Part shown: positions 1-46,456 of the stretch, piece after piece
How the letters are laid out: each line of letters begins with the position of its first letter
Numbering within the stretch: position 1 is the first letter of the stretch
Source of the DNA: Vitrella brassicaformis CCMP3155
Taxonomy: Eukaryota > Protista > Chromerida
Assembly: GCA_001179505.1 (NCBI GenBank)
Contig: CDMY01000593.1
Location: 1-46,456 of the forward strand
Direction of reading: 5' to 3'
Length of the DNA stretch: 46,456 bases
Notes under the pieces: model-generated
Told to the model about the DNA's origin: nothing
What the model saw: the letters and a program-made list of their open reading frames with translations, nothing else
The model's database searches: none
Translations under genes and position numbers: made by a program

Positions 1-1
1 C

Positions 2-517
2 ATGTCCGTTGACCCCAACAGACGCGCCGCACTCCACTCACAAATCAATGGCAGCAATGCCGGCGAAGTGGCCGAGATCCTGATGCTCGTCGAGCAGCAC
101 ATTGGCAAGGCCCTCAGTCATCTCGGCCTGGCGGACGTGTTGGCCTTCGACAGTGGCGGTGATGTGGAGGCCGGCTTGAAGGTGGTCTACGCGCTGGAGC
201 GGGGCAGTGGCGAGGAGTGGCGGGCGATGGGACGATTCCTTCGGCTGGCCTTCATCTACCGGCTCACCCCTGCTGATGCGATGCGGCCCCTCCGTCTGTC
301 GGCTGACGCGCTGCCCACAGCAACAGCCTTTTATCAGCTGCCACTCATTATGGCCCTCTACAAGATCATCGGCCAGCAGCTCACACACCACACAGACAGC
401 CTGGCGCTGCAGCCAGCCGACAACAATGAGAGCCATCGGATCGGCTATGAGTTGTTTCGTGTGGTGCCGTTGGGTGAGCTGCCCGGCGGCCATCCCACGG
501 CGGGGGACATAGAGTGA
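2..517 (+). CDS. Hypothetical protein, probably the 3' part of a gene starting upstream of the window; possibly truncated
   Basis: Intronless 171-codon ORF with protein-like composition (GRFLRLAFIYRLTP...RLSADALPTATAFYQLPLIMALYKIIG). It ends abruptly where an AT-rich segment starts. It resembles, from memory only, a repetitive Vitrella-expanded hypothetical family. Confidence 0.5.
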   Translation: MSVDPNRRAALHSQINGSNAGEVAEILMLVEQHIGKALSHLGLADVLAFDSGGDVEAGLKVVYALERGSGEEWRAMGRFLRLAFIYRLTPADAMRPLRLSADALPTATAFYQLPLIMALYKIIGQQLTHHTDSLALQPADNNESHRIGYELFRVVPLGELPGGHPTAGDIE

Positions 518-867
518 AAGGACATATTGTAAAAATCGATCGAATGAAGCCGATTTTTTCAAATTTTCAGCCATCATGTGGGAAGAACTGATCGAAATCG
601 AAGCCAAAATCCAGCAGATTTTTTGAATCATGCCTTGAAAGCTGATCGAAATCGGGCCTGGCCGAGGGCATGCGAAGGTTTTTTTCAGTGCAACGCTGCA
701 TTCACGTTGTTAGGTGGCGGAGCTTGTGATGTTCTTGCCACTGTGCTTCGAACATGAATGATATCCATCGCCAGACGCGAGCTGCAGAGACTGCAGCTCG
801 CAGGTGGCAGCGATTCATAGAAGTGCAGATCTGTCGCCCCCCTTGTTTGATTCTTCGCTCCCACGCC

Positions 868-1533
868 ATGGGCAAACAACAGAAAGGAAAGGGAGCGAAG
901 AGGCGCGCTGCCAGCCCACCTGCCAATGATGACGAGGAGAAGGAGGAGGAGAAGGAGGAGAAGAAGAACAAGATGGCATCGCAGAAGGATGAGGATGTGC
1001 CGATGACGGCACGCGAGGAACATCAAAAACTCAAGAAGTGGACGTGGAGTCCAGAGATCTACGACTACGAACGGCGGAGGATGACCCCCGCGTTTGCGCA
1101 GAGGCAGGGGCCATTGACGTGGAGGGGGGGGGAGTGGATTGACTGCGCCTGCGGCCAGCCACCGCTGCAAGACGGGTGTGAAAGGCGGCATCGGGCAGCT
1201 CAACGATAGGCACCCCCCGCCGTTCGGCCCACCAAAGGTCCGCGAGTTGAATGCCCACAAGACATGGCGGCTGAAGAGAGAAGGTATGCGGCCACTGAGC
1301 AGCACGTGGGTTGGGCGTCTGCACGTTCTTTCTCCCTGTGTGTTACCCTTCTCAGGCTCGACAGGAGCGTCAGCAGAGGCGGGACGGGGGCGAGGACGTG
1401 CCATCCCCCAGCCGTGCGGACGAGAGGGCGAGGATCGAAGAGGAGATCCGCTCCGAGCGTCCCCCACCCAAGCCCGCACCAGCTGCCTGTCAGCTCGACC
1501 CCCCCAAAAGCACCAGCTGGGGGAGTGCTCTAG
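868..1533 (+). other. Possible short or degenerate gene (Lys/Glu-rich N-terminus); reading frame not resolvable
   Basis: ATG at 868 gives MGKQQKGKGAKRRAASPPANDDEEKEEE.... A G9 run at 1124-1132 coincides with a possible frame switch, and there is a plausible GTATGC...CTTCTCAG intron at about 1284-1353. No recognisable domain. Confidence 0.2.
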
Positions 1534-2236
1534 GCTACCTTTTTTCCGTGTGTTCGCCCGATCGGTTCTTCCGGGGTTGCCAATCGACCGATAAAAAACG
1601 ACCGAAAAAAAGGGTTACACAAACACGGAAAAGACGCCAGAAAAGCGCATGCAGCCCCCACCCCAGTGTGAAGGAGGAGCAGCGTCGGAGGTCTCATAAA
1701 GGCCCCTCACGCACAACGGCGAACAGAGCTCGGGTGAGAAACACACAGCATGACGATACAAAGCAGACTTACCTCGTCATTCTTGTCATGTATGTGTGCC
1801 AGATCAATAGCTAGAGAGTTTTGGAGGTGAGAGGACAGTCAGCCTCTTGAGTAGCCAGAGCAGCGTCAGGTGAGAGGATGATCACCCAGGTATTGCCTGT
1901 GATCGTTACGATATTACTGTTTTCTGTCAGCTGTGAGTCTGCTCACAGCAGTAAACTGCTTGGATGGCGTAGGTTTCGTACGGTGGGTCGGTCGGTCACT
2001 GCCCAAGGTGCGAGACGGTGTGTTTCATGGCCAATCGGCGTACATATGAGACAGACGTTCCAAGAAACATTCACGGCCGAACAGAGAACGACAGAGGACC
2101 CAGACGGGCATGTAGAAGAGAACACAGGCAACACCATGACAAACACGTACAAAAAAACGTAAGGACACGCAACAGAAAGCATCGATTGTCAACAAGCCAA
2201 GACACCGAAGCATCTGGACATGCACATCGTATCAAA

Positions 2237-3560
2237 TCACACGCAAAAAGGCGAGAACCTATCACCTGCACACAAACGCCACACACACACACACATCCAC
2301 ACACACCTNNNNNNNNNNNNNNNNNNNNNNNNNNNNNNNNNNNNNNNNNNNNNNNNNNNNNNNNNNNNNNNNNNNNNNNNNNNNNNNNNNNNNNNNNNNN
2401 NNNNNNNNNNNNNNNNNNNNNNNNNNNNNNNNNNNNNNNNNNNNNNNNNNNNNNNNNNNNNNNNNNNNNNNNNNNNNNNNNNNNNNNNNNNNNNNNNNNN
2501 NNNNNNNNNNNNNNNNNNNNNNNNNNNNNNNNNNNNNNNNNNNNNNNNNNNNNNNNNNNNNNNNNNNNNNNNNNNNNNNNNNNNNNNNNNNNNNNNNNNN
2601 NNNNNNNNCGAGTGTGAGTGGTGTGTGGTATGCTTACCGTGACTTCTCGTGTTCTCTTCTTGACGCCTCCTTCGCACGACTTGGAGCACTCACCCCAATC
2701 CTTCCACTCGGCAACCGCACAGTCGCGAACTGACAAACCATACACACATCCATGTGTTAGCCATGTGAGTGTGCTGACGATGAGGGTACCGACCTTGGAA
2801 GCACTCGTCGTTGTCTCCGCGGACGTAGTTCTCTGCACAGACGCACTTGCCCACCCCGCTGCCGGCGCCCGGCTCGCCCTCGGGAATCCGCTGCACCTGC
2901 ACACACAGACGGACCAACCACAGACACACACGGACATCCATGTGCGCATCCCTTGGATGTGGTTGGTTTGGTCCTTTACCTCGCAGACTTCGTTTCTATC
3001 TTCTGAGCATTCGATCGTCGAACACAGAGACTCACAGCGACCGAACCTGCACACAGATAATACACAACCCACACCATCCATCCATCCATCCATCCATGTG
3101 TGTGTATGTGAGCTGACCCGTCGTCTTGCGATTGGCAGGTCTCATTCCACTTGCAGTAAGATGCCAGCTCAGTGCATTCCAGACCTGCACACCATCACGC
3201 AGACACACAATCTCACCCACATCCGGCGGCCGAGTGGTTCTTTTGTCACACGCACCAGGGTCGCAGTCGCCGCCGTCGAATTCGCATGCATAGTTGTAGC
3301 ACGTCAAGTCACACACCGAATCGTTGACCCACTCCAAATCTCGGCAATCCCCAAAACAAGTGTCGGGAAACTCCCTTCTGTTGGTGCCGTTTTCTGTCTG
3401 CTGGTCGGCATTGATTCGCGGCACGCCGCGACAGTCATCGCCGTCCCAGCCGCACTCCTCAGTGAAGCATTCGGGGTCGCACACACCGTCGGCGTACCAG
3501 TCCTCTGACCGACACACGCCGTTGCAGCTGGAGGGAATCGACGAGGGGGACCCTGATGCT

Positions 3561-3591
<31 letters not shown>

Positions 3592-3811
3592 ATGAATGAG
3601 TACGTGTACTTGCCTGTGGGTCTGTGTATGTGTATTCCGCACCTTGCAGCCGCCTCCTGCGCTGTGTGATCTTCCTGATGTGGCTGCTGCTCCCCCCGCC
3701 CCCCCTGGCCTGTCTGCCCGATCCGTCCCGCCAGTTACCCCCCATGTAGACGACCAGCAAGCCGAGCAGAGCGATGCCACACACAACAACCGAATGCACC
3801 ACTCGCGACAT
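2237..3811 (-). CDS. Secreted adhesin-like protein: signal peptide, 2x LNR (Notch) repeats, Cys-rich/EGF-like segment, TSP1 domain (multi-exon, spans a gap)
   Basis: Exons 3811-3643, 3552-3217, 3184-3118, 3046-2980, 2896-2794 and 2729-2638 join in frame through GT-AG introns. LNR1 CNGVCRSEDWYADGVCDPECFTEECGWDGDDC; LNR2 CFGDCRDLEWVNDSVCDLTCYNYACEFDGGDC; EGF-like ...GKCVCAENYVRGDNDEC; TSP1 DCAVAEWKDWGECSKSCEGGVKKRTREV. The 3' end beyond the gap (stop at 2237) is tentative. Confidence 0.85.
2309..2608. other. Assembly gap (300 N)
   Basis: Run of N; interrupts the LNR/TSP1 gene. Confidence 1.
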
Positions 3812-5403
3812 ATCTTATCTGCCTATGCGCCACGAGAGCTCGCTGACGAATGAATCAAGGAATGAAGGAGTGGGTGAACGAGTGACAGACAGACAGACAG
3901 ACAAGCGAGAATAACAGACACGTGCGCTCGCTCAGTGCACGCAGTGGACGTCGGCAAGAGGACAAAGAGAGAAAGAGAAGCAACAAGCAGACTCGCTCAA
4001 CAAGACCTGCTCTCTCCCAATCAGACAGACAAACAGGCAGACAGTCAGACACGCACCAGGCTGCTGTGCTGCAAGCCGCCCACCGACTACACTAAAGAAG
4101 GCAAGCAACTGACTGACTGACTGAGCTCCCGGATACAAAAAGAGCACTCAATCACTCACACCCAACTCACAGCCGCACAAGGGAGGCAGAAACCGACACA
4201 ACACACACACAGCTGATCTGACAGCTGATAATTAGATCTGATTTGCCCTTAGGTCCGCCAACACGGGTCTGCCGCTGCGACTGAAAGGCACGAGAGCCTC
4301 CCTCCAAGATGCCTCGCTCCTTCAGGCACAGATCACCCTCCGATAGCCGCGGTGTCCGGCTGATGCTGTTGCTTGGCGCATGGCTGTCTCGGGCGGCGTC
4401 TGGTCTCCACGGCGTCNNNNNNNNNNNNNNNNNNNNNNNNNNNNNNNNNNNNNNNNNNNNNNNNNNNNNNNNNNNNNNNNNNNNNNNNNNNNNNNNNNNN
4501 NNNNNNNNNNNNNNNNNNNNNNNNNNNNNNNNNNNNNNNNNNNNNNNNNNNNNNNNNNNNNNNNNNNNNNNNNNNNNNNNNNNNNNNNNNNNNNNNNNNN
4601 NNNNNNNNNNNNNNNNNNNNNNNNNNNNNNNNNNNNNNNNNNNNNNNNNNNNNNNNNNNNNNNNNNNNNNNNNNNNNNNNNNNNNNNNNNNNNNNNNNNN
4701 NNNNNNNNNNNNNNNNACCAGCAAGCCGAGCAGAGCGATGCCACACACAACAACCGAATGCACCACTCGCGACATACAGGCTTGTCCGCCTATGCGCCAC
4801 GAGAGCTCGCTGACGAATGAATCAATGAATGAATGAATGAAGGGGTGGGTGAGTGAGTGAACGAGTGACAGACAGACAGACAGACAGACAAGCGAGAATA
4901 ACAGACACGTGCGCTCGCTCAGTGCACGCAGTGGACGTCGGCAAGAGGACAAAGAGAGAAAGAGAAGCAACAAGCAGACTCGCTCAACAAGACCTGCTCT
5001 CTCCCAATCAGACAGACAAACAGGCAGACAGTCAGACACGCACCAGGCTGCTGTGCTGCAAGCCGCCCACCGACTACACTAAAGAAGGCAAGCAACTGAC
5101 TGACTGACTGAGCTCCCGGATACAAAAAGAGCACTCAATCACTCACACCCAACTCACAGCCGCACAAGGGAGGCAGAAACCGACACAACACACACACAGC
5201 TGATCTGACAGCTGATAATTAGATCTGATTTGCCCTTAGGTCCGCCAACACGGGTCTGCCGCTGCGACTGAAAGGCACGAGAGCCTCCCTCCAAGATGCC
5301 TCGCTCCTTCAGGCACAGATCACCCTCCGATAGCCGCGGTGTCCGGCTGATGCTGTTGCTTGGCGCATGGCTGTCTCGGGCGGCGTCTGGTCTCCACGGC
5401 GTC
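3753..5403. repeat. Direct duplication (3753-4416 and 4717-5403) flanking a 300-N gap
   Basis: The two copies look identical over about 500 nt. They differ just upstream of the LNR-gene ATG (TCTTATCT vs CAGGCTTGTCC) and in microsatellite unit counts. Confidence 0.95.
4417..4716. other. Assembly gap (300 N)
   Basis: Run of N. Confidence 1.
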
Positions 5404-5542
5404 ACTGAAGCGAAGGAAGAGGGCCAGACGAGGGAGAGTAGCGGCGAGAGATCAGTCGATCCAAACCCCTCAAACCCAAACCCTGCACATTGTCCAAAAC
5501 ACGGCGGGGGAAGGAGCAGGCCGGGAGGAACGCACGCCCAAA

Positions 5543-6206
5543 ATGGCTGTGGAGCATCTGGCCCTGCGCGTCATTCATGGCATCAATGTGGCTGGTGAGT
5601 GCCGTAGGGTAAGCGAGGAGTGAACGCAGGGCGAACTCAGGGCACAGAAGATGGTGGCCATTCATTGTCTTGCTGTCAGCTGCCGGCTTCTTTGGCCTCA
5701 GTGCACTATTTGCTCCGAAGTTCGCTGCAACGTACGCTACGCGCATCCGCAGATCTACGCGCCCACACTCACAACACCATCCAATGCATGAGCACTGCAT
5801 GCCCCCTGCTCTGCTTGTGTGTCTCGTGCAGGCAGCTGTTCTCGGGCAGCATCGCCCCGTCCCATTCGCTGAGTGTGACGGGCGCACTCTGGACGAGCAT
5901 CTCTCTCGGGTCTGCATGCGGCCTCTACAACCCCCTGCCCTTCGCATCGATTCTGCTCATTCAGGTAGGTGGGGCGAGGCTCCAGCTGACCATATGGATG
6001 CAGTCTCTCTGTCCTTGTGTGTGTGTGTGTGTGTGTGTGTTGTGGGCCAGCTGCTGTATAAGGGTCTGTTTGTGGTGTTCCACACCTTGCCCTGGCTGGC
6101 CGGTGGCCGCAAAACGTCCTTTCCCGCCATCATGTCGGCTGTGTTTATGTTTTGGATCGTTGTGAACCCCTTCATCATCCCCTGGGGCTACCTGTTCGCT
6201 ATTTGA
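5543..6206 (+). CDS. Small ~4-TM membrane protein of unknown function (4 exons)
   Basis: Spliced product MAVEHLALRVIHGINVAAAGFFGLSALFAPKFAATQLFSGSIAPSHSLSVTGALWTSISLGSACGLYNPLPFASILLIQLLYKGLFVVFHTLPWLAGGRKTSFPAIMSAVFMFWIVVNPFIIPWGYLFAI*; all joins are GT-AG and in frame. Confidence 0.8.
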
Positions 6207-6634
6207 CTGACTGCATCCGTGTAGGCATCCATCGATTGACATCGTTTAGGTGGTTTGTGTTCTTTTGTTGTAGGAGTTCTTCAAGTACTAATTGTAGGCT
6301 CTGAGAGGGTTCACTGCAATAATAGTCAGTCAGTCGTCTCTACTTACACCCACACATCGCCATCGCCCCACAAGCATCGACCCGCACGTCCACACAGACA
6401 CAACTTCGGCTATGTACACCAACCAGCATGTAGGGCGGGCCATCAAGATTCATTTTGAGGTGCCTCTCGCACATCAGCACATCACATGCACGTGATTGAG
6501 GTGCCTCTCGCCCTCAAGGAAAGGAGGAAAAGGAAAAAAGCAGCACAGTCACTCACTCACCCACTCTCCCCGCCCCGCCGCTTCGCTTAACCAAACACAA
6601 CTACATCAACACTCACTCCACTTGTCACTTCGGT

Positions 6635-7980
6635 TCAGATTTTTCTGAATCTGCCCCATGCGTGGGGTGCGACCAGCACTGGCATGCCCTTGTCAAACAT
6701 CGTACGCACTAAATCAACCTGGACTAGACCTGCAACCAACGAGCCAACCATCCAACCATCCAGCCAGCCACAGTGCAGACAGAAGAAAACGGTCATGAGT
6801 GTGGTCCTGTCGTCCTGTCGTCCTGTGCTTACGTTCCGACGCTTTGATGATTTGTCTGTGCGTCTGTTGAGACGGCAGCCCTCGCCGATCCGCCGCCACA
6901 AAGGGTTCAACTGATCCAGGACAGACCGAGATGCACCCACGGATGATGGACGGACGTCGCATGCGTCGCCTGGAGGGATGGAAGCTAAGCTGCTTACGGC
7001 GTGTTGCAGGTAGTGTATCCAGGTGTCTTCCTCCCAATACTCGATGTGCTCGAAGAAGACAAAGGTGCCATTGGGCCGCAACACACGCTCCAACTCTGAT
7101 ACCTGATGCTGACATGACACACACCAACAGACACATCGCCTACACATCCACACGTCCAGTCCACCAGTGGGCCAGGGCACCTTGAGGTGTGACACGGAGC
7201 ACAGCACGTGCAGTGACACGACGGCATCGAAGCTTTCGTCAGCATAGCCACTCAGCGACACATTGGATGACAGATGCACACGAGCCGCGGGCACCCCTGC
7301 ACGCCAAGCCACGCTCCGTCCGCATTCGTGATCGAGTCGCTTGTGTGTGTATCTGCTCGCTTACCCCTTTCTCGGGCTCGTGCTTGGAATGTGTCCCAGA
7401 AGAAACGATTTGGCTCGATGCCCACGTACTCCTGCCCCCCACACACACATACACAGAGGGGATGCTGCTCTGCTGTCAATCTGTCCATTCGCACCTCGAT
7501 GGAATCCCATTTGTAGAAGGGCAAGCTAATGCCCGACCTGCCGATGGCAGTCAGGGACAGACTCTGATTGACAGATCCCATGTGTATGTCTGTGTGGCTC
7601 ATCGTACCCTGGCCCGATCTCCAGCACTCGGCCGTGCAGCTCACCGATCCAATTCTCGACGGCATCTGCACACATACTTGGATGGATCGATGAACGACAC
7701 CAGTGGACGGACCTGTGGGGGGCGCTTGCCTATGTGTCTATCTGTGTGAGTACCGGTCTCACCTGGGTGTGTGAAGTTGTGTTTCGCCCTGACCTGCAGC
7801 CACGAGAACAGCTGCTGACTCCGGTGGCCAAACACACCAGGCTCTGCGCGCACACACCAACACAACAGACACGCTGAGGCGCATCCGCGCATGGATCTGG
7901 CAGCGCTGCGAGATGGTGTGTGTGTGTGTGTACCGATTTCGACTGTTCCTCGCAGATAGGCCACCCCTGCCGTCAACACC
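6635..7980 (-). CDS. Class I SAM-dependent methyltransferase, METTL7/TMT1-like (Methyltransf_11); 5' end uncertain, may extend to ~8200
   Basis: Spliced motifs GRVLEIGPG|SGISLPFY (motif I), YVGIEPN, DESFDAVVSLHVLCSV, ELERVLRPNGTFVFFEH and NPLWRRIGEGCRLNR. Confidence 0.85.
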
Positions 7981-8282
7981 TGCATATGCATGCTCCACAC
8001 AGATGCACACACAGCCAGATCACTCGGCAGAGAGATGCGTCCGATCTTGTGTTGTCACGTCACGTACAGCAGCGATGGCAGACAGGTCCCAGACGCATGC
8101 ACGTGCCGAACACATCCCGCAAGGGAACGCTGGAGTCCCGGATCGCCAGCTCGCATGCAGAGACTGCGAGAAGAGAGAGAATTTCGAAGAAAGACAGCGA
8201 AGGAAGGCATGGCCGCCCACGCTCATCAACGTCGCTCCTCCTGCCACGGCTGATCCTCCCACAATCAGGTGAAGCGGAGGAC

Positions 8283-10060
8283 ATGGTCTCGGCGACAAGG
8301 CCAGCGGAGTCATTGGAGTATCGCTCCGAGTCGGAGGCTGAAGGAGATGCCGAAGGCGGCACTGGCGACAAGGATGCGTCGCCTCAGGAGGCTGACATGT
8401 GGGGCTTTCTGGTGTTGCGGATTGGCTGTGTGACCTTTTGGCTGACGGATTACCCTATGAGGCATTTTCTTCTCATTATCGGCCTTGTCCTGATCTATGC
8501 AGTCTACTGGTAGTGTGGCGTTATCTACCTACTTACCTACCTCCCTACCGCCCGGCCCCTGCTTGATGAGGAGGTTTATGGGATTGAGGTCACGGCGTCT
8601 GTGACTGCAATACCGCCGTTGGTGATGCTCTTCGTCGGATTGGGAAGTCTGTTTGCACCGCCTCTCTGGTGCGGCATTCGATGCATCATCTATTTCTCGA
8701 TCGTCCTCGCCATCGGCCTCTCCGGACGCCTGTTCGGAGTTGTGGTTATAGTGTGGTTGGACCTCGACGGTCCTGGGCCCTTTGGCGAAGATCTCATCGG
8801 GTGGCTCTTTGGCGTACTAACGTGGCTGGCTGGTGCGGTTCTTCTGCAGTTCACCCTATTATCCGTGCTTCAGGAGCCGCGGGTTATCCGTGCTTCGCCC
8901 AAACCGACAGGTGGAAGGGATCTTGACGTTAATACCAATCGTCTCTCATGCTGCGGCAGTCGGGCAGACTGGAGACCCTCCGCGATGGCCGAGCTTATAG
9001 CCAAGGGTCGGCAAGGAGAGCCCTTCCTGTATCGCTCGGTGATCAAGCGGTGGTTCAAACGGATAGACTTTCTCACCTTCGTTCGCTTGCACAAACTGCT
9101 GGCCATTGTGTGGATGGTCATTGACTTCCTCACTTCTGTGGCGGTGGGGGTGGCATTGATTGTGTGGGCAGAGAAGTTGAGCGTCAGGTTTTTTCGGGCA
9201 ATGTCTATTTGTGGCTCGCCCGAATTCCTCAAGAAAATCTACATCATGAACCGGGCCCCGGAGGGGGGGTGGCCGGATGAGTTCGACGAGAGGTTTCCGG
9301 ATGAGTGCGCGATGAGAGTGCCGAAGCCGGAAAATATTTTATCTTTGTGGCTTGAATGAGATCGGCGATTGCGTGATACCCACGGTGGACCGTTTCAATG
9401 AAGAAACGCTAGGCTCCGAGATTGTCGGCTATGTCATCAGTGGCTTAGCGCTAGCCGACATAGCGTCAGTATTCGTTCACTATGCCATCCGCGGCTCTCC
9501 ATCACTATGCCAACACATCTGGATTGCGGCCTTTGCACTGCTGGAACTGCCCATCTTGGTGCTGACGCTTGTGTGGGCGCCGGGGGCCGTCGATCCCTCA
9601 CTCATCGCTGTGTCTGCCTTCTTCACTATTACGACGGTTTCGTGGCGAGTCGGGTCGTTTGCAAGGAAGACATACGTGTGTCGCAGAGATGGATTTTCGA
9701 TCGATACTAAGGAGGTGAGAAGAGGGAATGAGGAAGGAAAAACTGGCGGGTTTCACTTGGTTTACTGTGCTTTGTTTTCTGTGTCCCAGGAGGGTGTGGG
9801 TGCTCATGAGGAGGCCGAGGGCGGCGCAGAGTGGTTGGGGATGGAGCCCAGTCAGGACAAGGTATCATGCAACACACACACAGGGACAGACAGGCAGACA
9901 GACAGACACACCCACACACACATGAACACTCCTCGGTGTGGTTGTCTCGTGCGGTGTTCAGGGCTATTCGGTCGTCCCCGCCCCAGGCGCGTCGCAGCCG
10001 GCATTCCAACACCCACTCCCACTCCCGCCTGCACACACACATCACGACGCCGTCATGTGA
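8283..10060 (+). pseudogene. Polytopic membrane protein gene with an in-frame TAG (8511-8513) and a frameshift (~9316-9356)
   Basis: The same frame reads LVLIYAVYW*CGVIYLLTYLP...TAIPPLVMLF across the TAG. A hydrophobic ORF continues to 9359 and resumes in the +1 frame (LNEIGDCVIP...ELPILVLTLVW). Two canonical 3' introns follow; stop at 10058-10060. Confidence 0.65.
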
Positions 10061-10218
10061 CGACGTGATCTGATTGTTGCCGATCGCGCACACACACGCA
10101 CACACGCACTGGTTGATGGAGAGCAATTAATATTCACGGTGGGGTCTCTGTCATGGATAGCTGGCCAGTCGTTGCTTGCTTGATGGTCTGCAAGCGCCGC
10201 TTGTTGTATGGTGCTGCG

Positions 10219-10254
<36 letters not shown>

Positions 10255-10341
10255 TGTGTCTGTGTGTGTGTGTGTGTGTCTGTTAGTCTCTCTCTGTGTG
10301 TGTGTGTGTGTCTATGTGTGTGTGTTTGTGTGTGTGTGTGT
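10219..10341. repeat. Compound (CT)n(GT)n microsatellite
   Basis: Long intergenic TC/TG dinucleotide tract; many similar tracts occur through the window. Confidence 0.95.
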
Positions 10342-10616
10342 ATTGTGCATTGAGACAGCCGGCCTGCCTGCCCAGCTGCTGCTGTTGACGTGACTAAATG
10401 TTAATGTACCATTCCTTGAGTCCTCGGAGATCACGGCCACACCGACGCACACACACGCACACACGGACACACAGAATAAGTACACACATGACACCTGTCT
10501 GAGCTGAACAGCAGAGCACACGACAGCAGCCAAACTTGGGCGAACCGTCTTAGCAGACACACACACACGAGCAACCTCTAAGCGATCACGAAGATTTACG
10601 AGAGATACGCAAGCTG

Positions 10617-11463
10617 ATGAGTTTCTTCGGCGTCAGCGCCTTGCTTCTCGCCCATGTGGTGCCGTTGCACGGCCTGCAGCTTCCATCTGCAGTGCGGGAC
10701 CCCATCCACCAGCAGCATCAGCACGGGAACGAGCATGGCCGTGAGTGGGAGGCGGCCCTCAACACATCCCATCACGTCCACGACCTGTCGGGCCAGATTG
10801 CGGATCTCAGGAGCGAAATCGAGGCCATCGGTCGGCTCCGCGCGCAGGAGGAATCGTCCTACGAGCACCTGATGAGCAACCTCCGGACGCAGCAACGAGC
10901 TTTGGAGAGGATGAATGAGACCCATCAGCAGCAGAGGGCCAACCAGGCCGAGAACTGTGACGACGAGCGGCTCGATCTCTGCCACACACTGGGGCTGTAT
11001 CTGGCCGACAGCACCCACGGCGACGACAGGCTGATGGAGCTGACTCGCACCTGTGTCAAGTTTGTGTCCCTGGGGCGGCGGGTGGATGCGGAGAGATCTG
11101 CCTCTGCAGCTGCTGCTGCGGCTGTTGCTGCTGCGAGGGATGGTCCTGTAGCTAATGGGATGGAGGAAACGAAGAGGCAGCTGGAGAGGCTGAAAGAGGA
11201 GAAAGGGAGGGAGCTGCAGAGATACATCGATGAGAAGCAGCAGCAGGTGAGCTGAGATGACTGACACATGAGGAGATGGCATGGATGGATGGATGTGTGT
11301 GGGTGTGTGTTGATGACTTAAGGTGTCTGCAATGGAGGGCGGGATCCGCCGGCTGCAAAGGCAGGTCTGGAACAACACTGACCAGCTCGCCGCAGATAAG
11401 GCCAAGTGCACCCACGACGTGCAGCAACAATTCTGCCAACACTATCTCGCTGCGAAAGGGTGA
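10617..11463 (+). CDS. Secreted coiled-coil protein of unknown function (2 exons)
   Basis: Signal peptide MSFFGVSALLLAHVVPLHG; heptad-like segments (LSGQIADLRSEIEAI, MEETKRQLERLKEEK). A GTGAGC...TTAAG intron leads to VSAMEGGIRRLQRQVW...AAKG*. Confidence 0.75.
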
Positions 11464-11706
11464 AACACGCACACACGAAGGTCTAGAGAAGAGCTAAAGA
11501 GCTCTCTCTCTCTCTCTCTCTCTGTCTGTGTGTGGTAGGGGTGGGTTAGAGGGGCTGCAGAGGCTCTTTGATGAGCAGTGCAGTGTGCACCAAGACACTG
11601 ACTGATACACATACACACAACACACCGTTACCACGTAATATATTATGGGATAACGCATTGGTACTAGTGCGTGTCTGTCTTTGTCTTCCTCTGCCATCCC
11701 ATCCTT

Positions 11707-11811
11707 CCATGCCCATGCACACAGCGAACGGACGGACAGACAGACAGACACCATATGCTCGCATGGATGGATGTCTGTCCGTCCGTCTGTTCGCTGTGTG
11801 CATGGGCATGG
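11707..11811. repeat. Long inverted repeat / hairpin
   Basis: 11707-11729 is the exact reverse complement of 11789-11811 (23 bp). 11730-11741 pairs with 11773-11784 (12 bp) after a 4-nt bulge, leaving a 31-nt loop. Confidence 0.9.
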
Positions 11812-12987
11812 GAATGGATGGATTGATCCCGATCGGTGTGTGGTGTGGATGGAAGCCATTGGAAGGATCCCGAATTGCCGTGAGTGGAAAGTCCCATGTG
11901 CAGCTGTACGCATGCACCCAACCACTGTCTGTCTGTCTGTCTGTCCGTCTGGCCGCTCCCCTGTCTGCCAGCCTGTCTGTCTGTCTGTCTGATTCCATGC
12001 ATGGCACACATGAACTAAATATGCACACACTAGCTAATGGAGGGAGGCAGCTAATGAACCGATGAAGAAAACATGCAGCACAGTGTAGGGAGCGAGATGG
12101 AGGGGGGAAGGGGGAAGAGAGAGAGAGAGAGGGAGAGATGGGGAGAGAGAATGGGAGGCACCCAGCAGCCATAGTGACTGACACAAATATAGAAAAAACA
12201 CCCACGCACCCACCCATCACCAGGAACGCGCCCTTCCAATTGTGCAGACAGGCATGTAGCCAGCCTGCCTGCCTGCCTGCCTGTGGCCACGTGTGTATCA
12301 ATCTTCCCCCTGCCCGTGTCCTGTCCGTGTGTGTATGTCTTTCTTTCTTTCTGTGCCTCTGTGTGCATATGTGCATCTGAAAAACTGCCTTCTGCTGCAC
12401 ATACACACACATACACAGACACTCGCTCAGGGAGGGATGGTCAGTGGAGGGTGGGTTGGTCGGTCGGCTGACACACGACAGACAGACACCAACAGAGGGA
12501 AGCCTGCCCGCTGTAAAACCTGATGGAAGGGGATAGATAGATAAACTACCAATAAATACACGCAGCATGCCATCCGCCCACCAACCCCCCCACCACAGAA
12601 AGGTGTACGTGCGCACCAACAGGCAGCTTGCTTCACGTACCTCACACACATGACATGCACCACACACGTCCAGACAGACAGACATACACCCACCCCCCTA
12701 CCCGCCCCCTCACCTCACCGCATGGGACGCAAAAAGGCGGAAAGGGCGGGGAGGTCACCCACTGATCCGCTCGCTCTCTCATTTCCTGTGTGCGTATTGT
12801 ATTCATTGACTGACAGATACATACATACCATCAACACACATGCGACAAAGGGCAGCAGAGGCCTCCCCTCCCCTGCCCCTCATCCGAGATCTATCGGTTC
12901 ACATGAGTGACTCACCTTCATTCGCTCACTCGCGACCTCCCTCCCCCTCCCCCTCCCCCTCTCTCTGTCTGTGTCTATGTGTGTGTG

Positions 12988-15900
12988 TCAGACACACACG
13001 CCGCGTATAATCGAGTCGCCCGGTCCAGTGATCACACAGAGAGATGAGATGTAGTTGAAGACAAAGAAGAGGGTCATGCTGCCGCCGCTGAGGCACCAAA
13101 AGCCAAAGTACCCACCCCACCGCTTCTGCCAGCACCGGGCCATCCCCGCCCCCACGTCGTACCCCTCCACTATGTCGCCCAGATCCCTTTCCTCCTTCCC
13201 CTCTCCGCTGCCGTCGGACTCACCCCTCTCCCTCTCCCTCCCCCCCTTGCTGTCATCGGCTTCTCCACTCTCGTAGAAGTGCATCTGCTGCTTGAGCTTC
13301 CACACGGCAAGGTCCCTCTCTTCGCCAGTGGTGGTGAGCTCGGGGTTGGAGATGGGGGTGGGTGCGGGTGTGGGCGTGTGGGGTCTGTACTTGTACCTGT
13401 CGGTGGGGACACACACGGACGGGGTGGGGACGCAGTCCAGGTTCCACATGTAGCCGCACAGACACGGGATGCGGTCCGGCAGCACACCCAGGATGAAGTC
13501 GCCCAACAGTTCACCTGATTGATTGCAGGTGACGCATGCATATGGCACCCACAGCACACGATGGGTGGAGTCGAGCTTGCCTTCGTGCAGTGCAGGGATG
13601 TCTGTGTGTCTCTCTCTCTCACCGGCGATCTGTATGAGCCCCTGCATCCATATTGTCCGTGGGCTGAACACGCCCTCAGAGCTGATCGCGAAGGCCCACA
13701 CCAAGAAAGGGGCCAGCAGGGCCGCATACGTCTCACCTGCGCACACACATCCCCCCCCCACACACGTGTGACAGGTTGACACGTCCCCCGCCCTCTCTCT
13801 CTCTCTGACCAAGGAAGTGTGCAATGGGCACGGAGTCGTAGAAGATTCTGGCTTCAGGCGTCCGAAGGTGCCTTGACAGCGGCATGCTCCGCACCTCCCT
13901 CGCATAACGCTCACGGAACTCACGGCTCGTCTCGTCCTCTTCCTCCGGCGGGGAACACCCAAACCATGCCCACCCCCTCCCCCGCCCCCGCCCCTTCTGT
14001 TGCCCATCTGCCGAGGCATGCTTGCTCTGTGTGGGCCGCCCGGGGGTCAGCGCGTGCAGCCCCGACCACTCCGGCTCCTCCCTCTCTGGGGCTGCATGCC
14101 GCCGGTGTGTGTGTTGGGTGGTTTGCCGCGGCGGGAAGGGCACCTTGATGGGCGACACCTCTCTCGCCCCTCTCTCGGCGGCTGGCGACGCCATGCGGCC
14201 CCTCTTGCGGCGTGACGCCTCCGCCATTGCCTCTCGCAACGTGGTCTGGTCCAGCCCACCAGAGAGAGAGAAGTACGCCGCCCCCTCGTCATAGCCTTCG
14301 TCGTCACTGGTATCTGACTCTGAATCCGGCTCGGGCGGCGGCGGCGTGCCGAGAACCAGCTCCTTGACGACGACCCGCGGCCACACCTGCCCCTCCCTCT
14401 CGTCAGCGGCCGGCTGCATTTCGCTGTCAGAGCAGAAACTCTTGCAGGGCCGCAGACAGCTGGGGGGAGGGGTCACGGTAGCCGGTGTTGGGACGTCCCC
14501 CGGGCCGAGAGATCCCGCATCGGAACCGCCGTGGATTGATGGCGGCGCCTGATCCGCCGACCGCCATAGCACGGGCCGCATCAAGGGGTGCTCTGATAGC
14601 AGGGGCGGGTGGGTGATGGCCGGCATGTCAGCCTGTTGGGGGGGCAGCGGGGGCTTGGGAAAGGGATCCCTGACACACATATATACACACACACACACAC
14701 AGAGAGAGAGAAAGGGAGGGAGAGAGAGGGAGAGGTAATCGTACAAGTGTGTGTCTGGATGGATGGATGGACGTGTGACACCACCGCACCTCAGTCGGAT
14801 GCTCTGCCGCTGAGCCAGCGGCTTCGCAACGGGCGCCTGTGCCACGAAGCACCGCTCCCTCAGCTCCTCAGTGTGCGCGAGCGACCGAGTGCCGGTGACG
14901 TCGGTGCAGACGGATGACCGGTCGTCCGCTTCTTCTGGGGGCGCCTCTGACGCAGCCGCCGGCAGCGGCGTGAGAGAGGGGGGCATCCCACAGATTGTCG
15001 GGGAGGGGGGCGTGGAGGGCAGACTCGCCTCAGGGAAGCTCACCTCCGGTGAAGCCTCACTCGCCGCCAGCTCACACATTTCGGGATACGACCTCGCCCG
15101 GGTGGTGCGCCTGGCCTCTCGCATGGCCCCCTCCCTGGCGTGTGTGCTCGTCACCCGGTTGGCCACCGTCTCATTCCGCCGCCTGACGCTCTCGCGGTTG
15201 ACCAACGACACGACGTGGGCGTCATTCACGTGCATCGGCACCCTCGCGAACCGCTCGTCGCAGTCGAGCTGTAGCAGGTCATAGACGGCCCATGAGGAGG
15301 TGGAGTCCTCCTGTGACGGCGAGCTGCTGTCCCCGACGAGCCCTACTGCGCCGGGGCGGGTGAGATTGGGGGGGCTGGAGGAGCTCAGGGGCCGCGCGGC
15401 CATGCGTGCGCTGATGGGTGTGTCGTCGTGGGATGGGGCGGCAAGGGGGATGGAGAGGGTCACGGGGAGAGAGGGGAGGGAGGGCACAGACGGGGGCGGG
15501 GTGGCCATATCCTTCTGAACATCTGCCTGGACAGCAATGGGGGTCTCGTTGTCGTCATAACCATCACCCTTGTGCACGAAAACCGTCACAAGTTCCTCCG
15601 CCACCATAGCCGCCTTGGGCGAAACCGCCGTGGTGTCGTCCCTCGTCAATGTGTCTGACACGCGTGTGCTCTTGGTCGACATTGGCAATGGCAGCTGCTT
15701 GAAGTGCTTGATCTTGATCTTGATGCATCCCCCCTCACCATTACCACGAGCGGGGCTGTTGCTGGGCCGCCTGTGGCAGAGCAGTGGCCGTAGGATGCGG
15801 TTGCGGATGCACTGGATGAGGTCGGCCACGAGTAGGTCTGTCTCCTGGCAGAATTTGTGGAAGCGCAGCTCCATCAACAGAGACACCAGCTCGGCGGCCA

Positions 15901-16403
15901 CGCCCATCCAGGGGTCCGTTATGGTACCCTGAGTGAGGCACACACAGTACTGACAGGTGTCCGCTGCTGGCTTGTGTGTCTGACCCACCTGAAGAAATCT
16001 CGATGCGACGGCGAAGTAGGTGACCATGTGCAGGTAGAGCGCATGCCGATACTCCACACGGACAGTCGTCATGCGAAAGGCCGTCTGACACCACACACGC
16101 ACGCACACACACACACACACCATGCCGTCCTCTCCCTCCCTCTCTCCCGCATCCCCCTCTCCCTCTCTCTCTTTCACGTACGTACCACTCTGGCCATGTA
16201 GAAGCAGACCTCCGACACGAGCCACAGGAGCAGCCGCAGCACCAGCTTCCACACATCGGTGAGCAGCAGGGCCTGGTCGGTGACCACGTTCTGCGTGAAG
16301 AAGACGAACACCGGCCAGAGCATCAGGTTCTGCAGAGCCTGGAATCTGAAGCCCGGCGGCGACCACGCCGGGGATATGCAGATCGACCATACTATGAAGC
16401 TGA

Positions 16404-16439
<36 letters not shown>

Positions 16440-17264
16440 ATGGCATCGGGGGGAGGGATGCGTGTGTGGCGTGTTACACACATGGCGTAGTGAGGTATTC
16501 TGGCGACAGGGAACGAGACGGCGTCCGGGTGGGCGAACCAACGCAGCAGGTACTCAAGCACAACCAACAGCACCCCACCCTGCGTGTCGTGTCAGTCACA
16601 CCACACACCATAGACACAGAGCGACTGACTTTGCTGGGCGGGCCTGCGTGTCGACGTGTTCGCGAAATATAATATACCACGAAGAGGCACCACCCTGCGA
16701 TATAGATGTGTCGCCTCGCCGGCTGCTTGGGCTGCAGGATGCCATTCAATGCGATCGTCCACACTGACACACACACACACACACACAGAATCAGTGCTTT
16801 GTTCGTGCGTCCACCCGTCACCTCCACCCCGCTGCTTACTTACCGATGATGAGGGCGGACCTGACAGCATCCCCGATGGCCCCCAGCAGCATCAGGAAGA
16901 AGGGGAAGAACCCCCCCGGCCCCAGCCGCCCTCCATCATTCCAGCCCTTGCCCGCCTTCCTATACCCCCACTTGGACCAAAAGGTCGCCGCCAGCCCCTC
17001 CCTATGCAGCAGCTTCGCCTCGTGGGCGAAGTAGAGCATGAAGAGGGCCTGGACGGCCAGCTGCACCAGCACCGCCCCCACGGCATAGAACTGGATGTGC
17101 AAAACGGTGCGCAGAGAGGCTTTCCTCGTCTGCTGCTGCTGCTGCTGCTGGTGGTCGGGTGTGTGTGTGTGTGAGTCGGTGTGGCCATGTGTGTGTGAGT
17201 CGAGTGCAGGAAAAGTCTTGCTGGGTGCGTCTGTCTTGCTAGAATGGTGGAGGGGGAGGGACAT
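12988..17264 (-). CDS. Large polytopic membrane protein (~10-12 TM) with a long low-complexity loop; unknown function
   Basis: Successive spliced hydrophobic exons (FYAVGAVLVQLAVQALFMLYF; FFPFFLMLLGAIG; IYIAGWCLFVVYY; LMLWPVFVFF; ALYLHMVTYFAVASRF; LLAPFLVWAFAIS; FGFWCLSGGSMTLFFVFNYISSLCVI) surround a Pro/Ser-rich loop at about 13800-15750. Both ends are approximate. Confidence 0.75.
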
Positions 17265-18372
17265 ATCTATCTGCGATGGATGCAGTGGGATGACCGGCTG
17301 ATGGATCGATGGATGGCGCACTCTCTCTCACACACACGGAAAGAAAGACAGAAAGAGTGAGGGATAAATGCTATGTACGTACGATTGCTCACGGACGGCT
17401 ACGTGGTGCGGTAGGAAGAATGGCGCCCCTCACCCACACACCCACACACGCACACACACACACACCTGCCTGCCTGCCTGCGCAAAACACAACTGATTCC
17501 GCAATATGTACACCCCGCTGTCTGTTCCCCTGTGTGTGGCTCTGCCTCCCTCCCTCCCTCCCTCCCCCGCCCTTCACGCTTTTCAGCGCTGTCGCGTGTG
17601 CTCAAGGCCAAGTGTTATCTACCCATGTGTGGTGGCGCTGCTGCAGAAACAAACCGGCCCCGACTGACTGACTGACGTGCACATTGCTGCACTGCATCGC
17701 CAAAGCATCGATTCGATACACAACAGAGAGAGGCACATGTACACCCGAAAAACTACACAAGCAAGCTTGGGCCCGCCCAGACAGACAGACGGACCACTAC
17801 GTTGGCAAACGAACGAACACAATGCACTCCACACACATTGACTCACTCAGACAGACAGACAGACAGGCCGACGGACAAAGACAGCCAGACAGACAGATCA
17901 GACAATTAAGGAAAACGCGCCGCGCCCTTTCGTCGTATCGTATCTTCCTGCCGGCAGCACAGACAGCAAGATCCGCCCAGCCTTTCACTCAACGTCAACG
18001 ACCACTGAGTCACTGACGGAGACCGTTACGCACCGATATTAATAGCACACTTCTGCAGACGCTCGGCAGCCTCTCGTCCTCCACCTCTGACCATTCGCTT
18101 GGCGTTTCCTTCCTGGCACCGGTCCATCTGCAAGCTAAGCCGATTCCTCGGATCTGCTGGCAGGCGGTTTGTGGAGGCTCCTCTGCCCTGCCCCTTGCCG
18201 ATATCGCTGACGCCGGCAGCAGCAAAGCGAGAAGTGCACTCGCTGAAGAAGACTCTATTCGGACCCCCTCGGCTGTGAGGTGCGCTCTGCAAAGGCAAGA
18301 AGGGCGGCACTCTGCTGCTTGTAATGGCCTTCCTTCCTCTGATTCAGCTTGTCCCATCCCATCTGTCCAACG

Positions 18373-19972
18373 ATGCCGGCAATGCCGAAGCCACTGTCAG
18401 TGTCGCCAGGATCGACGCGCATCGGATGGATTGGCACCGGCGTCATGGGCGGCGGCATGTGCGCAAACTGCATACGAGGGGTGGGTGGGCGGGTGGACCG
18501 GTGGGCAGGGGCGGCCGTGGACGTGTGTGTCTTTTGCACTGCCTGTCGGGGTGAAAGTCTGTCTGTCTGGCTGGCTGTCTGCGTAGGGCTACTCGGCCAC
18601 TGTGTTCGACCTTTCCCCTTCCAAGTGCGCGCCGCTCGTGGAGCTGGGTGGGTGAGGGCAGGGCAGCCGGCCTCATTTGCAACAAGCCGAGAGGGCATGT
18701 GTGTGTGTGTGTGTGCAGGTGCGCAAGTGGCTGGTTCGCCCAAAGAGGTGGCCAATGAAGCTGACGTGGTGTTCCTCTGTGTGGGCTTCCCTGAAGACGC
18801 TGAGAAGGGTACGTACGCTGCCTGACAGACGAACGATGCTCTCTGCTTTGAGAGTGTGTGGACACCCTTCCTTCTTTGTGTGTGTGTGTGTGTGTGTGTG
18901 TGGCCGTTGGTTCAGCCATAGTAGGTGCTGACGGCACTATGGAGGGCCTCAGGCCAGGCGGCATCATCGTCGACATGACAACCAGTAAACCCCTCACCCA
19001 TTCACCCCCACACACACCTTTTCCCTGCACCACCTTCGTGTGTCAGGCAAGCCCTCCCTCTCTGCAAGCATCGCCGAGCGTGTGGCTCAGCAAGGCTGCT
19101 ATGTCATCGACGCGCCCGTGTCGGGCGGGGACGTGGGTGCGCGTGAGGGCCGGCTCGCCATATTCTGCGGTGGCGACCGGTCGGCGTTCGATGCGGTGCG
19201 GCCGTTGCTGGTGTGCATGTCGAAGGAAGAGGCCATCCACCACATGGGGCCGGCGGGGAGCGGGCAGCACATGAAGATCACCAACCAGATACTCGTGTCA
19301 ATCAACCTTATCGGCGTCGCTGAAGGTGCGCGAAACACCACACACCCACTGCACTGCACTGAGCCTTCAATCCTCCAGTGCATGTGTGTCTGTGGGTGTC
19401 GGTGTGCAGGGCTGCTGTATGCTCATCGTGCGGGGCTTGACGTCGAGAAAGCCCTCGCCGGGGTCTCTAAGGGGGCGGCCGGCTCATGGTCAGTCAAGTC
19501 AGACCAGCCGGCGACACACACGGACAGACAGGCAGCTTATCTCTCTCCCTCCCTCTCTCTCTCTCTCCCTCTCTGCGCGTGGCCTTCAGGAGTCTGACGA
19601 ACTACGGCGATCGCATCCTGCGTCGCGACTTCAAGTGTGGGGGCAGCGTGGCGCTGTTCGTCAAGGACCTCCGAATCTGTGTGGAGGAGGCCAACAGAAT
19701 GGGTCTCGCGCTGCCCGGCCTGGCACTCGCGCATCAGCTGTACGTGGCCATGCAGGTCGGTGGGACAGCACACACATACACACACACACAGAGAGAGAGT
19801 GAGAGAGAGAGAGAGAGAGGTGCACGTCTGTGGTGTGGTGTGGTGTGGTGTGGTGTGCGGGGCGGTGTGTGTCATTTAGGCTCAGGGCGACGGTGATGCG
19901 GCCATTCACGGGCTGACGCTCGCCTTGGAGAGACTGAATGGCGTCAAGACTCTGGGAGACTACACCAAGTGA
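18373..19972 (+). CDS. NAD(P)-dependent beta-hydroxyacid dehydrogenase (3-hydroxyisobutyrate dehydrogenase / 2-hydroxy-3-oxopropionate reductase family)
   Basis: RIGWIGTGVMG (Rossmann fold), ADVVFLCVGFP, IIVDMTTS|KP, DAPVSGGDVGAREGRL, GSGQHMKITNQ (catalytic Lys) and FVKDLRI; multi-exon, stop at 19970-19972. Confidence 0.93.
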
Positions 19973-20743
19973 CGAAGTGCCTCACCCATCGGTGATCACT
20001 CAGTCCGACTGAGTTGGTGGCATTGTGTCGTCGTGTGTTGTGCGGACGGCACGGCACTGGATGGATGGATGAGTGGATGGATGGATGGTCCTCGGCATTT
20101 TCAGTGAGTGTCGGGCGGGGCGGGGCTAGTGCGGCTGGTGTTGATAGAGATCAGAGGGAGGCTAGGGCTGCAGGTCTTTCCGGCCGGCACTAGGTGGTTG
20201 GTTGGTACTGATGGACTGACTGCTGGCGGCCCCTTCGTTCGTTCGTTCGATCGTTCGTCGGTGCCGCTTGCCAAAGCGCAGGCAGGCAGGCAGCGTCGAT
20301 GTGACACACACACACACACAGACATGCAGGGAGCCAGGCAGACAGCATACCACACCGTGACTAGTACTACAGTGGCTGGCTGGCTGGCTGGCGCAACGAA
20401 ACGACAGACCCCACAGGCACACCACAAACACTCACACACAGCTAGCCTGGCGCGGTCTCATCTCGTCTCATATCGTCTCACATGGGGTTTGGTTTTGATA
20501 AAGTTCACATAAAGACAGACACACACACACCCAACACGTACACATCAATGGCAGGCAGGCACCACAGAGGCAAAAAAAAGCTCGCGACAGGCAGGTAGGT
20601 TTCCGAGCCGCCCCGAGTGTGTGCAGGCCAGTCTGCAGATCTCTGTGCCTGCAGGTGGACCGATCGCCCCTCAGACCACTTGGCAAGCCGCGCAGACACA
20701 CACACACACACACGGAAGGACTCACACATACATAAGGGTAAGG

Positions 20744-23700
20744 TCATCTGGGTGCCCCCGTCCGCCGGTGGTCATCGTCTTCCACAAAGTTGCGGAACTT
20801 GACGACGTTTGGGTCTTGCCGGCCGATGAAGCAGTAGCCGCAGCTGCGCTGGAGGCAGGCCCAGTACATGCGGCCGCTGCACACACAGAGAGAGAGAGGG
20901 GGGGGGTATGTGTGTGTGTGTGAGGGGGGGGCTCGCTCACCAGATGAAGCATGAGACGAGGCAGCCGATGAAGAGCAAACACACCGCGACTATCAGTCCA
21001 ACTACACACACACAGAGACACACACAGAGGGATGGCTGGCTGGCTGGCTGATGCCGCTCAACCAAGGGCACATGTCTTCACTTGGCTTACACATCCATCC
21101 AGGCATGTCGTTGGATGCGGGCAGCTTCTCATCGGTCTCCTCCATCGCCCACTGCCTCTCGATCGCCGGCACACCGCCAGACAGCGACTTGGTCAGCACT
21201 TCACGACCAGGACCACTCAACACACCTGACAGAGAGGCGTGAGTGACGGCCGTCACACGCTCGTGTGTGTGTAGGAGTGTGTGTGTGGGGGGGGAGAGAG
21301 GGGGGGGGAAGGAGGGTACCTACCTTCATTGAGCAGAGTGACCCGCGCGTTGCCCTTCCCCCCGCTGTAGCTCTGGAAACCCGCAATGCTGCACGCCACA
21401 CACACACAGACACAGTGCACCTGTGCTCCTGTGTCAATCACTGCATCCCACCTACCGACACCCACACACACCTGTTCCATGTGTTCTTGTCTGTGTCCCA
21501 GTGCTGGAGGGACATCGGCGGCGAGGGGGGCTCCTTCGACGGCCAAAACTGATGGATGGATGGAGTGGACACACACACACACAATGGACAGATGCAGGGT
21601 GGATGGATTGATGGTACCTGGACGCACTGCACGGTGTGGTTAGTGTCGTAGTGCACCCCGATCCACCCCTCCCACGCCCGGCACGACCGCCTCCTGCACG
21701 GCGACACCCACGCCTCCATGCCGTTGCCCACAAGGGGGTCACGCCCGTCAAACGCCTGGCAGGCACCGCACACACATTGTGTCTGTGGGTGTTTCTTGAG
21801 TGGCGTGAGAGGCGTGGTTTGTTTATTGCCTTTTTTGCGTTGTCTGACGGCTCCCTCCTTCGTGGCTCGCCGTTGCTGGTGATGTCCACGGTGTTGTCTA
21901 GTGGCATGCCGAGGTCGTGGGGAATCGGCTCGCGGCAGTGCCGATCGGCGAAGAACCTGTAGATCAGACGCGCACACGACACACAGACACATACACACAC
22001 GTGGCTGTGGGTGTGGGGTACTTGATCTCAATGATTCCAAAATGTTGGCTGGTGGGGTGCGTGTTGACCAGCCGCCACAGCCGACTCGTCGGCACCTCAA
22101 GAGCTGCACACACACACACACACACACATCCACAATACACCCACCCATCCTTCGGTGCTTTGCTTGGTCACCTCTTTCGCACAGGTCGCCGGCAAAGTTG
22201 GCCGGGCAGTCACAGTGGGCAAAGTTGACGGCCTCTATACAAGTGCCGTCGTTGAGGCATGGGCCCTCCTCACACTGACCCACCTGACCGCCACTTGAGC
22301 TGGAAAGGGCAGGCGCCAAACCTGGCACTCCTGCACACACACAGGAGATAGACACCCCTTCTGTCTCTCTCTCTCTCTCTGTCTGTGTGTGTGTGTGTGT
22401 GTCTGAGGGCGGAGGGGTGGAGGGGTATGTGTGTCAGCGGACTGACCTTCTCTGGGCGCGTCAGTGCACCTCATGGTAGGGAGTGCGGTGCCGTTGTCCG
22501 TCTTGAGTGAGCCCACGACCGTGGTCGTCCTGCGGATCTCAAAGCGGTCCAGCTTCAGACAGAAGTCGCTGTCGAACCCATCTACACAACACACACACAC
22601 ACACACACACATGTGTGTGTGTGTGTGTGTCCGGCTTCACTGCACTGCACTTTTCACCGTAGCAGAACTGCTTTCTGTCTTTGGTAGGGCTGCCCGCGCC
22701 GTAGGGGATCCCATTGGTCAGCGTCGGGAGGCCATACTGCTCTGCGGTTATGTACTGCACATCACATCCACCCCCCCCCCCCCCCNNNNNNNNNNNNNNN
22801 NNNNNNNNNNNNNNNNNNNNNNNNNNNNNNNNNNNNNNNNNNNNNNNNNNNNNNNNNNNNNNNNNNNNNNNNNNNNNNNNNNNNNNNNNNNNNNNNNNNN
22901 NNNNNNNNNNNNNNNNNNNNNNNNNNNNNNNNNNNNNNNNNNNNNNNNNNNNNNNNNNNNNNNNNNNNNNNNNNNNNNNNNNNNNNNNNNNNNNNNNNNN
23001 NNNNNNNNNNNNNNNNNNNNNNNNNNNNNNNNNNNNNNNNNNNNNNNNNNNNNNNNNNNNNNNNNNNNNNNNNNNNNNNNNNNNNCACACACACACAGAC
23101 ACAGACCCACGTGGATGGATGCACGCAGGCAAAGCGTCACGTGTCAGTATCGTCTGCAGACAGGTCTGTACCAGAGTGGTAGGCATCGGCTGTGGGTGTT
23201 GCTGGTCGGTGCGCGGCGAGCCGACGCGCGTGACGCCCCACCAGATGTGGTAGATGGTCCCGCGGATCAAACGGCTCCAGTGGGGATACCTGCAGGCAGC
23301 CATGGTATCGACACACACGTGCATCTCTCTCTCCCTCTCTCTCTCTGTGTGTGTGTGTGTGTGTGTGGTGGTCAGGCCGTCAATCCATCAGCACCCACCG
23401 GCCCACCCACCCGTTGACGTCGGCGACACGCGCCCACACGCCGTTCCAGATTGCAGGTGAGAGGCCGTCGTACCCTCGCGCAGGCAATCCACTCAGCTCC
23501 AGACCATCGCACGACTCCGATGGCGGTGGCGAAGAAACTGCTGTGTGTCGACACACACACACACACACATGGAGGTGCGGTGGTTTGGTTGATGTATGTG
23601 TCCATGTGCGTGCGCCTGCTCACCTGGTGGTGGTGGTGGTGTTGGTGGGTCTCTCGGCTCTGCTGGTGGAGGAATAGGCTCCCCCCATTTCTCATAGTCT

Positions 23701-24894
23701 GGTTCGGGTTGCTGGCTGCTGACTGGGGGCAGCTCTGACGCAACAGGGAGGCTCTGCTGCGGCACATCTGCCGTCTCGTTGTGACCCTGGAGAATGAGAC
23801 AACGAACACAACACGCACCTAGTACTAACACGCATCGTATGCAGAGAGCTGGGTCTGTCTGGTTTGTTTGTCGTGCCGCCGACCGACCGACAGACCGACC
23901 AAGCAAGCCAGGTGGACTGAAGTGATCTCCTCATGGTGGTGCACGTCCTTCTGCACCGTCCAGTTGAATGGCTGGAAGCACACGGGGGAGGAACCATCTG
24001 ACACACACACACACACACACACACATCTGTAGGTCCAGACCCATTGCTCCTGCCTGCCTGCCTACCTGTGCACCGGTTGTCGACGGCTTCCGAGGTGAAT
24101 GCATGGAACTCCTGGGCATTGTCGGCAGGCCGCTCGGGCTTGTCGGGCGTGATGAACTGCACACAAGATCGGATCGACCATGTAATGCACACTCTCATGT
24201 CCACGTGTGATAGACTGCCCTGACCACTCCCTGCCTGCCTCTCTGCCTGCCTGCCTCTCTGTCTGTCAGATGATTGATCACAACGTACCAGTATCTCCGG
24301 GTTGCCCATGCCCTCGGAGTCGTGCAGCACCTGCCACCACATGTGATACACTCGACCACCGCCAGCCGCCATCTCCCAGTGAGCCACTCTGTCGGTCGAT
24401 CGACAACACAACACACTCGGGCTGGCTGGCTGCATCTCGCTCACTCCTTCACTCACCCCGACACGTCATTAGTTCTGTTCCACAGTCCGTTCCACACGGC
24501 CGGGGTGAAGTTGCCGCTGTCAGGGTAGCTCTTGTCGGGGAAGCCCGTCACCTGCAGCTTCCCACAAGGACCTGAGGGAGCAATCAAATGCACACGCACA
24601 CACGCACCCACGGGCGCCGCACTCCCGGCGTTGGCTGCATGTGTGCGTGTCGATGTGGTGCGTACGCTGTCGCTGGAGTGACCGTCGGGCGAGCAAAGCC
24701 CCGCCTGCATCAATCACAAAAGAGAGAGATACAGACAGACAAGCAAGAAAGATGGAGGCAGATGCAGGAAGATGAGATGGATGATGCATCAGATTGACTG
24801 CAGTACTGCGTGTGTGCATACCTGTGTGCGCTGCGCCGCATCCCGCACACACGAGTGCCCAGAACAGCCCCGATTGCAGCACGGATCTTCCCAT
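20744..24894 (-). CDS. Type I membrane receptor/adhesin: signal peptide, 2x unassigned Trp-rich module, Pro linker, EGF, F5/8C(discoidin)-like domain, TM, Cys-rich tail
   Basis: SP MGRSVLQSGLFWALVCAGCGAA; canonical EGF CEEGPCLNDGTCIEAVNFAHCDCPANFAGDLCE; AFDG...W...WIGVHYDTNHTVQCVQ; TM PGWMFGLIVAVCLLFIGCLVSCFIC; tail GRMYWACLQRSCGYCFIGRQDPNVVKFRNFVEDDDHRRTGAPR*. Spans a gap. Confidence 0.82.
22786..23085. other. Assembly gap (300 N)
   Basis: Run of N after a poly-C tract, apparently inside an intron. Confidence 1.
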
Positions 24895-25402
24895 CGTTGA
24901 TCGTTGAGCAGATTTCACGACGAACTGTGCAGATCTTTCCAGCCTTGCAGCATCACAACACCACTGCCGTCACGCCGCCGCCTTCTTTCGCCTCTCCGGC
25001 CTGCGAGCTAATCTTGCAGACGCGGTCGTAGTGAGCGGATCTTCAAGTTCTCTCATTCTCCTGTGCCGACCTGTGATTGGCTGCCTGCAATCACTGCACC
25101 GCGCGCACATCAAAAGGTGAGGGCACATGGATCGATGGATGTGGGGTCGATGGAGAGTGTGCTTGCATAGCTGACTGCCATTGTCTGGCTCGGAGTCAAC
25201 GACGTTGCTGCTTGACTCAGGGCGCGCAACAGGTTTCGGGGCCAACCAGAACAGTTTGTCCCGATCTTGGATTTCGCAGAGACTGGACGGTACGCAAGGC
25301 AAAGTCAGTTGGAAAGCGAGGCAGATGGAAGTCTGTTTGTTTGTTTTGCGGGTGCCGATGAAAGGCGAAAGCAGCGAGTGGCTCTCCTGAAGACCCTTCT
25401 CC

Positions 25403-28197
25403 ATGGCGGCCAGGGCGGCGACAGGCAGTGAGTCAATCGGCAGTCTGCGGGCCATCCGAGTCTGGAACGAGGGCACCGATGACAAGCCGCCTGCCCGCTG
25501 CCACGAGCGATGGGTGGCCAAGCTGGATGGACTCAAGGGCCACGAGAAAGCCGCCATCATCGGCACTCGAGGGGCCACCATCAAGCGGCTGCAGGATGAG
25601 TCCAAGGCAAAGATCTATGTGGCACCGCACCACCAACAGCAACAGCAGCAGCAGAGATACGACGCCGGTCAGCGCGGCAGGGGCCGGGGAGGAGGGCGGG
25701 GGGGCCGCAGCCACCAAACACACCGCGACCAGACGGACGGCTCCGATGTGCTGGTGAGCATACCGACACGAGCGGCGAGATGCATGCTTACTCTGTGCGG
25801 TTTTCCTTCCCCTCTTCGTCTGTCTGTCTATCTACAGGTGCGAGGTCATCTTGCGTGTGTCCTGAGCGGATGCCGTCTTGTCATCGCCTTGCTGCGGCAG
25901 GTCAGCGGCGGCTCGGGTCGTGAGGGCAACTGGACCACGGACACCTACCGGTGTGAGCTCATCGACGAGAGTGCCGGCCAGCAGTTTCCCGGATGGCTGC
26001 AGCAGGGGAGAGACCGAGAGGACAGCGGGGTGCCGTCACTGCTCTTCAAGTCGAGTCGGTCGCGCACACAGGAGGGCGTGGATCGGCCGCTCAACGAGTT
26101 CGGTCTGCTCGTGGCTGCTGTGAAGCGACCACCCAGCTGGGATGAGGACGAGGGCTCCTATGCCCGAGCGGAGGCGGCGCTGGGCGACCTGTCCGGCTCA
26201 CCCTCCTTCTTGTCGTCTTTCGAGCGGCTGGTGGACAGCACCCACCTATACATCATGCACACGAGCGTTGAGCGCATCGGCAGACTGTTCGACCTCCTCC
26301 ACGAGAGCAGCTTCATCCCTCTGCCCACGCAGCCCCTGGCCACCTTCTCCTTCCCACCCATCCCGGCATCTCGCAGCCCGTCGCCCGCTGCCCTCCCCAC
26401 AGCGGAGCTCGTCTCGTCCTACTCATGGGTCACTGGCTCCTGCATGAGGTCGCCTGCCTTCGTCCGGGAGTACCTGAGCGACGCTGGCGCCTACCCGATG
26501 GAACTGGACGGCATCACGTGGCTTGGGCAACAGCAGTGTCCCGACGGCTCGTTTCGCTTGACGCATCAGCTTCTGGACATCCTTGGTGTCAAATCGGTGT
26601 CGTTGGCTTGTGCGCTCGAGAGGGGCAGGAGGGAGGGCGGCCTCGCACTGGGCGATGGCGACCTGCCGAGCAAGGTGGCAACCCTCACCGTCGTTGCTGG
26701 CGTGCGGTTCTGGTGAGCAAAACGAATATGTATCAACATGGGCGGGAAAAGGCCGGCAAGCAGGGAACACACACTCGTCTGTGTGTGCGTACGCCTGTCT
26801 GTTAATGCAGGCGCCACGCAGCGCGGCGGTCCAGCCGGGTCAACGCGAGTGCTCTTGGTGCCGAGGCGCTGAGGACGATTGTCACACGGGCGACCACCTG
26901 GCTGGAGCAGCACTGTGAGGGCGCGAGTGATGCTGTCCATTCCCTGGCGGAGAGTGAGGCGTTTTCCATCTACCGTACGGACAAGACCGTCTTGTTTGAG
27001 CCATTTCTATTCGCTTATACGATGGCCCCATCAGACAAGAGAGCGCCGCAGCTGCAGCCACAGCACTGGGAGATCTTCATCCCGCGCAACACGCTCACCG
27101 ACCTGATGCAGCTGCCCTATGATCGCACCAAGGGCATTGCCTTCACCATCGTCAAGACGGAAAGCGGGCGGCTGTTCGTCACGGCCAGGGTGTCGCCAGA
27201 CAACGACAAAACGCTGCCTTTGACCGACCGGGCCATGCTGTATGAAAGCATGGCCACGGGGTGGCGGGACAGCCCGGCGTGTGAGGGGCGGCTGGTGGTC
27301 AAGCTGACGACATGGCCACAAGGGCCTTCATCTTCTGCTTTGCCAATGGCGGTGTGGACTCTCACCGACATCGACTGTGTGGTGCCCTCGTCAGGGGAAT
27401 CTGAGCTGCAGCGGGAGGCAGGGTGGTGCCCCGACCCTGAGAGCAGCTTGGATGGGACCATTATGTGGCTGACGGGCCACGACGGCATCCCACAGCCGGC
27501 CGCATGCCAGCAGCCCAACGGGTCGGCACTCTTCTGGTCGGCGCCACTGTCAGACCACACGAGTGGTGGTGGTGGTGACGGCCGTCGAGAGCTGTGCCTT
27601 GAGGACACAGTTGAGCTCAAGACGACCTTCGACTTGCCTGGCAGCGAGGGGTTTGAGAATGAGATGCTCATGAGGACGTGGGTGCAGTGTGTTGCCGGCG
27701 GCACCGCACATATCAAGGTGACGCACAAACCAATGCACCGGAAGACAGACAGGTGTGCATGTCTTTTTGACGCTGTGTGTGACGGTCATTCATTTGTTCA
27801 GGTTGCTTTCAAGTCCCGTCCCGACCCTTCGAAGCCGTGGCGCGTGACGGTCGACTCTCCGCCCACATCCCTCACCCCGGCGACCATCGCCCACCCGAGC
27901 AGCACAGTGGGCAGATGGGACGGGGGGTACATCACGTCCACCGTCGGCAACATCCTGTCCTTCATCTGCCAACACGTCACTGAAGCTGGGTGCGTGTATG
28001 AGCTTTGCTTCGACCCGCCGTCCACACAGCTGCGGCTCATCAAGAGGGAGGATGTGGGCGCTGATGGCGATAGGGCCGAGGGGGGGATGGACACGACGAT
28101 AGAGAAGATGCTGCCGGCGTGGCTCGGGCGGTGGGAGAGAGAGGAGGCCAATGGTGGTGGTGGGGATGGGGAGGGGGGAAGAAAGGCAGACGAGTGA
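25403..28197 (+). CDS. KH-domain RNA-binding protein with a probable C-terminal NARG2_C/ICE2-like domain (4 exons)
   Basis: KH GxxG loop AAIIGTRGATIKRLQDESKAKI and RGG-like RGRGRGGGRGGR. Introns at about 25753-25837, 26713-26809 and 27718-27801 give one continuous frame. The NARG2_C resemblance is from motif recall and is less certain than the KH call. Confidence 0.8.
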
Positions 28198-28582
28198 CAT
28201 GGGATGAGATGGTGCGAGGCGATGCCTGATCTGTGCACGTGCCGTGTCGGTGATGACTTTTTTTCGTGGCGTGGCGAGACAGACGCTGTGTGCATCAAGT
28301 ATGTATCATTTATCCGTGAAGTGAATGTCAGCCATGTCATGTGTGCATCACGCCAAACCAGCCACACCTCTCTCTGCCCCTCTAACCGACCAACACACCC
28401 ACACGCCAATACGCTAGCTTGTTCCTCACTCATGTGTATGTACATCAACAGATCGATCAACCAATGAGTACTTACATGCGATCGATAAGCGGGTGGCTGC
28501 CTCTGCCATCCATCACATCACTGGCCCCCCTCTCTGTCATGGACCTCCTTCTTCACCAGGGGCGGGGTGGGCAGGTGAGGCA

Positions 28583-31500
28583 TCATGGGATCGTCGCTGT
28601 CTGCTTATTGGGCTCCTGCTTGATGCTGATGCGGCTGTGTCTCGCCGGCTCCTGCTTGACGGCCGCCGGGGTGGTCTTCGGGGCGTCCTTCACAGCCGAC
28701 CTGAGGCAACAACGGAGCTTGTTTTGCACTGCCTAGTGCATGTGTGTGTGTGAGTGTGTGTGTACTTGATGTCGATCTTGGTCATTCGTTTAAGGCGGTC
28801 GGTGTTGACCCACACCCTCGCGCCATCCTCCATCTCAACTCGGTACCACGGCTGCACACATACCGACCGTACACGGGCGGACAGACAATGCAGCACAGCA
28901 CAGCACAGCCACACAGATTTGCTTGCAATGCGTGGATCTCTCTCCCTTTGTCTGTCTGTCTGTCTCTCTCTCACCTGTCCCTCCCTAATCTCGCAAGTGA
29001 TGATCCGCTTGTACAACACACCGCCCTCCCCCGCACCATCCAAACCACCGCCACCACACCCACCCTTCTCGCCCTTCTCCTCCTTCTCGCCCTTCTTGGC
29101 CTCATCTTTGGGCTCTGTCTTGACGGCAACAGGAACGGCAGCAAGAGCAGCGGCAGCTGCGGCTGCTGCTGCCTTCCGTCTCTTGGTCACCGAGCTGCGC
29201 TGCTGCTGTGGCTGTTCCTGTGGATGTGGCTGTGGCTGGGAGGGTGGCTGCTGCTGGGAGGGTGGCTGCTGCTGTTGCTGCTGCTGCTGGTTGGCTGGGT
29301 GGACGGTGTTGGGTCGGTAGCCGCTCATGAAGGTGTGCAAGGGGAGCCGAGCTGCTGGGAGATACTGGCCCTGGGGGCGGGGCGGGGCGAGAAACGAAAG
29401 AAGGTCCTTGTGTGTGTGTGTGTGTATGGGGAGGCCGTTACCTGTTGGTATGTGGCATACATGTGCATGCATACCTTTGGGGCGCCGCGAGTGGGCAGTT
29501 CCTCGTCATTGTCAACAAAGCGATGCGACAGCAGAAACCTGCTCAGCAGACAATGAGTGTCATCGATCGGTCTGGTGCGTGTGTGTGTGGGGGTGAATGA
29601 GCGGGCGGGGGGCCTGGTCTGGTTCTCACTCATTGATGGGGTCACAGTTGAGCGGCTCGTCTGTCTGCATGGTGCTCTCAGCGAACCGCCGCAGCGCCTC
29701 ACGGTCACCCACGGCATCTTGCGGAGGCGCCACACCACAGCCGCCCTCAATGCAACGCGGAAACTGCACACACCACACACACACACACACACGTGCAGCC
29801 ATCTGGTTGTCTGTTTCTCTCACCCAGATGCGGACGAAGAAGTTGTTGGTAGTGAGTACGTCCTCGACAGTGACGTCCAGGGCCATCTCGCCCACAGCGT
29901 AGGTGAAGACGGCGCCCTTCTTGGCCACACGCGCCAGCCTGTGTGTGGGGCTCTTGGGGTGGTCGGCCGTGGACGGCGTGAGGGTGGTCTTCTTGTCGGG
30001 CAGAGTGATGCTCACGTTGGCCGCGGCCTCGGGGCGCTGACATTTATTCGTTGGTTCGTTGATGGATGACATCACACAGAGAGACAAGGGATGACAGAGA
30101 GGCATGTTTGATCCAGAAGCGGAGCAGAGGGTGGTTTGGGGTGTCAGGCTTACTTGGTATTGGAGGCAGTGGAATATGATGCGATGGAGGTTGAACAGCG
30201 TCACCGATGAACTCACTGACCGAACGACCCCACAACACACCCAGACATCGATTCAATGCCCGTGTTGTGTTGTGTTGTGTTGTGTTGTGTCTCCCTCCCA
30301 CCCTCCCATGGGTCGATCGACTCACTGGCAGCGATGCGTGTGAAAACGTCCCTGCCTTCGTGCCTCCAGACAACCCGCAGCTGCACCAGCTCCACCCTCT
30401 CTCTCCCCCTACCCTTATCCTTATCCTTCTCGCCCTTATCATCCACACCCACATCTCCGTCACGCTCCCGCTCTCGCTTGACGCCCCTCTTCTCTCTCTG
30501 CTCGTTTCTCTCCACTGGTGGTCCGATGCGGTCGCTCGGCTCTGTCTTGACGGTGCCTGGGCAGGGGCGAGGGGAGGGGCGGGGAGGGGGTGGCGGTTGG
30601 GGTGCGTGGGTCTGTGGCTTGAGTCGCGATATGAGGCGCGTCAGGGGGAGGGTGAAGATCTGCAGCGCTGCCGACTCGTTCTGCGATGCCGGCACATTCT
30701 GATTAGGCGGGGCCATGGGAGGAGAGCGAAACAGACAGGCAGACATCTCTGGATGGATGGATGCGTTCGTCATTTGGTCTCTCTTGTTTGTTGTTTGCTG
30801 ACTGACTGACCGGCACTGCTGGGAAGGGCCTGGAGCCTTTCTTTTTGTTCATGCTGAGATTGGCCGAGAAGCAGCCTTTGATGAGCGAACGGTTGACGGC
30901 GTCGATGTTGAAGGGCGAGTGGGGTGATGACTCGGTGGGTGCGGGTGGGTGTGGGGGTGTGGGTGTGGGTGGGGTCCATGCAGCGAGCCTGTCGGCGTCC
31001 TCACACACGGAGGCGGGGGGGGCCTTGCCAGTGCTACCCTCAGAAATGCAACGCGGAAACTAAACAAAAATAATTAACCACAACACCACCCACGCCCATA
31101 TTCGCACACTTGGCGTGGATATGGCTTGTAGGTGTGTGGTCTGTGTGGTGTGTGTGTGTGGTGTTCTGACCCAGACGGTGGACACTTTGATGCCCATCTT
31201 GACTTGCTCCACAGTCACGTCAAAGGCCAGTGCGCCGTGCTCGTAGCTCCCCACCTTGCCCTGCCACCCACCGCCTTTGCCATCGTCATCGCCATCTGCC
31301 TCTCCGTCTTCATCCTCGATGAAGCTGCTCACACGCGGGTTGCCGGAATAGCCGGCCTGGTTGCAGTAGACGGCGTCGGTGTGGCGGTACACAGTGCCGT
31401 CGGGCAGCTGCATACACAGAGGGAGGGAGGGAGGGAGGGAGGGATGGAGGGAGAGGGGTGGGTGGGTGTCTTCCCTCTCTCTCTCTCTGTGTGTGTCTTC

Positions 31501-33874
31501 CTTCCTTGTTCACACATACACACATCCATCCATCCATACCGTCCAGTTGTGTGGCATCATGTTGCTGTGGGGACGCTCTTTGTGCTCCAGGCACAGCGTC
31601 ATGACTCTATGCATATCTGAGACAAAGAGAACAAAGATAGATGGGCAGAGAGTTAACATACTGCCTAGACTACACGACTGCGGTGTGCGGTATTGTTCAT
31701 CGTCCGTCCGTCCTTACTGTACAAGGTGTATTTCGACGTCACCCCCACAACCCTGTGTGACACACAGTGGATGGAAGAGGAACATTACAATGATTGCACA
31801 TGTCTGGTGAGTAAAGGCAATGCCCAACATCAGGTGCGGTGTGCGCATCAGACAACCCACCGGACGATCTTCTCCTCTCCCGGTGCATTCCGGCTCTCGA
31901 ACCGCAGCTGCACAGCGTTGAGCAGCACCAGCCGCTGATGCTGCCTGCCACGACCACCACCACCACCACCAGCAGCAGCCCCCTTGCCGATCCCCTTATT
32001 GCTCTTATTCTCCTCCCTCTTCACACGCTGCTTGGCCTGCGCCTTTTTCTTCGGCTGCTGCTGCTGCCGCTGCACCTCTCGCTTCTGCCGACGCATTGGC
32101 AGTGGGGGGGATGGCGGGATGGGTGCTGGTGGTGGCTCGTGCACGGCCGTGTCGATGTGCTTGAGCTGCTCGGTGAGTGGTTCGCGCAGGGGCGATGTGA
32201 AGAATGAGGGGAGAGGTGTGGAGGCCAGGCTGAGGACCTGCGGCCACAGGTGGGAGGGCAGGGAGGCCTGACGGGCAGCACAGCACACAGACGGGGGGGG
32301 GGCGGATGGATGGATGTCCGATGGAGGGCCACTGCACTGGGAGATGTGTCTGTCTGTGTGTGTGTGTGTGTGTTTACTGGTATGCCGTGCGATATGCCGA
32401 TCTTCCACCGAAACGCACTGCTCAGCAACACTCTGCATTTAAAGGGAAGGAAAGAAAGAACAACTCAATCGTGCGAAAATCGTCCTTCCATGCGCGACAG
32501 ACATGTGGGTCCCGATCTCACTCACCTGTTGACGGCATCGATATCGATTCTGGTGGCGGCGCGGTGTCGTGTGATGTCGTCTATGCTGCCGCACGCACTC
32601 TGGGGCGGTGCCACGCCCTTGGAACCCATACACAGACGAGGCGCCTGCAGACAGAACAAAGAGGCGAGCGATGCCATACACACGCATGTGTAATCATTGC
32701 CCCTCTCCCTCTCTCTCTCTCTCTCTATCACACACACACACACACCCAAATGGAGTCTTCTTGGCGCTTGTGCGTCGCCACTGAGATGATGCGCATCTCG
32801 CACTCCACTGCACGCCACCACACACACCACACCACACCACACCCGTCTGTTGGTGTGTCCTCTGTGCGCTGTGCGTGAGTCCTTCCTTACACATGTTGGT
32901 GTAGTATTTGATGCGCAGGATGGAGGGATCTATGGTGTCACCACACAGGCTGAGCAGCGTCAGCCGGCTGTCCTGGTCGGTCGTCATCGACACGTCACTC
33001 ATCACCTGCACACAGCACAACACAGCACAACACAATACAATACACACACATCTTAGATGTGCTTGTGAAGACAAGGTGACAATATATATTTTATTTCGTA
33101 CGTCTGGTGGTCCGCTGCCATATGGTCCTGATGGGATTTCTGGTGAGTCGTCATTCTTGACTGCAAACAGGTGGATGGCACGGTCAGACTCCTCCTGCAC
33201 ACACCCACACACCGACACACCGAAACAGACAGACAGACAGACGGATGGATGAATGGATGGATGGATGGATGCCTAAACGCCTCACTGACTGACGCCCTCA
33301 CTCACTGACCTTATAGCCGAGGACACACAGAATGCACCTGAGCACAGGCACACAAAGATGCCATCCATGCCATCCATCCATATGCCATCGTCAGTCACAT
33401 CCCCCGCCCCCCCTCTTCAGCTCAGCTTGCTTACCGATGGAAGTCGAAGAGAGTGATGGCTGCCGGGACGACGACGCGCCGCACCACCTCGCCCTCCACA
33501 CACATGTCACTGCTCAGCCTCAACTCCAACACATCATCCTCACGCAGATGCACACTCGTCCCCCCAACACCACCACCACCATCACCACCAGAAGCGCGGT
33601 TGCAACCCTCCTCCACCATATGGTCATGATTCTCACGGTAGCGACTGCCGGTGGATGCGCTCCGGCCGCTGTTGAATGCGTTGAAGGGGGTGGGGATGAC
33701 GTCTGTGGGGAGGTTGGCCTGTTCGAAGAGCTTCTGAAGCTCCCCTCTGGCTATCCTCCGCTCCAGATCTGCGAGGGTGAAGCCGGGGATCCTGCTGTCC
33801 GCAAACAGGTCATCGAGGTGCACATCGCTGGCGGGCGCGGCGGCCGTCGTGGCGATTTCGCCTCTGTGAGCCAT
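28583..33874 (-). CDS. Protein with three tandem pRiA4b ORF3-like (MM3350-like, PF07929) domains and a C-terminal chromo-like domain
   Basis: Many GT-AG exons join in frame, including micro-exons 33337-33310 (28 nt) and 31752-31718 (35 nt). R1 VVRRVVVPAAITLFDFHRCILCVLGY..AIHLF..W|APRLCMGSKGVAPPQ..IDIDAVNR; R2 IVRVVGVTSKYTLYNMHRVM..FDVTVEQV..W|FPRCISEGSTGKAPPAS..FNIDAVNRSL; R3 VTLFNLHRIIFHCLQY..FTYAVGEMALDVTVEDV..W|FPRCIEGGCGVAPPQDAVGD. Confidence 0.8.
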
Positions 33875-33946
33875 GGAGTGGGTGCGGCGCGGCTGTAAGG
33901 TCGTTTACGGATGTAAACTTTCCGGTACGGGACTGCGCAGCGCACC
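33875..33946. promoter_or_regulatory. 72-bp divergent intergenic spacer with a GTTTAC-GGAT-GTAAAC inverted repeat (33903-33918)
   Basis: Lies between the minus-strand ATG at 33874 and the plus-strand ATG at 33947. The inverted repeat is seen directly; a regulatory role is inferred. Confidence 0.4.
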
Positions 33947-35031
33947 ATGGTGGTTCGGGTGCCCTTGTTTGCCCTCAGCATCTTGGTATGGCTGTCGTGC
34001 GGCGTTGCAAGGCAGGGTCCTCCCATCAGTCAGGATGGCGAGTGCGCTGGCTTGAGCTTTGCTGACGTCGGCCCTGCGGTGCTTAAGAAGGATGAGGTCG
34101 TCATGGGCATCGACATCGACAGATACACCGTGAGAAGACGACGTGACACGACACACCTCTAGGCGCGGCGGGGGAACCTGCTATACGTACTCGGGGTTGT
34201 CTGGAGTTGACAGCTGTCTGACTGTCTGTCTGTCCGTCTGTCTGGTATCCGTGTCCGTGTGCAGGGCCTGTGGTACCAGATAGCTGATTCCATTCTGCCC
34301 CGCTGCACCTTTGGTGTGGGTTGCTCGTGCACGGGCACACTCTACGAGGCGGCTCTCGACGCCGACACCGACAGGCCCTTCATCGAGGTCAACAACATAT
34401 GCCGGAGGGAAATCCCGGTACCACCGTCAGAAGGCCGCGCAGACCCAATCGAGGATCCGGACAGTAAGGGACTGATTGAGGGGCGGCTGTATGTGCAGTT
34501 CGCGCCAGACAGGGACGAGCTAACCTTCCCTCCCACTGGCGTGACCATCTTGGATCAGCCCGAGTTCTTCTTTTCGCGGGTGGGCAACTACTGGATCATT
34601 TACCTTGAGCCGGCCGAGGGGGAAACACTGGAGGAGGGAAAGGAGCCCTATGAGATCGCCGTGGTAGGCCATTGCCCTGACGCACCTATTGTGGTCCAGA
34701 ATGGATAAACGCAGCGCTGGCTGTGTGCTGTGTGTAGATTGGGAGTCCCGACAACACGACCCTGTTCATTCTCTCGCGCAAGCCAGAGGTGTCTGACGAA
34801 GACTATGAGCGCATCCTGCAGGCCATTGTCGACTTGGGGTACGACCTCGATACCGTCCAGCTGAAGAAGACGGAGCAGGGGGGAGACTGCCCGCCGCTAG
34901 AAGACCTGCTCGCCGAGATCGGGGTCGAGGTGCCCGAAGACACGACTCCTGATAAGACCACTTCGACGACAGAAAAGCCCACTGAGGCGCCGACCAAGAA
35001 GCCGACCAAGAAGCCGTGTGCTAGTAAATAG
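33947..35031 (+). CDS. Secreted lipocalin, Blc/ApoD-like, with a Thr/Pro/Lys-rich tail (3 exons)
   Basis: Signal peptide MVVRVPLFALSILVWLSCGVA; SCR1 IDIDRYT|GLWYQIA; SCR2 GNYWII; SCR3 IAV|IGSPDNTTLFILSRKPEVSDEDYERIL...LGYD. Confidence 0.92.
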
Positions 35032-35753
35032 GTAAGGCCAGCAGCCGGTCGGTGTGCGTGTGTTGTGTGTGTGGTGCTGTGCTGTGATGGCTGGAGGGTG
35101 GGATGGAGAGTGGGGAGAGAGAGATGTCTGTCTGGCTGCATAGGCATATGGTCTACAAAAAGTGGGCCTGGCTTGCATTGCACTCACTGTTCATCTTTCT
35201 GTCTGTATCCATCTTCATTCGCTCGGCTGCTGCGTGTGTACTAAGGGAGCGAGTGAGTGAGTGAGTGAGTGGGTGGGTGAGCGCATGACTGACTGCATGC
35301 GCTACGTGCCGGTGTAGTTGCAGCCCAGGTGTCGATGTGTGTGTGTTGTGTTTCGTACTACCCTTGTAGCCCTCACAGATGGATGGCTATACCATCCCAC
35401 CCACACGCATTTATATGATGGATGATACCCACCATATCTTTTTCAAGGACTGATGCCTGCCTGCCTGTCCTGGCACAGTCCCGTGGCACATACAAACCTG
35501 GACGTGGGGGTTCTCCAAAGAGGAGAGGCATCCGTCCGTCCGTCAGACAGCCGATGAAAGAACGAATGAATGAATGAACGAAAGAGGAGGAAGCTTCCTT
35601 CCACACATCGATCGCAGTGATAGCACACATGCACTTTCTATCTACAGCATGGATCGTGAAATGTATGTACCATCAGGCAGTCCATCACATAGCCCGCACC
35701 GTGCCATCCTGTTCACACAGCTGGGTGTTAGTTACACCAACACACGAAGGCCG

Positions 35754-36362
35754 TCACATCTTTGCGAGGCCCATCAAAATGACGCCCGCCGACTGTAGCG
35801 TTATGGCTGGTACACACACACGCACACAGAGAGAGGGAGAGGGAGGGAGATGACAGGTGAGCATCGATCGGTGGGTGTGCATACCAGTCCAGAAGCAGAC
35901 CACGTTCACTTTGCCGTGGATCTCCTTGAAGACGAAGAAGGCAATTAAGGCAGCCACCACCACCTGCATACGCACACACGCATCCACCAAAGAATCAAGT
36001 CCGTGTGCAGTGCACCTACACGCGTAAGCATTCCCTCCCTCCCATGTCATGTATGGCATGGCATGTGTACCTACGTACCGGTCCGATTGCACAGAGGATG
36101 TAGCCAAAGGTGTAGCCAAGCCGGGGAAGCACCAGCAACTGACCTGGTGGAGCCAGCCATACACACACGCACACTCATCCATCTGTCCATCCATCCATTC
36201 ATCCCTCTGTGAAAGCGTACATGCGTTTCCGACGGCCCAAATGACCCCTGCCAGCCACGCGGGTCGGATCACAGTGTGCGGCACCCTCCTGCTCTGCACC
36301 AGCGCCACGGCCGTGTACAGCAGATACAGCAGCTGCGCCGTCGCGTAGATGCCCAGCACCTG

Positions 36363-36395
<33 letters not shown>

Positions 36396-37319
36396 GGATG
36401 CAACACCACACGTGGCCATGTGTATGTTTCAGCAGTGCAGCCTCCCTCCCTCCCTCCGTCCCTCCCTCCCACGCACATGGGAGAGCATGAACCCCAGTGA
36501 GTCTCTGGTGGTGAGAGCTTTTCGCTTGTGCATCCAGATGTCGTACGGCAGCATATTCAGACCAGCTGTGAAACCTGTTAGTTAACATACACACGACACG
36601 CATGCATCCGTGACCTGACTGACCATATATTCACTTACTGTGTCTGTCCTACCACCCACCCACCCACACACTTACCAGCCATGACTCCAACCGACACCCC
36701 CCAGACCTTCCCCCAGTCTAACCGCCACCTGCACACACAACACACGGGACGCAACACACATCACGCCACAGACAGGTCATAGATGACATGTACTGTGGCG
36801 ATGCGTGCCTCGTGGGACTCTGATCTGGCAGATCGTCCCTGTGGTTGTCCACATGGCCGTGTGGGTGGGGCATCCACTTGTCCCTATCACCTGCACACAC
36901 ACACACACAACATCTCAGCAAGATACGGATGAAGGATCGTACACACGCACCGATTGGAAAGTGGGAGTGTCCCTCTTTCCCCGTCAGGGCCGTCCGCAGC
37001 ACCGGCGATGCCGCACCGCCGTCGGACATGGGGTTGGCGCCATTGGCCATGGTGGTCATGTCGACAGTGGTGGCGCTTCGCTGGTGCTCCTCGATCAGCG
37101 GATCTACCAGCTGCTGCTGCTGCTGCCGCTGTTGCTGCGCTGACTGGGGCATTGCCGGCATCGGCATTGGGTGGTCGAACGTCTCGAGTCGCTTCATTCT
37201 GTTTCTCTCGAGTGCGGGCTCAACGACCAGAGTGAACAGGAAGGACAGCAGCAGAAGCGCCAGGCCGACATCACTCAGCCACGGAACCCTTATCGTCTCC
37301 TTTGGAGCACCCAGGAAAC

Positions 37320-37352
<33 letters not shown>

Positions 37353-37891
37353 CGCACACGTTGAATGTCCAAATGCGCCATTGGTCGATCGCTGACCGAC
37401 CGACTCTGCCGACGAGGAATCCGATGAGCAGGTTGACAGCGTGGTAGAGCGTGAACCCCAGCCCCAGTCCAAGGAACCTGACGGTGGGCAGCACCAGGTA
37501 GTTGCTGACACCCCAGAAGGCACCGCCCAGCAGCCCCGGCAGCAGAATCGGCAGCGGGAAACCTGTGAATGAATGAATGAATGGATCTGCGTTTGTTTGC
37601 ATCTTAGCTCAGCTGAGGGTTTTCTCACTCACTTAGGCACAGGTTGATGATGAATCCTGTGATGAGGATGCCGCCTGCCATGTGGTATTGGAACAGGCTG
37701 CCGTCGTGGATCTCGTACTTCTTCACCTGCAGACAGACAGGCGCAAAGGAAGGAGCAGACAGACAACCACACACACACACATGAATGAATGATCTCGGTG
37801 CTCGTCCATGGAGGGCGCGGCTTACTGGGACGTATTGGATGCCAAACATGACGCTTGCAAGCAGCCCGAGCAGCAAACCAACACCGTCCAT
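35754..37891 (-). CDS. TMEM144-like (CEO/DMT superfamily) multi-pass transporter; N-terminus may extend to ~38100
   Basis: MFGIQYVPV|KKYEIHDGSLFQYHM, LLGGAFWGVSNYLVLPTVRFLGLGLGFTLY, WLAGVIWAVGN and AFFVFKEIHGK match the TMEM144 pattern. Confidence 0.88.
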
Positions 37892-38285
37892 GAGTGGGAG
37901 TGAACCACTGCTTTGCGGGCCCTCAGATCCGTCGGTTTCGACTCTCGATGCTGCGTGTGTGTCACTGACTGGGCAATGCACACCCGGCGTTGTCGACAGG
38001 ATGACTGCCGTCGCCGGTTCGTCGCAGTTCGTCGTGCCTTCTCGCCTGCTGTGTTGGTGAGAATGACGCAGCCGACGACCACAGCTCACGACCTGCAACA
38101 TCGTCAAGAGCATGAATCAAATACATAAGAAGCCGCTAAGAAGGGACGGAGATGTGTGTGAGTGTGTCTGTGTCGCCACAGACCGCAAACCTGCTTGTGA
38201 AGGAATTCGAGCGATCCGAAATGCGAGCATGACGGAGCTCGGCACAGTGACTGTGACAGATCTGTGCTTCTCCATGCGTTGAACG

Positions 38286-41200
38286 ATGCCAGAAGACCCC
38301 GAGAACGCCTCACCTGCACCAGTCGCTGCTTCCGCGCCAGCGCGAGAAGCAGCGCTCCACGCCGTAGTTCGCTCTCAGCTGGACGCCCTCCAGAACACGG
38401 CGGATGCCCTCACGCTCGTCAAGACCACGCAGGAGGCCATCCAGACATCGATAGTCCAACTGCGGGAGCTGTTCAAGGCGTCGCCAGCATCGGAGAGACC
38501 AAGAGCGCGGACCCTCGCGCCACAGCTGCCCACTTTGACGCGCCGGGTGGCCCGCGCGCCGAGTGCCCCGTCAGCTGATGTCCCTGGTCCTGCGAATGGC
38601 TTCAAACAAGCTCCGTCCGCTGGGATCAGGCAGCGGAGCATCACTATCAATGGCATCGGCGCCACCCACCCCACGGCGGCCTCTACGCCCGACACGGGCG
38701 ATGAGGAGCACCCGGCTCTACAGGATGCGCCTTACAGTCGGGCGTTGGGTACTCGGACGGAGAGTGTGGCGTCATACGAGTCGAGCACCGAGGGCGAGGG
38801 CGCCTTGAGGGCCTTTTGTCGGCATTACTGGCAGGGAATACTTGAACCTAGGATGCCCGTGGAGACCTGGGAAACCGCCAAAATGCTTCGGTGAGTCAGT
38901 TTGCTCGTGTGCCACACAACACGTGGGTTGGGTGGACGTGTGTGTGTGAACCAATTGACGGCTGTGTGTGATGTGGTTGTGATGTAGGAAGGGGAACAAG
39001 GTGTTGGCGGTGTGGGCGCGTTTGGCGGGCCTGTCGTTCATTCCCGACGACGGCGTCTTCCTGCTCGTCATCTATCCGCTCATCATACAGCTTATTCTGT
39101 GAGGAGGAGGAGGAGGAGGAGGAGGAAAGCCACACACTCTGTCTGTGTTTGTCTGTATGTGTCTGTGTCTGTGTCTGTGTGTGGTGGTGTGGTGTAGCTG
39201 GCACAGCGCAGTGATGGGCATCATTTCGTTCACATCGTCCGTCATTGGAGGCTCAAAGGTGAGCGCACAGACAGACAGACAGACACACAGACACACAGAC
39301 AGGCAGCTGGCTGCACACGTGCATAGTGAGTGAGCGCGTGTGGTGCGATCACTGCAGGTCATGATACAGGCGGGCGACCCTGTGGTTCAGTTCCTCTTCT
39401 TGATACTCATGTTTGCCATCGCACTCAGTTACACTGTCCTCAGGGCTCAGTGGGTCACCAGGTACACACACACACAGATGGACATGGACATGTTGACTGG
39501 CACAGGCCATGTTGACTAACTACCATCTGGTGTGTGTGTCAGGGGCTACACCTTTCTGTCTGCGGCGACGTTCGTCCTAGAGAATGGTGTTGACTTGGCG
39601 CGGAAGGTCAAGGGCATGGCGCGTGTGCGCTTCGCGGTCTGCCTGTCGTTTGCATTCCTGTGCACACTCGTCGTTATCGTCTTCAACCAACAGGTGCGGT
39701 GGATGGGTTGGCAGATAGACAGACACGTTCGTGTGTGTGTGTGTGTGTGTGTGTGTACGTGTCCATGTGTATCTGTCGCTGTGTGTGTGCAGGTGTTCGC
39801 CACTTTCATATTTGTGGAGAACGGCAGCTTCGCGTGGAAGGTGTGTGCGTGTGTCTTTGCGCGCGTGTGCATACTGACTGATTCATGCATTCAACAGGAG
39901 CATGCCATGCCATGCGGCCGGCGTGTTTGCCTTTTGTCTGTCTGTCTGTCTGTCTGTGTGTGTGCAGGTGAACGTGTGGATCTCTGTGGTCCTCGGGCAC
40001 TTTTTCGGCCCCTTCTGCGGGCTGACTGTGGCGGGCATCATGGCCGACATATGCGACATTCACTCTGCAACTGTCAACGTAAGTCAGCACAGCACACACA
40101 AGATGATAGAATGACGCACACGCACGCACTGCACACGTGTGGTCTGCAGGTGTTGCTTCGAAGGCTGACAGAGCGGGCGCAGTCTAAGAACAAGACCAAG
40201 ACCAAGACCAAGGCCCTCGACGCCTATCAGCTGATCGCACTGCACCGCAGGTACGCACCCGCATTGCACCCACAACCATTTTCCCTCACTGAACACATGT
40301 GTGTGTGTGTTTGCGTATGTGTCTGCAGGGTGGATGGCTTCCTGGTCCGCAGCGCACGAGTGTAAGCCGACAGGCAGACAGACAGACAGACAGACAAGAC
40401 AGCCAGAGCACCTTGACTGACGCGGCAAACGGTCACCTCTGTCCCTGTCATTCATTCTTCATCTGTATCTGTGTTGTGTTGTGTTGGTTGTGTTTAGGTT
40501 GGAGCTGCCAATCACCGTGCAGACGACCCTGTTCTTTGTGTGCTTCCTCACCTGTGCCTTCATCCTCATCTTCCACAAGGGGCGGGGCAGCACTGGCGAC
40601 CCGGAGGAGGACGCAGAATCCGTCGCAGTCTACCATGTCGCACCGGTGAGTCAGTGAGTCTGCCTTGCCTTGACTCACACAGAGAGAGGCATTCATAGTG
40701 GTGTGTTTTGTTTGTGTCGCTGGCTGGCTGGGTGAATGGGATGGATGGGATGGGTGGCTGCAGCTGGTGATCTTTGTGGCGGTGTCGGTGGCCAATTATT
40801 GGATTTTGTCGTCCTCATCTGGCGTCACGATGCGGTGCAGACGGCTGCCCGTCATCGCATCACTCTCGTGCAGGCAGGCAACACACCAACCGACCCTTTT
40901 CCCCCTCCCCTCCCCTCCCCCTACCGCACCACACCACAAACACGTTCATTCGTTTGATGCCTTGATGCAGATCCCCTCGGCCGCCGTCACTGGGCACCAC
41001 GCCTCCCGGCTCTCGACCCGATGACGCCAACGTCCATTCGCCCCCGTTGCTGCGCTCCCGCACCCTCACCAAGGCCGACGCCATTCGCGAGAAGCTCGAC
41101 GTCATTCAGGAGGAGGGCATCGTGGCCAGCAGCAACCTCGACATCCTCGAAGGTCGGGCGGCCAAGAGCGAGGAGGTGCGCAAGGCAACGTGGTGGCGGA

Positions 41201-41991
41201 TAATGAAGGGGCTCTTCCCGAGCAAAAGTGAGCGGCAACAGCAAAAGCGGCGCGTCAGGTCCATCGACATCGAGTGGCGCGAGATGGCCACCAGGGACAA
41301 CTACGACACAGACAATGATGGGGCGGACGACGGTTGCCAGCTCCCCCCCGCCGAGACGCCGGTGGCAGCCGTGAGGGTGGCCTCTTCCAAATCGCTGGCC
41401 AGCATTCTGGTCGACCATCTGCCGCTGGGCCCTCCCGGCGTCAGCGAGGCCGAGACTCGCCCATCCACCACTTTGAGGTCTATGTCGCGGCAGAGCACTG
41501 AAGAGAGCAACGTGGCGCCCTCTAGGGGAGGGGGTGCTGGCGCTGGCGGGCTGGGAGAAGAGGCGGCTCGGCAGTATGTCGACGACGTGGCCGAGCAGCT
41601 ACTGTTGATTCAGTACTTTACGGCTGCAAGTGAGTGAGCCGATTGAGATATTTGAGGCCGGACGCACGCGCTCACTCACGGAGACAGACCATTTAGAACT
41701 GATTGTTTGCATTTTTCTGTGTCTGTCGATGTGCCAGATTCAGGCTGGCGGGTTTATGATGTGTTGGTGACGACAGACCTCACCGGGCGTGTCCTGTAAG
41801 CTTGCTTACTCACAAGCCAGCACAGCAGCCGACTGACATTTCCCTCCCTCCCTCCCCAGCAGCTCTGGCTGGTTTCCTGAGGCATGCATTACATACATTA
41901 GGTGATGTGTGTGTGTTCCTGCAGGTACGGTATCCTGACGGTGCTTGCATTCGCCCTACAGAGGACGGTTTTCACGGATATGTACTCCTAG
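38286..41991 (+). CDS. Gustatory-receptor-like (GRL)/DUF3537-type 7-TM ion-channel superfamily protein (~14 exons)
   Basis: Seven spliced hydrophobic segments with a long N-terminus and a long loop before TM7. The C-terminus QLLLIQYFTAANSGWRVYDVLVTTDLTGRVLYGILTVLAFALQRTVFTDMYS* matches the GR/DUF3537 TM7a-TM7b pattern. Confidence 0.8.
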
Positions 41992-42700
41992 ATAGATAGA
42001 GAGCTTCGTGTGCAGCTGACTGACTGACTGACACAGGACAGACAGACAGACAGACAGACAGACAGAGAGGGGGCGGGGCTGGCGGAGAGGGAGGGGAGAG
42101 GTGTCTTTACGTGTCTAGTGTAGTGTTCCGGCGTGTGAATGAGATTCGCGCAGAGGGGAGGGTGGGTCTATGGATGAGTTCACACATACATACATACGCA
42201 CACACGGGTCCATGTGTGGATGACATGGCTCTACGTCCGAGAGGCCGTTTCTCGGTAGCTCTGTCGATTGCTTTGGGTCGTTCGTTTCTTCACTCACTCA
42301 GCTTTCCTTTCCTTTCCTTTTTCCATCTCACGGGCTTCTTCCTTCCCATATGCGTGTGTGATGTTGTGTGGCGTCAAGTGAGGTGAGGTACTCGTTGGTT
42401 GTGTTGCTGTAGTTCGGTAGGTACGGTAGGTACACATGGGCAAACAGCTAGGGAGTCAGGCTTGGGTGGGTGGGTGAGGTAGTCTGTAAAGCTTCGATGC
42501 ATGTGGATCAGGTCAGGTGTGGCTGGCTTTGTAGAGGGAGGAAGGCTATGCCCACCCCGTATGTGCTGCATGGCCGGCATGCATGGCATGGTGGGGAGCA
42601 TCAGAAAGAACGCTCACTCGACTCGTGCAGTCCAAGGAATATAAGTCTCTCACGTCCATTCATTCCATGGATGAGTCCAAATGTGGCCTCACGCGAGCCA

Positions 42701-43000
42701 NNNNNNNNNNNNNNNNNNNNNNNNNNNNNNNNNNNNNNNNNNNNNNNNNNNNNNNNNNNNNNNNNNNNNNNNNNNNNNNNNNNNNNNNNNNNNNNNNNNN
42801 NNNNNNNNNNNNNNNNNNNNNNNNNNNNNNNNNNNNNNNNNNNNNNNNNNNNNNNNNNNNNNNNNNNNNNNNNNNNNNNNNNNNNNNNNNNNNNNNNNNN
42901 NNNNNNNNNNNNNNNNNNNNNNNNNNNNNNNNNNNNNNNNNNNNNNNNNNNNNNNNNNNNNNNNNNNNNNNNNNNNNNNNNNNNNNNNNNNNNNNNNNNN
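42701..43000. other. Assembly gap (300 N)
   Basis: Run of N. Confidence 1.
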
Positions 43001-43012
43001 ATATATATCTTT

Positions 43013-44165
43013 TCATAAAGCCATCTGTGTGAGCAGCGGCACGTCAGTCATGTCGCTCAATCTCTCAAGGTACCGCCCGAGGGACGACGGCATCTGAACG
43101 CCCCTTATCAACGTCAGCCCCCGTAACCGCGAGAAGAAGAAGATGTCATCGTAACTCAGGCCGTGACCCGACACGTGCTGCTCCGACGCAATCAGCCCCT
43201 CAACCCCTCTCAGCGCCTCGTTCAGCTTCCTCACTGATTGTCGCTGTCAGCAAAATAGTACTCGTAGGTCAGGTCCCGGTGCTCCTTGGGCAGGCTCGCC
43301 CAGTCGGCCTTGGACAAAGTCTCGCCGCTCTCAGGATCCTGCACACACGGTCATGGCCATCCATTGGTATGAGAGGGGTGCGGTGCATCAGATCATCAGG
43401 CCTGCTTACGGGCAGCGGGTGTGTCGTCACGAACCTCTCCCGGGCGCTCTGAGATCGGAACTCAGGCAGCACTGCCGACCTAATGTAGCGAGGCCGTCCG
43501 AGGTTGCGCATTGGCGATGAGATGCTCTTGATCCATGAGTCGATGTCGGATCTATCGGTTGCCGGCTTGAGCACCGGAGGCCCGTACCTACCGTCGTTCT
43601 CGACTCGCGCAATGATGTCAAGAGACTCAGCCTGCACACACGCGGTGCGGTCATTCCATCCAGCAGCACCCCAGCCAGACACATGGCATCCACCCCCTCC
43701 GTCCGTACCATTGCAGGCTCATTTGGGAACTGGACGATGGGCGTAATCTTCTTACCCACCAGCTCCATCGCTGACGACCAAATCAATCATCGATGAGTTC
43801 AGCGATTTGACTCAACAAAACACATACACCCCTGACAGCAGAGACTCAGCGAGGAAGCCTCGTCGTCGCTCCCCTTACGTGTTTCTGCATCATCCTCCGC
43901 CACCCAAATCATCCTGTAAGGCACCTTCTTGAGGCCGAGAGCCATGCGGCAGCGCAGCGTATAGTGGCTATGCTCGTACCCGAATCTGCAGCAAAACAAA
44001 AGCACGGGATCTAACAGCCAGCCATCAGTCGAGGCGTTCGTTCTACGGTAGTACTTCTACCTACAGGCGTGGCGCGCCAGGCGGCATGTTCTCGAGGCCT
44101 GGCGTGAAGGCGAGAGCGAGAGCGAGGGAGGGGAGAACCATGACAAACACGAAGGCGTCCATCAT
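43013..44165 (-). CDS. grxB-like: Glutaredoxin-2 (GrxB)-like GST-fold protein with an N-terminal signal peptide and a non-canonical active site
   Basis: LFGYEHSHYTLRCRMALGLKKVPY..EDDAET..MELVGKKITPI..AESLDII..LPEFRSQSARERF..LSYDDIFFFSRLRGLTLIRG..LLTQMAL* is colinear with E. coli GrxB from start to end. Confidence 0.92.
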
Positions 44166-44656
44166 ATATATGGGGAAGGTGGATCGGCTTCCCCTTTAAG
44201 CTCGTGAATGGCCAGGAATCGCCGCTGGTGATTTTCGGGCATCACAGTCAGCCGCAGAGGTCACGGAGCATTTGTCCGGGGATCAGCAGCCGTCAAGTCA
44301 ACAAGTCCCACCTTTCCTCTGCACTACGGCATGCCAACCGCCGTCCTACAGGGCCCACCGTAGCCAAGGGCCCTGAATCGAATCACACGCCCGCGGCCCG
44401 CCTAGTAAGTAAGTACACAACGCACAGCACACACACATCTATCTATCTGTCTGTCTGTCTATCGACAACAGAAAAACTGCAGACCGACACCTCCGCTCCT
44501 GCAGGCTGCCCTGGTGCGGTGGATGCCATGCGCACGCGACACCACACCAGCCATAAAGGCAAACAAATAAATACAGCCACAGAAGATTAGATTGTCCGTC
44601 TGTCTGGGCGCACGAACCGAAGGCATGAAAGGATCAGATAGAAAAAGGACTGTCGT

Positions 44657-45993
44657 TCACTCGCCGATGGATCCACCATGGGTGTTCTCATCACTGCTGC
44701 CGGCCTGCCTCAGTAGCCGCCGCTGTGCTGCTGCTGCTGGGCCCACGTAGCACAGCTCACCAGGAGGCACACAAATGCCCAGCGACCGATTGCAACACAC
44801 CAATCCTAATACAAACGACACACAACGATACAGCGCACAACGATACAGCGCACGTCTACACACATGGGGAGTCTGTCTGTCTGTCTCTCTGTCTGATCGC
44901 TCACACACACACATACCGTAACTGCACACGGTGCCTTCTCCGCAGTCGTGTGGCCCCGTCATAGCCATCGGCCCCGTCGCGGATGTCTCCGCCAGGCCAC
45001 ACATGAGGTAACGGTCGCAGGGGTCCTCGCGGCACTTGTCTGGGCAGATGACGGGAGGCGCCCTGTGGCACTGGCTGCACCGCAGCTGACACTCGCGGGG
45101 CATGCCGATGCAGTACGACGCGTCATGAGCTGCACGCATGAATCAGCACAACAGACAGGGCTTAATGAATGGCCAGGGGCGAGTGTGGTGTGTTGGACGC
45201 TCTCCTTCGTGCCTACGTCGGTCCTCCACCGGCGGTCTTGGCCCCTCTGCTGCAGCAGGTGGACCGATTTCTCCCTCTGCCGCCCCCCCAGTAGCAGCTG
45301 GTCTCCCCTGCCGGCTCGGTGCATCGTTCGTGGCATTGCTGTTGCTGCCGGAACTCATGGGCGCCGACACCCTCTCATCCCCCCTATCGCCAGCACTATC
45401 ACCTGCGCCTCCTTGGCCTTCGCCTACCACGGTCCACTCGCCGTTATCAGCAAAGGTCGAGCTGCCACCGCCACCAGGGGCAGGGAGGACGCCACTCGGT
45501 GGCGGTGACGTCACGTCAAAGCCTTCATCTCGTTGCTGCAGCATCCTCTCTCTCCGTTGTCGGCGGACGGAGTCGGTGAAGGTGTGTGTGTACGTGTCGA
45601 TCTCGATGCTCGTGGCGGCCTGGATGGGCGAGGCCATGTCGTCAAACACTAGGTCAGGGTCAGCGTAGAGCTCCAGACAGGGCGCGTAGCCGATGCACTC
45701 GCGGCACTCGGGGTGGGCATAGCACGGGTGCAGAAAGGCCGGCAGGGGTGGGGTCGGCTGCGGGGCAGAGAGGTCACACATGGAGGTGCAGTCGTCGCAT
45801 TGGGGAGGCACACGCCCGCAGTCCAACACCTCCGCTGATGACACAACTGCAGGCACCAAAGACTACCAATACAGTCACAGGCAGACGATGTGCAGTTCCA
45901 CTGCCCTGGTTACCTACCGTGCGACGAGCAAACCACCAGGAGGAGTACAGGAAGACAACATCGAGAAACAAGCGAGGAGATGTGGTTCTTCAT
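44657..45993 (-). CDS. Secreted Cys-rich protein with two Cys clusters separated by a Gly/Ala/Pro-rich linker (4 exons)
   Basis: SP MKNHISSLVSRCCLPVLLLVVCSSH; cluster 1 CGRVPPQCDDCTSMC..CYAHPECRECIGYAPC; cluster 2 CIGMPRECQLRCSQC..CPDKCREDPCDRYLMC..CGEGTVCSYG|LGICVPPGELC. Confidence 0.72.
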
Positions 45994-46456
45994 TGCGATT
46001 GGTGCAGGCCCTCCCGGTGCTTCACAGCACTGCGATAGATAGATACTGGAGATGCGATAAATGCGATAATGGCCTTTTTGGATGAGTGTGAGAGATCTCC
46101 TCCTGGGCCGCGATCCACTCAGGCGAGCTTGGCGCGCAGACGGAGGAAACTAGCACGAAGGTCTAGGGTTTGGGGAAGAATAAGGGAAGGAAAGCAACGT
46201 ACCGGGAACACGCCACCGGAACCTCGAGGGGCATGCAATACATGAAGCGTCGACAGCCCTTCAAAAGAGCCGTCTATTCCGAGACACAAGACAAGTCAGC
46301 ATGTACATTAACATCATGAACAGACACGAGAGCTGTTTATTCAGACACACAAGACACGCCACTATGTATAACACTACCATCATGGACAGACCCGCGAAAG
46401 CAGACACGCACTGCTTCTCTATTCAAGTCAAACTGTCTGGGGAATAGCATTATGAA

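Follow-up and report, generated by a model that had tools for sequence, protein, structure and literature searches.

An expressed, intron-rich gene of Vitrella brassicaformis encoding three tandem domains with apparent remote kinship to PF07929

The domain family PF07929 is large and is common on resistance-carrying plasmids and transposons. To our knowledge, no activity is known for any of its members. The hallmarks of the family are WRR, LH..IQ..GW, HLH.F, Y.YDFGD.W.H.I.vE, P.C..G and PPEDcGG. Through an Escherichia coli member (E-value 2.4e-12), the family is linked to PDB 2I1S, the structure of MM3350 from Methanosarcina mazei. An earlier note on the DNA studied here had tied PF07929 to the MM3350 structure and to plasmids and IS elements, and this proved right: the E. 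coli plasmid gene WP_012477564.1 adjoins ISKpn19 and a recombinase, and transposons of the ISAzba1 group carry PF07929 passenger genes (PMC3942029). Such passengers are single-domain proteins of about 190 amino acids. In other bacterial proteins, PF07929 is one module of a larger protein, fused with LexA_DNA_bind, Fe_dep_repress, SEC-C or several DUFs, so that some of these proteins carry a DNA-binding domain.

Here, we describe a gene from V. brassicaformis CCMP3155, in which this domain, otherwise almost confined to bacterial plasmids and transposons, is reused in a eukaryote as three old, much-diverged copies. The window, that is, the whole stretch of DNA that was analysed, comprises 46,456 nucleotides (contig CDMY01000593.1). 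Over the whole domain of about 170 amino acids, the motifs follow one another as in PF07929 and MM3350. In contrast to that family, the Vitrella protein is eukaryotic, is encoded by an intron-rich gene, has three copies and shows 18-20% identity to bacterial members; its units score below the Pfam-type level, and other residues stand in place of the hallmark acidic and aromatic ones. The plasmid and transposon passengers belong to the same domain family as the Vitrella units but lie in mobile DNA, whereas the Vitrella gene lies among housekeeping genes. As in the bacterial multidomain proteins, the domain is a module of a larger protein; however, the bacterial fusions possess one copy and bacterial partner domains, whereas the Vitrella protein possesses three copies joined by low-complexity linkers and lacks a recognised partner domain. 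Taken as a whole, the locus probably encodes an expressed protein of 1120 amino acids with three diverged PF07929-related domains, which arose by internal duplication and may act as a nuclear binding scaffold.

The gene is located at 28583..33874 on the minus strand. Splicing by hand joined 20 exons from the ATG at 33874 to the end of the TGA at 28583 with no internal stop. All 19 introns are GT-AG and 60-132 nt each, and the coding sequence is 3363 nt. The features are as follows; exons were set by GT-AG borders and frame.

33874-33435, 33337-33310, 33194-33102, 33005-32891, minus strand: exons 1-4
32807-32746, 32644-32526, 32432-32378, 32267-31861, minus strand: exons 5-8
31752-31718, 31616-31540, 31407-31171, 31059-30811, minus strand: exons 9-12
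30698-30326, 30215-30154, 30036-29824, 29763-29630, minus strand: exons 13-16
29538-29475, 29370-28975, 28851-28766, 28700-28583, minus strand: exons 17-20
33310..33337, minus strand: 28-nt micro-exon, encoding CILCVLGYK, the helix that follows TLxxxHR in unit 1
31718..31752, minus strand: 35-nt micro-exon, encoding VVGVTSKYTLY of unit 2
32429..33541, minus strand: unit 1, amino acids 112-287, exons 1-7, matching units 2 and 3 by BLASTP
30883..31928, minus strand: unit 2, amino acids 418-615, exons 8-12, carrying one acidic and one Pro-rich insert
29532..30401, minus strand: unit 3, amino acids 739-902, exons 13-17
31980..32093, minus strand: basic NLS-like stretch in linker 1 (RRQKREVQRQQQQPKKK and following), read from the sequence
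28697..29028, minus strand: short beta-rich C-terminal segment, amino acids 1036-1083, split by the intron 28974-28852

This model agrees exactly in its coordinates with the earlier note, which had read the locus as one spliced gene and not as separate ORF fragments, with two micro-exons and three tandem units; all of these stood. The units are about 165-200 amino acids long. By BLASTP, unit 1 matched unit 2 with an E-value of 2e-5 and unit 3 with 8e-8, and units 2 and 3 matched each other with 2e-15; pairwise identity was 23-28%. We found no repeat between the units at the DNA level, and no extra copy emerged when all six frames of the window were searched with an HMM of the units. Several introns occupy the same positions in different units. 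A phase-0 intron at W|FPRC is common to all three, those at GYK|/QYQ| (phase 0) and VN-R|/IN-E| (phase 2) are common to units 1 and 3, and a phase-0 intron closes each unit. These shared positions indicate that the triplication took place inside an intron-bearing eukaryotic gene. Judging from the sequence comparisons, the triplication is real and old. The ancestral copy of the domain had probably gained introns first, and internal duplication then gave three copies, of which unit 1 diverged first and units 2 and 3 separated later.

The earlier note had identified the units as PF07929. The collinear order of the motifs bears this out, but membership at the level of Pfam does not hold. The spliced protein scored 7.8 and 9.9 bits with local proxy HMMs derived from 32 and from 11 diverse bacterial members, far short of the curated cut-off of 26.6 bits, and a Pfam scan of nine unspliced exon ORFs gave no PF07929 match at E-values up to 1. 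These low scores would be expected if the units were a lineage-specific domain unrelated to PF07929, with the motif order produced by chance or convergence. The same reading could draw on the weak match to a narrow enterobacterial PF07929 alignment in hhalign (P 0.05) and on the fact that the profile-profile comparison covered PF07929 alone. However, when a diverse bacterial set drawn from reference genomes was used in place of the narrow alignment, the alignment of the three units matched 32 members with a probability of 91.3 and a P-value of 9.6e-7. This match runs over 150 columns, starting at the first strand and ending with the last motif, and its score of 46.4 compares with a maximum of 22.3 in 200 column shuffles and with 13.4 for the reversed alignment. 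In the reverse search, the HMM of the units gave bacterial members up to 13.8 bits, whereas the best of 845 shuffles gave 3.1 bits. Furthermore, the three local HMM matches to PF07929 are all in the correct register, the best one being in the N-terminal half of unit 1 (amino acids 130-169). An unrelated domain is therefore improbable. The three units group together in a single clade of the tree (0.993), which adjoins the PPEDCGG-type bacterial clade. These results support the idea that the units are remote relatives of PF07929, with kinship at the profile level, and not Pfam members; they may possess an MM3350-like fold.

It should be mentioned that structure prediction with AlphaFold from the single sequence of the unit 3 ORF, which contained two retained introns, gave a pLDDT of 32.7 and was useless. 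When the retained-intron piece of unit 3 was aligned with bacterial members by MAFFT, the intron threw the central strand off register; a model from this alignment was left aside because it would be circular. Searches for relatives were negative. When the C-terminal half of unit 3 was run with phmmer against 1.84 billion representative proteins, neither a true relative nor the protein itself came up; the two matches, to a Cna_B adhesin and an ankyrin protein, were spurious and driven by repeats. Thus, the protein and its close kin are absent from that collection. NCBIfam and PADLOC gave no matches, for the bacterial PF07929 members as well, and when metagenomes were scanned with the conserved PRC-APP block, 91 patterns were matched and no relative turned up. 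In a protein atlas, unit 3 with its retained introns had weak, unrelated neighbours, the best at 0.63 (BAH and Agenet clusters), below the useful level. Micro-exons of 28 and 35 nt are often overlooked by standard gene callers. This may explain the absence of such a protein among 15 billion sequences.

The hallmark motif order is retained in the units, and many hallmark residues are changed. All three units keep the R after the first strand, TL..(F/M/L)HR, Y...(V/I).(V/I)E, PR.C..G and APP. The WRR of the family is replaced by VRR, VRV or FTR, the block YxYDFGDxWxH by YYTNMLE, YEHGALA or YAVGEMA, and the GW of LH..IQ..GW is lost or altered. Instead of PPEDcGG, the units have APPQSACG and similar sequences, in which ED and GG are lost or altered. 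APPQSACG, APPASVCE and APPQDAVG are all present as had been quoted, and the drift does differ in each copy; however, it says little about the sub-functionalisation that had been read from it because a whole bacterial subfamily also lacks PPED-GG. The three copies may nonetheless have sub-functionalised. We also considered whether the units retain a bacterial biochemical activity, as an enzyme or a ligand sensor, and are not passive binding modules. PRC-x-G, APP, the His-Arg after TL and the V-E of the central strand are kept in every unit, and frames that are intact after long divergence argue for selection. In contrast, no unit has kept the acidic ED, the GG of PPEDcGG or the DFGD-W-H block unaltered, the bacterial subfamily is likewise without PPEDcGG, and we know of no family member with an activity that could have been retained. 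A retained activity is thus quite unlikely. A eukaryotic gene that has stayed intact through triplication and divergence marks PR-C-G-APP, the TL..HR helix and the central V-E strand as indispensable positions of the domain, and the acidic ED-GG and the DFGD-W-H block as dispensable.

Returning to the binding-scaffold reading, we propose that the product is most likely a non-catalytic, multivalent scaffold in the nucleus, in which each MM3350-like unit would offer a surface to which protein or nucleic acid binds. This role may be likened to the bacterial fusions of the domain with winged-helix DNA-binding domains. The linkers that join the units are disordered and rich in Pro, Gln, Lys and Arg, and the basic stretch in linker 1 may function in nuclear import. 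The linkers also bear the SUMO-type motifs (psi-K-x-E), which occur seven times against 1.2 expected, and none of 5000 shuffles reached seven; four [VI]K[TQ]EP lysines are candidate sites of SUMO attachment. The putative "eukaryotic nuclear parts" of the earlier note correspond to these basic linkers and SUMO-type motifs. For the C-terminal segment, Pfam gave a sub-threshold match to DUF7141 (E 5.4e-4, 20.1 bits; cut-off 27) and weak matches to bacterial SH3_3 and SH3_4, and the PDB gave no sequence match. The idea that this segment is a chromo or Tudor barrel was dropped, since no Chromo or Tudor match was present in Pfam and none in the PDB.

The gene had further been regarded as a candidate domesticated mobile-element module. 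The family is indeed tied to mobile DNA, but the present locus has no mobile-element traits. Its neighbours (RAI1-like, KH and TMEM144-like) are ordinary eukaryotic genes, its DNA depth equals that of the flanks, as for a single-copy locus, and we found no long inverted or direct repeats, no terminal repeats and no transposase at the locus. Thus, neither a transposase neighbour, nor bounding repeats, nor multiple copies mark it as a mobile-element passenger. Because PF07929 is overwhelmingly bacterial, we infer that the domain was acquired horizontally from bacteria. It is a doubtful further step that an ancient uptake of a bacterial mobile-element passenger domain was followed by the growth of a family of nuclear regulators, with this triple-domain binder and others fused with AP2, Tudor or chromo domains. 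If this were true, the domain would be a module that binds nucleic acid or chromatin, and this eukaryotic setting could be where its function is solved first.

Finally, we compared the splice model with spliced RNA contigs from two runs. Six introns were matched exactly (33101-33006, 30325-30216, 30153-30037, 29823-29764, 29629-29539 and 28765-28701), among them all four internal introns of unit 3, and DNA-like runs were contiguous over the introns. The exon 7/8 junction set the acceptor of exon 8 at 32267 instead of 32237, which adds 10 amino acids. Two further introns, which flank the 28-nt micro-exon, are implied. A 248-nt contig extends 78 letters past exon 3, and the next two bins have depths of 0.92 and 1.67; these values fit the 28-nt micro-exon plus 49-50 nt of exon 1. 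RNA thus upheld much of the proposed splicing and corrected one acceptor, whereas 10 of the 19 junctions are uncovered. This protist locus is a genuine, expressed nuclear gene with many introns. That it comprises two or three separate genes, or uses internal promoters, instead of yielding one 1120-residue product is very improbable: the contigs are short and of low depth and span at most four exons, but the frame is open through all 20 exons, each linker shares its exon with the opening strand of the unit that follows (exons 8 and 13), the exon 7/8 junction and the chain of exons 13, 14 and 15 are borne out by RNA, and in both runs the intron 29629-29539 takes out an in-frame TGA after CDPINE, downstream of unit 3. 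Neither exon 5 (62 nt) nor the 35-nt micro-exon had RNA cover in the two runs; both are placed by the frame and by the alignment with the other units. Both micro-exons are required by the frame: skipping of the 28-nt one breaks it, and skipping of the 35-nt one causes a frameshift and a stop. In the alignment, CILCVLGYK pairs with IIFHCLQYQ of unit 3, and the peptide of the 35-nt micro-exon falls opposite the TLF motif in units 1 and 3. The locus is a clean case of micro-exons of 28 and 35 nt.

A stop-to-stop frame scan of the minus strand from 34200 to 28300 revealed coding-looking pieces chained in shifting frames. We read this strand in three frames and linked the pieces through GT..AG splice sites. 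The resulting 20-exon model runs from ATG at 33874 to a TGA ending at 28583 without an internal stop, and its introns are 60-132 nt long. It reproduces the gene coordinates 28583-33874 proposed in an earlier note and contains both micro-exons described there, omission of either of which disrupts the frame:

33337-33310, minus strand, 28-nt micro-exon
31752-31718, minus strand, 35-nt micro-exon

A run search returned two RNA-type runs with 14-20% of words and several DNA-like runs with up to 97%. The two RNA-type runs and two DNA-like runs were compared with 28300-34200 (5901 letters). The DNA-like runs are contiguous over the introns, and the RNA contigs are spliced. Six introns were found in the RNA contigs:

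33101-33006, minus strand, intron, exact match
30325-30216, minus strand, intron, exact match; the 62 letters between two pieces of record 3 from RNA run X1 are exon 14
30153-30037, minus strand, intron, exact match
29823-29764, minus strand, intron, exact match
29629-29539, minus strand, intron, exact match
28765-28701, minus strand, intron, exact match; the aligner's 4-nt shift and one mismatch are as expected for the GT-AG junction

Because the TGA after CDPINE is spliced out with intron 29629-29539, the gene continues for 220 more residues. In one RNA contig, the match extends to 32267 and is followed by nine letters identical to the end of exon 7. Therefore, exon 8 starts at 32267, not 32237, which brings the protein to 1120 residues. 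X1 record 6 (248 nt, depth 6.7) contains 78 letters past exon 3. At that contig's depth, the 28-nt micro-exon plus 49-50 nt of exon 1 would yield the RNA depths seen in the next two bins, 0.92 and 1.67. RNA bears out the splice model at the six introns and fits it at the 28-nt micro-exon; no RNA contig covers ten junctions, including those of the 35-nt micro-exon and the 62-nt exon 5. The locus is solid as a gene. At 29570 and 28907, both intronic, a contig in both RNA runs leaves the match and goes on with unlike sequence. (GT)n and (GTCT)n repeats adjoin these breaks, which therefore probably reflect joining of low-complexity DNA by the assembler, not alternative splicing.

Three units of the protein (unit 1, aa 112-287; unit 2, aa 418-615; unit 3, aa 739-902) align with one another over their full length. 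Unit-against-unit BLASTP gave E values of 2e-5, 8e-8 and 2e-15, with identities of 23-28%. We looked for a DNA-level repeat between the units and found none; the triplication is therefore old. The units have these intron positions in common:

directly before (F/A)PR-C, phase 0, units 1, 2 and 3
after GYK/QYQ, phase 0, units 1 and 3
in the codon after (V/I)N, phase 2, units 1 and 3
at the unit end, phase 0, each unit

These common positions show that the duplicated gene already bore introns and, therefore, that duplication took place in the eukaryote. For the exon 5 donor, we took the site after W, which matches the column and phase of an intron in units 2 and 3. The locus is also solid as a repeat.

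The units had been assigned to PF07929 (PRiA4_ORF3, the MM3350 family). A Pfam search of nine unspliced ORFs gave no match. The E. coli reference member matched PF07929 in Pfam at 8e-32 and the MM3350 structure, PDB 2I1S, at 2.4e-12. From its relatives, followed by 80 loci from reference genomes (identity down to 34%), we built a diverse alignment of 32 sequences and an 11-sequence subset with the classical PPEDCGG motif. By hmmsearch with all filters off, the spliced protein scored 7.8 bits (E 1.4e-4 for one target) with the HMM of the 32 sequences and 9.9 bits (E 2.9e-5) with that of the 11. Local matches were in the correct register, in unit 1 (N-terminal half) and in unit 3 (both halves); none of 3000 window-shuffled proteins reached these scores (maximum 5.7). 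When the three-unit alignment was compared with the diverse alignment by hhalign, the probability was 91.3% (P 9.6e-7) over 150 columns, from the first strand through the terminal f-x-r-x-x-i-N motif; with the PPEDCGG subset, it was 85% (P 6e-6). The real hhalign score was 46.4, versus a maximum of 22.3 in 200 column shuffles and 13.4 for the reversed alignment. In the reverse test, an HMM of the three units scored bacterial members up to 13.8 bits and the best of 845 shuffles 3.1. Thus, the assignment is supported at profile level, and the units are probably remote PF07929 relatives, but they fall outside the family as its own score cut-off defines it. The sole contiguous piece, which comprises unit 3 minus its first strand and plus two retained introns, gave a pLDDT of 32.7 in structure prediction.

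In a tree on the hhalign-merged alignment, units 1-3 group together in a single clade (0.993), within which units 2 and 3 are each other's closest relatives (0.928), consistent with a single ancestral copy and then two duplications. The clade adjoins the PPEDCGG-type bacterial clade on a very long branch; because of this length, its placement among bacteria is unreliable. The PPEDcGG motif is altered in all three units, as the earlier note observed. However, the entire gammaproteobacterial plasmid subfamily also lacks it, so its loss alone is no sign of the sub-functionalisation suggested there.

PF07929 is overwhelmingly bacterial, and therefore a bacterial origin is plausible. For a cyanobacterial member, the 100 nearest atlas clusters were all bacterial. 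When the C-terminal half of unit 3 was compared by phmmer with 1.84 billion representatives, no true relative came up, nor did the protein itself, and a metagenome scan found no relative. The literature searched contained no mention of a eukaryote with this domain. At present the locus is not mobile: terminal repeats were looked for and not found, its DNA depth equals that of the flanks, and its neighbours are ordinary eukaryotic genes:

26992-28197, plus strand, RAI1-like ORF (PD-(D/E)XK decapping nuclease), Pfam E 1.9e-7
25403-26716, plus strand, KH_1 ORF, Pfam E 1.6e-5
36721-37602, minus strand, TMEM144-like ORF, Pfam E 2e-8

A further, well-expressed plus-strand neighbour (33935-34130, onward from about 34264) begins about 60 nt from the ATG. 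Its first exon seen in RNA ends at 34130, and RNA picks up again in an ORF starting at 34259. Because the starts are so close, the two genes are a head-to-head pair, probably with a common promoter region.

Pro, Gln, Lys and Arg are abundant in the linkers, which include a basic cluster at aa 363-379. The linkers also contain seven psi-K-x-E motifs versus 1.2 expected, a number reached in 0 of 5000 shuffles. Four of the seven are [VI]K[TQ]EP, an extended SUMO-type consensus that is strongly over-represented and lies in the disordered linkers and tail:

aa 689, window about 30550
aa 1004, about 29125
aa 1096, about 28660
aa 1108, about 28625

Psi-K-x-E is the SUMO attachment consensus, and SUMO attachment is commonest on nuclear proteins. 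These motifs, and these only, point to a nuclear role. Our best guess, a tentative one, is that the protein would serve as a non-catalytic multivalent binding scaffold acting in the nucleus. For the C-terminal segment, queried as a 55-residue spliced peptide, a chromo/Tudor barrel was rejected: Pfam gave just a sub-threshold DUF7141 match and weak bacterial SH3 matches, and the PDB gave none.

Elsewhere in the window, plus-strand ORF pieces at 3878-4117 and 4853-5104, about 985 nt apart, receive the same HMM scores, which suggests a direct duplication flanking the 300-N run at 4417-4716 and may reflect an error of assembly. The window has four such runs, each exactly 300 N long (2309-2608, 4417-4716, 22786-23085 and 42701-43000). 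They leave the gene untouched and account for the bins of low GC content in the composition profile.
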